Positions 1-64,000 of a stretch of 64,000 bases of DNA are shown here, piece after piece. The DNA comes from Vicinamibacterales bacterium (GTDB taxonomy: Bacteria > Acidobacteriota > Vicinamibacteria > Vicinamibacterales > UBA2999): assembly GCA_035626435.1 (NCBI GenBank), contig DASPNQ010000209.1, forward strand, positions 7,623-71,622. Reading direction: 5' to 3'. A program made the position numbers and the translations under genes. The number at the start of each line of letters is the position of its first letter. Within the stretch, counting starts at the first letter, position 1. The notes under the pieces were generated by a model. It saw only the letters and a list, made by a program, of their open reading frames with translations, did not search any database and was not told the DNA's origin.

Positions 1-819
1 TGTCGGAGCTGATCTCGACATTCTCGAAGAAGATGATCTTCGGCTACAGCTTCGTCGCCTTCTCGTCGCTGGCGATCGCGGTGTTCGGCTTCATCGTGTG
101 GGCGCATCACATGTTCGTCGCCGGCATTTCGACTTACGCCGCGATGGTGTTCTCGTTCCTCAGCTTCTCGGTGGCGATTCCGTCGGCGGTGAAGGTCTTC
201 AACTGGACGGCGACACTCTACAAGGGCGCGATCTCGTTCGAGACGCCGATGCTCTACGCCTACGGTTTCATGGGGCTGTTCCTGATTGGCGGCCTGACCG
301 GCCTGTTCCTGGCGACGCTGGGCATGGACATCCACCTGCACGACACCTACTTCGTGGTCGCGCACTTCCACTACATCATGGTCGGCGGCGCCATCATGGG
401 CTACATGGGCGGCCTCCACTACTGGTGGCCGAAGATGACCGGCCGCATGTACTCGGAGTTCTTCTCACGCATCAGTGCGATCCTCGTGTTCGTCGGTTTC
501 AACCTGACGTTCCTGCCGCAGTTCGTGGTCGGCTATCTTGGAATGCCGCGCCGGTATCACTCCTACCCGGATGAATTCCAGGTGCTGAACGTGATGTCGT
601 CGGCCGGCGCCAGCGTGCTGGGCCTCGGCTATGCGCTGCCGGTGATTTACCTGCTGTATTCGCTGAAGAACGGCGCCGTTGCCGGGCCGAACCCGTACGG
701 GGCCTCGACGCTGGAGTGGGCCACGCAGTCGCCGCCGCTGACGGAGAACTTCGTCGAGGTGCCCGAGGTGATCGGCGAGCCCTACGAGTACGAGCACGTC
801 GTCGCCAAGGAGAAGCATC

Positions 820-827
<8 letters not shown>
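1..827 (+). CDS. ctaD: cytochrome c oxidase subunit I, C-terminal part (5' end lies upstream of the window)
   Basis: Reading frame is open from nt 3. The translation contains [23 protein letters not shown] and GMPRRY, conserved motifs of heme-copper oxidase subunit I. Subunit III and IV genes follow directly. Confidence 0.93.
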
Positions 828-1596
<769 letters not shown>

Positions 1597-1965
1597 ATGT
1601 CGGCAGAACACGCACATTCACATGGGGCAGGGCACATTTCGCCGGTGTCGCTCTACGTCACGATATTCCTGGCCTTGATGGTGCTCACCGCGGTCACGGT
1701 TGGCGCTGCTTACGTCGACCTGGGCATCTTCAACTTTTCGGTGGCGATGCTGATTGCCAGCTTCAAGGCGTCGCTGGTGATTTGGTACTTCATGCACGTG
1801 AAGTATCAGAGCCACCTGACCAAGCTGACCGTCGCGACCGGTTTGTTCTTCCTGGCGATCCTGCTCGGGATGATGCTGATCGACTACACGTCGAAGGATT
1901 TGGTGCCGCGCCTGGTGCCGGCGCAGACCGATCCAATGGGTGAAATTCGGCGGCCTACGCACTAA
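1597..1965 (+). CDS. caa3-type cytochrome c oxidase subunit IV family protein
   Basis: ATG lies 1 nt after the ctaE stop. 122 aa with three hydrophobic helices and the SFKASLVIWYFMHVK motif typical of the small bacterial subunit IV. Operon position also fits. Confidence 0.7.
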   Translation: MSAEHAHSHGAGHISPVSLYVTIFLALMVLTAVTVGAAYVDLGIFNFSVAMLIASFKASLVIWYFMHVKYQSHLTKLTVATGLFFLAILLGMMLIDYTSKDLVPRLVPAQTDPMGEIRRPTH

Positions 1966-1972
1966 TAGTCGC

Positions 1973-2034
1973 CAGGGAGCTAGGGAGCTAGGGAGCGAGG
2001 GAGCTAGGGAGCGAGGGAGCGAGTAGCTAGTAGC
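1973..2034 (+). repeat. tandem octamer array A: (KAGGGAGC) x6 followed by degenerate GAGTAGC/TAGTAGC units
   Basis: Read directly: CAGGGAGC TAGGGAGC TAGGGAGC GAGGGAGC TAGGGAGC GAGGGAGC GAGTAGC TAGTAGC. It fills the gap between the convergent stops at 1965 and 2027. Confidence 0.95.
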
Positions 2035-2518
2035 TACCAACGCGCGCGAAGGCGTTGAACCCCTTGGACTCGCTGCGGTCGCTGAGGCCCTGGTCGACGC
2101 CGACATCCTCGAATTGAATGGCGTTTGCGCCAATCTCCGCGAGCGCATGCAGCAGCCAATGTCGGCGTTCATCCGGCACGCCGAGCACGGCGATTGCGTG
2201 CGTCGCTTTCGCAAACATGCGCGCGAGCACGCCGCGCATGTAATCCAAATCGGCAGCGCCCGCGAAGGACCGGCAGACGATCACGTCCCAGGGAACGGAA
2301 GGGTCGAGCGTCGAGGCCATGCCGACCTGAAATACCCCTTCCGGCATTGCGGCGATGGCCGTCGCGATTGCGCCGGCCTCTCCGTCGATCCCGCCGACGA
2401 TGTAGCCGTTTCGATGGAAAGGAAAGAGGAAGGCGCCGTCGCCGCAATCGACTTCGAAGATGCGCGTACCGGGTCCGACGTCCAGGACCTCGGCGACATG
2501 TTCCGCCAGCTCGATCAA
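2027..2518 (-). CDS. class I SAM-dependent methyltransferase-like protein
   Basis: 163-aa ORF with a glycine-rich motif-I-like stretch (VLDVGPGT...VDCGDGAF). TTG start lies 1 nt after the stop of the upstream gene (2520), suggesting an operon. Assignment is motif-level only. Confidence 0.45.
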   Translation of the reverse strand: MIELAEHVAEVLDVGPGTRIFEVDCGDGAFLFPFHRNGYIVGGIDGEAGAIATAIAAMPEGVFQVGMASTLDPSVPWDVIVCRSFAGAADLDYMRGVLARMFAKATHAIAVLGVPDERRHWLLHALAEIGANAIQFEDVGVDQGLSDRSESKGFNAFARVGSY

Positions 2519-2519
2519 C

Positions 2520-2957
2520 TTACTTGTCGAGACCGGAGATATCGATAGTGGCGGTGTCGACGGTCACCGACGCCACTTTGGTACCGGCCGGCACGCGGAA
2601 CGGAAAGTTGCACTTGTACTCGGGCACCGAACCCGCGTCGATGATCGACACCGAGGTCTGATAGGTCTTGCCCGACGCGTCCGTCAGAACCGGTTTCTTG
2701 ACAATGGTCTTGGCGTCGAATGCGGGTGTGACCTTGAAGGCCAGCGCCACGACCGCGAACTCGGTGCCCTCGAGGGCGTTGCCGCGGACGCTGTTTTGTC
2801 CCGGCGGGCAATCCACGAGCGCAACGTTCTTGGCGCGCTCTACGCCGATCGGCGTGATGTCGAGGCCTTTGTAGGAGACCGGCTTGGCCGGCTGCGCCGA
2901 CGTGAAGAGCGAAACGTGAAAGGTGAAAAGCAAGCCGGCTACTATTCCACTCTTCAC
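2520..2957 (-). CDS. exported hypothetical protein
   Basis: 145-aa ORF with a GTG start preceded by GGGAGCGGA. N-terminal hydrophobic signal-like segment (IVAGLLFTFHVSLFTSAQP). No recognisable catalytic motif. Confidence 0.55.
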   Translation of the reverse strand: MKSGIVAGLLFTFHVSLFTSAQPAKPVSYKGLDITPIGVERAKNVALVDCPPGQNSVRGNALEGTEFAVVALAFKVTPAFDAKTIVKKPVLTDASGKTYQTSVSIIDAGSVPEYKCNFPFRVPAGTKVASVTVDTATIDISGLDK

Positions 2958-2974
2958 GTTTCCGCTCCCTACGC

Positions 2975-3009
2975 CTTTAACTTTTAACTTTTAACTTTTA
3001 ACTTCCTAG
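2975..3009 (+). repeat. tandem heptamer array (TTTTAAC) x4.5
   Basis: CTTTAAC TTTTAAC TTTTAAC TTTTAAC TTCCTAG read directly. The last unit overlaps the stop codon of the 3006-3827 gene. The first unit lies 18 nt upstream of the GTG start at 2957. Confidence 0.9.
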
Positions 3010-3827
3010 AGCGGCGCATCCGGATTGGCAATCGTCCGCCACATGTGCGCGCTCGGGCTGTTGTCGTTGCCGAGCCCTTCCTTCGGCTGCTTGAAGTGGC
3101 GGCCGATGATGTCTTCGAACGGCTCGATCGACACCTTGGCGTTCGCGTCGAACGCGTAGAGATCGTTGACCGTGACCAGGCGCGGCTCCATGTACCACTT
3201 GTGGTTGCGGAGCATCTTGTAGGTCGCTTCGATGTGGGCTGGCGGTTTGTAGTCTTCGCCGAAAATCCGGTAGTACTGATCGGGATATTCGTAGCCCGCA
3301 TCGAGGTCCGGGTAGAACCGCAGCGTCTGGTGATAGCGGATCGCGAAGGTCGACTTCTCCGGAATGTACGGCTCGAACAGCTGTGCGCCCCACCAGCCGT
3401 GATCCGGCTTGATCAGGTTCAGCACGCAGTCATGCAGCAGGCACGCGAGCGTCACTTCCTCTGACATGCCGGTCTTGAGCGCGCGCGTCGCGCTTTGCAG
3501 CACGTGGTTGGCCGGCGCGAAGCGGAGGCGGAAGAAGTCCTGGAGCGTTGGATTCTTCGGCATCGGCTCGAGCTTCTTGACGTTGCCGCGCGTGTTGACG
3601 AACAGGCTGCCGACGCCGCGGCGATAGTTGCGCGTTTCGATTTGCGCTTCGATTTCGGCGACCGTTGGGAACTTCGGCGGTGCCTGTCCCTGGTTCGCGG
3701 CGACCTGCTCGTCGAGCTGCTCTTCCATCCAGTGCTCGAGGGCGTCGGCCTTGGCTTCCGAGTCCATCATCGCGACGGCCGCCGTGCCTCCGAGGCTGGC
3801 GATGAACGCTCTGCGATCTATTTCCAT
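3006..3827 (-). CDS. Tat-signal HD-domain protein (MIOX-like motif pattern)
   Basis: ATG at 3827 is preceded by GAGGTGGGA. N-terminus MEIDRRAFIASLGGTAAVAMM is a twin-arginine signal. Contains an LLHD (HD) motif, plus IRYHQTLRFYP and VNDLYAFD, which resemble the C-terminal motifs of myo-inositol-oxygenase-type HD diiron enzymes. Confidence 0.6.
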   Translation of the reverse strand: MEIDRRAFIASLGGTAAVAMMDSEAKADALEHWMEEQLDEQVAANQGQAPPKFPTVAEIEAQIETRNYRRGVGSLFVNTRGNVKKLEPMPKNPTLQDFFRLRFAPANHVLQSATRALKTGMSEEVTLACLLHDCVLNLIKPDHGWWGAQLFEPYIPEKSTFAIRYHQTLRFYPDLDAGYEYPDQYYRIFGEDYKPPAHIEATYKMLRNHKWYMEPRLVTVNDLYAFDANAKVSIEPFEDIIGRHFKQPKEGLGNDNSPSAHMWRTIANPDAPL

Positions 3828-3925
3828 GAGTCCCACCTCTACGGCCTACGGCCGCCAGGGGAAACACTACGCCGAGTCCGGCCCTCGTTCAACCGGATCT
3901 TTGTGCTGCGCTGGCGCGTCGCCTG

Positions 3926-4729
3926 CTACTTCACACCCTGACGATGCAGATCGTCGAGCCATCGTTGCGCGAAGGCGCGAGCGGCGTCGGTGGCGGGTTT
4001 TCCGGCCCGAAAAGTCATTTTCCATGCGGCCGGCTTGGCTTCGAGCGTGGGGTCGGCGAACACTTTCTTATCGCCCTTATCGACGAGCTTGGCGTTGAAA
4101 TCGATGTCTTTGGTCGTGTCGAGGAAGTGCCGGAGCCGCATCGCGACCAGCGCTCGCGAGTCAGCCGGATAGACTTTTTCCAGCTCCTGCATCGCCAGAT
4201 CGCGGCTGCGAACCTGCTGGGCGCGTTGTTCACGAAGCACCGCTTCGATTTCCTTGCGGCGCTCGCCTTTTTCCATCTCGTCAAGCTGCCGCCGCATGTC
4301 GGTCCATCCGGCTTCGAGCGTGGCGCGCTGTTCCGGGGTGATCTGATCGAACAGCTTGCGCATCTCGACCACCTGGTTTTCGAACCCGGTGCGCTGTTTC
4401 GCGAATACCTGATCGACGGTTTGCTCGTCCGGCAGCGGGTCGGGGCCGTTCGCTTCGCGATGGTCCGCGTATCGGCGCTTGAAGTCGTCGCTCTCCGCGA
4501 ACGTTCGCGCCATGGTCAGCGCGAAGTTGACGAGCGCGACCCGCGCCGCATCCGGCATGGCGATGAACGCAGCCGGCTTGCCGGCGATTGACACCGCGTC
4601 GGCGACGAAGGAGTCGAAGATTGCTTCCTTGGCGCGCCCTTCGCTAATCCCAAGCGTCGCCAGATGATCCTGCGCCGCGGCCGCGGCCGCGATTACGCAA
4701 ACAAGCGTAACGGTTACGTAAAGTCGCAT
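3926..4729 (-). CDS. exported hypothetical protein
   Basis: 267-aa ORF with a signal-like N-terminus (VTVTLVCVIAAAAAAQ). The rest is helical and charged, with no known motif. Confidence 0.55.
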   Translation of the reverse strand: MRLYVTVTLVCVIAAAAAAQDHLATLGISEGRAKEAIFDSFVADAVSIAGKPAAFIAMPDAARVALVNFALTMARTFAESDDFKRRYADHREANGPDPLPDEQTVDQVFAKQRTGFENQVVEMRKLFDQITPEQRATLEAGWTDMRRQLDEMEKGERRKEIEAVLREQRAQQVRSRDLAMQELEKVYPADSRALVAMRLRHFLDTTKDIDFNAKLVDKGDKKVFADPTLEAKPAAWKMTFRAGKPATDAARAFAQRWLDDLHRQGVK

Positions 4730-4746
4730 AGCAGGGAGTATAGCGT

Positions 4747-4834
4747 TAGGGAGCTAGGGAGCTAGGGAGCGAGGGAGCGAGGGAGCGAGGGAGCGAGGGA
4801 GCGCGAAAGCCGGGGAGCGCGGGAGCCGGGGAGC
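4747..4834 (+). repeat. tandem octamer array B: (KAGGGAGC) x7 plus 4 degenerate units
   Basis: TAGGGAGC x3, GAGGGAGC x4, then GCGAAAGC CGGGGAGC GCGGGAGC CGGGGAGC. Lies between the divergent starts at 4729 and 4951. Confidence 0.95.
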
Positions 4835-4950
4835 GCAAGTCTTGCGATCACGACATGGTTTCTACTGCGCAAGAATTGCGAACAGGTTCGGCGCAAATTG
4901 GTGATCTGCGAACAATTCCGCGTGGCTCGCAGCGTGCATCGACGTGGCGC

Positions 4951-5334
4951 ATGCCCATTAGGTCGTTTCAAGATTTGCTGGTGTGGCAGCGCTCGATGCA
5001 ACTCGCCCAAGACGCCTATCCGATGATCCGTCGGTTGCCTGCGGATGAACGGTTTGAATTGTGTGCGCAGATGCGGCGAGCGGTGGTCTCGACGCCCTCA
5101 AATATCGCCGAGGGCTTCGGCTACGGCTCCACTCGTCGCTACGTCCATCACCTGCGAATCGCACTCGGATCGAATGCCGAGTTTCTCACGCACCTGATGC
5201 CGGCCGAGCGATTACAACTCGTCTCCGCTGACGAGACCAAACCATTAATCGACCATGCGTCGCAAATTGGCCGGATGCTCAACGCGCTGATCCAGTCGTT
5301 GCAACGATATGAACGTGGCTCGCTAGCTCCCTAG
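4951..5334 (+). CDS. four-helix-bundle protein (23S rRNA intervening-sequence protein / Avd-like family)
   Basis: MPIRSFQDLLVWQRSMQLAQDAY...ELCAQMRRAVVSTPSNIAEGFG...HHLRIALGSNAEF matches the TIGR02436/PF05635 pattern (F.DL.VWQ, R...SI..NIAEG, A.GS..E). The tracked ORF starts at 4855, but the family-typical N-terminus is the ATG at 4951. Confidence 0.8.
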   Translation: MPIRSFQDLLVWQRSMQLAQDAYPMIRRLPADERFELCAQMRRAVVSTPSNIAEGFGYGSTRRYVHHLRIALGSNAEFLTHLMPAERLQLVSADETKPLIDHASQIGRMLNALIQSLQRYERGSLAP

Positions 5335-5407
5335 CTGCGCCCAGCTCCCGCGCTCCCTAGCTCCCTAGCTCCCTAGCTCCCTGGCTCCCTGGCTCCCTAG
5401 CTCCCTA
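5318..5407 (-). repeat. tandem octamer array C: 11 units, reverse complement of arrays A/B/D (reads GCTCCCTR on the + strand)
   Basis: GCTCGCTA GCTCCCTA GCTGCGCC, a 2-nt slip, then GCTCCCGC, GCTCCCTA x3, GCTCCCTG x2, GCTCCCTA x2. It starts inside the last codons of the 4951-5334 ORF and ends 5 nt before the helicase stop at 5412. Confidence 0.95.
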
Positions 5408-5411
5408 ATTC

Positions 5412-7082
5412 CTAATTCGCCGGCTTCGACTGAACGGTGACCTTCTGGCCGCGGATCTTGGTTGCTTTCAAGGCGACGATGATTTTTTGCGACACCTCCT
5501 CGGGCACCTCGACGAGCGAGTAGTCGTCGTGCACTTTGATCGCGCCGATCACGCTTGACGGCACCCGCGCTTCGCCGGCGATGGCGCCGACCAGATCGGC
5601 GGGGCGGACGTTGTGTTCCTTACCGACGCTGATTCGCAGCAGCGTCATCGGGCCCGCGTCGCGAGTCGCAGCCGGACGCCGTTCGCGCTGCGGTCCGCGG
5701 TCGTCATAGCGGTCGCGTGAGCGCGTGTCGGGTTCCGTTGCGACGTCGGCAATGGCGCGCTCAGACCCGTCGCTGGCGAGCGCGATCGCGGCCGCGGCGA
5801 CATCCATCAGATCGAACTCGTCGGCGAGCTCCTGCACCAGCTCGCGGGTCAGTTCAAGGCCGCCGGCGGTAATCCGCTCTCGCAGAGCGTCCTTGGTCGC
5901 TTCCATGCGGCGCTTGCGCAGGTCCGCCTCCGTCGGCAGCTTGCCGATCTCGATCTTCTGCTTGGTCAAGCGCTCGACGAATTGCAGAAACCGCTGCTCG
6001 CGTGGCGATACCAGCGTGATCGCGACGCCCTCGCGGCCAATGCGCCCGGTGCGGCCAATGCGATGGACGTAAACTTCAGGCGCCGTGGGTAGATCGAAAT
6101 TGACGACGTGGGAGACGTGCTCGATGTCCAAGCCGCGCGCGGCGACGTCGGTCGCGACGAGAATCTCGGATTGTTCGCTGCGGAACCCCTGCATGACGCG
6201 ATCGCGCTGTTTCTGCATCATGCCGCCATGCAGTGCCTGCGCGCCGTAGCCGTGGGCGTTGAGGGTGTCGGTGAGCTCGTCGACTTCGATGCGGGTGCGG
6301 CAGAAAACGATCGCCGACTTGGGGCTCTCGAAGTCGAGAATCCGGCTGAGCGCGTTGATCTTCTGGCCCCTGCCGACGATGTAGGCAACCTGGCGCACTT
6401 GCGGTAACTTGCCCGCGGCGCGTTTCTCCTGCGCGATCTGCACCTTCTTCGGACTCTTGAGATGCCGTCCGGCGATCGCCATGATCCGCGGCGCAAACGT
6501 CGCGGCAAACAGCGCTGTCTGGCGGGTCGCCGGCGTCTCGTTCACGATCGCGTCGATGTCTTCCGCGAAGCCCATGTCGAGCATCTCGTCCGCTTCATCG
6601 AGCACCAGCACCTTCACCTCGCCCAGCTGCAGTGTCCGCCGGCGCAGATGATCGAGCACGCGACCCGGCGTCCCGACGACGATGTCGGCGCCGCGGCGCA
6701 AGGCGCGGATCTGGTGATCCATCGGCGCGCCGCCGTACACCGGCACGACGACGAGGTTCGAGCCTTTGGCGTATTTATGGAGCGCCTCGGCCACCTGCAT
6801 CGCCAGCTCGCGCGTCGGCACTAACACCAGCGCGCGCGTGCGCCCGCGATCGGCCTTGCCGTCTTTGGACAGGGTATCGAGCAGCGGCAGTGCAAACGCG
6901 GCGGTCTTGCCCGTGCCCGTCGCGGCCTGGCCGAGCATGTCGGCGCCGGACAGCAAGGTGGGAATCGCTTCGCGTTGAATGGGAGTGGGTTCTTCGTAGC
7001 CCAGTGCGGCGACCGCAGCCACGAGGGCGTCGGTTAGACCGAGTGACGCAAATCCAGCCGACTCGGCCGAAGGATTCTTCAT
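5412..7082 (-). CDS. deaD: DEAD-box ATP-dependent RNA helicase with DbpA-type C-terminal RNA-binding domain
   Basis: 556 aa with a Q-motif region (TPIQREAIP), AATGTGKTAAF (Walker A), VLDEADEML (DEAD), ARGLDI and HRIGRTGR. The C-terminal ...LLRISVGKEHNVRPADLVGAI... resembles a DbpA/DeaD RNA-binding domain. Confidence 0.92.
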   Translation of the reverse strand: MKNPSAESAGFASLGLTDALVAAVAALGYEEPTPIQREAIPTLLSGADMLGQAATGTGKTAAFALPLLDTLSKDGKADRGRTRALVLVPTRELAMQVAEALHKYAKGSNLVVVPVYGGAPMDHQIRALRRGADIVVGTPGRVLDHLRRRTLQLGEVKVLVLDEADEMLDMGFAEDIDAIVNETPATRQTALFAATFAPRIMAIAGRHLKSPKKVQIAQEKRAAGKLPQVRQVAYIVGRGQKINALSRILDFESPKSAIVFCRTRIEVDELTDTLNAHGYGAQALHGGMMQKQRDRVMQGFRSEQSEILVATDVAARGLDIEHVSHVVNFDLPTAPEVYVHRIGRTGRIGREGVAITLVSPREQRFLQFVERLTKQKIEIGKLPTEADLRKRRMEATKDALRERITAGGLELTRELVQELADEFDLMDVAAAAIALASDGSERAIADVATEPDTRSRDRYDDRGPQRERRPAATRDAGPMTLLRISVGKEHNVRPADLVGAIAGEARVPSSVIGAIKVHDDYSLVEVPEEVSQKIIVALKATKIRGQKVTVQSKPAN

Positions 7083-7107
7083 CCTTCAACGTTACTTCAT
7101 CACTAAT

Positions 7108-7195
7108 CCGGGGAGTTTGGGGCTAGGGAGCTAGGGAGCAAGGGAGCTGGGGAGCGAGGGAGCTGGGGAGCGAGGGAGCGAGGGAGCTAGGGTGA
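7108..7195 (+). repeat. tandem octamer array D: (NRGGGAGC) about 9-11 units (clear core 7124-7195)
   Basis: TAGGGAGC TAGGGAGC AAGGGAGC TGGGGAGC GAGGGAGC TGGGGAGC GAGGGAGC GAGGGAGC TAGGGTGA, preceded by two degenerate units. It ends 2 nt before the permease stop (7197). The clear core starts 42 nt upstream of the helicase start (7082). Confidence 0.95.
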
Positions 7196-7196
7196 A

Positions 7197-9989
7197 TCAG
7201 TCGACCCGCAGAGCGATGACGGGGTCGACCCTCGTGGCGCGGCGAGCGGGGACGTACGAGGCGAGCAGCGCGATTGCCGCAAACGTCGCGGCGACGACGG
7301 CGAACGTGGCGGGATCGCGGGGCTCGACGCCAAACAGCATCGATTGCAGGAACCGCGCGCCGGCCGCGGCGGTGGCGATGCCGATCGTGATTCCGATCGC
7401 CGCGCAAGCAACGCCGCCGCGCATCACCAGCGCCATGACCTGCCCGCGCTCCGCGCCGAGCGCCATTCGAATGCCAATCTCCTGCGTGCGTTGAACCACC
7501 GAATACGCGAGCACGCTGTAAACCCCGATTGCCGCCAGTACGGCGGCCACGGCGGCAAACATGCCAAGCAGCACGGCATAGAACCGCTGCCGCGCCGTTG
7601 AATACCCGACCATTTCATCCATCGTGTGGATGGCGTCGATGCTCGCGTTCGCGTCCACGGCGCGGACGGCGTCGCGCACCACCGGAAAAAACGCGACCGG
7701 GTTGCCGCGCGTCTTGACGCCGAACGACATGAAGCCGAACGAAATCTGCTCTACCCGGCCCTTCGGAAAGTTCATCCGTTCGTGGATCGCTCGCACCTGA
7801 CGGTAGTCCATGAAGATCTCCGCATATGCGGGTGCTGCCACGCGGCCCTGTCGAACGTCCTCCACGACGCCAACCACGTGCAGCGGCGCGTCAAACGGCC
7901 TCAATGTCGGATTGAGACCGGCACCCGTTCGCCAGACAATCGTCTGCCCGACGGGATTTGCGTCACCGAAATAGCGCTTGGCCACCGATCGGCTGATGAC
8001 GACGTTGACGGCGCCTCCGACGACGCCATCGCGTTCATCGAGATACCGGCCGCCGAGCAGCGGCACCCCCATCGTCTCGAGGTAGCCGGGGCTCAGCGAC
8101 TTCAATCGCGGCTTTTCGGGCTCCGTCTGCATCTCTTCGACGGTTCGACCTGGTGGGATGAACACACCGACCGTGTCCTGGAGACCGAGCAGGATGCCCG
8201 CGTACGCAAACCCCGCATGCGCAACGTCGGTCTTGTTGCGCAGCGCGGCCAACAGCGATTCAATCGTCGCGGCCTTTCGCGCGGTGGCGTATTCGGCCGG
8301 CAGCACGAGCTGGAACGCGACCACGTTCGAGGGGTCGTAGCCTTTCTCGACTCGCGACAGGCTGATGAAGCTGTTGACGAGCAGTCCCGCTGCGACGAGA
8401 AGGACCGTCGCGAGCATCACTTGGCTGACGACCAGTATGGTGCGCGTGCGCGTCTCGCGCCGCGGCCGCGAATGGCCACGCGCTCCCAGCGATTGCAGCT
8501 GGCTGACCCGCGAAAGATGCCAGGCCGGCAACACCCCAAACAAGGCGCTCGCAATCCCCGACAGCGTGAGGGCGATCAGCAGCAGCGTACGGTCGACCGA
8601 CACTTCCTGCAGGCGCGGCAGCAGGTTGGCGCCGAACACGATCCGAAATACACCCTGTGCCTCGATGGTCGCCAGATGTTTGGTCACAGCCACGCCGGCG
8701 GCGCCCAACGCCGCTCCCAACGTCCCGCCGATGGCGGCGAGGACGACGCATTCGGTCAGGATCTGGCGCATTACGCGCGAGCGGCTCGCGCCGATCGCCA
8801 GACGCACCCCGATTTCTCTCGCGCGCGCGGTGCCGCGCGCCATCAGCAGGTTCGCCACGTTGGCGCAGACGATCAGCAGCACAACGGCGACCGCGACGAG
8901 GCACACCCGTAACGCCGGCCGCATCGGCGCGACGAGGTCCTCTTTCACCGAGGACACCTTGAATCGCGGCCGCGTCAGGGCCGGCGCCGTTGCCGGCCGC
9001 GGCGGCCGAATAGCGTTGCCAATAGCGTTGGCCTCGCTTTCCGCCGCCTGAAGCGACACGCCTTCTCGGAGACGCGCTCGCACTGTCACCCCGGGTGGCC
9101 GGCTGTACATGCCGCGCACCATCGGCATGTAGAACTCGAACGCATCACCATAGGTGTCGAATTCAGGCGGGAGGACGCCGATGATCGTCAGCAGCCGGAC
9201 GGGGTCACCGGCCTGTGCGCCGAGGTTGCTGGGCCCCTGACCGATGCTGCCGCGCAGCTCGATGACCGAGCCAACCGCACTCGGATCCCTCCGGAAGTAG
9301 TTACGCCAGGTACCCTCGGTAATAACGACGACGTCGCCCTGGATGTCGTCCTGCCGATCGATCAGCCTGCCCAGGGCCGGGCGGACGCCGAGCACCTGGA
9401 AATAGTTCGTGGAGACAATGGCCGCGGTGAGCCGCGCCGTGCTCTCGCGTGTCCGCATGATGACCTGCGGATTGAAGGTGTGCGTCGCGAGATCCTCGAG
9501 TGTCTCGCTACGGGAGCGCCAGTCGAGCGCCTCCTGATAATTGATTCCGGGTACGCCGGGTGGCGCCTCGGGTTCGGTGATCGCGACCAGGCGATCGCTG
9601 TCCGCGAAGGGCAACGGGCGAATCAGCACGGTATCGACGATGCTGTAGATGGTTGTTGTCGCGCCGATACCGATCGCCAGTGTGAGAACGGCGGCGATCG
9701 TGAACGCCGGACTGCGACGCAGCGATCGCACGGCATAGGCCGCGTCGCGCGGAACGTCGCCGATCCACCGAAATGCCCGGGCGTCGCGTTGCAGCTCCTT
9801 CGCTTGCTCGATGCCTCCGAACGCACGCCGGGCCGCCAGCTTCGCATCGGCCGCGGACATGCCGTTGTTGATGAACTCCTCTTCGAGCAGTGACAAGTGC
9901 GATGCGATCTCTCGACTCAGCTCCCGCTCCGCACGGGACCAGCGCAGGATTGCAAGGACCCGCCAGAGGAATTCGCGCAAAGAGGCCAT
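7197..9989 (-). CDS. ADOP-family duplicated permease (MacB/FtsX-like, no fused ATPase)
   Basis: 930 aa. Has the characteristic N-terminal cytoplasmic extension (SREIASHLSLLEEEF...GMSAADAKLAARRAFGGIEQAKELQRDAR...YAVRSLRRSPAFT) followed by two MacB-periplasmic-core/FtsX halves. Start lies 6 nt downstream of the PadR stop. Confidence 0.88.
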   Translation of the reverse strand: MASLREFLWRVLAILRWSRAERELSREIASHLSLLEEEFINNGMSAADAKLAARRAFGGIEQAKELQRDARAFRWIGDVPRDAAYAVRSLRRSPAFTIAAVLTLAIGIGATTTIYSIVDTVLIRPLPFADSDRLVAITEPEAPPGVPGINYQEALDWRSRSETLEDLATHTFNPQVIMRTRESTARLTAAIVSTNYFQVLGVRPALGRLIDRQDDIQGDVVVITEGTWRNYFRRDPSAVGSVIELRGSIGQGPSNLGAQAGDPVRLLTIIGVLPPEFDTYGDAFEFYMPMVRGMYSRPPGVTVRARLREGVSLQAAESEANAIGNAIRPPRPATAPALTRPRFKVSSVKEDLVAPMRPALRVCLVAVAVVLLIVCANVANLLMARGTARAREIGVRLAIGASRSRVMRQILTECVVLAAIGGTLGAALGAAGVAVTKHLATIEAQGVFRIVFGANLLPRLQEVSVDRTLLLIALTLSGIASALFGVLPAWHLSRVSQLQSLGARGHSRPRRETRTRTILVVSQVMLATVLLVAAGLLVNSFISLSRVEKGYDPSNVVAFQLVLPAEYATARKAATIESLLAALRNKTDVAHAGFAYAGILLGLQDTVGVFIPPGRTVEEMQTEPEKPRLKSLSPGYLETMGVPLLGGRYLDERDGVVGGAVNVVISRSVAKRYFGDANPVGQTIVWRTGAGLNPTLRPFDAPLHVVGVVEDVRQGRVAAPAYAEIFMDYRQVRAIHERMNFPKGRVEQISFGFMSFGVKTRGNPVAFFPVVRDAVRAVDANASIDAIHTMDEMVGYSTARQRFYAVLLGMFAAVAAVLAAIGVYSVLAYSVVQRTQEIGIRMALGAERGQVMALVMRGGVACAAIGITIGIATAAAGARFLQSMLFGVEPRDPATFAVVAATFAAIALLASYVPARRATRVDPVIALRVD

Positions 9990-9995
9990 CGACGC

Positions 9996-10331
9996 CTACG
10001 ATTCGAGGAGCAGTTTGTCGACCAGACCGGCGAGCCGCCGCCATTTCTCGGCTTCCTTCGCGAGCGCGCGCTCGCCGGATTTGGTCAGGACGTAGAACTT
10101 GGCCTCGCGGTTGCTTTCCGTCTTGCCCCAGGACCCTTTGATCCATCCCTTGTGCTCCAGGCGCACTAACGCTGGATACAGCGTGCCCTGGTTGAGCGAC
10201 AGCGGATGATCGGCCACCTGAGCGAGGCGCGCCGCCAGTCCGTACGCGTGCTGCGGCCCCATGGTGGACAGCGCCCGCAGGATGATCAAATCCAGGGTTC
10301 CCTGGAGGAGCTCGACTTTCTCGCCGGACAT
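9996..10331 (-). CDS. PadR-family transcriptional regulator
   Basis: 111 aa. LLQGTLDLIILRAL...HAYGL...LYPALVRLEHKGWI...W is the PadR winged-helix pattern. Directly upstream of an ADOP permease, as in the Acidobacterial PadR/ADOP pairing. Confidence 0.9.
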   Translation of the reverse strand: MSGEKVELLQGTLDLIILRALSTMGPQHAYGLAARLAQVADHPLSLNQGTLYPALVRLEHKGWIKGSWGKTESNREAKFYVLTKSGERALAKEAEKWRRLAGLVDKLLLES

Positions 10332-10333
10332 GC

Positions 10334-10369
10334 GTGGACTATAGCCGCGTCCACTTGAATGTCAAGTGG
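10334..10369 (-). promoter_or_regulatory. putative leaderless promoter with nested palindromic operators for the PadR gene
   Basis: On the minus strand: TTGACA (10360-10365), 16-nt spacer, TATAGT (10338-10343), 6 nt, ATG (10331). Palindrome CCACTTGA-ATG-TCAAGTGG (10351-10369) covers the -35. Palindrome GTGGAC-N9-GTCCAC (10334-10354) covers the -10. Confidence 0.5.
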
Positions 10370-10472
10370 AGTACGGCGTGGGCGCAAGGACGGGTTCGCG
10401 CTACCATCGGGGGCAGCCGCGGGCCGCCGCACGACAGGTGCGCCGGCCGCCGCAGCGCCAGACGGATATCTG

Positions 10473-11804
10473 ATGCGAATCGTCATCGTGGGAGGGGGGC
10501 AGATTGGCTCATCGCTGGCGCGCGCCCTGGCCGCCACCCACGAAGTCGTCGTCATCGACAACGACCCGGCCGTGGCCGGCGCGTTCGCCAACATCGACGC
10601 CGAGCTGCTGATTGGCGGCGGCACCAGCGCCGAAATGCTGACGCGGGCGCGCGTTCAGGATGCCCGATTCTTCGTCGCCACGACGCCGCTTGACGAGGTC
10701 AACATCGTGGCGTGCGCGATCGCCAACCGGATGTCGAATCCGGAAACGATTTGCGTCGTGTCGCGCGCCGATTTTGTGCCCGATCGCGAGGGCCTTCGAG
10801 ACTTCGGCATCAATCGCGTGCTGTGGCCCGAAGCGCAGCTGGCCAGCGACATCGAAGGCGTGGTCACGGCGCCGGGGGCAATCGACGCAGAAATATTTGC
10901 CGGCGGCCGCATCCGGCTGCTCGAATACCGGCTCGACGCCGGGTCCAGCCTCGCGGGCGTGACGCTTGGCGACTTGCATTTGCCACGCGGTTCGCTGATC
11001 GTTGCGGTCAAGCGCGCCGGCGCGTTGTTCGTGCCGCGCGGCAACACCCGACTGGAGGTCGGGGACAAGATCATCGTGATGGGCACGCCCGACGCGATGC
11101 AGCAGGTGGAGCGGTTCGTCCATCCCGCGCGTCACGGCGGCCGCCTGGAAGTCACCATCGTCGGCGGCGGCGACGTCGGCCTGCAGCTGGCAGAGCGCCT
11201 CGAGGGGTCGAGCTGCCACGTCCGCATCATCGAGAGCGATCCGGCGCGGGGCGAAATGCTCGCGGCGCGGTTGAAGCGCACGCTGGTGCTCAACGGCGAC
11301 GGCACCGACCTGGAGTTTCTCGAGAGCGAAAACGTCGGCCGTAGCGACGTAATGGTGTCGGTGATCGACAACGACGAACGCAACCTGCTGGCCTCGTTGC
11401 TCGGCCGCCAGCTTGGCGTCCCGAAAATCGTGACGCGGGTCAGCCGGCCGACGAACCTTCGCCTGTTCGAACGGGTCGGCATCGACGTGGCGCTATCAGC
11501 GCGCGCGGCCGCCGTCGCTTCGATCCTTCACCAGATCACCGGCGGCACCTCGAGCCTGCTGGCGGTGGTCGAGCACGGCGAGGCCCGCGTCATCGAGATG
11601 GTCGTCTCGCCGCGATTCGAGCCGAAGCCGTTGAAGGCGATCGGTGCTCCCGCGGACGTCATTGTCGCGGCGATTCTGCGCGGCCGCGAAGTGATCGTTC
11701 CGCGCGGCGACGATCGCGTCGAGCCTGGCGATCACATCATCGTATTCTCGACACGAGCGGCGGAAGAACGGGTGCAGGCCTACTTCAGTGGTTTGGGCAG
11801 CTAG
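10473..11804 (+). CDS. trkA: Trk potassium uptake system NAD-binding subunit TrkA
   Basis: The family-typical start MRIVIVGGGQIGSSLARAL (Rossmann GxGxxG) is at ATG 10473; the tracked ORF begins at 10359. A second RCK-N repeat begins at EVTIVGGGDVGLQLA. trkH follows. Confidence 0.88.
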   Translation: MRIVIVGGGQIGSSLARALAATHEVVVIDNDPAVAGAFANIDAELLIGGGTSAEMLTRARVQDARFFVATTPLDEVNIVACAIANRMSNPETICVVSRADFVPDREGLRDFGINRVLWPEAQLASDIEGVVTAPGAIDAEIFAGGRIRLLEYRLDAGSSLAGVTLGDLHLPRGSLIVAVKRAGALFVPRGNTRLEVGDKIIVMGTPDAMQQVERFVHPARHGGRLEVTIVGGGDVGLQLAERLEGSSCHVRIIESDPARGEMLAARLKRTLVLNGDGTDLEFLESENVGRSDVMVSVIDNDERNLLASLLGRQLGVPKIVTRVSRPTNLRLFERVGIDVALSARAAAVASILHQITGGTSSLLAVVEHGEARVIEMVVSPRFEPKPLKAIGAPADVIVAAILRGREVIVPRGDDRVEPGDHIIVFSTRAAEERVQAYFSGLGS

Positions 11805-11834
11805 CGTCCGTCGAACGCGCCGGCCCGCAGACAC

Positions 11835-13316
11835 ATGCGCGTCTCATTAGTCACCCACGTCATCGGCCTCATCGTGCGCGTGTTTGGCTTGATGTTTCTC
11901 GCGCCACTCGTGATCGCGCTGATCTACGGCGAGTATCGCGACGCGATCGGCTTCGCGCTGGCGACCGTCGTGACCAGCCTGGCTGGCCACGCGATGCGTC
12001 ACGCCGGAGGCCCCGACGCCGAGCACGGCGTCGAGGATATGCGCCGCGTCGAAGGACTTGCCGCCGTGTCCGGCGCGTGGCTGCTGATTGCGGGCTTCGC
12101 CGCGCTGCCCTATGCGTGGGCTGGCCTCGGCGCGATCGACTCCATGTTCGAAGCGATGTCGGGATTGACGACGACGGGCGCGACCGTGTTTCGCGACTTC
12201 GACGCATTCGGCCGCGGCGTGTTCTTCTGGCGAAGCCTCACGCACTGGCTTGGCGGCATGGGAGTGATCGCGCTGTTCGTCGCGATTCTGCCGCGACTCG
12301 CGATCGGCGGCCGGGAGCTGTTCTTCGCCGAGGCGTCCGGTCACGAGGACGAGAAGGTCACGCCGCAGATTCGCCGAACGGCGGCGGTGTTGTGGCGGTT
12401 GTATGCCGTGCTGACCCTGCTGCAGGTCATCGCGTTGTGGTTCGCCGGCATGTCGCTGTACGACAGCGTCAACCACGCCTTCGCGACGCTCGCAGCCGGC
12501 GGCTTTTCGACGCATCCACAGTCGATTGCGGGCTACCAGAACCCGGCGGTCGAATGGGTCATCATCGTGTTCATGCTGCTGGCAGGCGCGAACTTTGCCC
12601 TGCAGTACCGCGCGCTGACCCGCCGCAACTTCAAACTGCTCTCCGGCGACGAAGAGCTCCGCGTCTACGTTGGCGTCGTCGTGGCGGCATCGTTGCTCCT
12701 GATCGTCGCGCTGCGCCTGCCATTGATCGACGAGCCGTCGATTCGGACGACGTTGTTTCAATCGCTGTCGATCATCACCACGACCGGTTTTGCGAGCGTT
12801 GATTTCAACCTCTGGAACGATCAGGCCAAGGCCGTGCTGCTCGGCCTGATGTTCATCGGCGGCTGCGCCGGATCGGCCGCCGGCGGCCCCAAGGTGGTAC
12901 GCCACATCCTGCTGGCGAAATTCACGCTGCATGAACTGCGGCGTGCGCTGCACCCGCGGGCCGTGCTGCCGGTAAAGCTTGCGGGCCGCGTGGTACCTGT
13001 GCACATCCTGCAGGGTGTCATCGTCTTTTTTCTGTTCTACATGCTGACCTTCGCGGTCTGTACGGCCTTGGTCGTGCTGCTGGGCGCCGACCTGGTCACG
13101 GGAATCTCGGCGACGGCGGCGTGCCTTGGCAACGTCGGCCCGGGCTTCAACACGGTCGGGCCGATGGCGCATTTCGGAGACCTTCATCCGCTCAGCCGCA
13201 TCGTCTTGACGCTGGCGATGTGGATCGGGCGACTCGAGATCATCACTGTCCTGGTGATGCTCCAACCGGAAGCCTGGCGATCGAGCCGATGGGCCACCGC
13301 GCAGAACAGCCGCTGA
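11835..13316 (+). CDS. trkH: Trk potassium transporter membrane subunit TrkH
   Basis: 493-aa polytopic protein with TrkH-type selectivity-loop motifs (GLTTTGATV, GGFSTH, TTTGFAS, LGNVGPG). Adjacent to trkA. Confidence 0.88.
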   Translation: MRVSLVTHVIGLIVRVFGLMFLAPLVIALIYGEYRDAIGFALATVVTSLAGHAMRHAGGPDAEHGVEDMRRVEGLAAVSGAWLLIAGFAALPYAWAGLGAIDSMFEAMSGLTTTGATVFRDFDAFGRGVFFWRSLTHWLGGMGVIALFVAILPRLAIGGRELFFAEASGHEDEKVTPQIRRTAAVLWRLYAVLTLLQVIALWFAGMSLYDSVNHAFATLAAGGFSTHPQSIAGYQNPAVEWVIIVFMLLAGANFALQYRALTRRNFKLLSGDEELRVYVGVVVAASLLLIVALRLPLIDEPSIRTTLFQSLSIITTTGFASVDFNLWNDQAKAVLLGLMFIGGCAGSAAGGPKVVRHILLAKFTLHELRRALHPRAVLPVKLAGRVVPVHILQGVIVFFLFYMLTFAVCTALVVLLGADLVTGISATAACLGNVGPGFNTVGPMAHFGDLHPLSRIVLTLAMWIGRLEIITVLVMLQPEAWRSSRWATAQNSR

Positions 13317-13317
13317 C

Positions 13318-13334
13318 CGCGGCCATGCGCCGCG
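13318..13334. terminator. short GC hairpin between convergent genes
   Basis: CGCGGC-CATGC-GCCGCG lies between the trkH stop (13316) and the MFS stop (13337). No U-tract. Confidence 0.3.
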
Positions 13335-13336
13335 AA

Positions 13337-14566
13337 CTACGCCGTCTCGTGATTGGGCGCGTGACTGAGCTGAACATCGGGCAGCGGCGTCACTGATGCC
13401 GAGAAAGCCACCAACGTAATCACCGCGGCGAGAACGTTGAACATCGCGCTGTAGCTGCCGGTCCACTCCACGCACCACGCCAGCAGCAACGGTCCGACTG
13501 CCGATGCGACGACGGTCATCGCCTGCGCGGCGCCTTGGATGCGCCCAAGATGGGCGCGGCCATACACGCGCGGCCAGACGCTGAAGAACAGCACCATGAC
13601 GAGCCCCCCGCCCACCCCCATTGCGGTGGCCCACACCATCACATGCACGATCGTCGCAACGTGCGGCAGCGCGGCCAGGCCGAGCGCGAGCATCAGCAGC
13701 GACATCGTCAGCAGATTAGTAAGCGAAACGCGCAACGCTAGCCATCCGCCTGCGAAGTTTCCAAGCAAGGCGGTGATCGCGGTCACGACCAGCGTCTGGT
13801 AGTACACCGACGCGCTGAAACCTCGTTCGGCGAGGATGGATTCGTTGAAGAGGCCGATCCCCGACGCAACCAGGCCATACAGCGCGGCCCCGGTCGAAAA
13901 GACCCAGAACGCCGGCGTGGCCAGCGCTTCACGCCAGGTCGCGCCCATGCCGCACGATGGCTGATCCGGTTGATCGAGCGAGCGGCCCGCGTCCTCAGGC
14001 AGACCGCGGCCGAATAGCGCTGCGGCCGGCGCCAATCCGGCCAGCAGCGCAATGCCGATCATCAACCAGGCCGATCGCCACCCGGCCGCTTGCACCATCG
14101 ATCCGACGATCGGAAACGCGATCATGAATCCGATGCTCATGACGATGCTGTAGATCGCCATGGCCAGGTCGATCTTGCGTGTAAACCATTGGCCGATCAT
14201 CGCCAGGCTGATCACCGACAACGCGCTCTGTCCGAGCCCGCGCGTCAACGTGACGGCAACGGCCAGCGCCCAGAATGACTGCACAGTGCTCATCACGCAC
14301 ACGACAATGCCGAGGGCTGCGGCGACGACCGTCAGCACGACGCGCGTGCCCAGGCGATCGATGAACCGCCCGATACCAATCGCGAAAACCGACCCGATCA
14401 ACGTCGCCCACAAGTTCAGGGTCGCGTAGTCGACGCGATCGATTTGGAGGTCCGCCAGCAACGGCTCGGTGACCAGGCCGAGGCCCTGGGTGCGCCCCGG
14501 CAGGGTGCCGACCATGGCCGCTGCGGCCAGCATCAGCATCACCCAGCGATACTTCACGACGGTCAT
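13337..14566 (-). CDS. MFS transporter
   Basis: Polytopic protein with about 12 predicted hydrophobic helices of MFS layout. Start chosen at MTVVKYRWVML (14566); the tracked ORF extends to 14686, which would overlap the divergent kinase gene. Start is uncertain. Confidence 0.7.
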   Translation of the reverse strand: MTVVKYRWVMLMLAAAAMVGTLPGRTQGLGLVTEPLLADLQIDRVDYATLNLWATLIGSVFAIGIGRFIDRLGTRVVLTVVAAALGIVVCVMSTVQSFWALAVAVTLTRGLGQSALSVISLAMIGQWFTRKIDLAMAIYSIVMSIGFMIAFPIVGSMVQAAGWRSAWLMIGIALLAGLAPAAALFGRGLPEDAGRSLDQPDQPSCGMGATWREALATPAFWVFSTGAALYGLVASGIGLFNESILAERGFSASVYYQTLVVTAITALLGNFAGGWLALRVSLTNLLTMSLLMLALGLAALPHVATIVHVMVWATAMGVGGGLVMVLFFSVWPRVYGRAHLGRIQGAAQAMTVVASAVGPLLLAWCVEWTGSYSAMFNVLAAVITLVAFSASVTPLPDVQLSHAPNHETA

Positions 14567-14585
14567 TGTAGGCTGTATGCCAATC

Positions 14586-16367
14586 ATGCTCCGGCCAAGA
14601 CAGCCGTCGCTGGCGATCAAGATCCCGGCGCTGCTGCTGGTCCTGCTCCTGGCGGCGCTCGCCGCGATGAGCGTCGCTTCGTACATCGAAGTGCGTGGCG
14701 CGCTGACCGGGATGGCGTCCTCGCGCCTGCGGCAGGCAGCCGACCAGATGGCGAACGTGTTTGCGCTGTCGGCGCGACAGCGCGTCGCGGCGGTGAAACA
14801 GTTGATGTCGCGATCGGATGTTCAGGAGTTCCTGCGCAGCGGCGATGCCGCGCTGGTGCCGAGCATCGAAGCGGCGGTGCGCTCGCATCTCGGTACCGCA
14901 GCTGCGATCGCCAACGTGGAACTGTGGGATGCCGCCGGCACCCGGCGTCTGGCTGTCGGTGCCGAATTCGAGGAAGTCACCGGTACGCTGCTCGATGATC
15001 TTAAGAAAGACCTGTCGTTCGACGACACCGCGATCGGACGGCTTCGCCCGTTTGCCGACGGGCTGCGCTATCCCGTCGGCGGCCGCCTCCTGCGCGGCGG
15101 CGAGGTGCTTGGATTCGTGGTCGAGCGGCGCCGCATCTCCAATCCGGCGCAAACGCGCCAGACCGTGGCCGTGCTGACGGGACTGATTGGCAACGAAGCG
15201 ACCATGCTGCTCGGCAACAGTGATGGCTCGATCTGGTCGGACCTCGAGGTCGTCGTGCCCGACCTCCCAGTGCGCGGCACCGAGCCGCGCCTCTGGGAAT
15301 ATCAGCGCAGCGGGCGTCCGGATACTTTCGCGTGGGCGACGCCGATCGCCGCGACGCCCTGGGCGGTCGTCATCGAGTTTCCGCGCGCCGTCGTCCTCGC
15401 CCCGTCACAGCGATTGCTGCTGCGTCTCGCTGCCATTGCCGCGGTGTTGCTGTTTCTTGCCGCCGGCGCAGGGCTGGTCCTCAGCCGGCGAATCACCACA
15501 CCGCTCCGGCAGGTGACGGAAGCGGCGGAAGCCGTCGCCGCGTCGAAGCCGCACGTGCGCCTGGACATGGAGCGCGGCGACGAGATCGGCAGGCTCGCCG
15601 ACTCGTTCAATACGATGGCCGAGAAGGTCGAACAGGCCCGGGCGGATCTCGAGTCGCGCGTCGAGCTGCGGACCGCCGAACTGCGCGCCGCCAATCGCGA
15701 GCTCGAAGCGTTCAGTTACACGGTCTCGCACGATCTGCGCGCGCCGCTGCGCGCGATAGCCGGCTTCGTGCAGATCCTCGAGGAGGATCACGCCGAAACG
15801 TTCGACAGCGAAGCGCGACGGGCGCTCGATCGCGTCAAGGCAAACGCGCGTCGAATGGGACAGCTGATTGACGACCTGCTGGCGTTTTCGCAAATCGGCC
15901 GGACGACGATGCTCCGCCAATCGGTGAATATGACGTCGCTGGCGAAAACGGTGGCAACGGAAGCCGTGGCGGCATCGGGGCGCGCCATCGATCTGACGGT
16001 GGAGGATCTGCCGGACTGTTACGGGGAGGTGGCGCTGCTCAACCAGGTGTTCGTCAATCTCGTGTCGAACGCCGTCAAGTTCACCGCGACGACTCCGCAT
16101 CCCGCGATTACCATCGGCAGCCACACCAACAACGGCGAGACAGTGTATTTCGTCCGCGACAACGGCGCCGGATTCGATGATCGCTACGCGGAAAAATTGT
16201 TTGGTGTCTTTCAGCGATTGCATCGCGCGGAGGATTTCGAAGGCACCGGCGTCGGTCTCGCCATCGTGCATCGCATCATCACGCGTCACGGCGGCCGGGT
16301 CTGGGCGGAAGGCAAACCCAACGGGGGCGCCACGTTTTATTTCACCATCCCCGCCAAGCCCGCATGA
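14586..16367 (+). CDS. sensor histidine kinase (extracytoplasmic sensor domain - HAMP - HisKA - HATPase_c)
   Basis: Signal-anchor AIKIPALLLVLLLAALAA, HAMP (TTPLRQVTEAAEAV...GRLADSFNTMAEKV), H-box FSYTVSHDLRAPLRAI, N-box NAVKFT, G-boxes DNGAGFD and GTGVGLAIV. No cognate response regulator is adjacent. Confidence 0.88.
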   Translation: MLRPRQPSLAIKIPALLLVLLLAALAAMSVASYIEVRGALTGMASSRLRQAADQMANVFALSARQRVAAVKQLMSRSDVQEFLRSGDAALVPSIEAAVRSHLGTAAAIANVELWDAAGTRRLAVGAEFEEVTGTLLDDLKKDLSFDDTAIGRLRPFADGLRYPVGGRLLRGGEVLGFVVERRRISNPAQTRQTVAVLTGLIGNEATMLLGNSDGSIWSDLEVVVPDLPVRGTEPRLWEYQRSGRPDTFAWATPIAATPWAVVIEFPRAVVLAPSQRLLLRLAAIAAVLLFLAAGAGLVLSRRITTPLRQVTEAAEAVAASKPHVRLDMERGDEIGRLADSFNTMAEKVEQARADLESRVELRTAELRAANRELEAFSYTVSHDLRAPLRAIAGFVQILEEDHAETFDSEARRALDRVKANARRMGQLIDDLLAFSQIGRTTMLRQSVNMTSLAKTVATEAVAASGRAIDLTVEDLPDCYGEVALLNQVFVNLVSNAVKFTATTPHPAITIGSHTNNGETVYFVRDNGAGFDDRYAEKLFGVFQRLHRAEDFEGTGVGLAIVHRIITRHGGRVWAEGKPNGGATFYFTIPAKPA

Positions 16368-16503
16368 GCGGTTGAACGAACGGGACGGGCGCCGTGATGA
16401 AGCGATCTCGTAAACGATTACGGTATCCCCGACGGTATGAAGCGAGAGCATATACTTGGCTGGCACGGCCATTCTTACTTGTAGCGTTTACGGAGACACT
16501 TTG

Positions 16504-17310
16504 ATGACGAGACGATTGGCAATTCTTTCGGCGGCGTTCGTGCTGACCGCGACCGTTGCATCCGCACAGGCCACGACGACCGGGCAGAAGCCGTTCGAGC
16601 CGCAGGTTGGCCAGGCCGGCAAGGACGTGGTCTGGGTGCCGACCCCGCAGGCGGTAGTCGACAAGATGCTCGACATGGCGCAAGTCACCAGTAGCGACAC
16701 GGTGATCGATCTCGGATCGGGCGACGGCCGCACGGTGATCACCGCCGCCAAGCGCGGCGCGCGTGCCTATGGCATCGAGTACAACCCGGACATGGTGGAG
16801 CTGTCGAAGAAGAACGCGGCGGCGGCGGGCGTCACCGATCGGGCGACGTTCATCCAGGCCGACCTGTTCGAATTCGTGAAGGGCGATCAGTTCAAGAACG
16901 CGACCGTCATCACGATGTTCCTGCTGCCGTCGATCAACATGAAGCTGCGGCCCACCATTCTCGATCTCAAGCCGGGCACGCGCGTCGCCTCGAACACCTT
17001 CACGATGGAAGACTGGCAGGCCGATGAGACGGCGACGGTCACCGACGGCTGCTCGAGCAGCTGGTGCACGGCGCTGTTCTGGATCGTGCCGGCGAAGGTT
17101 GCCGGCACGTGGAACACGCCCAACGGCGCGTTGACGCTGACGCAGAACTTCCAGATGCTGAGCGGCACGCTTGGCAACCAGGCCGTTCAGGGCCGCCTGC
17201 GCGGGAACGAGATCACGCTGACCGCCGGCAATCAGAAGTGGTCGGGCGTCGTCGACGGCAGCACGATCAAGTTCTCCGCGCCGTCGGCGATGACCGCCAC
17301 CAAGAAATAG
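16504..17310 (+). CDS. signal-peptide-bearing class I SAM-dependent methyltransferase-like protein
   Basis: ATG 16504 is preceded by GGAGA. N-terminus MTRRLAILSAAFVLTATVASAQ is Sec-signal-like. Motif I is VIDLGSGDGR, followed by GIEYNPDMV and FIQADLF. Paralogous to the 33680-34207 gene. Confidence 0.7.
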   Translation: MTRRLAILSAAFVLTATVASAQATTTGQKPFEPQVGQAGKDVVWVPTPQAVVDKMLDMAQVTSSDTVIDLGSGDGRTVITAAKRGARAYGIEYNPDMVELSKKNAAAAGVTDRATFIQADLFEFVKGDQFKNATVITMFLLPSINMKLRPTILDLKPGTRVASNTFTMEDWQADETATVTDGCSSSWCTALFWIVPAKVAGTWNTPNGALTLTQNFQMLSGTLGNQAVQGRLRGNEITLTAGNQKWSGVVDGSTIKFSAPSAMTATKK

Positions 17311-17422
17311 GTGCCAAAGTGCCAAGGTGCCAAGCGGTGCGACGGTGCCGCCTGGCACCTAGGTGTTGGCACTGTGGCACCCGCACCCCTTTGGCACCGT
17401 GGCACTTTTGGCACGTTGGCAC
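17311..17422. repeat. inverted pair of octamer arrays: (GTGCCAAN) x3-5 facing (TTGGCAC/TGGCAC) x7
   Basis: GTGCCA at 17311, 17319 and 17327, then GGTGCG and GGTGCC. Centre GGTGCC-GCCT-GGCACC (17344-17359). TGGCAC at 17353, 17367, 17375, 17392, 17400, 17409 and 17417. Starts 1 nt after the stop at 17310. Confidence 0.9.
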
Positions 17423-17648
17423 TTAGAATCCTGCAGAAACCAGCCTAATTCGACTGATTAGAACAATCGTTTAAGACGCGCGCCGATTCAGGTCTTGGCA
17501 CCGTTGTCTACGATTGTCTCGAAAGGTCTTATCTTCTTGCCCCATCTATGCTTACGGGCGATTGGGTGTATATTTTCCACAGGTTCAAGTAGGACGCCGA
17601 GACAGCACTTCGGGGTCCTTGTTCTTCGTGCGTTTGGGGATGTTCGAA

Positions 17649-20147
17649 ATGAAAAGCGCCGGCGTCATTTCCTTCGGCACCGTGGTCGCGTGCCTGGGAC
17701 TGGTCACTGTTCTCGCGGCCCAACAGGGCGCGCCCGTGGCGAAATCACCGGCGCCGGCGAAGCGTGTGACCGCGACGAAGCCCGCGGTGTCTCATCCCTC
17801 CGGGCCGGCGCCCGTCACGCGTGCGGCCGCTCCCGCCACTGACTACAACGCGCTGGTGAAGCAGTACTGCACGAACTGCCACAACGATCGCAACAAGGAT
17901 CGCGCCGGAAGCCTGACGCTCGCGTCGTTCGACATCGCAAAGGTCGGCCAGCATGCCGACGTTGCCGAGCGGATGATTCGCAAACTCCAGGCGAGCATGA
18001 TGCCGCCGCCGGGTATGCCGAGACCGGAGCCCGCGGTCTATCAGAGCTTCATTCGCGCGCTCGAAACCGGCGTCGACGCCTACGCGAAGGCGAATCCCAA
18101 TCCGGGCGGGCGGCCGTTCCAACGCCTGAATCGTCCGGAGTACGCGCGCGCGATTCGCGAGCTGCTCGCGCTCGAAGTCGATCCGGGCAAGTGGCTGCCG
18201 CTCGACACGATGAGCGCGAACTTCGACAACATCGCCGATGAACAGGCGCTGTCGCCAACCCTGCTCGAGGCGTATTTGAACGCTGCGGCCGATATCAGCC
18301 GCATGGCGGTCGGCGACAAGAGCGCGCCGTCGATCGACGTCACCTATACCAACCCGACCTACATGTCGCAGCACCCGTGGGATCACGTCGAAGGCGCGCC
18401 CTTCGGCACGCGCGGCGGCATCGTCGTCAACCACGTCTTTCCCGCTGACGGCGAATATCAATTCGAGATGACGTTCAACTCGGGCGAGAACACCCGCTTC
18501 GAGGACATCGACGTGTCGATTGACGGCCAGCGCGTCGCGCTCGTCGCCTACGAGCTGCTCAACATCGCCGGCGCGGACGGCCGCGGCCAGACGCCGCTGC
18601 GCACGGAACCGATTCTCGTGAAGGCCGGCCAGCGCAAGGTCGCGGCCGCGTTCATCAAGAAAATCGACGGGCCGTACGAGGATTTGATCCGCCCGCACGA
18701 ATGGTCGTACGCGGGCGGTGGTTCGGGCGGCGCCGGCATCACCACGCTGCCGCACATGGGCGACCTGATCATCCGCGGGCCGCTCAAGACCACCGGCATT
18801 TCGACGACGCCGAGCCGGCAGAAGATTTTTTCGTGCCGGCCGACCGCGGCCACCAACGAGAGTGCGTGCGCCCGACAGATCATCGCCAAGATCGGCGGCG
18901 AAGCGTATCGCCGTCCGCTGGCGCCGAATGAAGTCGAACGGCTGATGCCGTTCTACGACGCCGGCACCAAGAAGGGCGGCTTCGAGATGGGCGTGCGCTC
19001 GGCGCTCGAAGCGATCCTCGCCAGCCCGCATTTCATTTTCCGCATCGAGCGGGCGCCCACCGACGCCCGTTCGGGCGGCACCTACCGCCTGAGCGACATC
19101 GACCTCGCGTCACGGCTGTCGTTCTTCCTGTGGGGCTTGCCGCCCGACGAGGAGTTGATCGAGGCCGCGACCCGCCGCGAGTTGTCGACGCTTGCCGGCC
19201 TCGAGAAGCACGCGCGCCGCATGCTGGCCGATCCGCGCAGCCAGGCGCTCGCCGATCGTTTCGCGGCGCAGTGGCTGCGGCTGCAGGACGTCGACAAGGT
19301 TCACCCCGATCCGAACTTCTATCCGAACTTCGACGAGAACCTCGCCTCGGCGATGCGCACCGAGACGAAGATGTTCTTCAACAGCCTCGTCAAGGACGAC
19401 CGCAGCATCATCGAGCTGCTGACCGCGGACTACACCTTCGTCAACGAGCGGCTCGCCCGCCACTACGGCATCAACGGCGTCGTCGGCCGCGAGTTCCGCC
19501 GCATCACCTATCCGGATTCGACACGGCGCGGCATCCTCGGCCATGGCACGATGCTGGTGCAGACGTCGCTCGCGAATCGCACCTCGCCGGTACTGCGCGG
19601 CAAGTGGGTGATGGAAGTGCTGCTTGGCACGCCGCCACCGCCGCCGCCCCCAGACGTCCCGGATCTCGAGGCCGCGGGCGAATCGAAGGAAGGCCGCCTG
19701 CTGACGACGCGCGAGAAGATGGAAATCCATCGGAAGAATGCGACGTGCAACAGCTGCCACCGCTTCATGGATCCGATCGGCCTGGCGCTGGACAACTTCG
19801 ACGTCACCGCCAAGTGGCGCGTCCGCGAAAACGGCATGCCGCTCGACACCACCGGCGACTTCTACGACGGGTCGAAGGTGACGTCGCTGCCGGAGCTGGT
19901 CACACTGCTGGCCAAGCGGCCGACGCCGCTGGTGCGCAACTTCACCGAGAACCTGATGGCCTACGCGCTCGGCCGCCGCGTCGAGTACTTCGACCAGCCG
20001 GCGATTCGCGCGATTGCCAAGAACGCGGAAGCGGCGAACTACAAGATTTCGTCGTTCATCCTCGGCGTCGTCAAGAGCGACGCATTCAGGATGCGGCGGG
20101 TGGAACCAGACACGACAACGACCGAAACGAAGGCTAGTGGACGCTAA
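17649..20147 (+). CDS. DUF1592/DUF1588-family protein with N-terminal cytochrome c motif
   Basis: ATG 17649 is preceded by GGGGA (17640 also possible). Signal peptide, heme-binding CTNCH motif, a poly-Pro run (GTPPPPPPPDVPDLE) and a second CNSCH motif. Large architecture of the planctomycete/acidobacterial DUF1587-1592-1595-1588-1585 family, which is always paired with DUF1552. Confidence 0.8.
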   Translation: MKSAGVISFGTVVACLGLVTVLAAQQGAPVAKSPAPAKRVTATKPAVSHPSGPAPVTRAAAPATDYNALVKQYCTNCHNDRNKDRAGSLTLASFDIAKVGQHADVAERMIRKLQASMMPPPGMPRPEPAVYQSFIRALETGVDAYAKANPNPGGRPFQRLNRPEYARAIRELLALEVDPGKWLPLDTMSANFDNIADEQALSPTLLEAYLNAAADISRMAVGDKSAPSIDVTYTNPTYMSQHPWDHVEGAPFGTRGGIVVNHVFPADGEYQFEMTFNSGENTRFEDIDVSIDGQRVALVAYELLNIAGADGRGQTPLRTEPILVKAGQRKVAAAFIKKIDGPYEDLIRPHEWSYAGGGSGGAGITTLPHMGDLIIRGPLKTTGISTTPSRQKIFSCRPTAATNESACARQIIAKIGGEAYRRPLAPNEVERLMPFYDAGTKKGGFEMGVRSALEAILASPHFIFRIERAPTDARSGGTYRLSDIDLASRLSFFLWGLPPDEELIEAATRRELSTLAGLEKHARRMLADPRSQALADRFAAQWLRLQDVDKVHPDPNFYPNFDENLASAMRTETKMFFNSLVKDDRSIIELLTADYTFVNERLARHYGINGVVGREFRRITYPDSTRRGILGHGTMLVQTSLANRTSPVLRGKWVMEVLLGTPPPPPPPDVPDLEAAGESKEGRLLTTREKMEIHRKNATCNSCHRFMDPIGLALDNFDVTAKWRVRENGMPLDTTGDFYDGSKVTSLPELVTLLAKRPTPLVRNFTENLMAYALGRRVEYFDQPAIRAIAKNAEAANYKISSFILGVVKSDAFRMRRVEPDTTTTETKASGR

Positions 20148-20159
20148 AGGGAGAAGCCG

Positions 20160-21575
20160 ATGAATTTCCTGACTGGCAAGCAGATGGAACGCCGCAAGTT
20201 CCTGCGCGGCGCGATGGGCGCCGCCGTGGCGTTGCCGTTCCTCGACGCGATGGTGGCCGCGAAAGGTGTCGGCAAGGCGGCGGTCGCGGGCGCGGATCGG
20301 ACTCGATTCATCGCCATCGAAGAGGTCCACGGCCTCGCCGGCTGCAACAAGTGGGGCGCGACCAAGCACCTGTTCGCGCCGGCGGAAGTCGGCTCGAACT
20401 TCACGTTCGCGCCGGACAGCGCGCTCGCCTCGCTCGAGCCGTATCGTCAGCACTTGACGATCGTCTCGAACACTGACGTGCGCATGGCCGAGGCGTTTAC
20501 CGCGCCAGAGATCGGCGGCGATCACTTCCGATCGAGCGCGGTGTTCCTGACCCAGGCGCATCCGAAGCAGACGCAGGGATCGGACATCTGGGCCGGCACG
20601 TCGTTCGATCAGCTCTACGCGCAGAAGTACGGGCAGGAAACGCCGATGCCGTCGATGCAGTTCTGCATCGAGAACCTCGACCAGGCCGGCGGCTGCACCT
20701 ACAACTATTCGTGCGCCTACACGGACTCGATCAGCTGGGCGTCGCCCAACGAGCCGCTGCCGATGATCCGCGATCCGCGCGTCGCGTTCGACATGCTGTT
20801 CGGTTCCGGATCGTCGAAGCAGGATCGCGCCGACCGCCGCGTCACCCGCCGCAGCATCCTCGACTGGGTGCAGGGCGAGGTCGCGACGATCAAGCGCGAG
20901 CTCGGCCCCGGCGATCGCACGCGGCTCGACCGCTACCTCAGCTACGTGCGCGAGATCGAGCGCCGCATCCAGGCGATCGAAGCCCGCAACACCAGCGGCG
21001 AAGAGCGCGCCCTGCCGGACGCGCCGGCCGGCGTGCCCGACTCGTTCTCCGAACATATGCGCCTGATGTTCGACCTGCAGGTGCTCGCGCTGCAGACCGA
21101 CATGACGCGCATCATCACCTTCAAGACCGGCCGCGACTCACAGAACCGCGTGTTCCCCGAAAGCGGCTCCCTCCAGCCGTTCCATCCTGCGTCGCATCAC
21201 GGCGACCGCGAGGATCGGATCATGGAGTTCAACAAGATCACGAAATACCGCGTCAGCCAGGTCACCTACCTGGTCGACCGCCTGAAGGAAATCACCGAAG
21301 GCGACAAGACGCTGCTCGACAAGACCATGGTGGTGTGGGGCTCGCCGATGGCGGACCCGAACGTGCACAACCATCGCCGGTGCCCGCTGTTCCTGCTCGG
21401 CCACGCCAATGGCGCGCTGAAGGGCAACATGCATATCCGCGCCGCTGCCGACACCCCGATGGCCAACGCCTTCCTGACGATGGGCCACATGCTCGGCATG
21501 GATGACATGAAGCAGTTCGGCGATTCGACCGGCGAGCTGTCGCTCAACCAGGCGTCGCCGACCACCGCCGCCTGA
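20160..21575 (+). CDS. DUF1552 domain protein (Tat signal)
   Basis: SD GGGAGAAG. N-terminus MERRKFLRGAMGAAVALPFL is a twin-arginine signal. 471 aa, immediately downstream of the DUF1592 gene, which is the conserved pair. Confidence 0.8.
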   Translation: MNFLTGKQMERRKFLRGAMGAAVALPFLDAMVAAKGVGKAAVAGADRTRFIAIEEVHGLAGCNKWGATKHLFAPAEVGSNFTFAPDSALASLEPYRQHLTIVSNTDVRMAEAFTAPEIGGDHFRSSAVFLTQAHPKQTQGSDIWAGTSFDQLYAQKYGQETPMPSMQFCIENLDQAGGCTYNYSCAYTDSISWASPNEPLPMIRDPRVAFDMLFGSGSSKQDRADRRVTRRSILDWVQGEVATIKRELGPGDRTRLDRYLSYVREIERRIQAIEARNTSGEERALPDAPAGVPDSFSEHMRLMFDLQVLALQTDMTRIITFKTGRDSQNRVFPESGSLQPFHPASHHGDREDRIMEFNKITKYRVSQVTYLVDRLKEITEGDKTLLDKTMVVWGSPMADPNVHNHRRCPLFLLGHANGALKGNMHIRAAADTPMANAFLTMGHMLGMDDMKQFGDSTGELSLNQASPTTAA

Positions 21576-21588
21576 GGTTCGCATGGAG

Positions 21589-21607
21589 GCGGGTCTTCCG
21601 GACCCGC
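21589..21607 (+). terminator. intrinsic-terminator-like hairpin
   Basis: GCGGGTC-TTCCG-GACCCGC followed by TTCTCGTTT, 14 nt after the DUF1552 stop. Confidence 0.5.
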
Positions 21608-21643
21608 TTCTCGTTTGGACGATCGATTTTTCGGAGAGCCGAA

Positions 21644-23473
21644 ATGAAGCGTCAGTCTTTCTTTGCGTTGATGATCGCGCTCCTCATGACCGGTGCGATG
21701 AGCGCGCAGCAGGGTACCGTCGCGGATGCGGCGTCGCGCGGTGACAAGGCCGCGGTCCGACAGCTGCTGAAGGACGGTGCCGACGTCAACGGCGCGTTGG
21801 GCGACGGCATGAGCGCGCTGCATTGGGCCGCCGAGCGGGGCGATGCCGAGCTCGCGGAGATGTTGCTCTACGCCGGCGCCAACATCGGCGCAGTGACCCG
21901 GATCGGGCAGTACACGCCGCTGCATCTCGCGGCGCGCTCCGGCAACGCGCCGGTCGCCAAGGCGCTGATCAAAGCCGGCGCCGACGTCAATGCGAAGACG
22001 ACCACCAGCGGCGTCACACCGGTGCACCTGGCCGCCTCGTCCGGCAATGCCGAGATCATCACCGCGCTGGCCGACGCGAAGGCCGACCTCAACGCCAGGG
22101 AAAATGAAGCCGGGCAGACGCCGCTGATCTTCGCGGCCGGGTTGAATCGCGCCGAAGCGATAAAGACGTTGCTGGCGCGAGGCGCCGACCCGGCCGCCAC
22201 CACCAAAGTCATCGACATCGCCAAGTTCAGCGCGCTCGATCGCGCCGCGGCCGAAAAGCAGCGGGAGGTGATCAGCGCGTTCGTCGCGAAGGATTCCGAA
22301 GCCAAGGCGTCGCCGAGCCAGGTCGCCGCCGCAATCGAAGCCGGGCGGGAAATCGTGCGCTCCGGAAAGATTCCGGCGCGCGATCCAAATGCGCCCGTCG
22401 ATCCCAACGTGCGTAATTTCAATCCCGAAGAGATCAACCCGCCGGTGGCGACCAAGGGCGGCATGACCGCGTTGTTGCACGCCGCGCGGCAGGGATATCT
22501 CGAAGCGGCGACGGCGCTGCTCGACGGCGGCGCGAACATCGATCAAGTCAACGCCGGTGACGGCACCAGCCCGCTGCTCACCGCGGTCATCAACGGCCAG
22601 TTCGACATGGCGATGCTGCTGATCAAGCGCGGCGCCAATCCCAACATCGCGGCGAAGAACAACGGTGTGTCGCCACTGTGGGCGGCCGTCAACACGGTAT
22701 GGCAGCCGCGCACACGCTTCCCGCAGCCACAGGAGATGGAGCTGCAGAAGCACACCTATCTTGAAGTGATGCAGGCGCTGCTCGACAAGGGCGCCAACGT
22801 CAATCACCGCATCACCTCGCATCCGTGGTACCTGGTCTACACCGGCTGCGGCAACCGCAACTGCGGTCTCGCCGACACGACGGGCTCAACCGCCTTCTGG
22901 CGCGCCGCCTACGGCACCGACCTGATGGCGATGAAGTTATTGATGGCCTACGGCGCCGACCCGAACATTCCGACGATCGCCCCGCAGCAGCAGATTCGCC
23001 GCGGTGCCGGCGGCCAGCCGCAGGGCGCCGGCGGCGCGATCATCCCGACCGCGGACGCCGGGATGGAGAAGTACGACGCACCGCCGATTCCATACGGCGG
23101 GCCGGGCGCCTACGCCATTCACGCCGCCGCCGGCGTCGAGTACGGCGAAGGCTTCGCCGGCAACGCCCATCGTCATGCCCCGGATGCGTGGTTGAGCGTG
23201 ATGCGATACCTCGTCGAGGAGCTCGGTGCCGACGTCAACATGCGCGACAACGACGGCTACACGCCGCTGCATCACGCAGCCGCCCGCGGCGACAACGAGA
23301 TGATTCTGTATCTCGTGAGCAAGGGCGCGGACGTCAAGGCCGTGGCGCGCAGCGGTCAATCGACCGCCGACATGGCCAACGGCCCGGTGCAGCGCCTCTC
23401 GGCCATCCCCGAGACGATTGCGCTGCTGGTGAAGCTCGGCGCGAAGAACAACAATCGGTGCGTCACCTGCTAG
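21644..23473 (+). CDS. exported ankyrin-repeat protein
   Basis: SD GGAGAG and a signal peptide (FFALMIALLMTGAMSAQQ). Many copies of the ankyrin consensus (G.SALHWAAERGD..L...LL..GA, YTPLHLAARSGN, VTPVHLAASSGN, YTPLHHAAARGDNEMILYLVSKGADV). Confidence 0.85.
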   Translation: MKRQSFFALMIALLMTGAMSAQQGTVADAASRGDKAAVRQLLKDGADVNGALGDGMSALHWAAERGDAELAEMLLYAGANIGAVTRIGQYTPLHLAARSGNAPVAKALIKAGADVNAKTTTSGVTPVHLAASSGNAEIITALADAKADLNARENEAGQTPLIFAAGLNRAEAIKTLLARGADPAATTKVIDIAKFSALDRAAAEKQREVISAFVAKDSEAKASPSQVAAAIEAGREIVRSGKIPARDPNAPVDPNVRNFNPEEINPPVATKGGMTALLHAARQGYLEAATALLDGGANIDQVNAGDGTSPLLTAVINGQFDMAMLLIKRGANPNIAAKNNGVSPLWAAVNTVWQPRTRFPQPQEMELQKHTYLEVMQALLDKGANVNHRITSHPWYLVYTGCGNRNCGLADTTGSTAFWRAAYGTDLMAMKLLMAYGADPNIPTIAPQQQIRRGAGGQPQGAGGAIIPTADAGMEKYDAPPIPYGGPGAYAIHAAAGVEYGEGFAGNAHRHAPDAWLSVMRYLVEELGADVNMRDNDGYTPLHHAAARGDNEMILYLVSKGADVKAVARSGQSTADMANGPVQRLSAIPETIALLVKLGAKNNNRCVTC

Positions 23474-23540
23474 GTCGCGTTCGCCGTTCGGCGTTGGCCG
23501 CGCCAACTCTCGAGCGTCCCATTCCTACGAAGGAGCCCGT

Positions 23541-24707
23541 GTGCCTGAAATGACTCGTCGTGATGTGATCAAGACTGGCGTGGCAGCAGCAGCACTTGGT
23601 GCGGCTTCGAATTTCGACTGGATCCTGCCGGCGCTCGCGCAGGGGGAAGTCGTCGTTCCGTTCACCGACTCGCACCAGAATTTCAATCCGACGCCCGCGC
23701 CCGACCGCCGCTTGCTCGATACGCGGACGGTGAGCGGCCCGTTCACGCCGAAGGATCAGTTCTTCACCACGCAGCATTACGGTCACCCGGAGATCGATCC
23801 GGCGGCGTTCCGCTTGAAAGTCTCCGGTCTCGTCAATACCTCGCTGGCATTGTCACTGGACGATTTGCGCAAGATGGGCAACAGCGAGCTGATCGCCGGA
23901 TTCGAATGCTCAGGCAATCGCCGGCCGGTGCAAGGGTTGATCGGCAACGGCCGTTGGACGGGCGTGCCGCTCAAGACCGTGCTCGACAAAGCCGGTCTCA
24001 AGTCCAACGTCCAGGAAATCGTGTTCTTCGGCGCGGACCGCGGCAAGGAATCGGTCGCGTTCCGCGGCACGAACTACGACGTCGAGCAGCAGTATGGACG
24101 CAGCCTGCCGCGAGCGCGTGCGCTGGCCGCGGAGCCGGCGCCGTTTCTCGCCTATGCGCTCAACGGCGAGCCGTTGACCAAACATCAAGGCGCGCCGCTG
24201 CGTCTGATCGTGCCCGGCTGGTACGGCGCACCGAACGTCAAGTGGCTCTCCGAGATCGTCGCGCAGGAAGATCCGTACATGGGCAAGTTCCAGACGCACT
24301 GGTACCGGACGCTGAAGGGCGAAATGATCAACGGTGAGATGAAGTGGGTCGAGACCGGGATCACCCACCTCAATCTCAAGTCGTTCGTCGCGCGCGTCAC
24401 GAAGAATGGCGCCGCGCACAAAGCCACGGTAATCGTGCTCAACGACGGCACCCCGATCAAGAGCGTCGAAGTGCAGGTTGATGGCGGCGCCTGGCAGCCG
24501 GCAAAGCTGGATCCCGCGACCACCGCAAAGTATGGATGGAAGCTGTATCACTGGGATTGGCCGAACGCGGCGGCGGGCGAACACACCATCGTGTCGCGCG
24601 TCACCGACGCGACCGGCAAGGTGCAGCCGACCGAGAAGGAGCTCGAGAACAAGAAGACGTTCCTCGAGGACAACTCGCAGCATCCACGGAAAATCACGAT
24701 CGCGTAG
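23541..24707 (+). CDS. sulfite-oxidase-family molybdopterin oxidoreductase (SorA-like), Tat signal
   Basis: GAAGGAG lies 5 nt upstream of GTG 23541. MTRRDVIKTGVAAAALGAAS is a Tat signal. Has the FECSGNRR molybdopterin-binding cysteine motif and a C-terminal Ig-like dimerisation-domain pattern. Confidence 0.8.
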   Translation: MPEMTRRDVIKTGVAAAALGAASNFDWILPALAQGEVVVPFTDSHQNFNPTPAPDRRLLDTRTVSGPFTPKDQFFTTQHYGHPEIDPAAFRLKVSGLVNTSLALSLDDLRKMGNSELIAGFECSGNRRPVQGLIGNGRWTGVPLKTVLDKAGLKSNVQEIVFFGADRGKESVAFRGTNYDVEQQYGRSLPRARALAAEPAPFLAYALNGEPLTKHQGAPLRLIVPGWYGAPNVKWLSEIVAQEDPYMGKFQTHWYRTLKGEMINGEMKWVETGITHLNLKSFVARVTKNGAAHKATVIVLNDGTPIKSVEVQVDGGAWQPAKLDPATTAKYGWKLYHWDWPNAAAGEHTIVSRVTDATGKVQPTEKELENKKTFLEDNSQHPRKITIA

Positions 24708-24711
24708 CGGC

Positions 24712-24753
24712 GCGACGGCGGTCTCGCCGCCGCGCGCGGGTTTCGCGACCCGC
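24712..24753. terminator. two GC hairpins between convergent genes
   Basis: GCGACGGCG-GTCT-CGCCGCCGC (one mismatch) and GCGGGT-TTCGCG-ACCCGC (24736-24753) lie between the stops at 24707 and 24756. Confidence 0.35.
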
Positions 24754-24755
24754 TG

Positions 24756-27161
24756 CTACTCCGACCTGAGGGCCACGACTGGATCGACCAGCGTGGCCCT
24801 TCGTGCAGGCAGCCAGCACGAAAACGCCGCGACAGCGAGGAGCACGGCCGGCACCGCGAACAGCACCGTCCATGCCCCGGGCATACCGCTGAACAAGTGC
24901 AATTGCGCCATGGCGGCGACTACCCAGGCGAGGATAATGCCGACCGCAGCCACGGCCAGTCCTTCCTTCACGATCTGCCGCACCACGCGATCCGTGGTCG
25001 CGCCAACCGCCATGCGCACGCCGATTTCAGTGGTGCGTTGCGACACCGAGTAGCTGATTACCGAATAGATTCCAATTGCCACCAGCGACAGCAGCAGCGG
25101 CGCGATGATCGCGAACATGCGCGCGGGGATTTTCCGCAGGAACAGGTTGCGCTCGACGTGTTCAGCCATGGTGCGGACGTTGTAGATCGGCAAGGAGGCG
25201 TCGAGCTCGCGGACCGCCCGCTGCACCACCGACGCGAGCAGCGTCTCGGCGCCGGGCTTCGCGCGCAGGTGGATCTCGCCCAGGTAACGGGGACGGTCGC
25301 GGTACGAGAAGAAGAACGCCGGGGTTGGCCGTTCCCCGAAGGTCTCGTACGTAGAGTTCTTGACGACGGCGGCAATGGTGTAAGTGGTGGTGCCGTTCGT
25401 GAGGCGCCGTCCAATCGGATCTGCCGGCGCGATGTAGCGGCGCACGAACTCTTCGTTCACGATGACCTGCGGCGGCGGCGCGGTGTCGCTCATCGCCACG
25501 AAGTCGTCGCCCAGAACGATCGGGATGCCCATCGTCTTGAAGTAACCGGGCGACACGATGTTGCTCAGTGCCTGTTCCTGTTGTCTGCCTGGGGCGGCCC
25601 GCCCTTCGAGCGTAAAGCCACGTGATGGGAGCCCATGAAGGTCGAGCGGCATGGCGTTGGCCAGAGCGACGGATTCAATCGCAGGAACGTTGTGCAGCTT
25701 GTCGAGCAGTTGCGCCGCAAACTGCCTCGAATAGTCATCCGTCGTCACTGTTCCACTCAGGTCGTAGGTTGCCAGTAACAATCCGTCGACGCGGAACCCC
25801 GGGTTCGTATCGCGAGTCTCCGCAAAGCTGTAGAAGAACAGGCCGGCGACGACCAGCACCAGCAAGGCCAGGCCGCATTGCAGCGCCATCAACGCGTCGC
25901 GGGCGACGCTGCGGCCAGACGATTTCGATCCGGCGCGGAGCGCGACCTGCGGATCGACTCGCCCTAACTGCATCGCCGGCGCTGCGCCAAACAAGAGTCC
26001 GCTGCCGATCCCGAGCACGACGGCAAAGGCCAGGCCGACTGCGTCGAGACTGGTTTGAAATCGTACCGGGAATGCCCCATAGGGCGGCATCGCGCGCAGC
26101 GCCTCGGTGCCCCACCAGGCAATGACCACCCCGAGGGCGGCTCCCAGCAGGCCGAGCAGAAGGTTCTCCGCGAGCATCAGCCGAACAATCGCACGCGGCG
26201 CCGCACCCAAGGCGAGTCGCACGCCGACTTCGCGATAGCGAGTGCTCGCGCGCGCGAGTATCAGGTTTGCGGTGTTGCCGCAGACGGCCAGCAGCACCAG
26301 CAGCATCACACCCTGCAACACGCCGAGCGCGGTAATGAACATCATCTGCGGTCCCCGAGGCGCTCGCCAATAGGGCAGCAGCTCGCCGCCGATGCGCGCG
26401 TTGCTCTCTGGAAAGGCGGTCGACAACTCGCGCATCGCCGACGACAGCTCGGCGGACGCGTGTGCTTCATCGGCGCCGCGCCTGAGCCGACCCAGCGCCG
26501 AGTATCCGCGCTGGTTGCGGTCTTCGAGCTCGCGCGAGCCGCTGAACAATGCCGGGGCGAGCGTTGCGGGCACCCACAGATCGAACTGCAGCGCGAGGAT
26601 CGTTCCCTGAAAGTGAGGGGGAGCGACACCGATGATGGTCAGCTGGTTGTCATTGACGCGCAGTGTCTGGCCTACCGCGGATGGCGAACCGCCGTAATGC
26701 GTCAGCCAATAATCGTGGGAGATCACCACTACGGGCTCGGCACCGGGTTGATCCGCGTCGTCGGGTTCGATGAAGCGGCCCGCGGCCGGCGCGATTCGCA
26801 ACGCCTTGAACAGATTGCCGGACACGAGCTGCGCGTAGGTGCGCTCGGTACGGCCGGGCGCGCCGACGTTGAGCGGCACCATGCGGTGCACGATGAGCTC
26901 GTCAATCGACTGCAGCCGCGGTTTGAGGTCGACGTACTCCCGCCACGACATGCCCGGATAGGTGCCGGTGTCTGCCCTGGCCTCGACGTGGTAGAAACTG
27001 CCGCTGTCCGGGACGCCCGGAATCGGCTTGAGGATGATGGCTTGAATCCACGAGAACACGGCGGTGTTGATGCCGATGCCGACGCCGAGCGACACGACAA
27101 CCACCGCGGCAACGCCGGGCATCCGCGCAATCGCGCGACACGCCTGCCGGATCATCCCCAC
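24756..27161 (-). CDS. MacB/FtsX-type duplicated ABC permease (ADOP-like, short N-terminus)
   Basis: 801 aa, two MacB-periplasmic-core + FtsX halves. N-terminus IRQACRAIARMPGVAAVVVVSLGVGIGINTAVFS. GTG 27161 or ATG 27155 as start. No ATPase or PadR gene adjacent. Confidence 0.85.
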   Translation of the reverse strand: MGMIRQACRAIARMPGVAAVVVVSLGVGIGINTAVFSWIQAIILKPIPGVPDSGSFYHVEARADTGTYPGMSWREYVDLKPRLQSIDELIVHRMVPLNVGAPGRTERTYAQLVSGNLFKALRIAPAAGRFIEPDDADQPGAEPVVVISHDYWLTHYGGSPSAVGQTLRVNDNQLTIIGVAPPHFQGTILALQFDLWVPATLAPALFSGSRELEDRNQRGYSALGRLRRGADEAHASAELSSAMRELSTAFPESNARIGGELLPYWRAPRGPQMMFITALGVLQGVMLLVLLAVCGNTANLILARASTRYREVGVRLALGAAPRAIVRLMLAENLLLGLLGAALGVVIAWWGTEALRAMPPYGAFPVRFQTSLDAVGLAFAVVLGIGSGLLFGAAPAMQLGRVDPQVALRAGSKSSGRSVARDALMALQCGLALLVLVVAGLFFYSFAETRDTNPGFRVDGLLLATYDLSGTVTTDDYSRQFAAQLLDKLHNVPAIESVALANAMPLDLHGLPSRGFTLEGRAAPGRQQEQALSNIVSPGYFKTMGIPIVLGDDFVAMSDTAPPPQVIVNEEFVRRYIAPADPIGRRLTNGTTTYTIAAVVKNSTYETFGERPTPAFFFSYRDRPRYLGEIHLRAKPGAETLLASVVQRAVRELDASLPIYNVRTMAEHVERNLFLRKIPARMFAIIAPLLLSLVAIGIYSVISYSVSQRTTEIGVRMAVGATTDRVVRQIVKEGLAVAAVGIILAWVVAAMAQLHLFSGMPGAWTVLFAVPAVLLAVAAFSCWLPARRATLVDPVVALRSE

Positions 27162-27258
27162 GAAAATATGCCCTCGCTGTATCCGAAGCTCGCCAGATCG
27201 TCGCCGGCGGCCGAATGCAACAGGCTAAGGACGCATGCGAGCGCTCTTACCAGGGCCA

Positions 27259-27369
27259 TAGCTTTCCGCCGTGAATCTCCCGAGGAAATTCGGGGCCGTG
27301 CAGGTGCAGCACAACCGCGGCGCCAACAATACCAACGGCCGCCAGAAGCAGCAATTTGAAACGGGTCAT
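27259..27369 (-). CDS. possible small membrane peptide (36 aa)
   Basis: Hand-translated ORF, too short for the supplied track: MTRFKLLLLAAVGIVGAAVVLHLHGPEFPREIHGGKLWPW. One hydrophobic helix, 97 nt upstream of the permease gene. No further support. Confidence 0.25.
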
Positions 27370-27414
27370 GAGGGCAGGGTATCGAGTCCCCCCTGAACGA
27401 GTGGTGAAGGCGCC

Positions 27415-27431
27415 GTTCAGCTGCAGTTCAG
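27415..27431 (+). promoter_or_regulatory. direct repeat GTTCAG-N5-GTTCAG (11-bp register) upstream of the OmpR-family regulator
   Basis: GTTCAG at 27415-27420 and 27426-27431. A related GTGAACAG lies at 27440-27447. An 11-bp direct-repeat register is typical of OmpR/PhoB-family boxes. Speculative. Confidence 0.25.
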
Positions 27432-27475
27432 AAAACAGGGTGAACAGTTATGAGTCAGGAGTTTAGAGTTAACCC

Positions 27476-28138
27476 TTGCGAATTCTGGTGATTGAGGACG
27501 AAGTTCAACTCGCAGCGCAGCTTACCCGCACGCTGGGCGACGCCGGCTACGCGGTCGATCACGCTGCTGACGGCGAACGCGGGGAGTTTCTCGGCCGGAC
27601 CGAGGGCTATGACGCTGTGATCCTCGACCTGGGACTTCCGAAAATGGACGGACTCACTGTGTTGCGGCAATGGCGCGAAGCCGGTCTGGCGATGCCCGTG
27701 CTGATCCTGACCGCACGCGGCAGCTGGCACGAGAAGGTCCAGGGCATCGACGGCGGCGCCGACGATTATGTCGCCAAGCCGTTTCAAGTCGAAGAGGTAC
27801 TGGCGCGTTTACGCGCGCTGATACGACGATCGAGCGGCCAGGTCACGCCGGAGCTACGGTGTGGCCGAGTGGTGCTCGATCCGCGCGGCGCCCGCGTCTC
27901 GGTCGATGGCGTTCCGGTCAAGCTGACCAGCCACGAGTTCCGCGTCCTTTCGTACCTGATGCACCATCGCGGCCGCATCGTCTCGCAGTCGGAGCTCACC
28001 GAGCATATCTATTCGCAGGGCTTCGATCGCGATTCGAACACCGTCGAAGTCTTCATTGCGCGGCTGCGCCGCAAGCTGGGTGGAACGTTCATCGAAACGG
28101 TGCGCGGCATGGGTTATCGGATCGAGGCCGGCAACTGA
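27476..28138 (+). CDS. OmpR-family response regulator
   Basis: TTG start. MRILVIEDE...DAVILDLGLPKMDG...LTAR receiver domain plus a C-terminal winged-helix (LTSHEFRVLSYLM...VEVFIARLRRKL...TVRGMGYR). Confidence 0.92.
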   Translation: MRILVIEDEVQLAAQLTRTLGDAGYAVDHAADGERGEFLGRTEGYDAVILDLGLPKMDGLTVLRQWREAGLAMPVLILTARGSWHEKVQGIDGGADDYVAKPFQVEEVLARLRALIRRSSGQVTPELRCGRVVLDPRGARVSVDGVPVKLTSHEFRVLSYLMHHRGRIVSQSELTEHIYSQGFDRDSNTVEVFIARLRRKLGGTFIETVRGMGYRIEAGN

Positions 28139-29133
28139 TGGTGTCGCTGCGCGCGCGGGTGTTCCTGGGCGCCCTGCTGTGGAGTCTTGGACTGTTTCTC
28201 GGCAGCGGCATGATCCTCACGCACTACATGCTGTTCGTGCCGCAGGCCCCAGGGATTTTTCACGGTTTCTTCATCCACTACATGTACGCGATCTTCATCG
28301 TCACCATCGCCAGCATGGTGATCGGCCTGCGCCAGGTGCGCAAGGGGCTTGCGTCATTTGATGAATTACGCGCGCGATTGCCGGGCGTTCGCGAGGGCAA
28401 GCAATCGCGTCTCGACGGCGAATATCCGTCGGAGGTGCAGCCGTTGGTGAACGACCTCAACGCGTTGCTCGCCGATCGTGAGCAGCGCATTACGAAGGCG
28501 CAACTGAAAGCTGGCGATCTTGCGCACGGCTTGAAGACACCGCTGACGCTGCTGAATCAGCAGGCCGAGCGGGCGCGGGAGGGTGGGCAGCGGGAGCTGG
28601 CCGCCGCGATCACGCAGCAGATCGAGCGGATGCGCCGCCAGATCGAGTACCACCTCGCGCATGCGCGCGCGTCGGCGGCGGGCGGCACACCTGCCGCTCG
28701 CTGCCATGTCCTGACGTCGGCCGACGCGTTGGCTCGGACCATGCTGGCGTTGCACGCCGAGCGGTCGCTCAGCCTCGATTGCAACGTGTCGCACGAGCAT
28801 TTCGTCAGAGCGCAACGCGAAGACTTCGAGGAGATGCTCGGCAATCTCGTGGACAACGCCTGCAAGTGGGCTCGTTCGCGCGTTACCGTACAGTCGACGC
28901 TGGAGGGCGGCAGCATCACGACGACGGTGGATGACGACGGGCCGGGGCTGGCAGATGCGTTGCGGGAGACGGTATTACAGCGCGGCGTCCGGGCCGACGA
29001 AGCCGCGCCCGGTTCCGGGCTCGGCCTCGCCATCGTCGCCGATCTGGTCGAGTTGTACGGCGGCACCATCACGCTGACATCGTCACCGCTTGGCGGACTC
29101 CGCGCCATCCTGCGGTTGCCATCGGCATCGTAA
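28138..29133 (+). CDS. sensor histidine kinase (partner of the preceding regulator)
   Basis: The ATG overlaps the regulator stop (TGATG). Two N-terminal TM helices, H-box DLAHGLKTPLTLL, N-box VDNACKWA, G-boxes DDDGPGL and GSGLGLAIV. The upstream part of the tracked ORF (from 27670) is an out-of-gene extension. Confidence 0.88.
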   Translation: MVSLRARVFLGALLWSLGLFLGSGMILTHYMLFVPQAPGIFHGFFIHYMYAIFIVTIASMVIGLRQVRKGLASFDELRARLPGVREGKQSRLDGEYPSEVQPLVNDLNALLADREQRITKAQLKAGDLAHGLKTPLTLLNQQAERAREGGQRELAAAITQQIERMRRQIEYHLAHARASAAGGTPAARCHVLTSADALARTMLALHAERSLSLDCNVSHEHFVRAQREDFEEMLGNLVDNACKWARSRVTVQSTLEGGSITTTVDDDGPGLADALRETVLQRGVRADEAAPGSGLGLAIVADLVELYGGTITLTSSPLGGLRAILRLPSAS

Positions 29134-29143
29134 GCAGCTAACG

Positions 29144-29231
29144 CTGCCTGACTGCCTGACTGCTTGACTGCCTGACTGCCTGACTGCCTGTCTGCCTGTC
29201 TGCCTGTCTGCCTGTCTGCCTGACTGCCTGT
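29144..29231 (+). repeat. tandem octamer array (CTGCCTGW) x11
   Basis: CTGCCTGA x2, CTGCTTGA, CTGCCTGA x2, CTGCCTGT x4, CTGCCTGA, CTGCCTGT. Starts 11 nt after the kinase stop (29133) and ends 2 nt before the stop of the convergent gene (29233). Confidence 0.95.
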
Positions 29232-29232
29232 C

Positions 29233-29586
29233 TTACCTGTCCTTCGGATGCACTTCGATCTTCGTCGCGATGTTCGCGGTTCCGTGGACGTCGTAGTGAA
29301 CAGTCACGGTCGCCCCGTGGGTGGTCGCGAGACCTGACGCGCCCTTGTCGGCGCCGATGATCTCGGTCGTATCCGAATAGCTGAACTTCACTTCCGTGTC
29401 CGCATTCGTTTTCACGACCAGCGTCTTGGTGTCGGGATTCAATGTGAGCAACTCGCCTGTCACCGGCTCAGGCGTCTTCGCACGCGCGTGCTCGACTGGT
29501 GCCGGTTGCGTTTGCTGAGATGCCAACGTGACTGACAGCGGTGCAGCGGAAAGCGTGACGGCGATGGCGATTGCAGCGGTTTTCAT
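29233..29586 (-). CDS. exported hypothetical protein
   Basis: Start taken at MKTAAIAIAVTLSAAPLSV (ATG 29586, GGGGG upstream). Small beta-rich mature part. No known motif. Confidence 0.55.
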   Translation of the reverse strand: MKTAAIAIAVTLSAAPLSVTLASQQTQPAPVEHARAKTPEPVTGELLTLNPDTKTLVVKTNADTEVKFSYSDTTEIIGADKGASGLATTHGATVTVHYDVHGTANIATKIEVHPKDR

Positions 29587-29701
29587 ATGGCCCCCGAGGG
29601 GTGAATCGCTGCAAGAACCGTACACACAAGAATTACGTTTACCTCTGCCGATTCTTTGCTAGACTGACCGCTCTTCTCAATTCAAAGGACACGCGTCGCC
29701 C

Positions 29702-30205
29702 ATGAATCACCTTGGGGTCGTTCTACTGTTGTCGCTGCTACCTCTGCGTTCGGAGACAGCGCCACGATCGGTAGAAAACTGGATCGGTAGAGCCGCGCCT
29801 GCCGCCGAAGTGACGGTGCTGCAGGACATGACGGACGACCTCCGCGCGCGGCTGCAGATCGCAGAATCTGTCCACATTACGCTTGTCGACCACAATCCCC
29901 TGGTGATGTCGGTCGAAACGCTGGCGGGGCGCACCGGCCCGTTCGTCATTACCGTCGACCGCGACTTCGTGCATGAACTGAATTACGACGAGCTCGAAGC
30001 CGCCATCGCCCACGAGCTCGGGCACGTCTGGATTTACACACACCACCCGTACCTGCAGACCGAACGTCTCGCGAACGAGATCGCAATGCGCGTCATCGAT
30101 CGGAAAGCGTTCGAACCGGTCTACGAAAAGGTCTGGCAGCGGACGGGCATTCGCGGCAACCTCATCGAGTTCATCGGCCCGCCAACGCCAACTTCGCAGC
30201 AGTAA
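29702..30205 (+). CDS. putative HExxH zinc metalloprotease-like protein
   Basis: 167 aa with a signal-like N-terminus and the AIAHELGHVW (HExxH) motif. No further family assignment is possible by eye. Confidence 0.45.
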   Translation: MNHLGVVLLLSLLPLRSETAPRSVENWIGRAAPAAEVTVLQDMTDDLRARLQIAESVHITLVDHNPLVMSVETLAGRTGPFVITVDRDFVHELNYDELEAAIAHELGHVWIYTHHPYLQTERLANEIAMRVIDRKAFEPVYEKVWQRTGIRGNLIEFIGPPTPTSQQ

Positions 30206-30218
30206 TTCTTACTGCTGC
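30196..30218. terminator. perfect 10-bp palindrome spanning two convergent stop codons (bidirectional terminator candidate)
   Basis: GCAGCAGTAA-TTC-TTACTGCTGC. Each arm is the Gln-Gln-stop end of one of the convergent genes. On the + strand it is followed by GGCCTTTTGCC. Confidence 0.55.
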
Positions 30219-30598
30219 GGCCTTTTGCCGAACACTTCGACGATTGTCGCGGCCGTCGTGCCGTGATTGGTGAAAGTGTGTCTCGCACCGGCCGGCACGT
30301 CCACCACGTCGCCCGCTTTCACTTCGACCGGCGGCTGTCCTTCGATCGTCAACCGCAGTTGTCCTGTCAGCAGCGTGAAGACGTGGTAAGTCACGTTAGG
30401 GTGGCTGTGCATGATCCGCGTCGCGCCAGGCTCCGCCCAGTCGCGCAGCACGCGGAAATCCGGGCGCTCCATCACCAGCATGGTCGTGATGCCGGGTTCT
30501 TTGTCGGGAGTCGGCCGGCCCTTTTCGGGACCACCGATCGCCTGCGCAAACGCCGGCGGCGGCGACAACAGGAACAGTGCGAGCAATGCGTATCGCAT
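30209..30598 (-). CDS. exported cupin-domain protein
   Basis: Start taken at MRYALLALFLLSPPPAFAQ (ATG 30598). Cupin motifs: IMHSHPNVTYHVFTLLTGQL and GDVVDVPAGARHTFTN. Confidence 0.75.
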   Translation of the reverse strand: MRYALLALFLLSPPPAFAQAIGGPEKGRPTPDKEPGITTMLVMERPDFRVLRDWAEPGATRIMHSHPNVTYHVFTLLTGQLRLTIEGQPPVEVKAGDVVDVPAGARHTFTNHGTTAATIVEVFGKRPQQ

Positions 30599-30619
30599 GC
30601 GTCGCAGTATACCCAAGCG

Positions 30620-33280
30620 TCACTCGGCGCGCAGCGATTCACCTGGCGCCACGCGAAGGGCGCGCCGCACCGGCGTCACCAGGGCCACCAGCCCCGTGAG
30701 CATCAGCACCGGCACGGCCGTCATGAACGTGATCGGGTCGAGCGGGTTCACTCCGTACAGCAGGCTGCGCATCAACGACGTTGCCAGCGTTGCCACGAGG
30801 AACCCGGCGACGAGGCCTGTTCCGAGCAGTCTCGCGCCGTCGCGGAACACCAGTAGCACGATCGCGCGCGATGTCGCGCCGAGCGCCTGGCGCACGCCGA
30901 ATTCACGATGCCGCAACGCGACCGAATAGGCGATGACCCCATATATTCCAACCGCGGCGAGGCTGAGCGATACGATCGCGAAGATGACGGCAAGCTGCAT
31001 CGTGAATGCCCGCGTCGCGCGCGCATCATCGACATACACGGCGAGCGGCCGCACGTCATAGATTGGCAGCGTCGGGTCGATGCTCTTGATGGCCTCACGT
31101 ATTGCCGGCACGATCGCGGACGTCTCACCCGCGGTCTTGACAACATAGACCGACGGATTGCGCAGCGCCTGCCGTTGCGAGAAATACACCTGATCCCGCA
31201 CCTCCTCGACCGGACTACGGTGACGTACATGATTGACGACGCCAATCACGGTCGCGGCGATGTGTGGTTGTCCTGAAACAAACGGATCGACGATCAGGCG
31301 CTTGCCGACCGCGGATTGGCCCGGCCAGGCGCGTTTAGCGAGGCGCGTATCGACGATGACGACAAAGCCCGTCGTGATGTCATCGTCCTCTGTGAAACTG
31401 CGCCCTTCGACAAGCTCGATGTCCATCAACTCGAGCGCGCCGGGTGACAACGTCCGGTAGTCGGCTTGCGGCGCCGTTGAGGGATCTCTGCCGGCGTCCG
31501 ACAGGTACGCACCGCCCCAGTTCGGAACGTGATCGTACGGCGCATGGCTGAGCGAGCCCGCAGCGACGACACCCGGCAGCGCACTGAGCGCGTCCTGCAT
31601 GCGGCGCCCGAAGGCAACAGCCACTTCGGGATTCGGCGTCCGCGCTGCGACTCGAAAAGATTGAACACCTCGCACGTCAAAACCGAGATCGGCCGACTGC
31701 ACATTGAGGAAGCTTCTCACCAGCATCAAGGCAGCGACGACAAGAACGACGCTCATCGCGACCTGGCCGGCGATCAACATGGCGCGCACGCGCTGGCTGG
31801 CTGATGATCCCGCTCGGGCGGCGTCGAATCTGACTGCGGTTGCGAGTTTGAGGCGAACGACCTCCGACAAGGGCGCGATCGACAGGATGACGCCCCACGT
31901 CATGACAACGGCGATGGAGAACACCACGACCGGGACGTTGACGCGGGCCGCCGCGAGTCGGTCAAGGCTTGGCGGAGCCAACGCCAGCAATCCCGCCAAA
32001 CCCCAGCGCCCAACCACGATTCCGGCAATGGCGCCCAACGCTGTCAAGAGGAGACTCTCGATCAGATGCTGGCGGAGCACTCTTCCATAGCCGGCACCGA
32101 GAGCGATGCGCACCGCAGTCTCCCGCGACCGCGCCGCGGCACGTGCGACCTGCAGGCTGGCGACGTTGACGCAGGCAATCACCAAAAGGATCGCGACCCC
32201 GACGAACGCGGCCAGCAGCGGTGCGCGAATTTCCCTGACCGATTCCGCGTGGAGCGGCACGGTGTCGAACTTCCGGCCGGCGGCGCCATAGACGGCGAAT
32301 TCTTTCGAAATCTCCGCGGCGACACGGTCGATGTCGGCGCGCGCATCGCTCACGGTGACGCCGTGCCGCGTGCGGCCGACGACGCGCAGAAAGCGTTGTC
32401 CTCGAGGCGCCGTGGGAATACGGCGCCCGTCAAACAACAGCCATGCATCGAGATTGTCGGGGACGGACGCGTCCGGCGCCATCAACAGTTTGAAGGTGGC
32501 CGGCATGACGCCAATGACGGTCACCGGCTGGCCGTTGACGAGAATGCGTTTGCCGACGACTGACGGGTCCGCCCCGTAGCGCCGTTGCCAGAGAGCGGAT
32601 CCCAGCAGGATGGCCGACGGTGGTCCGTTGGTGACATCGGTGTCAACGAACGTCCGTCCGAGAGCCGCGTGCGCGCCAAGCACCGAGAAAAAGTCCGGCG
32701 TGACCAGTCCGATGCGCAGCTGTTCCGGTTCGTCGTCGCCGGTGAGCGCCGCCGTGGTCGCCCAAATCGCCCCGAAGCCCTCGAACACCGACGCGCGCTG
32801 ATCGAGATCGATCAGCTCGGGCCCTGACAACGGCGCCCGCGGATATCCTTCGGCCGACTGATCGGCCCAGACCATCATCAGCCGCGCTGAATCCGCGTAC
32901 GGCAGCGGCTGCAGCAACAACGCGTGCACGACGCTGAAAATCGCGGTGTTGGCGCCGACGCCCAAGGCCAGTGTCGCAACCGCCGTGGCAGTGAAGGTTG
33001 GAGCCCTGCGCAACATGCGCACGGCGTAACTGACGTCACGGCAGATCTCGTCGAGGAGCCGTCCGGCACGCACGTCCCGCACTTGCTCCTTGAGCTGATC
33101 GACGCCGCCAATCTCCATTGCGGCAACGCGCCGCGCAGCTTCAGCGCCCATACCACGGGCCATGGCGCGGCGCGCGATTTCCTCCATGTAGCCATGGACC
33201 TCGTCGTTCAGGTCGGCTTCGAGCTGATCGCGACGCAGCAACGAGCGCCACACGCCGGCGATGCGCGAGAACAATCGCAT
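30620..33280 (-). CDS. ADOP-family duplicated permease
   Basis: Start taken at MRLFSRIAGVWRSLLRRDQLEADLNDEVHGYMEE...GMGAEAARRVAAMEIGGVDQLKEQVRD (ATG 33280, 2 nt after the PadR stop). Two MacB-core/FtsX halves. The upstream part of the tracked ORF overlaps the PadR gene and is rejected. Confidence 0.88.
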   Translation of the reverse strand: MRLFSRIAGVWRSLLRRDQLEADLNDEVHGYMEEIARRAMARGMGAEAARRVAAMEIGGVDQLKEQVRDVRAGRLLDEICRDVSYAVRMLRRAPTFTATAVATLALGVGANTAIFSVVHALLLQPLPYADSARLMMVWADQSAEGYPRAPLSGPELIDLDQRASVFEGFGAIWATTAALTGDDEPEQLRIGLVTPDFFSVLGAHAALGRTFVDTDVTNGPPSAILLGSALWQRRYGADPSVVGKRILVNGQPVTVIGVMPATFKLLMAPDASVPDNLDAWLLFDGRRIPTAPRGQRFLRVVGRTRHGVTVSDARADIDRVAAEISKEFAVYGAAGRKFDTVPLHAESVREIRAPLLAAFVGVAILLVIACVNVASLQVARAAARSRETAVRIALGAGYGRVLRQHLIESLLLTALGAIAGIVVGRWGLAGLLALAPPSLDRLAAARVNVPVVVFSIAVVMTWGVILSIAPLSEVVRLKLATAVRFDAARAGSSASQRVRAMLIAGQVAMSVVLVVAALMLVRSFLNVQSADLGFDVRGVQSFRVAARTPNPEVAVAFGRRMQDALSALPGVVAAGSLSHAPYDHVPNWGGAYLSDAGRDPSTAPQADYRTLSPGALELMDIELVEGRSFTEDDDITTGFVVIVDTRLAKRAWPGQSAVGKRLIVDPFVSGQPHIAATVIGVVNHVRHRSPVEEVRDQVYFSQRQALRNPSVYVVKTAGETSAIVPAIREAIKSIDPTLPIYDVRPLAVYVDDARATRAFTMQLAVIFAIVSLSLAAVGIYGVIAYSVALRHREFGVRQALGATSRAIVLLVFRDGARLLGTGLVAGFLVATLATSLMRSLLYGVNPLDPITFMTAVPVLMLTGLVALVTPVRRALRVAPGESLRAE

Positions 33281-33282
33281 GA

Positions 33283-33627
33283 TCAGTCCGAGTCCAGAAC
33301 CAGGCCGATTGCCGACACGATTCGCGCCCATTGCTTCTTTTCGGCAGCCAGTTGCTGTCGGCCGGGCGTGGTCAGGCGGTAGAGCTTGACCCGACGGCCG
33401 GCGTCGTTCAGTGACCATTCGCCCGCGATGAAGCCTTCCTGCTCGAGCCGATGGAGAGCGGGGAACAGCGAGCCGGCTTTTACCGCGAACGTCCCTTTGG
33501 TGATTTGCGCGATGCGATCGGCAATGCTGACGCCGTGGCGCGGCTCGAGTTCGAGGGTGCGCAAGATCAGCAGTGCGAGCGTGCCCTTGAGGATTTCGGT
33601 TGGTTGGGTCACGATATCGGTGAACAA
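33283..33627 (-). CDS. PadR-family transcriptional regulator
   Basis: ILKGTLALLILRTLELEPRHGVSIADRI...LFPALHRLEQEGFI...W is the PadR pattern. TTG at 33627 or GTG at 33612 as start. Paired with the downstream ADOP permease. Confidence 0.88.
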   Translation of the reverse strand: MFTDIVTQPTEILKGTLALLILRTLELEPRHGVSIADRIAQITKGTFAVKAGSLFPALHRLEQEGFIAGEWSLNDAGRRVKLYRLTTPGRQQLAAEKKQWARIVSAIGLVLDSD

Positions 33628-33643
33628 TATAGAAAATCTATAT
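33627..33643. promoter_or_regulatory. AT-rich palindrome ATATAG-N5-CTATAT at the PadR start / divergent promoter region
   Basis: Read directly at 33627-33643. On the minus strand, TAGATT (33635-33640) lies 7 nt upstream of the TTG start. Candidate PadR operator and -10 region. Confidence 0.4.
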
Positions 33644-33679
33644 CAAGTCGGCAACTATAAAGTGCGATAGCCTTCGCGA

Positions 33680-34207
33680 ATGCCTTTTCGGGCGATCTTT
33701 GCGGTCGCCGCTCTTCTAACCGTCCCGGCCGCGCTCGCCCAGCAGCCGGCGCGGACACCCGACATTCATTTCACGCCAACCCGCCATCGCGTCGCCGACA
33801 TGATGTTGCAACTGGCCGGCGTCACGGCCGACGACGTGGTCTACGACCTCGGTTCGGGAGACGGCCGCATCGCAATCATCGCTGCGCAAAAGTACGGCGC
33901 GCGCGCTGTCGGCATCGAGATCGATCCGAGATTGGTCGAGCTGTCGTGGCGCACGGCGAACGAGGCCGAAGTCGCGAACAAAGTGAAGTTCATTGTCGGC
34001 GACGTGTTCGAGGCCGACTTCTCCGATGCAACGGTGGTCACGTTGTACCTGTCGACGGCCATGCTCCGCACGATGGAACCACGGTTACGTGCGCTCAAGA
34101 AAGGCACGCGGATCGTGTCTCACCAGTTTGGCATCGCGGGCTGGCCCCCCGATCGGCAAATCACCGTGGATGGATCGACGTTGATGCTCTGGACGGTGCG
34201 CCAGTAG
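33680..34207 (+). CDS. signal-peptide-bearing class I SAM-dependent methyltransferase-like protein
   Basis: MPFRAIFAVAALLTVPAALAQQ is a signal peptide. Motif I is VYDLGSGDGR, followed by GIEIDPRLV and FIVGDVF. Clear paralogue of the core of the 16504-17310 gene. Confidence 0.7.
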   Translation: MPFRAIFAVAALLTVPAALAQQPARTPDIHFTPTRHRVADMMLQLAGVTADDVVYDLGSGDGRIAIIAAQKYGARAVGIEIDPRLVELSWRTANEAEVANKVKFIVGDVFEADFSDATVVTLYLSTAMLRTMEPRLRALKKGTRIVSHQFGIAGWPPDRQITVDGSTLMLWTVRQ

Positions 34208-34227
34208 CGCAGAAAGCGAAACACACC

Positions 34228-36066
34228 ATGTTGGACTTCCGAACCCCGGTCGAAGCCGATTACCCCGACGTCCTCACCGACGCCGCAAAACGCGCGCTCG
34301 AAATTCTGGCGCCGCTCGACGACAGGCGAAAGGCGTTGATGCGCGCACGGCTTCAACGCCGCGCCGATCGCGCAAGAGCCGGACGCCGAATCGACTTCCT
34401 CGATGCGGACGCGACGATCGGCGGAACATCCATCACGGTGCGTGATGCACGGAGGGGAAACTTCACCGGCGGCGAGATTCCTCACGATCTGCGGCGGCAG
34501 TGGATTCAGGGCACCGGGCCGGCGGCGCGACCGGGCGCCTCGACAGAGGTCGGTCTCCGCAACGTGGCGTACGGGCTGTTGAGCGGGGCAGACGGCTGGA
34601 TGTTCGATGGTGAGGACGCGCTCGGTCAGATTTCGACGATGTCGCTCGACAACCAGCGCAATCTCAAGCTCGCGATTCACGGCGACGAGTCGTTCCTGCG
34701 TGTCGCCGAAACCGTCGCTCGCGAGATGAACGCCTGGTCCTCTGGTTTTTTTGGACGCCCGATCGTCACCGACTGGCAACAGCAGCTGGCATTTACCACC
34801 AAGATTTTCCGGGCACGTGGGCTGCATCTCGATGACCGCCACGTCCGCAATCGCGACACGTCCGGTCTCTCCGCTTCGATAGTCGACACCACGCTGTATG
34901 TCGTGAACAACCATCGTCGTCTCCTCGACGAAGGTTCGTCCGTGGTTCTGTACTTGCCAAAGATTCAGACCGCCGAAGAAGCGGCGTTGTGGAACGAGAT
35001 GTTGACGTCGCTCGAGCAGCATTTGGGTCTGCCATCCGGCACCATCAAGGCGTACGTCCTCGTCGAGCAAGTCGAAGCGTGCTTCCAGTTGATGGAGATT
35101 CGCGCGGTTCTCGGGCAGCACTTCGTCGGCTTCAATACGGGACGGTGGGACTACATCAACAGCGTCTCCGATGCGTTGGCGTGGGATCCGACGTTCGTGA
35201 ACCCCAACATCGACGCGATCACCATGACCTACGGCTACATGCGGACCTACGAGGATCGCGTACGGCGGGCCGTCAATACGCCGGATCGCCACGGCAATTA
35301 CGCATTGTGGCAGGGCGGCATGGAGCCGAACATTCCTGTCGGCTCCGAAGCGGGAGTTGCCGCCGGCATGAAGCGTGCGATCGGCGGCGCGGAGCGTGAA
35401 CAACGCGAGGGCGCCAGTGGTAAATGGGTGGCGCACTGGAAGATGGTCCACATCGTCCGTCCGGTATGGGAGAAGGTCGGCGACGCGAACCAGTTAGGGC
35501 GCGCCTTTCCTCCACTCACTTACACCGCCGAGGACGCGGCGGGCCTGTTCCAGCTCGATGACGCGCCCCGCACCATCAGAGGTGCACGCGATCTGATGAG
35601 CGTTGCGCTCCAGTACGGCAACGCGTTTGGCCAGGGTATGCAAGCCGCTGCGCTCAAGCCCGCCGACTTTTTCGGAAACGACGACGTTCTGTATTTGATG
35701 GAGGACATGGCAACCGGCGAAATCCGGCTCAGCATCCTCTGGGAGTGGTTGCATAAAGGCGCGACGCTGGAAGGCACGCCTGTCACCACCGCGTTCGTCA
35801 TGAACCTGCTCGAGGAGGAATACCAAAAGCTGCTGAAAGCCAGCCATCGCGATGTCCACGACAACTCGAAGACGACGACGCTGCCGATTGCGAGGGAAAT
35901 CGTCGAGTGCTATCTGATGGACGATATCAAGCTGCCTTGGTACATCGATCTGCTGAATATCACTCTGGGAAATACTGATTTGAACGAGGCGAAGCGGAGG
36001 ATTCGGCTTTTGGCGGATGCCTTCCGTGAGGACGGCACCCGCCTGACTGCCAATCTGGACTTCTAG
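34228..36066 (+). CDS. malate synthase family protein (A-type-like, long variant)
   Basis: Start taken at MLDFRTPVE (ATG 34228). Motifs align with malate synthase A: MFDGEDA, RARGLHLDD, LYLPKIQTAEEA, YVLVEQVEACFQLMEI, FNTGRWDYINS, GGMEPNIP, GKWVAHW. The tracked ORF from 33946 overlaps the preceding gene and is rejected. Confidence 0.72.
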   Translation: MLDFRTPVEADYPDVLTDAAKRALEILAPLDDRRKALMRARLQRRADRARAGRRIDFLDADATIGGTSITVRDARRGNFTGGEIPHDLRRQWIQGTGPAARPGASTEVGLRNVAYGLLSGADGWMFDGEDALGQISTMSLDNQRNLKLAIHGDESFLRVAETVAREMNAWSSGFFGRPIVTDWQQQLAFTTKIFRARGLHLDDRHVRNRDTSGLSASIVDTTLYVVNNHRRLLDEGSSVVLYLPKIQTAEEAALWNEMLTSLEQHLGLPSGTIKAYVLVEQVEACFQLMEIRAVLGQHFVGFNTGRWDYINSVSDALAWDPTFVNPNIDAITMTYGYMRTYEDRVRRAVNTPDRHGNYALWQGGMEPNIPVGSEAGVAAGMKRAIGGAEREQREGASGKWVAHWKMVHIVRPVWEKVGDANQLGRAFPPLTYTAEDAAGLFQLDDAPRTIRGARDLMSVALQYGNAFGQGMQAAALKPADFFGNDDVLYLMEDMATGEIRLSILWEWLHKGATLEGTPVTTAFVMNLLEEEYQKLLKASHRDVHDNSKTTTLPIAREIVECYLMDDIKLPWYIDLLNITLGNTDLNEAKRRIRLLADAFREDGTRLTANLDF

Positions 36067-36659
36067 TTATTGCTGCTCGTCGTCGCCGCAATCGACGGCG
36101 AGTTGTTCGCCGTCACTGACAGGATGTCAGCCCGTGCTTCACCCTTGGCGCGCAGCGCTTCCGTGCGTGCGTCGATGTCGGGGTTCGACTCGCGGATCGC
36201 TTCTTCGAGCGACTTGCCTTCGGTCAGCACGCGGTGTTTCAGCAGGATGAACGGCACCTTGGTGTTGCGCGACGCGCGCGCCAGGGCGGCAAATTGTTCC
36301 GCATCGGTAAAACCTTCCACCGCGAGAGGCAGCTTGGTGCCGCGCGCCAGAACAGGTTTCATCCGCGCCTGGAATTCAGGCGCCGACACCGGAATGGTCA
36401 TCACCAGCTTGGGTGCCGATTCCGGGGCCGGCGCCTCTGCGGCTGCGCTGCCGGAGGCTGCGCGCGCTACGCGTGCGACGCGCTTGGTTTTGGCAGGCGC
36501 GGCCGGCGCCGCCGGCTCTTCGACAGCCTGGGTCGCAACCGCGGCGGGCTCAGCGGTCTTGACGGCACGCATCTGAGTCATCTCCGCGCCGATCCACGCA
36601 CCGAGCGCGAGTCCGCCCACCAGGCCGAGAGTCGCGGCTGAAGTTTTACCGGTTCTCAT
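36063..36659 (-). CDS. membrane-anchored hypothetical protein (Ala/Pro-rich linker)
   Basis: ATG 36659 lies 6 nt after GGAGG. N-terminal TM segment (AATLGLVGGLALGAWIGA), a low-complexity linker and a conserved-looking C-terminal domain. Its stop overlaps the malate synthase stop (CTAG). Confidence 0.55.
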   Translation of the reverse strand: MRTGKTSAATLGLVGGLALGAWIGAEMTQMRAVKTAEPAAVATQAVEEPAAPAAPAKTKRVARVARAASGSAAAEAPAPESAPKLVMTIPVSAPEFQARMKPVLARGTKLPLAVEGFTDAEQFAALARASRNTKVPFILLKHRVLTEGKSLEEAIRESNPDIDARTEALRAKGEARADILSVTANNSPSIAATTSSNN

Positions 36660-36799
36660 CACTCACCTCCATAGGTCTCACGCCCACACCAGTCCAAGTT
36701 TCGTACCGCGGATTTTCTGAGCGAAATCGCGATCTTCGCCCGATGATCGACGGATTTTTTACACGGTCGCGGATAAGATTGCCGGCGCGAGGTTGTCCA

Positions 36800-37723
36800 A
36801 TGAAGAGCTTCAGAGCCGCCCTTCTCATCGTCCTCGGAGCGCTAACCGTCTCACCAGCGCTTGGCCAACAGGCGAGGCCCGTCGAGACGCGAGTGTGGGC
36901 ACCCAAGCCCGTGACGGTGCCTGGCTACAAAGCACCGCAACAACCCTGGGTCAAACTCGCCGATTTGAAAGCGAAGTACCAAAAGCAGCGCAACTGGCAC
37001 GCGGTCGTCGTCGACGATGGGCGGTTGACCGCTGAGTACTTTTTCGCGGCTCCAGGGACCGTGGTGTCGAGGCGCTTTCATCCCGACACGCGTGAGTGGT
37101 TCGCCGTGGTCGAAGGCGAAATTCGAGTGGACATCGAGGGGCAGGAGCCGTTCGTCGCTACACGCGGCTCGCTGGTGAACATCCCCCGGCAGACGATGTA
37201 TTCACTGCAGACGGTCGGAACGTCGCCGAGTTTGCGATTTGCGGTCAACGTCGCGGGTGCCAAGACTGTTTACCCGCATGATGCAACACTGCCCGCCCCG
37301 CCCCCAGGCATGGCGTGGACTGAGGTTCGCATCAATCGCAACCCGGGCCGCTACGACGAGTTCAACCAGCCGCATTTGAACATTCACGAGGCTGCCGCCA
37401 AGAACGAAAAGTATTCCGGCGGACGTTTTGTGCGCGATGACAAGTCCGAAATGCTGGTGCTGTACGGCCACGAAAAAAACCTGCCGCCGCTGGACCCAAG
37501 CGACAAGGGCCACTTTCACGCAGAGAGCGCGGAGTTCTGGCTGGTGTTCTCAGGAAGGATTCGCTACTCGTTCGAAGGTCAGCAGCCGTTCGTCGCCGTC
37601 GAAGGCGACGTCGTCTACGTGCCGTCGAATACCTGGCATGCGACGCGATACGTCGGTGACAATTCGTGCCGGTTGTCGATTACGGAATACGTCGGCAACG
37701 CGCTGCTGCTGCCGCCTCAATAG
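36800..37723 (+). CDS. exported bicupin protein
   Basis: Start taken at MKSFRAALLIVLGALTVSPALGQQ (ATG 36800, GAGG upstream). Two cupin-like halves (RRFHPDTREWFAVVEGEIRV...GSLVNIPR and GHFHAESAEFWLVFSGRIRY...GDVVYVPSNTWH). Confidence 0.7.
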   Translation: MKSFRAALLIVLGALTVSPALGQQARPVETRVWAPKPVTVPGYKAPQQPWVKLADLKAKYQKQRNWHAVVVDDGRLTAEYFFAAPGTVVSRRFHPDTREWFAVVEGEIRVDIEGQEPFVATRGSLVNIPRQTMYSLQTVGTSPSLRFAVNVAGAKTVYPHDATLPAPPPGMAWTEVRINRNPGRYDEFNQPHLNIHEAAAKNEKYSGGRFVRDDKSEMLVLYGHEKNLPPLDPSDKGHFHAESAEFWLVFSGRIRYSFEGQQPFVAVEGDVVYVPSNTWHATRYVGDNSCRLSITEYVGNALLLPPQ

Positions 37724-37726
37724 GGG

Positions 37727-37752
37727 TGCCAGGGTGTCAAGGCACCCTGGCA
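37727..37752. terminator. perfect 10-bp hairpin between convergent genes
   Basis: TGCCAGGGTG-TCAAGG-CACCCTGGCA lies between the stops at 37723 and 37761. Confidence 0.5.
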
Positions 37753-37760
37753 ACATGACG

Positions 37761-39158
37761 TTACCTGTCGTTCAGGCGCACGGACCGGATCACTCGATCG
37801 AATGCCTGGGAGTAGTAGCCAACCTCGCGCTCCGGCACGACGGTGAGGACGTAGAAGAGATCCCCGTTCGACAGCATCGTGGTGTGCACGTCGACGCGCT
37901 CGCCGCCGCCGAGCGCGGACCGTCCGATCAGCGGCGTGACGATGGCGCGGCGGCCGGACAGCGAGAACTGTTCGGGACCTCCGGCGAGCCGCATCCCGTC
38001 GTTGCTGCGAAGGAATCCTTCAACTAGAGTTTGCGTGGCTTCATTCAAGTCGCGTGACGACGCACGGGCGACGCCGAGCTCGACGCCGTGCGTCAGCGTC
38101 GTCTGGCCTTCATGTTCGCCGTAGGCGTTCTGCGGCACGTACTTGATGGAGCTGTTTGACGTCACCGCCTGCCAGTTCGCTGGAATGCTGGTGGTGAACA
38201 GTTGGCCGCCCTGCACTGTCCGATACTGGCGCGCCGGTGCGGGGACCGGTTCACCGATACGGCCAACTGAAGCCGTCGATCCGCCGCGGCCGCCACCGCC
38301 GCCGTTGCCGCCGCCGCGCTCGAGTTCGGCCATCGTGCGGGCCGGGCCAAGCTGAGCGAGCCGCGACTTCGCCTGCAGGAAACCCTGATCGCTCGGCCTC
38401 GGTCCGATGCGCAGCTGGTTTGCTTCCGCCGTGATGTACTGCGTACGGTTGCCGGGATTGGGGTGGCTGCTCAGCCACTCCGGTCCGCCGCGGCCGCCCT
38501 GTTTTTGAATCGTCTCGAACATGTGCGCGAGGGCGCGCGGGTCGTACCCGGCACGCGCCATGATCTGCGCGCCGACCAGGTCCGCCTGTTTCTCGTACTC
38601 ACGGCTGTACTTCATCAGCCAGGTGCCGAGCCCGAACTGCGAGCCCTGCGCAATCACGTTGCCCCAGCCGCCGCCGATAATCGCGCCGGCGATCGCGCCG
38701 GCAATCGCGCCTATCTGAGCGCCCTGCTGTTTGCTGGCGTTCGCGGTGCCGTGCCGGAGCAGCACATGCGCGAGCTCGTGAGCCATCACGCCGGCGACTT
38801 CGGCCTCGTTGCTGGCGGCTTCGACCATGCCGCGATTGACGAACATCGGCCCGCCTGGCAGCGCGAAGGCGTTGATGTCCTTCAGGTTCACCGGCGTGAA
38901 CGAGTATTCGAACACCGGGTTGTTCAATTCGCGCGGCGCGGCTTCGACGAGGCGATCGCCCAGGCGATCCAGGTACCCGCGAATATGATCGTCGTTGATG
39001 ATCGGATATTGGCTGCGGACTTCCTGAGCCGCTTCGCGGCCAATCTGGACGTCCTGCTGGGGTGTGTACTTGTTTTTGGGCGGCGTCACCTTCGTCTGCG
39101 CGACGACGGTGGTCGCGGTCAGTGTCATGACGAGCGCGAGCCGGCTCAGCAATTTCAT
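37761..39158 (-). CDS. M48-family zinc metallopeptidase, exported
   Basis: ATG 39158 lies 8 nt after GAGGA. Signal peptide MKLLSRLALVMTLTATTVVAQ. HELAHV zinc motif with a downstream E (EYEKQAD). Gly-rich linker and an extra C-terminal domain. Confidence 0.8.
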   Translation of the reverse strand: MKLLSRLALVMTLTATTVVAQTKVTPPKNKYTPQQDVQIGREAAQEVRSQYPIINDDHIRGYLDRLGDRLVEAAPRELNNPVFEYSFTPVNLKDINAFALPGGPMFVNRGMVEAASNEAEVAGVMAHELAHVLLRHGTANASKQQGAQIGAIAGAIAGAIIGGGWGNVIAQGSQFGLGTWLMKYSREYEKQADLVGAQIMARAGYDPRALAHMFETIQKQGGRGGPEWLSSHPNPGNRTQYITAEANQLRIGPRPSDQGFLQAKSRLAQLGPARTMAELERGGGNGGGGGRGGSTASVGRIGEPVPAPARQYRTVQGGQLFTTSIPANWQAVTSNSSIKYVPQNAYGEHEGQTTLTHGVELGVARASSRDLNEATQTLVEGFLRSNDGMRLAGGPEQFSLSGRRAIVTPLIGRSALGGGERVDVHTTMLSNGDLFYVLTVVPEREVGYYSQAFDRVIRSVRLNDR

Positions 39159-39354
39159 AGTCGTAATCCTCGGCGAAATCCGTTTCAAGAAACGCGCCGT
39201 TCCCTAGTGTCCCCATCAGGCAACCGCTTGCTCATGTACGGAAAGATGGACGAGCTGGCTGCGGCGGCGGCTGGGGCGATCTCGGCACCAATACCGGCAC
39301 AACACTTGCTCAGTCTATCGACGGCGCACCGTTCGCGCTTTTGGGGGGTGCAAG

Positions 39355-40203
39355 ATGAAATTCGGTTTGACACTAGGCGCCATGCTGCTGGCAGCGAATG
39401 TTGCGGCGGCGCAGGTGGCCATCGACATGGCCACACTCGAACGGCGCTATGAAGACGCGCAGGCTCAGTACGATCGCAACCCGACGAACATGGATCGTCA
39501 GCAATTGGACGATCTGCGCGACGAGCTGGGCTATCTCCGCATCAAGCAGCGCCGCGGCGAGGTCGTGTCGCGCGCAGAGCGTCAGCGTTTTGCGGACAAT
39601 CTCGATCGGTTCCTGACGCGCAATGCGTCCACTTCAGGGCGCGACCGTAATCAGCGCTACGAGAACCGCGACAATCGCGACAACCGTATTGGTTCGATGC
39701 AGCGGCTGGAGATCCCCGGCGGCAGCGAAGTCGACGTTCGCCTGGTCACGCCGCTCAGTTCCGACACCACGCAGGTGGAGGACCGCGTCGAAGCCACGAC
39801 CCTGATCGACCTGTATCGCGGCAACGAACTGCTGGTGCCGGCCGGTTCGACGCTGCTGGGGTGGGTGACGTCCGTCGATCGCGCGAGCCGTACCGATCGC
39901 AAAGGCGAGTTGACGATCGAGTTCAATCGCCTGCGCATCAACAATCGCACCTACGACGCGCGCGCCTATGTGACGCAGGCACTGGAAAGCGAAGGCATCA
40001 AGGCCGAAGCCGGACGCATCGGCGCCGGCGCGGGTATCGGCGCCATCATCGGCGGCATTCTCGGCGGCACCAAGGGCGCCATTGCAGGCATCCTGATCGG
40101 AGGAGGCGGCGTGATTGCGGCGACCGAGGGCAAGGACGTCCATCTCCCGGAAGGAACCGTGCTTCGTGTTCGCTTTGACAGTTCCGTTCCCCTGGGTTAC
40201 TAA
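39355..40203 (+). CDS. exported hypothetical protein with C-terminal glycine-zipper segment
   Basis: Signal peptide MKFGLTLGAMLLAANVAAAQ and a charged coiled region. The C-terminal segment GAGAGIGAIIGGILGGTKGAIAGILIGGGG is a glycine zipper. Confidence 0.55.
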   Translation: MKFGLTLGAMLLAANVAAAQVAIDMATLERRYEDAQAQYDRNPTNMDRQQLDDLRDELGYLRIKQRRGEVVSRAERQRFADNLDRFLTRNASTSGRDRNQRYENRDNRDNRIGSMQRLEIPGGSEVDVRLVTPLSSDTTQVEDRVEATTLIDLYRGNELLVPAGSTLLGWVTSVDRASRTDRKGELTIEFNRLRINNRTYDARAYVTQALESEGIKAEAGRIGAGAGIGAIIGGILGGTKGAIAGILIGGGGVIAATEGKDVHLPEGTVLRVRFDSSVPLGY

Positions 40204-40264
40204 CACAGAGGACGCAGAACCCGTTGACGGCGGGGCCCTCGCGGGCCCCGCTCTGTCGTCCTCG

Positions 40265-41359
40265 ATGCAGATGGCTGCTACTCCGACAGAGCTACTCAGC
40301 GCCCGGCTTCACCATCAACAACTCATCGACCCGAAGCGGCGCCAACCGGCGGAAGTCGTGTCGCTGTTGTGCGCCGTGCAGGCACAGGACTATCCGGCGG
40401 CGAAATGGGCGATCGGCTTGCGGTCCGCCGGCTGCCAGGATCCTGACGTGGAGCAGGCGTTCAACGACGGCCTGATCCTGCGCACGCACGTGTTGCGCCC
40501 GACCTGGCACTTCGTCACGCCGAACGACATTCGATGGCTGCTGGCGCTCAGCGCGCCGCGTATCCACGCGGCGAACGCGTATTACTACCGGCAGTCCGAG
40601 CTGGACGCAAAGACTTTTGCCAAAAGCTGCGCGATGCTGCACCGCACGCTCGAAGGCGGCAAAACGCTGACGCGCGCGGAACTCGCCGTCTATCTGGAAC
40701 GCGCCAAAGTGCCGGCGGCCGGATTGAAACTGGCCTACATCATGATGCACGCCGAGCTCGAAGGCGTCATCTGCAGCGGGCCGCGGCGCGGCAAGCAGTT
40801 CACCTATGCGCTGTTGGACGAGCGGGCGCCAGACGCACGGACGCTCGATCGTCAGGAAGCGCTGAGCGAGCTGGCGCGGCGCTATTTCGCGAGTCACGGG
40901 CCCGCGACCGTGCGCGACTTTGCGTGGTGGGCCGGGTTGACGATCAAAGAAGCGCAGCAGGGCGTCGAGTCGAACGGCAAGATGCTGGAGCCGACAACGA
41001 TTGACGGTCGCGTCTACTGGACGGCGGAAGGTACCAACGGATCGTCAACCCGCAGTTCGGGTGCGCTGCTGCTGCCAAACTACGACGAATACCTGATCGC
41101 CTACCGCGATCGTACCCCGGTCGTCGACAGCGCGCGCGCCGCGAACATTGTCGCTCGCAGCAACGGCGCGTTCGCGAACCACCTTGTGCTGGATGGCCGT
41201 CTCGCCGGCAGCTGGTCGCGCACCCTCAAAGCCGGCTCCGTGCTGATCGAAGTGGCGCCATACATCAAGCTCAATGCCGCGCAGACGCGCGCCGTTAGGG
41301 CAGCCGCCGACTGTTACGGCGAGTTCCTCGGCCTGCCTGCGACGCTGTCCCTCGTATAA
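40265..41359 (+). CDS. YcaQ/AlkZ-family winged-helix DNA glycosylase-like protein (DUF1006)
   Basis: Start taken at MQMAATPTELL (ATG 40265). LLCAVQAQDYPAAKWAIGLRS and LRTHVLRPTWHFV match the family pattern. Confidence 0.72.
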   Translation: MQMAATPTELLSARLHHQQLIDPKRRQPAEVVSLLCAVQAQDYPAAKWAIGLRSAGCQDPDVEQAFNDGLILRTHVLRPTWHFVTPNDIRWLLALSAPRIHAANAYYYRQSELDAKTFAKSCAMLHRTLEGGKTLTRAELAVYLERAKVPAAGLKLAYIMMHAELEGVICSGPRRGKQFTYALLDERAPDARTLDRQEALSELARRYFASHGPATVRDFAWWAGLTIKEAQQGVESNGKMLEPTTIDGRVYWTAEGTNGSSTRSSGALLLPNYDEYLIAYRDRTPVVDSARAANIVARSNGAFANHLVLDGRLAGSWSRTLKAGSVLIEVAPYIKLNAAQTRAVRAAADCYGEFLGLPATLSLV

Positions 41360-41407
41360 AATCGTCCGTCTGGGCTGCCGGGGATGCAGCCGGCGGAGAC
41401 CGTATCT

Positions 41408-42631
41408 ATGAAATTTACGAAGATTGTCACGGCGCTCGTGGTCGCGGCTGCGACTGCGGACCCCGCAAACGCGCAAGCGCCCGTCGACCCACGCCCCGCG
41501 AACAATCCTGCGCAGCAACCGGCGTTTGCCGGGCAGACCGATGCGCCCGAACAGAAGCTCGGCGTCGCCTTCGATGTGACGACCGTGGTCGAGGGGCTCC
41601 AGAACCCATGGAGCGTGGCCTTCCTGCCGGGCGGCAAGATGTTGATCACCGAGCGGCCTGGGCGCCTGCGCGTTGCCGGTGCCGACGGCAAGCTGTCGGA
41701 GCCCGTCGCCGGACTACCGCCCGTTGCCGCACGCGGACAGGGCGGCCTGCTCGATGTCGTACTCGATCCGGCGTTCGCAAAATCGAGCCTGATCTACTGG
41801 AGCTACGCCGAACCTCGCGAGAACAACGAGAACAACACGGCCGTTGCTCGCGGGAGGTTTGTCGACGACGCGGCGGCGCCGCGGGTCGAGGACGTGCAGG
41901 TGATCTATCGCCAGACCCCCTCGATGGCGTCGCCGCTGCATTTTGGCAGCCGGCTTGTTTTCGGTCGCGACGGCACCTTGTTTGTGACGCAGGGCGATCG
42001 ATCAATCATCCCCGGACGCATGCAGTCTCAAAAGCTCGATAGCGGCATCGGCAAGATCGTCCGCATCAATCCCGACGGCTCGATCCCGAAAGACAACCCC
42101 TTCGTCGGCAAGGCGGGCGCGCGGCCCGAGATCTGGTCGTACGGACATCGCAACATCCAGGCTGCCGCGTTGAACCCGGCGACGGGCGAGCTGTGGGAGG
42201 TCGAGCACGGCACGCGAGGCGGTGACGAGTTGAACATCGCGCGCAAAGGCAGGGACTACGGCTGGCCGACGATCGCCTACGGCATCGAGTACCAAGGCGG
42301 CCAAATCACCGGTGGCATCCAGCAGCAGGCGGGGATGGAGCAGCCGATTTACTACTGGGATCCAGTGATTGGTCCGAGCGGCATGGCGTTCTACACCGGC
42401 AGCCAGTTTCCGCAGTGGAAGGGCAGCGTGTTCATCGGCGGTCATGCCACCAACGATCTCGTGCGCCTGACGGTTGACGGTGAGAAGGTCACCGGCGAAG
42501 AGCGGCTGCTGAAGGACCTGCAGCCGAAGCCGGAGCGGATCCGCGACGTCCGACAGGGCCCGGACGGAGCGCTCTACGTGCTGACCGACGGTTCGGCGGC
42601 CAGACTGCTCAAACTGACGCCGAAAAAGTAA
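41408..42631 (+). CDS. PQQ-dependent sugar dehydrogenase (soluble aldose dehydrogenase family)
   Basis: Signal peptide [83 protein letters not shown] and [33 protein letters not shown]...GRDYGWP match the GSDH beta-propeller family. Confidence 0.85.
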
Positions 42632-42636
42632 CGAGC

Positions 42637-42972
42637 CTACTTTCTGGGACCGGTGTCGACCTTACCGCTCAGCGCGGCACCATCCTCCATCACGAACGTC
42701 GGCGCCGTCACGTCGCCCAGTACTTCGGCGGTGCTTTTCAATTCCACCTTCGCGGAACCGATGACGCTGCCGTGGACCTTGCCGCTGATGGTCACGGTCC
42801 TGGCGACGAGATTGGCGACCACGGTCGCCGTGTTGCCGATCGTGAGATTGTGATCGCCGATCTCGATGGTGCCTTGCACCTGCCCGTCGATCTGCAGATC
42901 TCCCTTCGAGACCACGTCGCCTCTGACCAGCACCGAGCCGCCGATCCACGCCGAGCGCCGCCGTTCTTCCAT
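42637..42972 (-). CDS. bactofilin family protein
   Basis: ATG 42972 lies 9 nt after GGAGGAG. Beta-helical repeat pattern (IGGSVLVRGDVVSKGDLQIDGQVQGTIEIGDHNLTIGNTATVVANLVARTVTISGKVHGSVIGS..VELKSTAEVLGDV) is typical of DUF583/bactofilin. Confidence 0.8.
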   Translation of the reverse strand: MEERRRSAWIGGSVLVRGDVVSKGDLQIDGQVQGTIEIGDHNLTIGNTATVVANLVARTVTISGKVHGSVIGSAKVELKSTAEVLGDVTAPTFVMEDGAALSGKVDTGPRK

Positions 42973-43057
42973 GGGTGTCGTCTCCTCCGCCGATCGCGGC
43001 ACGACGGCCGCGTCACTCCGGACAGGTCGCTCACAATCTCCGACGAATAGTACGCGA

Positions 43058-44230
43058 TCAGTAGGTCTGTCTCGCGACCCATTCGCGGTACAACGAGTCG
43101 ACGGTCGTGTAGCGATCGCGATCCTTCGCGATGATGTCCTGCCGCATCAGCGCCGCCAGCGCCGCCTGGATAGTCGACGTTCCCGGCAACCGATGGCGGG
43201 AGCGGACATCGGCGGACATCAGCTCGCGTCCCTCTTCGACCACCAACGCGCGCAACACGGCGCGTTGCGGCAAGGTCAACCGCTGCCACGACTCCTCGAA
43301 GACGGTGTGGTGCTCGCCGAGCAGCCGCATCAAGGTGGCGTGCAGATCGTCCAGCGTCGCGAGTTTACGTCCCGCTGCCTTGACGTCATCCCACGTTTCA
43401 TGAGCGAGACGCTGCACGTCGTACGGCACGTTCGCCGCCAGATCGACGATCGCTTCGCCGAGGCCTGCCGCCGGGCGGATGCCGCTGCCCTGAAAGCGCG
43501 CCTCGATGAACACCGCGAAGTCGTCCGGATCGATCTTGTCGAGGCGCAGCACCGGGCCGGCCTTGTAGAACGGCCGGCGCGGCCCGAGCATCCGCTCCAT
43601 CAATGACGGCTCCGACCCCGAAAACACGTAGCCGACCTGCCGCTGTTCCTGCACGGCAGCGCGCAGCGCCTGCTCGACGCTGCCGCCGTTGAACGCCGTA
43701 ATCGCCTGGAACTCGTCGAGCGCGATGGCCAGGCGCTGGCGGCGGGCCTCGGCGATCCGGGCCGGCAGCTGAAAGACCTCGTTGGCGACGCGCGCCGTAT
43801 CCCGCGCGGTGCGCACCGCCGGGAACGACAGCGCGAAGCGCGCCTTGCCCAGCGGGTCGGCGTCGAAGCGGATTTCCGGCTTGATCGCGCGCAGCAGCTC
43901 GCCGGCCCAGTGCCTCAACCGCGAGACCGGCGTGTCGGCGGCGAGCAGGGTGTGCGCGTAGTTTTCGAGAAAGCCGATATACGAGCTCGAGGCCGCGACC
44001 GTGACCTCGATGGTCAGGATCTTCCGGCGCGCCAGACCGCGCATCACGTCGCGGACCAGCGACGACTTGCCGTAGCGGCGCGGCGAGATCAGGAACACCT
44101 TCTGGCCGGACGCCAGATCGCGAGCCAGCCGCGCCCGCTCGTCCTCGCGGTCGGCAAACGCCGCGGCGGTGACGATCTCGCCGTAGACGAAAGGATTGCC
44201 GCCGTCGGGTGCCGGGAACGCGGCCGCCAT
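43058..44230 (-). CDS. Arch_ATPase-type AAA+ NTPase with C-terminal winged-helix region
   Basis: 390 aa. ADREDERARL...VFLISPRRYGKSSLV (Walker A), RLAIALDEFQ (Walker B), and a C-terminal helical region with LPQRAVLRALV (wHTH-like). Single-gene unit. Confidence 0.7.
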   Translation of the reverse strand: MAAAFPAPDGGNPFVYGEIVTAAAFADREDERARLARDLASGQKVFLISPRRYGKSSLVRDVMRGLARRKILTIEVTVAASSSYIGFLENYAHTLLAADTPVSRLRHWAGELLRAIKPEIRFDADPLGKARFALSFPAVRTARDTARVANEVFQLPARIAEARRQRLAIALDEFQAITAFNGGSVEQALRAAVQEQRQVGYVFSGSEPSLMERMLGPRRPFYKAGPVLRLDKIDPDDFAVFIEARFQGSGIRPAAGLGEAIVDLAANVPYDVQRLAHETWDDVKAAGRKLATLDDLHATLMRLLGEHHTVFEESWQRLTLPQRAVLRALVVEEGRELMSADVRSRHRLPGTSTIQAALAALMRQDIIAKDRDRYTTVDSLYREWVARQTY

Positions 44231-44269
44231 TACGTTATTATACGTAATGATTACGTAATTCAGCGTAAT
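44230..44269 (-). promoter_or_regulatory. four helically phased wTACGTAAT boxes plus TATAAT -10 placed 6 nt from the ATG (leaderless promoter/operator candidate)
   Basis: Boxes: TTACGTTAT (44230-44238), ATACGTAAT (44240-44248), TTACGTAAT (44251-44259, inside the perfect palindrome ATTACGTAAT) and CAGCGTAAT (44261-44269). Core spacing is 10, 11 and 10 bp. The minus strand reads TATAAT (44237-44242), AACGTA, ATG. Confidence 0.55.
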
Positions 44270-44357
44270 CCCGCCGCGCCAGCCCCCGCGTCAGCCCGGC
44301 GCCGCCGCCGGCGTGAGGGGGAGTGCCCGCGGCGGCGCGGCCGGGCCGCCGCCATCG

Positions 44358-47036
44358 CTACTGCGGCCGGTAGAACAGCCACCGCTCCGGCGTGGCGTCA
44401 TCCCAGGCGCACAACGGCGGCCGCGACAGGAACTCCATGCCGAGGTCGCCGATCGGCGCGCCCGGCGGCGCCGCCAGCGGCGCGATAATCCGCGCCGACA
44501 TGGCGTCGTTCATCGGCCGTTCGAGGAAGCGCTTGATATCGGCCGCCAACAACGCCCGATGCGCGCGCTCGAGCTCGCCCGCCGTGCCGGGTCTGCCCGG
44601 CGCTGCCGCCGGCGGACGGACCCGATCGGCAATCTGCTGCAACTTGAGCGAGGCGATGGCGCGCACCTGCGCATTTGGCGACGAGGCGGCGAGCCAGGCG
44701 ACGCGATCGACCAGCACACGCTCGACGGCGCGGCGCACTTCCGACTCGTAATTGGTGGTCGTGGTCTGTTCGAACGCCGCCTTGACGAGACGATCGATCA
44801 CTTCGCCAAGCCCAGGCCGCGATTGCTCCACGGCGTGCTGGGCCACCATGCGCGCCGCCCGATCCGGCTGCAGCACGAACCCGATCGTCACTTCGGCGGC
44901 GATCGCCGCCGGCGCGATCGGATCGAACGCCTCGCCGGTCGTGCGATTGAACAATTCGCGGTGCATGCCGTAGCCGGGCGGCCGCGGCGGAATCAACTCG
45001 AGAATCCGCTGCGGCAGCACCAGTTCGGAGACGCGCAACGTCTGCCCGAGCGCGTCGATCGCCTTGCGTTGGGCTTCGCCAGACACCCATTCGACGGGCG
45101 TGCGGCCATCGCCGCGCATCGCATAGACGAAGTCCTGGCCGCCGATCATCGACGCCGCGGATTCCACCGTGTAGCGGTGGTACATATAGGTCGTGACCAG
45201 CGGCTCTTCGATCAGCGCGGTCGGCGTGCCGGTGCGGATCGTGTTGACGCCGATGCGATTGAGCGCCGCGCGGCGCACGCGCATGATGCGCGCCAGCTCG
45301 TCGGCCTGATCGGTGCCGTTCGACCACTGGTCCGAGCGCGGGTGAATGTCGGTATCCTGGTTCGTGAAGTACCGCAAGTCCTCCTTCCACGCATCGTCGA
45401 GGATCTTGGTCAGCGCCGCCGCCTCGTCGGTGCCGGCCGGAAACTGCCGGTAGCCGTAATTGATCGCGACCTTGTCCCAGTCGCCGATCTTCTGCTCGTA
45501 GGCCTTCGACAGATCGATGGTGCCGTCTTCACGCAGCGTCTCGAGCGGGTGCGGGTAATCCAGCGTCGAGATCCAGCCCTTGCTGCTGCTGTAATAGTTG
45601 TGGCCGAGGCCGAGCGTGTGACCGACTTCGTGCGCGGACAGCTGGCGGATGCGCATCAGCGCAGCGTCATAGAGGATCGAGGGCCGTTCGGTGCCGTTGG
45701 TGTACGGCGACAGTAGCCCCTCGAAGATCATGTAGTCCTGGCGGTCGCGCAACGATCCGAGCGTGACGGTGGCCTTGATGATCTCGCCGGTGCGCGGGTC
45801 GGACACCGACCCGCCGGAGCTCCAGCCGCGCGTCGAGCGATGCACCCAGTTGATCATGTTGTAGCGGATGTCCATCGGATCGGCGTCCGCCGGAAGCACG
45901 TCGACCTTGAAGGCGTTGCGGAAGCCCGCGGCCTCGAAGGCCTGGTTCCACCACATCGCGCCTTCGATCAGCGCTTTCTTGACGTCTTCCGGCGCTCCGG
46001 GATCAACCCAGTACTGAATCGGCTTGATCGGTTCGCTGATCGCGGCGTTGGGATCTTTCTTTTCGAGCCGATGGCGCCGGATGTAGCGAAATTGAATGGG
46101 CTCGCCGATTGGCTGGCTGAAATCGACGAAGGTCGCGCCGCCGTATCCGGCGCGGGGATCATCGTGCCGCGGCTTGAAGTTGTTGTCCGGCAGTTGCACG
46201 AACGAGGCATGCTGTCGCAGCGTCACCGCTTCCGGTGTGGGCGTCACGCTCGCCACCGATCCCGAGAACAAGCCGCCGCCAAAACCGCCGCCGCCGCCAC
46301 CTGCGGTCTGGCCGATCGGCGCCGGCCCCTGGACCGGTCCGCCGCCGCCGCCACCGCCGGTCGGCTCGTTGACGAACGTCAAGGTCATGTCGACTTCCGT
46401 GTTCATCGGGAAGTTGCGGGTGTTCGGCAGATAGAACGCGCTGCGCGTGCGATCGACCCGGTAATTGCCCGGCCGCAAGCTCGCAGCGGCGTTGGCGACA
46501 TCGCGCAGGTAAAAATCGGTCGCGTCGACGAGCACGCGGCCGCCCGATTCCGCCGCGACGGTGAAGCCCCACAGGATTGACTTCGCGAACGAGTCCTCGA
46601 CCGACTTGCGTTCGAGCGGGTTGGCACTGCTCGATCGGAACGACTGGTTCGGTTGCACGAGCAACACGCGCGGGCCGACGCGCTGGAAGACGACCAGCCT
46701 GCTGCCGCGGCCGGAGCCGCGGTCCAAGCCGATGTCGTTCGAGCCGAGACCGGCCGACAATCCGGTGGTGAACAGGAACTCGGTATCGAAGCGCGGGATT
46801 TCGAGGAACAGCGAGCCGCTCCGCTCGTCCCAGTAGATTGGGAAGTAGCCGTCGAGCTTTTTCATGCCCGAGGTGCGGTCGTCGATGGATGGAGGTGGTG
46901 CCGGCCGTTGCTGTTGCGCGGGCTGGCGGCCCTCGACGAGGCTCGGCGTCGTCGCGGTGAATGCAGACGGCCGCGCCTCGATCACCGGGCCGGCAAGCAG
47001 CACGGTACCGACAAGCAGAACTGATTGTTTGAACAT
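44358..47036 (-). CDS. exported zinc-dependent metalloprotease (met-zincin, DUF5117/DUF4953-type)
   Basis: ATG 47036 lies 5 nt after AGGAG. Signal peptide MFKQSVLLVGTVLLAGPVI. HEVGHTLGLGHN zincin motif. Gly-rich insert (TGGGGGGGPVQGP...AGGGGGGFGGG). Large size typical of this family. Confidence 0.8.
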   Translation of the reverse strand: MFKQSVLLVGTVLLAGPVIEARPSAFTATTPSLVEGRQPAQQQRPAPPPSIDDRTSGMKKLDGYFPIYWDERSGSLFLEIPRFDTEFLFTTGLSAGLGSNDIGLDRGSGRGSRLVVFQRVGPRVLLVQPNQSFRSSSANPLERKSVEDSFAKSILWGFTVAAESGGRVLVDATDFYLRDVANAAASLRPGNYRVDRTRSAFYLPNTRNFPMNTEVDMTLTFVNEPTGGGGGGGPVQGPAPIGQTAGGGGGGFGGGLFSGSVASVTPTPEAVTLRQHASFVQLPDNNFKPRHDDPRAGYGGATFVDFSQPIGEPIQFRYIRRHRLEKKDPNAAISEPIKPIQYWVDPGAPEDVKKALIEGAMWWNQAFEAAGFRNAFKVDVLPADADPMDIRYNMINWVHRSTRGWSSGGSVSDPRTGEIIKATVTLGSLRDRQDYMIFEGLLSPYTNGTERPSILYDAALMRIRQLSAHEVGHTLGLGHNYYSSSKGWISTLDYPHPLETLREDGTIDLSKAYEQKIGDWDKVAINYGYRQFPAGTDEAAALTKILDDAWKEDLRYFTNQDTDIHPRSDQWSNGTDQADELARIMRVRRAALNRIGVNTIRTGTPTALIEEPLVTTYMYHRYTVESAASMIGGQDFVYAMRGDGRTPVEWVSGEAQRKAIDALGQTLRVSELVLPQRILELIPPRPPGYGMHRELFNRTTGEAFDPIAPAAIAAEVTIGFVLQPDRAARMVAQHAVEQSRPGLGEVIDRLVKAAFEQTTTTNYESEVRRAVERVLVDRVAWLAASSPNAQVRAIASLKLQQIADRVRPPAAAPGRPGTAGELERAHRALLAADIKRFLERPMNDAMSARIIAPLAAPPGAPIGDLGMEFLSRPPLCAWDDATPERWLFYRPQ

Positions 47037-47132
47037 GACCACTCCTAGCAAAGCTGAGTCGTGGTCAGATTCTACCGTTGCCGCCGCGGCTGTGTCGGCG
47101 AATGTCTCTTCGCCTGGTTATGCCGTTCGTCG

Positions 47133-47372
47133 CTACTTCTCGTCGTCTTCGGTCTCTGACTGATGTTCCGACTGATCAGCCGGTTCGGCGTCGGCGGCAT
47201 CGGCTGCCGATTCTCCGGAGGGCGTCGCCTTGGTGTAGGAAGGCGGTTTGCCTTCCATCCGGCGAGTCGACGCGGCGTCGACCTGCTTTTGCCGCTCGCG
47301 CGCGATGTCGTCCGGCGACAGCCGGCCGGCCTGCGTGTACATCCCTGGGTTGACCTTGTTGTGTTTGCTCAT
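47133..47372 (-). CDS. small acidic-tailed hypothetical protein, translationally coupled to the release-factor-like gene
   Basis: 79 aa. The ATG overlaps the upstream TGA (ATGA at 47369-47372). Basic N-terminal half (MSKHNKVNPGMYTQAGRLSPDDIARERQKQ) and a strongly acidic C-terminal tail. Confidence 0.6.
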   Translation of the reverse strand: MSKHNKVNPGMYTQAGRLSPDDIARERQKQVDAASTRRMEGKPPSYTKATPSGESAADAADAEPADQSEHQSETEDDEK

Positions 47373-48520
47373 ATGCGGAACCGTAGCAGCGCGCCGACGC
47401 CGCCGACCTCCTCCAGAAGGCTGGCATCCTCGATGAAGCGGATGCGGGCGGCGGTCTGTTGCGCGCGCTTGATTAATTCAGCGGACAGCTTCAACCGCGA
47501 TTCGTCGACGCCGCCCTGCGGCGCCGAGGTGTCGGCCTGCATCTCCGTCGCAGAGTTGGCCGGCATTGTCTGCACCGGCTTCAACGTTTCGACCGCGCCG
47601 GTGATGATCAGCTCTTCGACCTGTCCGAGCTCGAACGCGCGCAGCGTCGCCTCGGGACCGGTCACGCCGAGTCCGCTGCCGAGCCACTCGTCGAACAGCT
47701 CCTGCACCTTTTCGGCGTCGGACTCCGCGTCCTTCCGCCAGATCTCGGCGAGGGTGTCCTCGAGTGCGCTGCCAGGAGCGTTGCGCTGCAGCGGCACCGT
47801 CGCGACGATCTTCTCGGCCAGATGGGCCGGCAGCTGCTCGCGTAGTTTTGGCAGCGCCACTTCGTCAGCGGCGACGACAATCTGGTTGAGATGTTCTTCG
47901 CGCACAATCCGCTCGAGCGCCTCCGCCACTTCCTTCATGTGATGCAGGTGCACGTTGTCGGCGCGGCGCTGGTACCGGGCTTGCGACCAGCCGCCCTGTG
48001 AGCTGCGGCGTGTCTTGTCGTTGACGATTCTTTCCTCGCGCTCGGTCGCCGCCAGGCTGAAGACCAGGATGCGCGCTTTGTTGGTGTCGACCATGACCGC
48101 GGCATAGCGCGGATATGTATCCACGAGCTTGGCGAGCGGGTAGAGATGCGGCACCGACCCGACGAACATCCAATGATCGTCAAACGGCGTTTCGAGCGGG
48201 ATGGCTTCGAACAGCTGCGCGCCCGCGCAGGCGAAAATGGCGACGCCCTGCCATGACGGATCGCGTTCGCTGGCCAGATACTGCCGGATCCGCTCGGCGT
48301 CCTGGTCGAAGCTGTCGCGCTCCGGTGAGTTCTGCCGGAACGACTTGGCGCGCTCCGGAAACACCTTGCGCACGAACACGTCGAAGTCTTCTCTGCCGTT
48401 CTGGTTGGGCTTGAGGCTGAGGTACAGGCTGATCACTGGAAACGGACTGGGTTCCAGCGCGGCCAGTATCTCCATTCGCTGACTCAAAGGCTGCACGGAC
48501 AAGGGCATGGAATCGGCCAT
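47369..48520 (-). CDS. eRF1/Pelota/Vms1-superfamily (baeRF/VLRF1-like) release-factor homologue
   Basis: 383 aa. The central segment QGGWSQARYQRRADNVHLHHMKEVAEAL aligns with the eRF1 M-domain [25 protein letters not shown], with the Gln shifted as in Vms1-type GSQ loops. The C-terminal end VGGVGALLRFRI resembles the eRF1/Pelota C-domain end. Confidence 0.7.
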   Translation of the reverse strand: MADSMPLSVQPLSQRMEILAALEPSPFPVISLYLSLKPNQNGREDFDVFVRKVFPERAKSFRQNSPERDSFDQDAERIRQYLASERDPSWQGVAIFACAGAQLFEAIPLETPFDDHWMFVGSVPHLYPLAKLVDTYPRYAAVMVDTNKARILVFSLAATEREERIVNDKTRRSSQGGWSQARYQRRADNVHLHHMKEVAEALERIVREEHLNQIVVAADEVALPKLREQLPAHLAEKIVATVPLQRNAPGSALEDTLAEIWRKDAESDAEKVQELFDEWLGSGLGVTGPEATLRAFELGQVEELIITGAVETLKPVQTMPANSATEMQADTSAPQGGVDESRLKLSAELIKRAQQTAARIRFIEDASLLEEVGGVGALLRFRI

Positions 48521-48634
48521 GCCGGCTGTAGTGCAAGGGCGGGGCCAGCGGTCAGCCGACAGCGGTGGCGAAGCGTTGGGGAAAGTTTCGACAGGGCCCG
48601 GCTTGATGCAGGCCCCGTCGTGAGGACGCGCGCG

Positions 48635-48994
48635 TTACTTGATGATCGCCGTCGGCTTGTTGTTCTGGTACTGCAGCGTGATGTGCGAAGCCGCGCACAG
48701 GTCGAGGCTGTCCCACTCGATCTCGTCGCCGTCCTCGTCTTTGATCTTCAGATCCCAGTCGCACGACTTCTCGCTGCGCGAGAACGTGATGTCGACCGAC
48801 TCATTGTGCTTCAGCACGTCGCGGCCGAGAACATCCTCTTCCCAATCGTCGGCTTCATCCGGCGACACGTAGAGCTCCATGATCGTCACGCCGGTGCGAT
48901 TCATCAGCGTGAAATCGAGCTTGCTCTGCCGGGCGACAATCGGCGAGGAGGCGACGGTCGCGAGCAACACGAAAGCGAGTGCGGCAATTCTCAT
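48635..48994 (-). CDS. small exported hypothetical protein
   Basis: ATG 48994 lies 9 nt after GGAGTGG. Signal peptide MRIAALAFVLLATVASS. The mature part has two Cys and an acidic patch (DEADDWEEDVLG). No known function. Confidence 0.55.
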   Translation of the reverse strand: MRIAALAFVLLATVASSPIVARQSKLDFTLMNRTGVTIMELYVSPDEADDWEEDVLGRDVLKHNESVDITFSRSEKSCDWDLKIKDEDGDEIEWDSLDLCAASHITLQYQNNKPTAIIK

Positions 48995-49067
48995 ATACGT
49001 AACCACTCCAATCACCAGGGAAGTTTTGGTAAGTCAAGACGTGCAAACCAGCAATCATACGTGAAAC

Positions 49068-49676
49068 TCATGACCGCGCGTAAGGAATTTCCTCGAACAT
49101 CGGCAGGCGTGCCGCCGCAATGATCTCGAGCAAACCGCGGCGCTCGTGAAACTCCTTGCCGTCGCGATCGATCACGATCGTGTTCGGGTAAAGCGGCGCG
49201 AGCCTCCGGAATTCGCCGTCGATCAGACGGAAGCGCCGCACCATGTTCTCGACGTTTTCGTGATCGCGGTTGCGCTGCCGGATATGTTTCTCGATCGTCG
49301 CAGTGCTCGACGTCAGGACGATGACCCTGTCAGGGTTCCACGCATCGCCGATCGACAGCACGCGGCGCAGCGCGGGATGGTCGGCCGCCGGGTACTCCGC
49401 CATGTGCGCTTCCAGCGTGATCCGCGCGCCCTCGAAAAAGATCACGCGGCGCGCGCCGTCGTGCAGCGCCGCGTCGCGGTAGTTGGCGTCGTAAAGCCGC
49501 GCGAAATACTCCGTCACGCCGACGGCATTGACGCCGTCGGCGATGTCCTCGAGGACCCGCGGATCCCAGACGCCTTTCTCGCCCTCGCCGTACGCGCCGT
49601 TGTGATACAGGTCGGCCAGCTGCCGCACCAGCGTGCTCTTCCCGACCCCCGGCCCACCGACGATGGCAACGCGCAC
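49068..49676 (-). CDS. P-loop NTPase (deoxynucleoside-kinase-like fold suggested)
   Basis: GTG start. MRVAIVGGPGVGKSTLV is a Walker A motif. A later IEKHIRQRNRDHE resembles the dNK-family R-x-R-x-x-E lid motif. Assignment is weak. Confidence 0.45.
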   Translation of the reverse strand: MRVAIVGGPGVGKSTLVRQLADLYHNGAYGEGEKGVWDPRVLEDIADGVNAVGVTEYFARLYDANYRDAALHDGARRVIFFEGARITLEAHMAEYPAADHPALRRVLSIGDAWNPDRVIVLTSSTATIEKHIRQRNRDHENVENMVRRFRLIDGEFRRLAPLYPNTIVIDRDGKEFHERRGLLEIIAAARLPMFEEIPYARS

Positions 49677-49709
49677 GACGCAGATATTACTGCGCCGCCG
49701 CGAATCGGG

Positions 49710-50483
49710 TCAGCGTCTGGTCACGTGCGCGGATACCGCGAGCCACCGGCCGTCGCGGCGGGCCCAGACGTCCGTGTAACGGCCGCCGCCGGGCGTGCCG
49801 TCCGCCGTCACGTAACTGGTACGCGCATGCACGATCGCGACATCACCCAGCAACCGCACGTTGACGTCCTGCGCCTGCAGATTGCGGATCGTCACCGGGC
49901 GCGCCGTGTAGTCGAGGAACGCCTCGCGATCCAGCAACGAGCCGTCCGGCATCGAGCACAGAAAATCAGGCGCCAGAATCTCGCGGAAACGCTTCACATC
50001 GGATCGCTGCACCGACTGCACGTAGTCCTCATTCAACTTCGTCAGCTCCTCGACATCCTTCGCAACGCCCATGGTCCCGCCTCCAGCCCTTCGCATCCCC
50101 GCCAAGGTCGCTTCGTCCACGCTGATGACGATGGTCGTGTACGAATCAATGCCGGCGAGAATGCGCTCCCGCGGGCCCTTGATCCATTCCTCGCTGCCGT
50201 AAAACGCGTCTTCGTCCTGCTGCCGCTTGCCGACGCCGTCGAAGGCACGCATCAGGAAGTACGAGTCGCGGTCGTGCAGCGACGGGCCGTAGCCGACGAC
50301 GTCGACCTTCCATCGCCGCAGCATCGGCAGCGCTTCCTTCAGAAACAGCTGATGAAAGGCCTCGCGCGTTCCCGGTTTCAGGTTATAGGACCGGATCTCC
50401 AAGATCCTTGACGGCGTAGATTGCCCGGCCAGCGGTGGAGCGAGCACCGCTGCCACGCAGAGCAGGCCGATGAATGTCCGCAT
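49710..50483 (-). CDS. exported NIPSNAP domain + NTF2-like (DUF4440/SnoaL) fusion protein
   Basis: ATG 50483 is preceded by GGAGGG. Signal peptide MRTFIGLLCVAAVLAPPLAG. NIPSNAP-like ILEIRSYNLKPGTREAFHQLF...YFLMRAF. C-terminal NTF2-like ELTKLNEDYVQSV...RYTDVWARRDGRWLAVSAHVT. Confidence 0.68.
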   Translation of the reverse strand: MRTFIGLLCVAAVLAPPLAGQSTPSRILEIRSYNLKPGTREAFHQLFLKEALPMLRRWKVDVVGYGPSLHDRDSYFLMRAFDGVGKRQQDEDAFYGSEEWIKGPRERILAGIDSYTTIVISVDEATLAGMRRAGGGTMGVAKDVEELTKLNEDYVQSVQRSDVKRFREILAPDFLCSMPDGSLLDREAFLDYTARPVTIRNLQAQDVNVRLLGDVAIVHARTSYVTADGTPGGGRYTDVWARRDGRWLAVSAHVTRR

Positions 50484-51927
50484 GCGTTTCCCTCCGAGAA
50501 AGTGTTCGTTGATCGCCGGCAGACAGCCACAACAGCATGACGGCGTAGGCACGCCAAGGCCGCCACGCCTCCGAGCGCAGCGCCAATTGGCGCGCGCTGA
50601 CGCCGCCGGCCATGCGTTTCAAAATCAGATCGCCGGACAGGAAAGCGTCGGGGTGATTCAGCGCCCGCATCGCGACGTATTGCGTCGTCCAATCGCCGAT
50701 GCCGGCGATCGCGCGCAGCGCGGCAAGCCCCGTGTCGTCGTCGAAATTCACGACACCGTCCCTGACCGCGCGCGCCACGGCACGCAGCGTGTCGGCACGA
50801 GCCGCGGGAAGTCCGGCCTCTTCGACCGGCGCTGCGGCAAGTTGCGAGGGCGATGGGAACAGATGCGTCAGCCGGTGATCGCTTCCGATTGGCGTGCCCC
50901 ACCGCGTGGCAAGGCGTCCGGCGATGGTCGTCGCGGCGCGGACGGAAATCTGCTGGCCAATGACGGCGCGGACGGTGAGTTCGAACGGATCCCATGCGCC
51001 CGGCGTGCGAATGCCCGGATGAGCCGTGAGCGGCCGCCGCAGTAATGGGTCATCGCCGAGTTGGGCCGCGATTGCCGCGGGATCGGCGCCGACATCGAAC
51101 ATCCGCCGCACCCGCTCGATGATCGTCAGTAGACGCCGCGGCTCGGCGGTCTGCACGTCGACTATCAGCATCGACGCGTCTGCGACGTGGCTCACCGAGA
51201 TCGACCCGATGCTGCCGTTGACGGCGATGGTGCGCGAATAGCGTTCGCCCTCGACGATCTCGACACCGGGCGTGGCACGCGCAGCGAGGAATGCGATCAG
51301 CGCCTTCCAGTCATAGGGCGGGCGATAGGCCAGCTTGAACCGATACCCGCTGCCTTGGGAAACCGCGCGCGACAGTCGTCGCAATTCGCCCGGGGTGCGC
51401 GCATACGTCCGCCGGATTTCGCCGTTGAAGCGACGCACGCTGCCAAAACCGGCGGCCGCCGCGACCTGCGCCAGCGGCAGGCGCGTTTCGTCGAGCAGTT
51501 TTTTCGCGAGCTGGACCCGCCGCGTCAGCGCGACCTCGAGCGGCGTCGCACCTAGGTGCTGAACGAACAGCCGCCGCAGATGGCGCGAAGTCACACCGAC
51601 GCGATCGGCGAGCGGGTCCACGCCGCCGTGATCGAGGGCGCCTTCCGTAATCAGCCGCAACGCGCGTGACACGACGCTCGACGTGCCGAACCAGGCCGGT
51701 GTGCCGGGCGCCGCTTCCGGCCGGCAGCGCAGGCACGGCCGGAACCCCGCCGCTTCGGCGGCCGCGGCGGTCGAGTAATAGCGAATGTTCTCGTCCTTCG
51801 GCGATCGCGCAGGGCAGATCGGCCGGCAATAAATTCGCGTGCTGGTGACGGCGATGAAAAACTTGCCGTCGAATCGCGCGTCGCGGGATCGGCGTGCGCG
51901 ATCGCAGACGCGACGGTCCAGCTCCAT
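50383..51927 (-). CDS. Ada-type Zn-finger/AraC HTH fused to AlkA DNA-3-methyladenine glycosylase II
   Basis: N-terminal Ada Zn-binding pattern (FFIAVTSTRIYCRPICPARSP...GFRPCLRCRP), an AraC HTH (GVTSRHLRRLF...FGSVRRFNGEIRR), an AlkA N-domain and HhH-GPD (GIGDWTTQYVAMRAL). The last 45 aa lack family resemblance and overlap the next gene. Confidence 0.85.
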   Translation of the reverse strand: MELDRRVCDRARRSRDARFDGKFFIAVTSTRIYCRPICPARSPKDENIRYYSTAAAAEAAGFRPCLRCRPEAAPGTPAWFGTSSVVSRALRLITEGALDHGGVDPLADRVGVTSRHLRRLFVQHLGATPLEVALTRRVQLAKKLLDETRLPLAQVAAAAGFGSVRRFNGEIRRTYARTPGELRRLSRAVSQGSGYRFKLAYRPPYDWKALIAFLAARATPGVEIVEGERYSRTIAVNGSIGSISVSHVADASMLIVDVQTAEPRRLLTIIERVRRMFDVGADPAAIAAQLGDDPLLRRPLTAHPGIRTPGAWDPFELTVRAVIGQQISVRAATTIAGRLATRWGTPIGSDHRLTHLFPSPSQLAAAPVEEAGLPAARADTLRAVARAVRDGVVNFDDDTGLAALRAIAGIGDWTTQYVAMRALNHPDAFLSGDLILKRMAGGVSARQLALRSEAWRPWRAYAVMLLWLSAGDQRTLSRRETHADIHRPALRGSGARSTAGRAIYAVKDLGDPVL

Positions 51928-52000
51928 CGGGGCAGCTTAATCCGTTTCCGCCCGTGGCACTGGTCATATTCGGTCCTGTTCAGCCGATTACAATGGATCC

Positions 52001-52891
52001 GTGCACATCGCCGGCCTTGTCGTGCTGCTGTTGGTCACCTTGCAAACGCCCGCGTTCCAGTCGGATCCGCCGCACATCTGCAGCATGTGCGACGAGTGGA
52101 ACAAACCGCGCGAGCCGTTTCGCATCTACGGCAACAGCTACTACGTCGGCACCGACGGTTTGTCGGCGATTCTGATCGCCGGTGACGCCGGTCACATCCT
52201 TCTCGACGGCGGCCTCGAGCAGTCGGCGGCACTTATCGAGGCGAGCATTCGCAAGCTCGGCTTCCGCATCGCCGACGTCAAGCTGATTCTCAATTCGCAC
52301 GGCCATTACGATCACGCCGGCGGAATCAGCGCGTTGCAACGCGCCAGCGGCGCTACCGTGGCGGCGAGCCCGTCAAGCGCCGACGCCCTGCAGCGCGGCG
52401 AGAACACGCCGGACGATCCGCAGTTCGGATTTGGCAAGGCGGAGAACGGTTTTCCGGCGGTGAAGCAGGTGCGAGTCGTCAAAGACAGCGAAACGCTTCG
52501 CGTCGGCAATCTTGCAATCACCGCGAATTTCACGCCCGGTCACACACCTGGGAGCACCGCCTGGACCTGGCAGTCGTGCGAGAACGGCAAGTGCCTCAAC
52601 CTGGTCTACGCCGACAGCCTCACCGCAGTATCCGCGCCGGGTTTCAAGTACACCGCTGAACCCGAGCGCGTGGCTGCCTTCCGTCGCAGCATTACTCGCG
52701 TGGCGGAATTGCCGTGCGACATCGTGGTGTCAACACACCCTTCGGCGACCGGGCTCGACGCCAAGATCCAGAAGCGCGCGGAGCTGAAGGGCGCCGGACC
52801 GGATCCATTCGTCGATCACGGGTGCAAGGCGTTCGCGGCAGGAGCGCTGAAAAGCCTCGAAGCCCGCATTGCCGAGGAGAAAAAGCAGTGA
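52001..52891 (+). CDS. subclass B3 metallo-beta-lactamase fold protein
   Basis: GTG start and a signal peptide. Has FRIYGNSYYVGT, the NSHGHYDHAGG (HxHxDH) motif and FTPGHTPGST, as in L1/FEZ-1/GOB-type B3 enzymes. Confidence 0.8.
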   Translation: MHIAGLVVLLLVTLQTPAFQSDPPHICSMCDEWNKPREPFRIYGNSYYVGTDGLSAILIAGDAGHILLDGGLEQSAALIEASIRKLGFRIADVKLILNSHGHYDHAGGISALQRASGATVAASPSSADALQRGENTPDDPQFGFGKAENGFPAVKQVRVVKDSETLRVGNLAITANFTPGHTPGSTAWTWQSCENGKCLNLVYADSLTAVSAPGFKYTAEPERVAAFRRSITRVAELPCDIVVSTHPSATGLDAKIQKRAELKGAGPDPFVDHGCKAFAAGALKSLEARIAEEKKQ

Positions 52892-53277
52892 ACCGCGTTA
52901 CACGGACGCTCCCGTTTCTGACGATCGTCGCCATGCTCGCCTGCTCCAGCGGTCCGCTGGAGCTCGCCAACATCCAAATCGGGCGGTCGCTCAACCAGGA
53001 CCGCAGCGTCGCCAGCATCACCACGCTGTTCAAGCCCAGCGAAACCGTGTACGTCGCCGTCCAGACCAAAGCGGCGGGTAAGGGCACCATCGGCGTCAAA
53101 TGGAAGTTCGGCACGCAGGTGATCGATGAGCCGACCAAGCAGGTGTCGTACGACGGCCCGGCCTCGACCGAGTTTCAACTGCAGAACTCCGGTGGGTTCC
53201 CCCCAGGCGACTACAGCGTCGATGTGTTCATCGACGGGCAGCAGGTCGGATCGAGAACGTTCAAGGTCGATGGATAA
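52888..53277 (+). CDS. lipoprotein of unknown function
   Basis: GTG overlaps the MBL stop (GTGA) and is preceded by GAGGAG. Lipobox LTIVAMLACSS. Beta-rich mature part. Confidence 0.6.
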   Translation: MNRVTRTLPFLTIVAMLACSSGPLELANIQIGRSLNQDRSVASITTLFKPSETVYVAVQTKAAGKGTIGVKWKFGTQVIDEPTKQVSYDGPASTEFQLQNSGGFPPGDYSVDVFIDGQQVGSRTFKVDG

Positions 53278-53317
53278 GTGGGTGCGAGTTTCGTTCTCAA
53301 CTGTTGACCGATTTCCG

Positions 53318-55816
53318 CTATTCGTAGCGTAAGGCCAGAATCGGATCGATCCTGCTGGCCTTTCCGGCGGGAATCAAACCCGCCGCGACCGACACGATTG
53401 ACAACAGAGCAACCGTCGCCACCGCGATCCATGGATCGTTCGGCTGAATTCCATACAGCTGCGACGAGACGTACCGACCCAGGCCGATCGCAGTCGGCAC
53501 GCCGATAGCGAGCCCGATCGCCAGCAGGATCAGCACCTCTTTCATCACAATCCAGAGAACGCCTGCCGGCTCGGCGCCCAGCGCCAGCCGCAACCCAAGT
53601 TCCTTCCGGCGACGCGCGACGATGAACGCCATCACGCCGTACAGGCCGATCGAAGCCAGCAAGGTCGCAAGCATGCCGAATCCGGCCGACAGCAGGGCGA
53701 TCAGACGATCGGTCAGCAGCGTTTCATCAAGCTGCCCCTGTACGGTCTTCATGTCATAGACCGGCATCGACCCATCCAGGCGCTTCACTTCGTTTCGGAT
53801 CATGTTGAACGCGCCCGCTGACGCATCGGTGGTGCGCACGTAAAAGGCGACGCCGCTGTTGCCCCATGACGGCCAGAACACCTGCCGGTGCACGCCTTCG
53901 CGCGGTCCCTCGTAAAGCGAGTCCTCGACGACGCCGATGATCTCGACGTTGAATTTGGTGTTCGGGCCCGTGCCGCGGCCGATGCGTTTGCCGATGGCGC
54001 TCTTGTCACCGAAGAAATGCTGCGCGAACTTGCGGTTGACGATCGCGACGGTCGGATTTTCCTTCGCATCGAGCGGCGTAAAATCCCGCCCCTCGAGAAA
54101 CCGGATCCCCATCGTCGAAAAGTAGCCGGGCGACAGCGCGTTCATGAATGCCTGCATGTCCTCGCCGTCCTTCGCCTGATGGCCCTCGACCGAGGTGCTG
54201 CTGTCCCACTCGTCGCCGGCAAGGAGAGAGACGGCAGCGGTGCCCGCTCCCGTTACTCCGGCGGAGCCGCGGAGGCGATCGAGCAGCTCGCTGTAAAAAT
54301 TGTTGGCGCGTTCGTGGCTGTAGCCGCTCAGCGCCGGATTGAGCCGGAACATCACCAGGTTGTCGAGCTGCATGCCGGTGTCGGTGGTCTGCAGGTTCTG
54401 CAGACTGCGCACGAACAGGCCGGCGCCGAACAGCAGGAGGAAGCTCAGCGCCACCTGCGCGGCGACGAGGCTCTTCCGGAGGAACAGCGAACCGCCGCTG
54501 CCGGCGATTCCGCCAACCGTATCTTTGAGGGTGCCCCACTGATCGGGATTGCTGGCGCGCAGCGCCGGCAATAAGCCGAAGACGACGCCGGTGAGCAGCG
54601 TGAGCGCGAACGTAAACGACAGGATTCGCAAGTCCGGTGTCGGGACGATCAGTAGTGGCTGCTGCTGCGGAATCAAGGCGATCAACCCGCGCGTCAGCGC
54701 GATGGACAGTCCGACGCCGATCAGGCCGCCGACCAACGACAACAGGACGCTTTCCGTCAACAGCTGCCGCACCAGCTGTCCACGCGTCGCGCCGAGCGAG
54801 AGGCGAACGGCGATCTCCCGCTGGCGCATGAACCCGCGCGCGATCAGCAGATTCGCCACATTGGCGCACGCAATCAACAGCACCAGGCCGACCATGGCCA
54901 TCAGCACGATCAAGGCGGTGGAAAAATCGTTGCGCAACGGCGAGTAGCCGACGTCGGCCTTCTCGACGTTCAGCTTGCCTTGCATGAAGCGCTCACGAGT
55001 GAACGCCGACCAGTTCTTCGCGCCAGGCAGCGTCATCTCATGCTGGCGGATCTGCAGGAACAGTCCCTGCAACGGCGCCTGCGCTGCCTCCACGGTGACG
55101 CCGGGCTTCAGGCGGGCGAACACTTGCACCCAACGCGAGCGCTCGTCATCCATGCGCAGCCACGCCCATTCGGGGACGATCACCGGCTTCATCAAAATCG
55201 GCACGCGCATCTGCGGCGCGCGCGCCGGGTCGATGCCGGCGAACCCTTGCGCGGAGACGCCGACGATGGTCATCGGGTAGTTGTTGACGAGGATCTTCTT
55301 GCCGACAACCGATGGATCGCGATTGAAGCGGCGATTCCAGTAGTCGTAGCTGAGCACCACCACCGGATGTCCCTGGTAAATCTGATCGTCTTCCTGTGAA
55401 TTGAACACGCGGCCCGCCGCCGGACCGACGCCGAGCATCGTGAAGAAATTACCGGAAACCATTTCGATCTCGACGCGCTCGGTCTGGTTGTCGACGCTGA
55501 CCGACGCATCGGCCAGCCGCCGCGCTAGGACTTCGGCCAGCGGCTCCGCACGCTTTTGATACTCCTGGTAAATCGGGTACGAATGCATCCGCGCACCCAT
55601 GTTGCTGCCGCTATGCGGACCCGACTGATAGAGCATGACGAGCTCCTCAGGGTTTTCGACGGGCAGCTTGCGCAGCAGAATCTGGTCGATCAGCGTGAAG
55701 ATCGCGGTGTTGGCGCCGATGCCAAGCGCGAGGGACATTACCGCCACGATCGAGAACAGCGGGTTACGGAAGAGGCCGCGGACGGCCAGCTTGAGATCGT
55801 TCGTCGGTAACGTCAT
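53318..55816 (-). CDS. MacB/FtsX-type duplicated ABC permease (ADOP-like, short N-terminus)
   Basis: 832 aa. N-terminus LKLAVRGLFRNPLFSIVAVMSLALGIGANTAIFT. Two MacB-core/FtsX halves. No ATPase or regulator adjacent. Confidence 0.85.
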   Translation of the reverse strand: MTLPTNDLKLAVRGLFRNPLFSIVAVMSLALGIGANTAIFTLIDQILLRKLPVENPEELVMLYQSGPHSGSNMGARMHSYPIYQEYQKRAEPLAEVLARRLADASVSVDNQTERVEIEMVSGNFFTMLGVGPAAGRVFNSQEDDQIYQGHPVVVLSYDYWNRRFNRDPSVVGKKILVNNYPMTIVGVSAQGFAGIDPARAPQMRVPILMKPVIVPEWAWLRMDDERSRWVQVFARLKPGVTVEAAQAPLQGLFLQIRQHEMTLPGAKNWSAFTRERFMQGKLNVEKADVGYSPLRNDFSTALIVLMAMVGLVLLIACANVANLLIARGFMRQREIAVRLSLGATRGQLVRQLLTESVLLSLVGGLIGVGLSIALTRGLIALIPQQQPLLIVPTPDLRILSFTFALTLLTGVVFGLLPALRASNPDQWGTLKDTVGGIAGSGGSLFLRKSLVAAQVALSFLLLFGAGLFVRSLQNLQTTDTGMQLDNLVMFRLNPALSGYSHERANNFYSELLDRLRGSAGVTGAGTAAVSLLAGDEWDSSTSVEGHQAKDGEDMQAFMNALSPGYFSTMGIRFLEGRDFTPLDAKENPTVAIVNRKFAQHFFGDKSAIGKRIGRGTGPNTKFNVEIIGVVEDSLYEGPREGVHRQVFWPSWGNSGVAFYVRTTDASAGAFNMIRNEVKRLDGSMPVYDMKTVQGQLDETLLTDRLIALLSAGFGMLATLLASIGLYGVMAFIVARRRKELGLRLALGAEPAGVLWIVMKEVLILLAIGLAIGVPTAIGLGRYVSSQLYGIQPNDPWIAVATVALLSIVSVAAGLIPAGKASRIDPILALRYE

Positions 55817-55931
55817 ATCGCGGTGTTAGACGGGCCGTACCCGGCCGAGAGTTGGGCGCGCCGCGCAAAAATATCCTGCCAACCATGAACTCTTCGAATC
55901 CGTCTCACGTATCAAGAAAAGCGGAGGGTCC

Positions 55932-56096
55932 ATGTCGTTTCTGAGTCGTTTGCTGGGTAAGGACGAAGCACCGAAGACACGAGTTCAGGTGTGCGTTGAA
56001 TGTGGTATGCCAGTTGCCGACCACAAGCAGTGGTGTTCCATCCTCAGGGGCCAGAACGAGTTGAAACTAAAGGCGGTCGAGAAGAAGTCGGCGTAA
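55932..56096 (+). CDS. possible small zinc-ribbon-like protein (54 aa)
   Basis: Hand-translated ORF, below the track cutoff: MSFLSRLLGKDEAPKTRVQVCVECGMPVADHKQWCSILRGQNELKLKAVEKKSA. GGAGGG lies just upstream of the ATG. CxxC...H...C pattern. Confidence 0.4.
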   Translation: MSFLSRLLGKDEAPKTRVQVCVECGMPVADHKQWCSILRGQNELKLKAVEKKSA

Positions 56097-56178
56097 CTGG
56101 GTTACGATCGGGTCCTCCCCCTTCCGAATGCGCGATGCGCCACGGCGACATCGCTGATGACAGTGCGGAGGGACCCCC

Positions 56179-56811
56179 GTGCAGGACCACCCGAACGATC
56201 TCGATAGCCGCGTCGGGCGGCTCGATGCTTCCGTCGAGCGCCTGACGTCCGAAGTCACGTCGCTCAAACTCGAGCTCGCCGCATTGGTCGGCGCGTTGCG
56301 CGAGCTGCAGCCCACTGAATCCGTCCTGCCGCCGCGCCGGCTGCCGACGCGCGCGTCCACTCACAAACCCTCGATAGTCCCCGCAGCCGTCGTTGTCGTG
56401 ATAGCCGGGTCCCTGTTGCTTTGGCAGTTGATGGTGACGCCCCGCCCAGACCGGCCCGAGGCATCGAGCGCCCGAACGGCGGCAGCCACACGTGTCTCCC
56501 CGCAAGTGGGCGGGCCGCCAGCAGCTGCGGCAGTGAACCCAACTCCCGAACCGGCGACATCAGTGGTTGCGCAGCCGACCGTCTATCGCGGCACGCTTGC
56601 CGTGAACGCCGACTTGCCAGACGCCGCGGTTTTCGTCAATCGTCGGCCGGTCGGTACGACCCCGGTTCGCGTTCCCAATCTCCGTGCCGGGGCGCACCTG
56701 GTCTGGGTCGAGCGCGATGGGTATCGCCGCTGGACACGCGTGGTCACGGTCCCGGCCGAACGAGTGACGCGGGTCTCCGCGGATCTCGAACCCGTCACCG
56801 AAGAGCGGTAA
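56179..56811 (+). CDS. membrane-anchored PEGA-domain protein
   Basis: GTG start after GGAGGG. N-terminal coiled segment and a TM helix (AAVVVVIAGSLLLWQL). C-terminal GTLAVNADLPDAAVFVNRRPVGTTPVRVPNLRAGAHLVWVERDGY matches the PEGA pattern. Confidence 0.6.
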   Translation: MQDHPNDLDSRVGRLDASVERLTSEVTSLKLELAALVGALRELQPTESVLPPRRLPTRASTHKPSIVPAAVVVVIAGSLLLWQLMVTPRPDRPEASSARTAAATRVSPQVGGPPAAAAVNPTPEPATSVVAQPTVYRGTLAVNADLPDAAVFVNRRPVGTTPVRVPNLRAGAHLVWVERDGYRRWTRVVTVPAERVTRVSADLEPVTEER

Positions 56812-56853
56812 CGGCACGCGATTGGCATTGCGAGGCCTCTGGCGGAGGCCGCA

Positions 56854-57213
56854 GTGTCGCAACCCAACCACGATCCCATCGTCGACGTCGATCCGCTGCT
56901 CGCCTTCACGACGGAGACGGCGCGGAAAAGTGGGGATTCATCGCACGATTCGCCGTCTGATGCGATGGACACCCGTCTCGCCGAGCTCGAGCAGTCCATC
57001 GATCAATCGAAACAGCACCTGTCGGACCTGCGGGCCGAAGTCGCGACATTAGTCCGCGTCGTAGCGGACATCAAGCAGCGGATGAGCCGTCGGGCGCCGC
57101 CTTCGCCGCCGATCGCACCGGTGGCACGCGCCGGATGGCAGCAGGCTGCGTCGGCCGTCGCCGGCATCGCGATCGGAGTGGCGATTGGCGCGCTATTGTT
57201 GACGGCGGGTTGA
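56854..57213 (+). CDS. membrane-anchored coiled-coil protein, N-terminal paralogue of the preceding gene
   Basis: GTG lies 5 nt after GGAGG. MDTRLAELEQSIDQSKQHLSDLRAEVATLV parallels LDSRVGRLDASVERLTSEVTSLKLELAALV of the previous protein. C-terminal TM helix. Confidence 0.5.
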   Translation: MSQPNHDPIVDVDPLLAFTTETARKSGDSSHDSPSDAMDTRLAELEQSIDQSKQHLSDLRAEVATLVRVVADIKQRMSRRAPPSPPIAPVARAGWQQAASAVAGIAIGVAIGALLLTAG

Positions 57214-57217
57214 TGGC

Positions 57218-57988
57218 TTGTTGCGGATTGGTTGCTCCGGGTGGAACTACAAACACTGGCGCGGGCCCGTCTACCCGGCGGCGATGCCCGCGCGACTGTG
57301 GTTCGATCATTACGTCACGCTGTTCGACACCGTAGAAATCAACAACTCGTTCTACCGGCTGCCGGAACCGTCAACCTTTGCGGCCTGGCGCGAGCGTGCG
57401 CCCGATGATTTTCTCTACGCGATCAAGGCGAGCCGTTTTCTGACGCACTTGAAGCGCTTGCGGGAGCCGGAAGAACCGGTGGCACGCCTGTTCGAGCATG
57501 CGCGCGAGCTGCATGATCATTTCGGTCCAATCCTTTACCAGCTGCCCGGAAGCTTTCATCGCGACTTGCAGCGGCTCGATGACTTTCTGGGAGTCCTGCC
57601 GCGCACGCTGGGCGAGCTCGGCGCGAAGCCGGCCGCCCATCAACTCCAGCATGTCGTCGAATTCAGGCATCCGTCCTGGTACGTGGAAGAAACCTACGAA
57701 GTGCTCGATGCCCACGCGGCTGCCATGTGCCTCCACGACATGCGCGGCTCGGCGATCACCTCACCGTTCGTCGGCCCGTTCACCTACGTCCGATTTCACG
57801 GGCCGAGTGGACGGTATTTCGGCAGGTACGACATCACGAGACTCGACATGTGGGCGGCGCGCCTGCACGAGCAGCTCCAGGACGGCCGGCCGGTGTACGC
57901 GTACTTCAATAACGATCCAGAGGGCATGGCTGTCGCCAACGCGGTGGAGTTGAAGCAATTGATGGCCGCGAGAATGGAGAATGAATGA
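57218..57988 (+). CDS. DUF72 (UPF0759) family protein
   Basis: TTG start. MLRIGCSGWNYKHWRGPVYP...FDTVEINNSFYRLP...FVYVRFHG-type motifs are characteristic of DUF72. Confidence 0.85.
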   Translation: MLRIGCSGWNYKHWRGPVYPAAMPARLWFDHYVTLFDTVEINNSFYRLPEPSTFAAWRERAPDDFLYAIKASRFLTHLKRLREPEEPVARLFEHARELHDHFGPILYQLPGSFHRDLQRLDDFLGVLPRTLGELGAKPAAHQLQHVVEFRHPSWYVEETYEVLDAHAAAMCLHDMRGSAITSPFVGPFTYVRFHGPSGRYFGRYDITRLDMWAARLHEQLQDGRPVYAYFNNDPEGMAVANAVELKQLMAARMENE

Positions 57989-59186
57989 GGTAAGCTACCG
58001 GTCCTCTATGAGCCATGCCGAATTGACGGTATCCGAGCTGACGGCGTCGCTGTTCGGATCGTCCGACGCTCGCGCGATCGCGACGCCGGCGCTGATCCAG
58101 GCGATGCTGGATTCGGGTGACGGCATCAGCGACCTCGTGTTCTCGCCGGGGCGGCCGCCGCAAGTCGAACGGTATGGCGAGCTGACCGTGGTGCCGATCG
58201 CGCAGCTGCCATCGCTGCGACCCGAGGACACCGCCGCGATTGCGCGGGATCTGATTCGCGATAACGAAATCGTCTTACGCACGCTGAAGAACCAGGGCGC
58301 GTGCGACCTGTCGTATGCGTTGCCGGACCGCTGCCGGTTTCGCGTCAACGTGTTTCGACAGCGAGGCAGCTTCGCGATCGTCATGCGCATGATCGCGCAG
58401 CGCATCCCGTCGATTGCGGAGCTCGGACTGCCGCCGCACCTCGCCGAACTGGGGGCGTTGAAGAACGGCATCGTGCTGGTGACCGGTCCGACGGGGTCGG
58501 GTAAGTCGTCGACGCTCGCGGCGATCATCGATCTCATCAACGAGAGTCGGGCGGATCACATCTTGACGATCGAGGATCCGGTTGAATTTCTTCACAACCA
58601 CAAAAAGGGCACGGTGCATCAGCGGGAATTGCACACCGACACGCCGACCTTTGCGTTGGCGCTGCGCGCCGCGCTGCGCCAGGCGCCCAAGGTGATCCTC
58701 GTCGGCGAAATGCGCGATCGCGAGACGATCGAGATTGCGCTGACCGCTGCTGAGACGGGTCACCTCGTGTTCTCGACGCTCCACACCATCGACGCATCGA
58801 AGACCGTCGAGCGCATTGTCGGTACGTTCGAGGTGTCTGATCAGCAAGCGGTGCGGAGCCGGCTGGCCGCGTCGTTCCGCTATTTCATCGCGCAGCGTCT
58901 GATTCCCCGGCGCGAGGGCGGCCGGATGGCCATCCTCGAGATCCTCAAGGCGACGATGCGCACCCGCGAATACATCGAGACCGGCGAGCGCGAAGGCAAG
59001 ACGCTGCTCGATGCCATGCGCGACGGATCCCTGGATGGCATGCAGTACTTCGACGGTGAGCTGGAAAAGCTGGTGCGCAACGGCACCATCTCCCTCAACA
59101 CCGCGTTGGCCTACGCGACCAACGCCGGCAACCTCAAGGTGGCGCTGGCCGACGTGCCGGACGAAGATTCGCTGATCATCCGGTAA
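57981..59186 (+). CDS. pilT: type IV pilus retraction ATPase PilT family
   Basis: GPTGSGKSSTLAA (Walker A), TIEDPVEF, ILVGEMRD (Walker B region) and TGHLVFSTLHT (His box). Start at ATG 57981 (overlaps the DUF72 end) or 58008. Confidence 0.85.
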   Translation: MNEVSYRSSMSHAELTVSELTASLFGSSDARAIATPALIQAMLDSGDGISDLVFSPGRPPQVERYGELTVVPIAQLPSLRPEDTAAIARDLIRDNEIVLRTLKNQGACDLSYALPDRCRFRVNVFRQRGSFAIVMRMIAQRIPSIAELGLPPHLAELGALKNGIVLVTGPTGSGKSSTLAAIIDLINESRADHILTIEDPVEFLHNHKKGTVHQRELHTDTPTFALALRAALRQAPKVILVGEMRDRETIEIALTAAETGHLVFSTLHTIDASKTVERIVGTFEVSDQQAVRSRLAASFRYFIAQRLIPRREGGRMAILEILKATMRTREYIETGEREGKTLLDAMRDGSLDGMQYFDGELEKLVRNGTISLNTALAYATNAGNLKVALADVPDEDSLIIR

Positions 59187-59212
59187 CCCGCCGCGGCACC
59201 CCGGCGCCGGAC

Positions 59213-61657
59213 TTATTCGGACCTCAGCGCTTCCATCACATCCACACGCGACGCTCGCGTCGCGGGCATCAGCGACGCGACGACGGCGGCGGCGATCAGC
59301 ACCGCGGCCGCGCCGGCAAGCGGCATCACGCCTGGCACTTCGATCTCGCCAAAAAAGCCGCCGGCGAAGCGCAGCAACGCAAATCCGGCGATGATCCCCG
59401 TGACGATGCCGGCAGCAGCGATGAGCGCGCCTTCCTTCAATATCCGCGTCAGCAGGTCCGAGGGTGTCGATCCGATGGCGAGGCGGACGCCGAACTCTCG
59501 CATGCGCGCGCTGACCGAGAACGCCAACACGCCCGCGACGCCGACGATCGCGATCGTCAGCGCGACCAGCGCGAACCCGCCAAACACCAGAGTGTTGACG
59601 CGATTGGGCGCGAGCACTTCGGCGCGAACGTCCTCGAGCGTCGCCGCTCGCTCGACAGGCTGCTCGGCGGAGATGTCGCGGATGATCTTCGTGATGGGCG
59701 TGACCAGCGTGTAGGGATCCACCTTCGCGTGCACGAACAGCCGGCCGCCGCCGAACTCCTGCTCCATCGGGTGATAGACGGTCAGCTTCGGTCCCGGAAC
59801 AATGTTTTCATCGTCTAGGTCCGCCGCGATGCCGACGATGCGGCGTCCGCCGGTCGAAATGCCGATGAACTTCATCACGGGATCGGTCCACATCAACTTG
59901 CGGTTGACGACTTCCTGGGTGTTGAACATCCGCCGCGCCACGCTCTCGCTGATGATTACGACCTTTTCGGTGTCGGACCGATCGTTGTCGTTGAAGTCGC
60001 GGCCGGCGATGATCGGGACACCGAGCGAGCGGAAAAATCCGGGCGACACGGTCCGGAAGCTCGCGCGCGGATCGTCCTCGCCGTCGGCTTTCTGATAACC
60101 CTCGACGGTGAACTGCGCGTCGAAGAAGGCCCCCGCCTCGCGCCACGGCACGATGGTGCCGACCGCCACCTGTTCGACGCCGGGCAAATCGCCGATCTTA
60201 CGGATCGCTTCGCGATACAACGGCAGCGTCTGTTCGGGCGGCCGCTCGAAATTCAACGGAACGTGCACTGCGAGCACGTTGCGGAGGTCGACCCCGGTAT
60301 TCTGTCGCTGCAGGGCGATCAGGGTCGCCAGCAACGCGCCGGCACCCGCCAGCAGCACGAACGACGCGGCGATCTGCGTCACGGCAAACGCTTGCAGGCG
60401 GCGATTGGTGCCGCTGGTGACGCGGACGCTGCCCGTTGACAATCCGAGGCCCGCTGCCGAATCCGCCGAGGGCAGCCGCGGCACAAACGCCAGCAGCACC
60501 GACGAGATCAACGCGAGCGTGACGCCCACCCACAACAGCGTGGAATCGACGGTCAGATCGAGCGCGCGCACCGAGTAGCGAGACGCGTAGCGAGCGATGA
60601 CGTTCAACATCGGTCGCGCGATGAGGACGCCAAGAACAGCGCCGGCGCCGCACAGCAAGACACTTTCCGCGAGCAGCGTGCGCCGCAGGGCGCCGACGCC
60701 GGCGCCAAGGGCGGCGCGCACCGCGAGCTCGCCCTCGCGGCGCACCGATCGCGCGAGGATCAGGTTGGCGACGTTCGAACACGCGATGATGAAGATCAAG
60801 CCAGACGCGCCGAGCAGTACCAGCAGGATGGTGCGCGCGGGAGACGTGATCTGATCGCGCAGCCTGACGGCGTTGATTCTGAAATCATCGCGCGGCGGAT
60901 AAGCTTCCTTGTGCGCTGCCATCATTGCGGCATGCACCGTGCGCAGCTCGGCGACCGCCTGCTCGAGACTCGCGCCCGGCACCAGCCGGCCGAACAACTC
61001 CGTCATGCGATGCACGCGGCCGTCCTGCATGGTCGCCGACATGTGATGTGAGCTGGTCACGACGTTGGCGATCAGTTGCGTTTCCGCGGGATACGGCACC
61101 GACGGCTCGAGTATGCCGATGATCGTCGAGGCGCGATCGCCGAGTTTGATCTGCTTGCCAAGCAGCGTCTCGTCGCTGCCCAGCGATTCCGTCCAGAAGC
61201 GATGCGTCAGTACCGTAACGCTGGCAGCCTGCGGGCCGTCGTCGGTGGCATCGATCAACCGGCCGCGAATCGGCTGCAGACCCATCACCGGGAAAAACGA
61301 TCCGCTCACGACACCGGCGCGGACTACGCGCGGTTCGCCGAGGCCGACCAACGTGAAATCGATGGTCGAGAAATCGCCCAACTTGCCGATGGTCTTGAGC
61401 CCCGCCTGAAGGTCGTTGATCTCGGGAACCGAGAAGTTGACGTTTTCGGCGCCGCGCCCCGGCGCGCTCTGGCGAATGTAGACGAGCCGCTCTTCGTCGT
61501 CATTGACGAGCGGCGCCAGCAACACGCCGCGCACGACGGAGAAAATCGCCGCATTGGCGCCGATGCCAAGGGCGAGCGTCACAATCACGGTCAGAGCCAG
61601 CCCGCGCGCGCGGGCGAGCGAACGAATCGCGTATCGGAAGTCGGTCAGCAGTCCCAT
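59213..61657 (-). CDS. MacB/FtsX-type duplicated ABC permease (ADOP-like, short N-terminus)
   Basis: Start taken at MGLLTDFRYAIRSLARARGLALTVIVTLALGIGANAAIFS (ATG 61657). The tracked ORF starts at TTG 61672. Two MacB-core/FtsX halves. Confidence 0.85.
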   Translation of the reverse strand: MGLLTDFRYAIRSLARARGLALTVIVTLALGIGANAAIFSVVRGVLLAPLVNDDEERLVYIRQSAPGRGAENVNFSVPEINDLQAGLKTIGKLGDFSTIDFTLVGLGEPRVVRAGVVSGSFFPVMGLQPIRGRLIDATDDGPQAASVTVLTHRFWTESLGSDETLLGKQIKLGDRASTIIGILEPSVPYPAETQLIANVVTSSHHMSATMQDGRVHRMTELFGRLVPGASLEQAVAELRTVHAAMMAAHKEAYPPRDDFRINAVRLRDQITSPARTILLVLLGASGLIFIIACSNVANLILARSVRREGELAVRAALGAGVGALRRTLLAESVLLCGAGAVLGVLIARPMLNVIARYASRYSVRALDLTVDSTLLWVGVTLALISSVLLAFVPRLPSADSAAGLGLSTGSVRVTSGTNRRLQAFAVTQIAASFVLLAGAGALLATLIALQRQNTGVDLRNVLAVHVPLNFERPPEQTLPLYREAIRKIGDLPGVEQVAVGTIVPWREAGAFFDAQFTVEGYQKADGEDDPRASFRTVSPGFFRSLGVPIIAGRDFNDNDRSDTEKVVIISESVARRMFNTQEVVNRKLMWTDPVMKFIGISTGGRRIVGIAADLDDENIVPGPKLTVYHPMEQEFGGGRLFVHAKVDPYTLVTPITKIIRDISAEQPVERAATLEDVRAEVLAPNRVNTLVFGGFALVALTIAIVGVAGVLAFSVSARMREFGVRLAIGSTPSDLLTRILKEGALIAAAGIVTGIIAGFALLRFAGGFFGEIEVPGVMPLAGAAAVLIAAAVVASLMPATRASRVDVMEALRSE

Positions 61658-61949
61658 GACAGATCCATTCAACGTCTGGCGATGAAGTTATTACGTCGAG
61701 CTCGTCGCTCACTATGTGGCGAGCGCAACGCGTATTCAAGCGATCTACGCATCGTCATCGAGCCATGCCGGCCAAGGCACCGGCTCCTGCTTAGACGTCG
61801 AACGGGAATCGTCAGGATCGACAGGGTGTTTCTGCATCAACCGGCGCTTAGTGCAGACGCCAATTATCGCAAGCTAACCCATTTAGGTTCAGCAACTTAA
61901 GTCAATCTTGGCCCGCCTCAGGCAACAGCGCTTCTCAACGCTCTGGTCA

Positions 61950-63713
61950 TCAGGGGCGCCGTTCGGCCGCAGCAGCGCGGGTGGCCGCCTCGCCAAACAA
62001 TTCCGTGTGCGCACGCGCCCGCTCGCGATCGATCTGCTCGGCCGTCGCGCCCAATCGCGACAGCAGATCCTCGACGAACGCCAGTGCCACTTCGCCTTCG
62101 CCGGCGAAGACGGTATCGGCGCCGGCTTCCCGGAGTTCCGCCAGGTCACGCAAGTACGGGGCGCGCGCCAGCACGCGGATGCGCGGGTTGGTCTCGCGTG
62201 CCGCGCGGATCACTTCACTGCTGTTGGCCATTCCGGCGGACGTCAGGATGAGCGTGTTGGCGCCGTCGACGCCGGCCTCGATCAGCGTTTCCGGCCGCGT
62301 CGCGTCGCCGTAGACGGCGTCGAGGCCCTCATCGCGGATGGCGCGGACAGTCTCGATATTGAGCTCGATGATCGTCGGCTCGATGCCGCTTTCTTTCAGC
62401 AGTCGGGCAACGGTCTTTCCAGTCGGGCCGTAACCGACCAGCACCGCCCGGTGCGCCTTCCGTGCTGTACGCATCTCGCGTGACACTTCGCCCCCGTCGA
62501 GCGGCGCCGCCCGGTCGAGTAGCGAGCGCAGGCGCGCGTGGCGGGTGACCCACGCCACGATCGGCTCCACCGTCCGGAACAGCAGCGGGTTGACGACGAT
62601 GGACACGATCGAAGCGGCAACGATGGTGTTGGTGGCCTCGATCGTCAACAACCCGAGGTCGCGTCCGAGTGTCGAGAGAATGAAGGAGAACTCGCCGATT
62701 TGCGCGAGCGCGATGGCGACGGTGATCGAGTCTCTGAATGGCTGCCGCAGCAGCCACATCACCACGAACGCCGTCACAGGGGTCGCGATCAGGATAATCG
62801 CCAGCGTTCCGGCGAACAGCATCGGCGCGTCGAATAGTGAGGCCGGATCCAGCAGCAGACCGACGGACACAAAAAACAATACGGCAAACGCGTCGCGCAT
62901 CGGCAACGCATCCGATGCGGCGCGTAGACTGAAATCCGATCGGCCGACGATCATGCCGGCGAGGAACGCGCCGAGCGCCATCGACACGCCGAATACCACC
63001 GACGAACCCACCGCGATCCCGAGTGCGATGACGAGGACCGTCAACGTAAACAACTCGCGCGACCGCGTGACGGCGACACGTTCGAGCACCCATGGGATGA
63101 CACGCGAGCCGACGAATCCTGTGAAGAACACGAGTCCCGAGACTTTCAGGATCGTCCACCCGACCGCCATCCAGATCGGCCGGCCGGTGTCGACGCCCCC
63201 GACGACGGCCGGCAACAGGACGATCGCCAGCACCGTCAGCAGGTCTTCGACGACGAGCCATCCGACGGCGATGTGCCCGGCAGGCGTGTGGAGCGTATTG
63301 TTGTCGGAAAGGACGCGCACCACGACCACGGTGCTCGCGACCGCGAGGGCAATGCCGAACACGATGCCGGCGCCCCAGCTCCACCCAAACGACGTCGCCA
63401 GCATCGCGCCAAGCAGCGTTGCCACGCTGCATTGCACCAGCGCGCCGGGCACCGCGACGCCGCGGACGGCGAGGAGCTCTTCGAGGTGGAATTGCAGGCC
63501 GACCCCGAACATCAGCAGGATGACGCCAATTTCCGCGAGCTGCTGCGCCAGTTCCGCGTCGACTGTCAGTCCGGGCGTGTTCGGACCGACGACCATGCCG
63601 GCAAGCAGGTAGCCGACGATGGGCGACAGGCCGAGTCGCTGAGTGATGTAGCCGAGGAGGAGCGCCCCGGCAAGCCCGGCCGTGAGCGTGACGATCAGCT
63701 CGTACTCATGCAT
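61950..63713 (-). CDS. CPA2-family cation:proton antiporter with C-terminal RCK/TrkA-N domain (Kef-type)
   Basis: 587 aa. N-terminus LGLSPIVGYLLAGMVVGP, about 12 TM helices, then a Rossmann RCK domain (AVLVGYGPTGKTVARLL). Confidence 0.85.
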   Translation of the reverse strand: MHEYELIVTLTAGLAGALLLGYITQRLGLSPIVGYLLAGMVVGPNTPGLTVDAELAQQLAEIGVILLMFGVGLQFHLEELLAVRGVAVPGALVQCSVATLLGAMLATSFGWSWGAGIVFGIALAVASTVVVVRVLSDNNTLHTPAGHIAVGWLVVEDLLTVLAIVLLPAVVGGVDTGRPIWMAVGWTILKVSGLVFFTGFVGSRVIPWVLERVAVTRSRELFTLTVLVIALGIAVGSSVVFGVSMALGAFLAGMIVGRSDFSLRAASDALPMRDAFAVLFFVSVGLLLDPASLFDAPMLFAGTLAIILIATPVTAFVVMWLLRQPFRDSITVAIALAQIGEFSFILSTLGRDLGLLTIEATNTIVAASIVSIVVNPLLFRTVEPIVAWVTRHARLRSLLDRAAPLDGGEVSREMRTARKAHRAVLVGYGPTGKTVARLLKESGIEPTIIELNIETVRAIRDEGLDAVYGDATRPETLIEAGVDGANTLILTSAGMANSSEVIRAARETNPRIRVLARAPYLRDLAELREAGADTVFAGEGEVALAFVEDLLSRLGATAEQIDRERARAHTELFGEAATRAAAAERRP

Positions 63714-63749
63714 CAGCGCATGTAGTCTGACAGATGCGCGCCGCGCAGG

Positions 63750-64000
63750 TTAGCCGAGCCGCTGGCGGATTCGTTCAATCTGCGCGAGGTGCATCAGGTC
63801 GTGACCGGCGTAGAGCCGGACCAGATAACCGGCGCTCTCCTCACCGCGTTCCGCGTGGACACCGACGCGCTTCAAGTCATCCGGAGTTGCGCGCTCGATC
63901 AGCCGCAAGTTGTCGCGCCGCAACACCGCGAAGGTTTCGAGCGACTCGTTCGGATCGGCGTTGGCGTAATCAAGCCGCTCGGCCCACAGATCCTGATCGA
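63750..64000 (-). CDS. DinB-family protein, C-terminal part (5' end beyond the window)
   Basis: Hand translation of the minus strand: ...DQDLWAERLDYANADPNESLETFAVLRRDNLRLIERATPDDLKRVGVHAERGEESAGYLVRLYAGHDLMHLAQIERIRQRLG, stop at 63750-63752. The AGHDLMHLAQI end is typical of DinB/YfiT-like four-helix proteins. Confidence 0.6.
   Translation of the reverse strand, partial: DQDLWAERLDYANADPNESLETFAVLRRDNLRLIERATPDDLKRVGVHAERGEESAGYLVRLYAGHDLMHLAQIERIRQRLG

Follow-up and report, generated by a model that had tools for sequence, protein, structure and literature searches.

The locus lies in the genome of a member of the Vicinamibacterales (Acidobacteriota), in a stretch of 64,000 nucleotides that was analysed as a whole (the window), and comprises a two-gene operon on the minus strand (Table 1). 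The larger gene encodes a three-domain protein and is followed by a small gene whose start codon is fused to the stop codon of the first (...CGC ATA TGA / ATG AGC AAA CAC...); both reading frames, of 383 and 79 amino acids, and the ATGA overlap between them are located as originally predicted. No strong Shine-Dalgarno sequence was found upstream of the small-gene ATG in the window, which makes coupling of the two genes by termination-reinitiation likely. The same −4 overlap is present in 11 genome loci and recurs among small-protein loci that were looked up independently. Across loci, the two genes either share the −4 overlap or stand 4-20 nt apart, then with a Shine-Dalgarno sequence. An alternative start of the large gene at M16 (48475), often chosen by gene callers and used in the NCBI annotation, would yield a 368-residue protein. 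The start at 48520 is favoured because many loci are matched by tblastn from residue 1 of the 383-residue form, and L8 and L12 belong to the consensus of an alignment of diverse homologues.

Table 1. Features of the two-gene locus, in positions of the window.
Feature	Position	Strand	Basis
Large gene, 383 aa, three-domain aeRF1/Balon-type protein	47369..48520	-	ORF translation, Pfam baeRF_family10 and eRF1_3, NCBIfam, model
N-terminal domain, about residues 1-122	48155..48520	-	sequence, alignment to 8v9j_z, model
Loop plus hairpin that ends the N-domain, almost invariant (residues 108-129, PLETPFDDHWMFVGSVPHLYPL)	48134..48199	-	alignments, model
Middle domain, about residues 123-262, Pfam baeRF_family10 region	47735..48154	-	Pfam match to residues 124-258, alignments
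Catalytic-type loop G176-G-W-S-Q-A-R-Y-Q-R-R186	47963..47995	-	eRF1 alignment, conservation
C-terminal domain of the eRF1_3/Pelota type (residues 263-383, approximate), last residues GGVGALLRFRI	47372..47734	-	Pfam eRF1_3, alignment
C-domain insertion, about 32 residues (308-339), predicted strand 327-331	47504..47599	-	alignment, model
ATGA overlap, large-gene TGA with small-gene ATG	47369..47372	-	sequence
Small partner gene, 79 aa	47133..47372	-	ORF translation
Small protein, conserved N-terminal module (residues 1-30, MSKHNKVNPGMYTQAGRLSPDDIARERQKQ)	47283..47372	-	family comparison
Small protein, acidic tail of low complexity (residues 49-79)	47136..47228	-	family comparison

Just upstream of the large-gene ATG, the sequence TGGCCCCGCCCTTGCA (48532-48547, minus strand) has the −24/−12 spacing of a σ54 promoter but was treated as a chance occurrence. 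The strict motif is found in only 8 of 88 sequences, the window and contigs of the same species making up four of them, and is not present in the window's close relatives. Genes for σ54-type activators were seen near 12 loci.

As a bacterial homologue of aeRF1, the large protein falls into baeRF-1 family 10. Its best match within the Pfam clan is PF18854 (baeRF_family10; 101.4 bits against a cut-off of 27.1, E = 6.7e-29, residues 124-258), followed by family2 (59.3 bits) and acVLRF1 (53.8 bits). The eRF1_3 domain scores above its cut-off (29.5 against 25.8 bits) and eRF1_2 below (22 against 27.1 bits), and Pfam VLRF1 gives no match to the large protein at E <= 1. Given the E value of the family 10 match, more than 5,000 homologues and a GGWSQ motif that is invariant in 57 close relatives, the assignment is far beyond chance. 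The top NCBIfam matches are the hibernation-factor models for Rv2629 and MSMEG_1130, of which Rv2629_fam is the best (E = 8.5e-23). However, for every NCBIfam equivalog the protein scores well under the curated cut-off, including NF052289 Rv2629_fam (81.1 against 320), NF052288 MSMEG_1130_fam (54 against 480) and NF052287 AOC03_06830_fam (20.4 against 330), and the cut-offs of NCBIfam acVLRF1 (32.3 against 125) and TIGR03676 aRF1_eRF1 (43.6 against 234.7 bits) are likewise not reached. NCBI names the protein a Vms1/Ankzf1-family hydrolase.

An AF2 model computed from a diverse alignment (pLDDT 91.6) replaced an earlier model from an alignment of close relatives only, which had a pLDDT of 65.7 and gave ambiguous Foldseek ranks. 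With the better model, Foldseek returned Balon, aRF1 and eRF1 at E values of 1e-21 to 1e-12 over about 380-440 aligned columns, and the protein has the three-domain architecture of Balon and of the aeRF1 superfamily, in which the middle domain is RNase-H-like and the C-domain of the Pelota/eRF1_3 type. Whole-chain TM scores were 0.78-0.82 for ribosome-bound Msmeg1130 (E = 2.7e-21), 0.63-0.71 for Balon of Psychrobacter urativorans, 0.66-0.69 for Rv2629 and 0.26-0.54 for aRF1/eRF1 (aRF1 4af1, E = 2e-18). Vms1 (6r84_R) was matched by the first model at E = 2e-3 and TM 0.23, and is not among the top 50 matches of the better one. The profile and structure searches therefore agree with the original prediction in placing the protein in the eRF1 superfamily and among the baeRF families. 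The accompanying statement that bacterial members of the superfamily are experimentally uncharacterised is outdated, since structures solved in 2024 show Balon, Msmeg1130 and Rv2629 bound to ribosomes as hibernation factors (PMC10901736), and Msmeg1130 is, like the large protein, a member of Pfam family 10. The type of protein encoded by the large gene is thus already established.

Msmeg1130 (PDB 8v9j/8v9l; PMC10901736) scores 124.7 bits against baeRF_family10, compared with 101.4 here, and resembles the large protein in having three domains, no NIKS motif, a C-domain insertion at the same site and an Arg-rich helix after the loop, although the two are only about 18% identical. P. urativorans Balon (8rd8/8rdv/8rdw) and Rv2629 (8v9k) share the aeRF1-derived fold of an A-site factor. 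A search of the PDB with Msmeg1130, even at E <= 10, recovered Msmeg1130 itself and neither Rv2629 nor P. urativorans Balon, and the loop comparison at sequence level is with Msmeg1130 alone.

Balon-type hibernation factors sit with EF-Tu in the 70S A site, inhibit translation and protect ribosomes; they lack NIKS and carry an extended N-domain loop that touches the decoding centre, with an HP motif in Balon (PMC10901736). The stop-codon motifs NIKS, GTS and YxCxxxF are absent from the N-domain of the large protein as read from its sequence, and the segment 'SLYL..P.QN' resembles the N-domain of Msmeg1130. In the nearly invariant loop that ends the domain, Y127-P128 aligns with H123-P124 of Msmeg1130 and is a candidate equivalent of the Balon HP motif; the loop as a whole is a candidate contact to the decoding centre. 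The C-domain insertion aligns with the insertion of Msmeg1130 and so shares this feature of the Balons, at the site that is occupied by the beta-hairpin/EF-Tu insertion in Balon and by the zinc ribbon/mini-domain in eRF1 (PMC10901736 supplement; PMC6514570). The C-terminal GGVGALLRF aligns with GGIGAVMRY or GGIGAMLRY of eRF1, in keeping with the eRF1-like C-terminus that had been proposed.

The middle domain of eRF1 reaches the peptidyl-transferase centre. The corresponding loop of the large protein, from rrssqGGWsQ through the following helix to hmkevae, aligns by phmmer without a gap to S. pombe eRF1 (3e20_C), with W178 at the position of the Gln of GGQ and Q180 two residues on, which is the alignment that the original prediction had drawn. 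A literal GGQ is hence absent (GGW), but both glycines are retained, and the loss of the catalytic motif that marks the Balons is not clear-cut here. The large protein differs from aRF1/eRF1 in the Trp at the catalytic Gln position and the shifted Gln, and in lacking the stop-codon motifs. The residues G176-G177-W-S179-Q180 match the GxuQ/GGxSQ pattern of the VLRF-1 families, in which GxuQ is found in the eukaryotic and bacteroidetal members and GGxSQ in aVLRF-1 and acVLRF-1 (PMC6514570). Beyond the close relatives, in which Q180 is part of the invariant motif, GGWSQ is retained in 58 of 79 full-length representatives chosen without motif bias, down to about 28% identity and with a loop that hardly varies in length, and GGWSQxR[YF]QR is the signature of a large clade. 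The protein thus has the well-conserved Gln in a length-constrained loop that is expected of baeRF-1 family 10, whereas the loops of non-catalytic baeRF-1 families are weakly conserved and variable in length (PMC6514570). The GGWSQ loop fits the motif of hydrolases that are predicted to be active, a motif missing from the characterized Balons. Msmeg1130, which has AGQ and is described as lacking GGQ (PMC10901736), also has a Gln in its loop (ERAGQMREQ, against GGWSQARYQ here), at or near the position of Q180, where HMMER and MAFFT place it two residues apart; a Gln alone is therefore no predictor of catalysis, and of these two proteins only the one described here has the GG pair and GxuQ. Balon itself has a lasso loop, a bL27 trap and no GGQ-type motif, in contrast to the GGxSQ loop.

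The small ORF is a real, conserved and tightly linked partner of the large gene. Of the 30 closest loci (>= 51% identity), 29 have it immediately behind the large gene and in the same orientation, and it was found in this place by HMM in 40 of 80 loci overall and by eye in three more. Approached from the other side, all eight independent members of the small-protein family that were examined lie just downstream of a family 10 gene, and more than 1,000 natural pairs of the two proteins exist. The small protein has no match in Pfam, NCBIfam or PADLOC and represents a family that has no name, numbers at least 1,402 clusters and carries an NKVNP motif; no such partner has been reported for Msmeg1130. 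Residues 1-48 contain 10 K/R and 5 D/E, and about 11 D/E and one K follow from residue 49 onward. The basic N-terminal half and acidic tail described earlier are thus present in the window, but only the N-terminal 30 residues are conserved across the family and the acidic tail is specific to the window's clade. In most other lineages the tail is basic and rich in Lys and Ala, short, or hydrophobic at its end, and some variants are apparently tail-anchored. A sizeable GGWSQ subclade lacks the small protein, so that the core activity does not depend on it.

ArfA, BrfA and ArfT are small adaptors that allow a release factor to act without a stop codon (PMC6881298, PMC8012679), and they resemble the small protein by analogy only, being of about 60-80 residues, often with a basic tail, and working alongside a release-factor-like protein. 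There is no sequence similarity (no Pfam match at E <= 1), and the small protein differs in its conserved N-terminus and, in the window, its acidic tail. ArfA-type genes are not known to lie beside the gene of their release factor. Expression from a truncated mRNA in the manner of ArfA/BrfA was considered and rejected, as a terminator scan found no minus-strand terminator within the small ORF. The hairpin or terminator within the ArfA-type ORFs is not conserved here, and across 40 loci the strongest local hairpin is scattered from nt 33 to nt 519, which also counts against such regulation. A 7-bp palindrome is present at 47266-47282, just past the conserved motif of the small protein.

The genes around the locus are housekeeping genes or encode secreted proteins, in a stable, lineage-specific synteny. 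High-GC ORF calls were polluted by antisense ORFs, and only Pfam-confirmed clusters of recurrent neighbours were used. The Balon gene often lies beside RaiA, and a neighbouring HPF/RaiA gene is typical of other baeRF-1 loci as well. By phmmer with approximate E. coli queries, which have limited sensitivity, no HPF/RaiA was found in the window or in 87 loci, unlike the situation in Gln-less baeRF families. The locus has no stress-operon context, no RqcH/NEMF-type gene is among the neighbours, and there are no tmRNA or tRNA genes in the window.

We tentatively prefer, over hibernation alone, a reading in which the large protein acts in the A site in the manner of Balon, may have kept the ability to release peptides, and would 'release and park' together with its small partner. 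By analogy with the solved Balon complexes, it would enter the 70S A site with no need to recognize a stop codon, as suggested by the absence of NIKS and the other codon-recognition motifs. The N-domain loop would touch the decoding centre, the C-domain insertion would contact EF-Tu and the middle-domain loop would reach the peptidyl-transferase centre. Under stress or upon stalling, the factor would enter the A site, its loop would trigger hydrolysis of the P-site peptidyl-tRNA independently of a stop codon, and after release the factor would stay and hold the ribosome idle. Translational coupling would supply the small protein in fixed proportion to the factor; its 30-residue N-terminal module would most likely dock on the factor or on the adjacent ribosome, and its interchangeable tail may tune binding, localization or activity. 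Ribosome binding, contact with EF-Tu and binding of the partner are all putative in this scheme. Several points weigh against it. Hydrolysis has not been reported for the closest characterized relatives, which are hibernation factors, and the peptidyl-tRNA next to P. urativorans Balon is intact (PMC10901736). The invariant Trp at the canonical Gln position could equally be a plug that stacks on A2602 or the A-site cleft, nothing in the present data shows how a codon-independent hydrolase would spare translating ribosomes, all NCBIfam equivalog cut-offs are missed, and the subclade without a partner retains GGWSQ.

The main competitor, to which we give a lesser but substantial share of belief, is a non-catalytic hibernation factor of the Balon type that, with EF-Tu, would block the A site, whether the ribosome is idle or translating. 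The GGWSQ loop would then be a shape-specific plug, with the Trp on A2602 or the A-site cleft and the peptidyl-transferase centre inert, and the small protein would be an accessory for co-hibernation or tethering. The TM score of about 0.8 to ribosome-bound Msmeg1130 from the same Pfam family, the hibernation-factor models at the top of the NCBIfam matches, the combination of no NIKS with a C-domain insertion as in the Balons, and the loop Gln of a Msmeg1130 that is regarded as GGQ-less are all consistent with it. The basic or apparently tail-anchored tails of some small proteins furthermore recall RNA-binding proteins and YqjD/ElaB/YgaM, hibernation proteins that tether to the membrane (10.1101/2024.08.16.608256). 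However, the loop is invariant, of fixed length and fits GxuQ/GGxSQ, at odds with the variable loops of the non-catalytic baeRF-1 families (Burroughs & Aravind, PMC6514570), the HPF/RaiA and stress-operon context is missing, and the scores fall widely short of the hibernation-factor equivalog cut-offs.

That the large protein is instead a quality-control enzyme like Vms1/ANKZF1, acting on split 50S-peptidyl-tRNA by hydrolysis or by removal of the tRNA 3'-CCA, appears improbable. The loop motif that it has in common with the VLRF-1 clade (Vms1/ANKZF1, aVLRF-1, acVLRF-1), the Pfam acVLRF1 score and the NCBI protein name point in this direction. Against them stand the absent Pfam VLRF1 match, an NCBIfam acVLRF1 score far under its cut-off, the marginal and then vanishing Foldseek match to Vms1 and the lack of an RqcH/NEMF-type neighbour. 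The architectures also differ, because the VLRF-1 families miss one domain (aVLRF-1 has no Pelota domain and acVLRF-1 no N-terminal codon domain; PMC6514570), whereas the large protein has all three and superposes on the 70S-bound Balons. Of the Vms1/VLRF1-type assignment in the original prediction, the loop motif stands and the fold does not; 'Vms1-like' is valid at the motif level only.

A conflict module of the toxin-antitoxin or anti-phage type, in which the large protein would act as an effector that arrests translation and would be neutralized by the small one, had also been suggested and is still less probable. The tight coupling of two genes, the small and fast-diverging partner, the patchy distribution across MAG taxa and the conflict-driven origins proposed for some rescue factors (Burroughs & Aravind, PMC6514570) would suit such a role. 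PADLOC gave no match for either protein, however, and two ATPases among the neighbours produced no more than weak P-loop noise (E 3e-3 or weaker); the neighbours in their stable synteny are not defence-like, no signs of mobile elements were found at the locus, and in a large subclade the big gene stands without a partner, which would be intolerable for a toxin. A stop-codon-dependent class-I release factor that supplements RF1/RF2 can be set aside as highly improbable: the ungapped alignment to the middle and C-terminal domains of eRF1 favours it, but the three stop-codon motifs are absent, TIGR03676 is far from its cut-off, Trp replaces the Gln of GGQ and the N-domain is Balon-like.

Bacterial eRF1 homologues have recently been shown to be hibernation factors without the catalytic motif of release factors, and the GGWSQ clade, which combines a Balon scaffold with an invariant GGxSQ loop, is therefore a natural test case for whether peptide release is retained in some 'Balons' and for how a termination factor became a hibernation factor. 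The large and small proteins form a ready two-protein system for biochemistry and cryo-EM. We regard it as less likely than not, though worth stating, that the clade is a catalytically live Balon, that is, an EF-Tu-associated, codon-independent peptidyl-tRNA hydrolase of archaeo-eukaryotic ancestry that operates in bacteria, with the NKVNP small protein as a dedicated specificity or regulatory subunit, which in that case might sense the state of the ribosome (compare ArfA for RF2) or restrain the factor. If the factor turns out to have no catalytic activity, what is left is a new subfamily of a hibernation factor that is already known, together with an accessory protein. If the catalytically live reading is true, it would be an undescribed two-component rescue or 'release-then-hibernate' system, with a wide distribution among soil Acidobacteriota and further occurrences in several other phyla. 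The GGWSQ clade is abundant in soil Acidobacteriota, slow growers for which dormancy and the preservation of ribosomes are ecologically relevant.

Both open reading frames of the original prediction and their ATGA overlap were verified on the minus strand of the window (table below). A phmmer search against solved structures placed the segment rrssqGGWsQaryqrradnvhlhhmkevae of the large protein ungapped on S. pombe eRF1, with W178 at the position of the catalytic Gln and Q180 two residues on, and the C-terminal GGVGALLRF aligned with eRF1 GGIGAM/VLRY. The translated small protein has the predicted charge split, residues 1-48 being basic and the remainder acidic. An identical large protein in NCBI (P0001, 368 residues, starting at M16) is named 'Vms1/Ankzf1 family peptidyl-tRNA hydrolase [Vicinamibacterales bacterium]'; the gene start is ambiguous (48520 or 48475). 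The longer form (48520) is favoured, since many loci give tblastn alignments that start at the very first residue and the consensus includes L8 and L12. The σ54 -24/-12 consensus spacing (TGGC-N7-TTGC) is matched by TGGCCCCGCCCTTGCA, which as a promoter would place the start near the ATG at 48520, leaving the 383-residue form leaderless or giving the 368-residue form a 45-nt leader. The element is not conserved among close relatives; two Rokuibacteriota/Methylomirabilota loci (L074 and L075) have a similar upstream element, TGGCGCTCGCCTTGCA.

Features of the locus in window coordinates
Feature	Position	Strand	Description
Large ORF, 383 aa	47369..48520	minus	ORF reading
Small ORF, 79 aa	47133..47372	minus	ORF reading
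ATGA overlap of large and small ORFs	47369-47372	minus	sequence
σ54-like element	48532-48547	minus	TGGCCCCGCCCTTGCA
Palindrome in small ORF	47266-47282		perfect, 7 bp
σ70-like promoter match	47098-47069		between small ORF and metalloprotease gene
Secreted DUF5117/DUF4953 zinc metalloprotease, 897 aa	44358-47051	minus	poly-Gly insert GGGGGGGPVQGPAPIGQTAGGGGGGFGGG
119-126-aa protein	48635-49015	minus	signal-peptide-like N-terminus, acidic C-terminal half
Ada (Zn-binding, HTH_18) + AlkA (AlkA_N, HhH-GPD) fusion, 514 aa	50383-51927	minus	DNA-repair regulator/glycosylase

The large protein is a member of the aeRF1 superfamily with Balon architecture and a conserved release-factor-type loop. It scored 101.4 bits on Pfam baeRF_family10 (cut-off 27.1), its C-domain was barely over the eRF1_3 threshold, and weaker overlapping matches were to other baeRF families, acVLRF1 and Host_attach. 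Among NCBIfam models, two for 'ribosome hibernation factor' families (Rv2629 and MSMEG_1130) ranked first, followed by aRF1/eRF1 and then acVLRF1, all well under their curated cut-offs. A first AlphaFold model, from an alignment of close relatives alone, was poor (pLDDT 65.7); a second, from 64 sequences of 26-85% identity, was confident (pLDDT 91.6, pTM 0.87). With the latter, Foldseek returned ribosome-bound Msmeg1130 Balon (whole-chain TM 0.78-0.82, E = 2.7e-21), P. urativorans Balon (TM 0.63-0.71), Rv2629 (TM 0.66-0.69) and aRF1/eRF1 (TM 0.26-0.54). These Pfam and Foldseek matches uphold the eRF1-superfamily assignment. The description as a 'Vms1-like release-factor homologue' stands for the superfamily, baeRF and the GxuQ/GGxSQ loop, but not for Vms1 itself: Pfam VLRF1 gave no match to the large protein, and Vms1, at E = 2e-3 when Foldseek was run on the first model, fell outside the top 50 with the second. 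Residues 24-375 of Msmeg1130, rebuilt from HMMER output and verified against the Msmeg1130 chain 8v9j_z, scored 124.7 bits on baeRF_family10. An experimentally validated hibernation factor thus belongs to the Pfam family of the window protein, and bacterial eRF1 homologues are not, as had been supposed, experimentally uncharacterised.

Helena-Bueno et al. 2024 (PMC10901736) showed Balon, Msmeg1130 and Rv2629 to be A-site hibernation factors that bind together with EF-Tu. They define the group by NIKS loss with an extended decoding-centre loop, GGQ loss and a C-domain insertion, and regard every bacterial aeRF1 homologue, such proteins occurring in ∼20% of species, as a homologue of Balon. The large protein is Balon-like in that NIKS, GTS and YxCxxxF motifs are absent from its sequence, in the N-domain segment 'SLY..P.QN' common to it and Msmeg1130, in a C-domain insertion of ∼32 residues (308-339) located where Balon carries its EF-Tu insertion, and perhaps in the nearly invariant loop 108-129, where Msmeg1130 H123-P124 aligns with Y127-P128. 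Its middle-domain loop appears not to be Balon-like. GGWSQ, R182, Y183, Q184 and R185 are invariant among 57 close relatives. A motif-unbiased whole-library search gave 3,328 representatives at E <= 1e-3; within the best 150 of these, 58 of the 79 full-length sequences carry GGWSQ, most others have the near-variants GGWAQ, GGYSQ or GGMSQ, and loop length is essentially constant across the 79. In contrast, the Msmeg1130 loop (...ERAGQMREQ...) has neither the GG pair nor the GxuQ pattern, whether its Gln is paired with Q180 (HMMER) or its AGQ with GGW (MAFFT). The Balons are mutually very divergent: with Msmeg1130 as query and a threshold as loose as E <= 10, neither Rv2629 nor P. urativorans Balon is recovered. 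The window-family profile picks up both mycobacterial proteins.

The large gene and the gene for a conserved small protein form a tight operon. The first search with the small protein gave 34 relatives with the near-invariant N-terminus MSK[HQ]NKVNPGxYTQAGRLSPDDxARE. Among 80 reference-genome loci, fetched with the GGWSQ and GGVGALLRF patterns and hence uninformative on how general the motif is, an HMM found a homologue immediately after the large gene, in the same orientation, in 40, including 29 of the 30 with a large protein of at least 51% identity; three more divergent members from other phyla were recognized by eye (L059, L074 and L052). Eleven loci join the two genes by a -4 ATGA overlap, 14 more have a 4-20 nt gap with a GGAG-type Shine-Dalgarno, and the others reach 183 nt. 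A profile built on the small protein's first 45 residues found no fewer than 1,402 clusters, almost all 50-80 residues long and none with a Pfam domain or name, and all eight independent members examined for context directly follow a baeRF_family10 gene. One GGWSQ subclade ('TSQGGWSQARFQ' loop, ∼45% identity) has no small partner.

The predicted acidic tail is found in the window's clade but is not conserved family-wide: many small proteins have basic, Lys/Ala-rich tails (up to 216 residues), and others are hydrophobic-ended or short with the ending '...RPRSAPEE'. Tails in L020 and L023 are Lys/Ala/Pro-rich and histone-H1-like (up to 216 residues). In L012 and L014 (small ORFs from 5170), ∼20 hydrophobic residues followed by RR, e.g. 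AAVFLLAAGAAICLSLYVVRRL, look by inspection like a C-tail membrane anchor. MAG DASTBV01 (isolate SMAG_U775) has two paralogous pairs, L016 and L035 (large proteins 63% and 49% identical to the query), with unlike small-protein tails, one of 162 residues and Lys/Arg-rich, the other of 64 residues and ending ...RSVPEERD. The palindrome GTCGACG-CGG-CGTCGAC covers small-ORF codons 31-36, just past the conserved motif; other loci share no hairpin at this place. Likeness of the partner to ArfA, BrfA and ArfT with RF2 is functional analogy only (PMC6881298), and a truncated-mRNA hairpin of their kind is absent from the small ORF.

No neighbour other than the small partner is constant across loci. The window lineage has the order Ada/AlkA, SnoaL, AAA_28, 119-residue secreted protein, large and small pair, and metalloprotease; Ada/AlkA belongs to a syntenic block conserved on the upstream side of the pair, and the synteny with the metalloprotease is kept in at least 14 loci of the lineage. 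The gene for the secreted protein precedes the large gene by 114 nt and is also called at this place in the same-species contigs; its product has no credible Pfam match. The metalloprotease gene starts 81 nt beyond the end of the small ORF. In a second lineage (L027, L032, L035, L036, L046, L053, L058, L063, L066, L085, L087 and one more small-protein context locus), the large gene is preceded in the same orientation by the adjacent gene for Sua5/YrdC, the threonylcarbamoyl-AMP synthase for tRNA t6A, and in one case a tRNA_bind (PF01588) gene intervenes; a DUF3810 gene converges on the small ORF's 3' end, and often there is an upstream gene for a σ54-type response regulator in the divergent orientation. 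The window contains no tRNA or tmRNA genes. Homologues 55-75% identical to this acidobacterial protein in MAGs labelled Cyanobacteriota, Acidimicrobiia, Burkholderiales and Bifidobacterium (L004, L009, L010, L015, L030, L059 and L076) suggest binning errors or recent horizontal transfer. In the ENA ERZ250395xx contigs L084, L085 and L086, the baeRF_family10 gene is split by apparent frameshifts into 2-4 short called genes, probably through long-read assembly errors rather than as pseudogenes.

By analogy with the solved Balon complexes, the large protein would bind the A site independently of mRNA, its C-domain insertion contacting EF-Tu and its GGWSQ loop lying at the peptidyl-transferase centre. 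We tentatively favour, at somewhat less than even confidence, a 'release and park' mechanism in which it would hydrolyse the P-site peptidyl-tRNA and then keep the ribosome idle. Burroughs & Aravind 2019 (PMC6514570), who defined the baeRF-1 clade, assign GxuQ to the VLRF-1 families of eukaryotes and Bacteroidetes and GGxSQ to aVLRF-1 and acVLRF-1, and argue that most baeRF-1 families are non-catalytic, with variable loops, HPF adjacency and no catalytic Gln. The GGWSQ loop fits GxuQ/GGxSQ exactly, and its invariance and fixed length are those authors' criterion for active families. Catalysis is further favoured by the retained eRF1-like R-[YF]-x-R helix and by a large gene without HPF linkage, phmmer finding no HPF/RaiA in the window and 87 loci with approximate E. 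coli queries of limited sensitivity. However, the characterised proteins closest to it are hibernation factors, a loop Gln is also present in Msmeg1130, and the invariant Trp at the loop tip could be a mere stacking plug; pure hibernation is a serious, if doubtful, alternative to release. A Vms1-like role on 50S subunits, to which the loop would be suited, is improbable in view of the VLRF1 and Foldseek results. The conflict function envisaged for the two-gene module is more improbable still, PADLOC defence-system models matching neither the pair nor its neighbours, and a codon-dependent release factor, for all the aRF1/eRF1 matches, is scarcely credible in a protein of these Balon-like features.

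The original observation (reading frames, overlap and loop) is confirmed and its interpretation partly supported, being retained for superfamily and partner, but not as Vms1-like or a conflict module. The superfamily, the Pfam family, a solved relative within it and, raised in 2019 in PMC6514570, possible catalysis in family 10 were already known; a search of literature after PMC10901736 found no paper on Gln-retaining members. What appears to be new is the definition of a GGWSQ clade on a Balon scaffold, the placement of a validated Balon in its Pfam family and an obligate-looking small partner family, which the searched passages of PMC6514570 and PMC10901736 do not mention. The conserved N-terminal module of this partner would most likely dock on the factor itself or on the part of the ribosome next to it, and its interchangeable tail may modulate binding or localisation.
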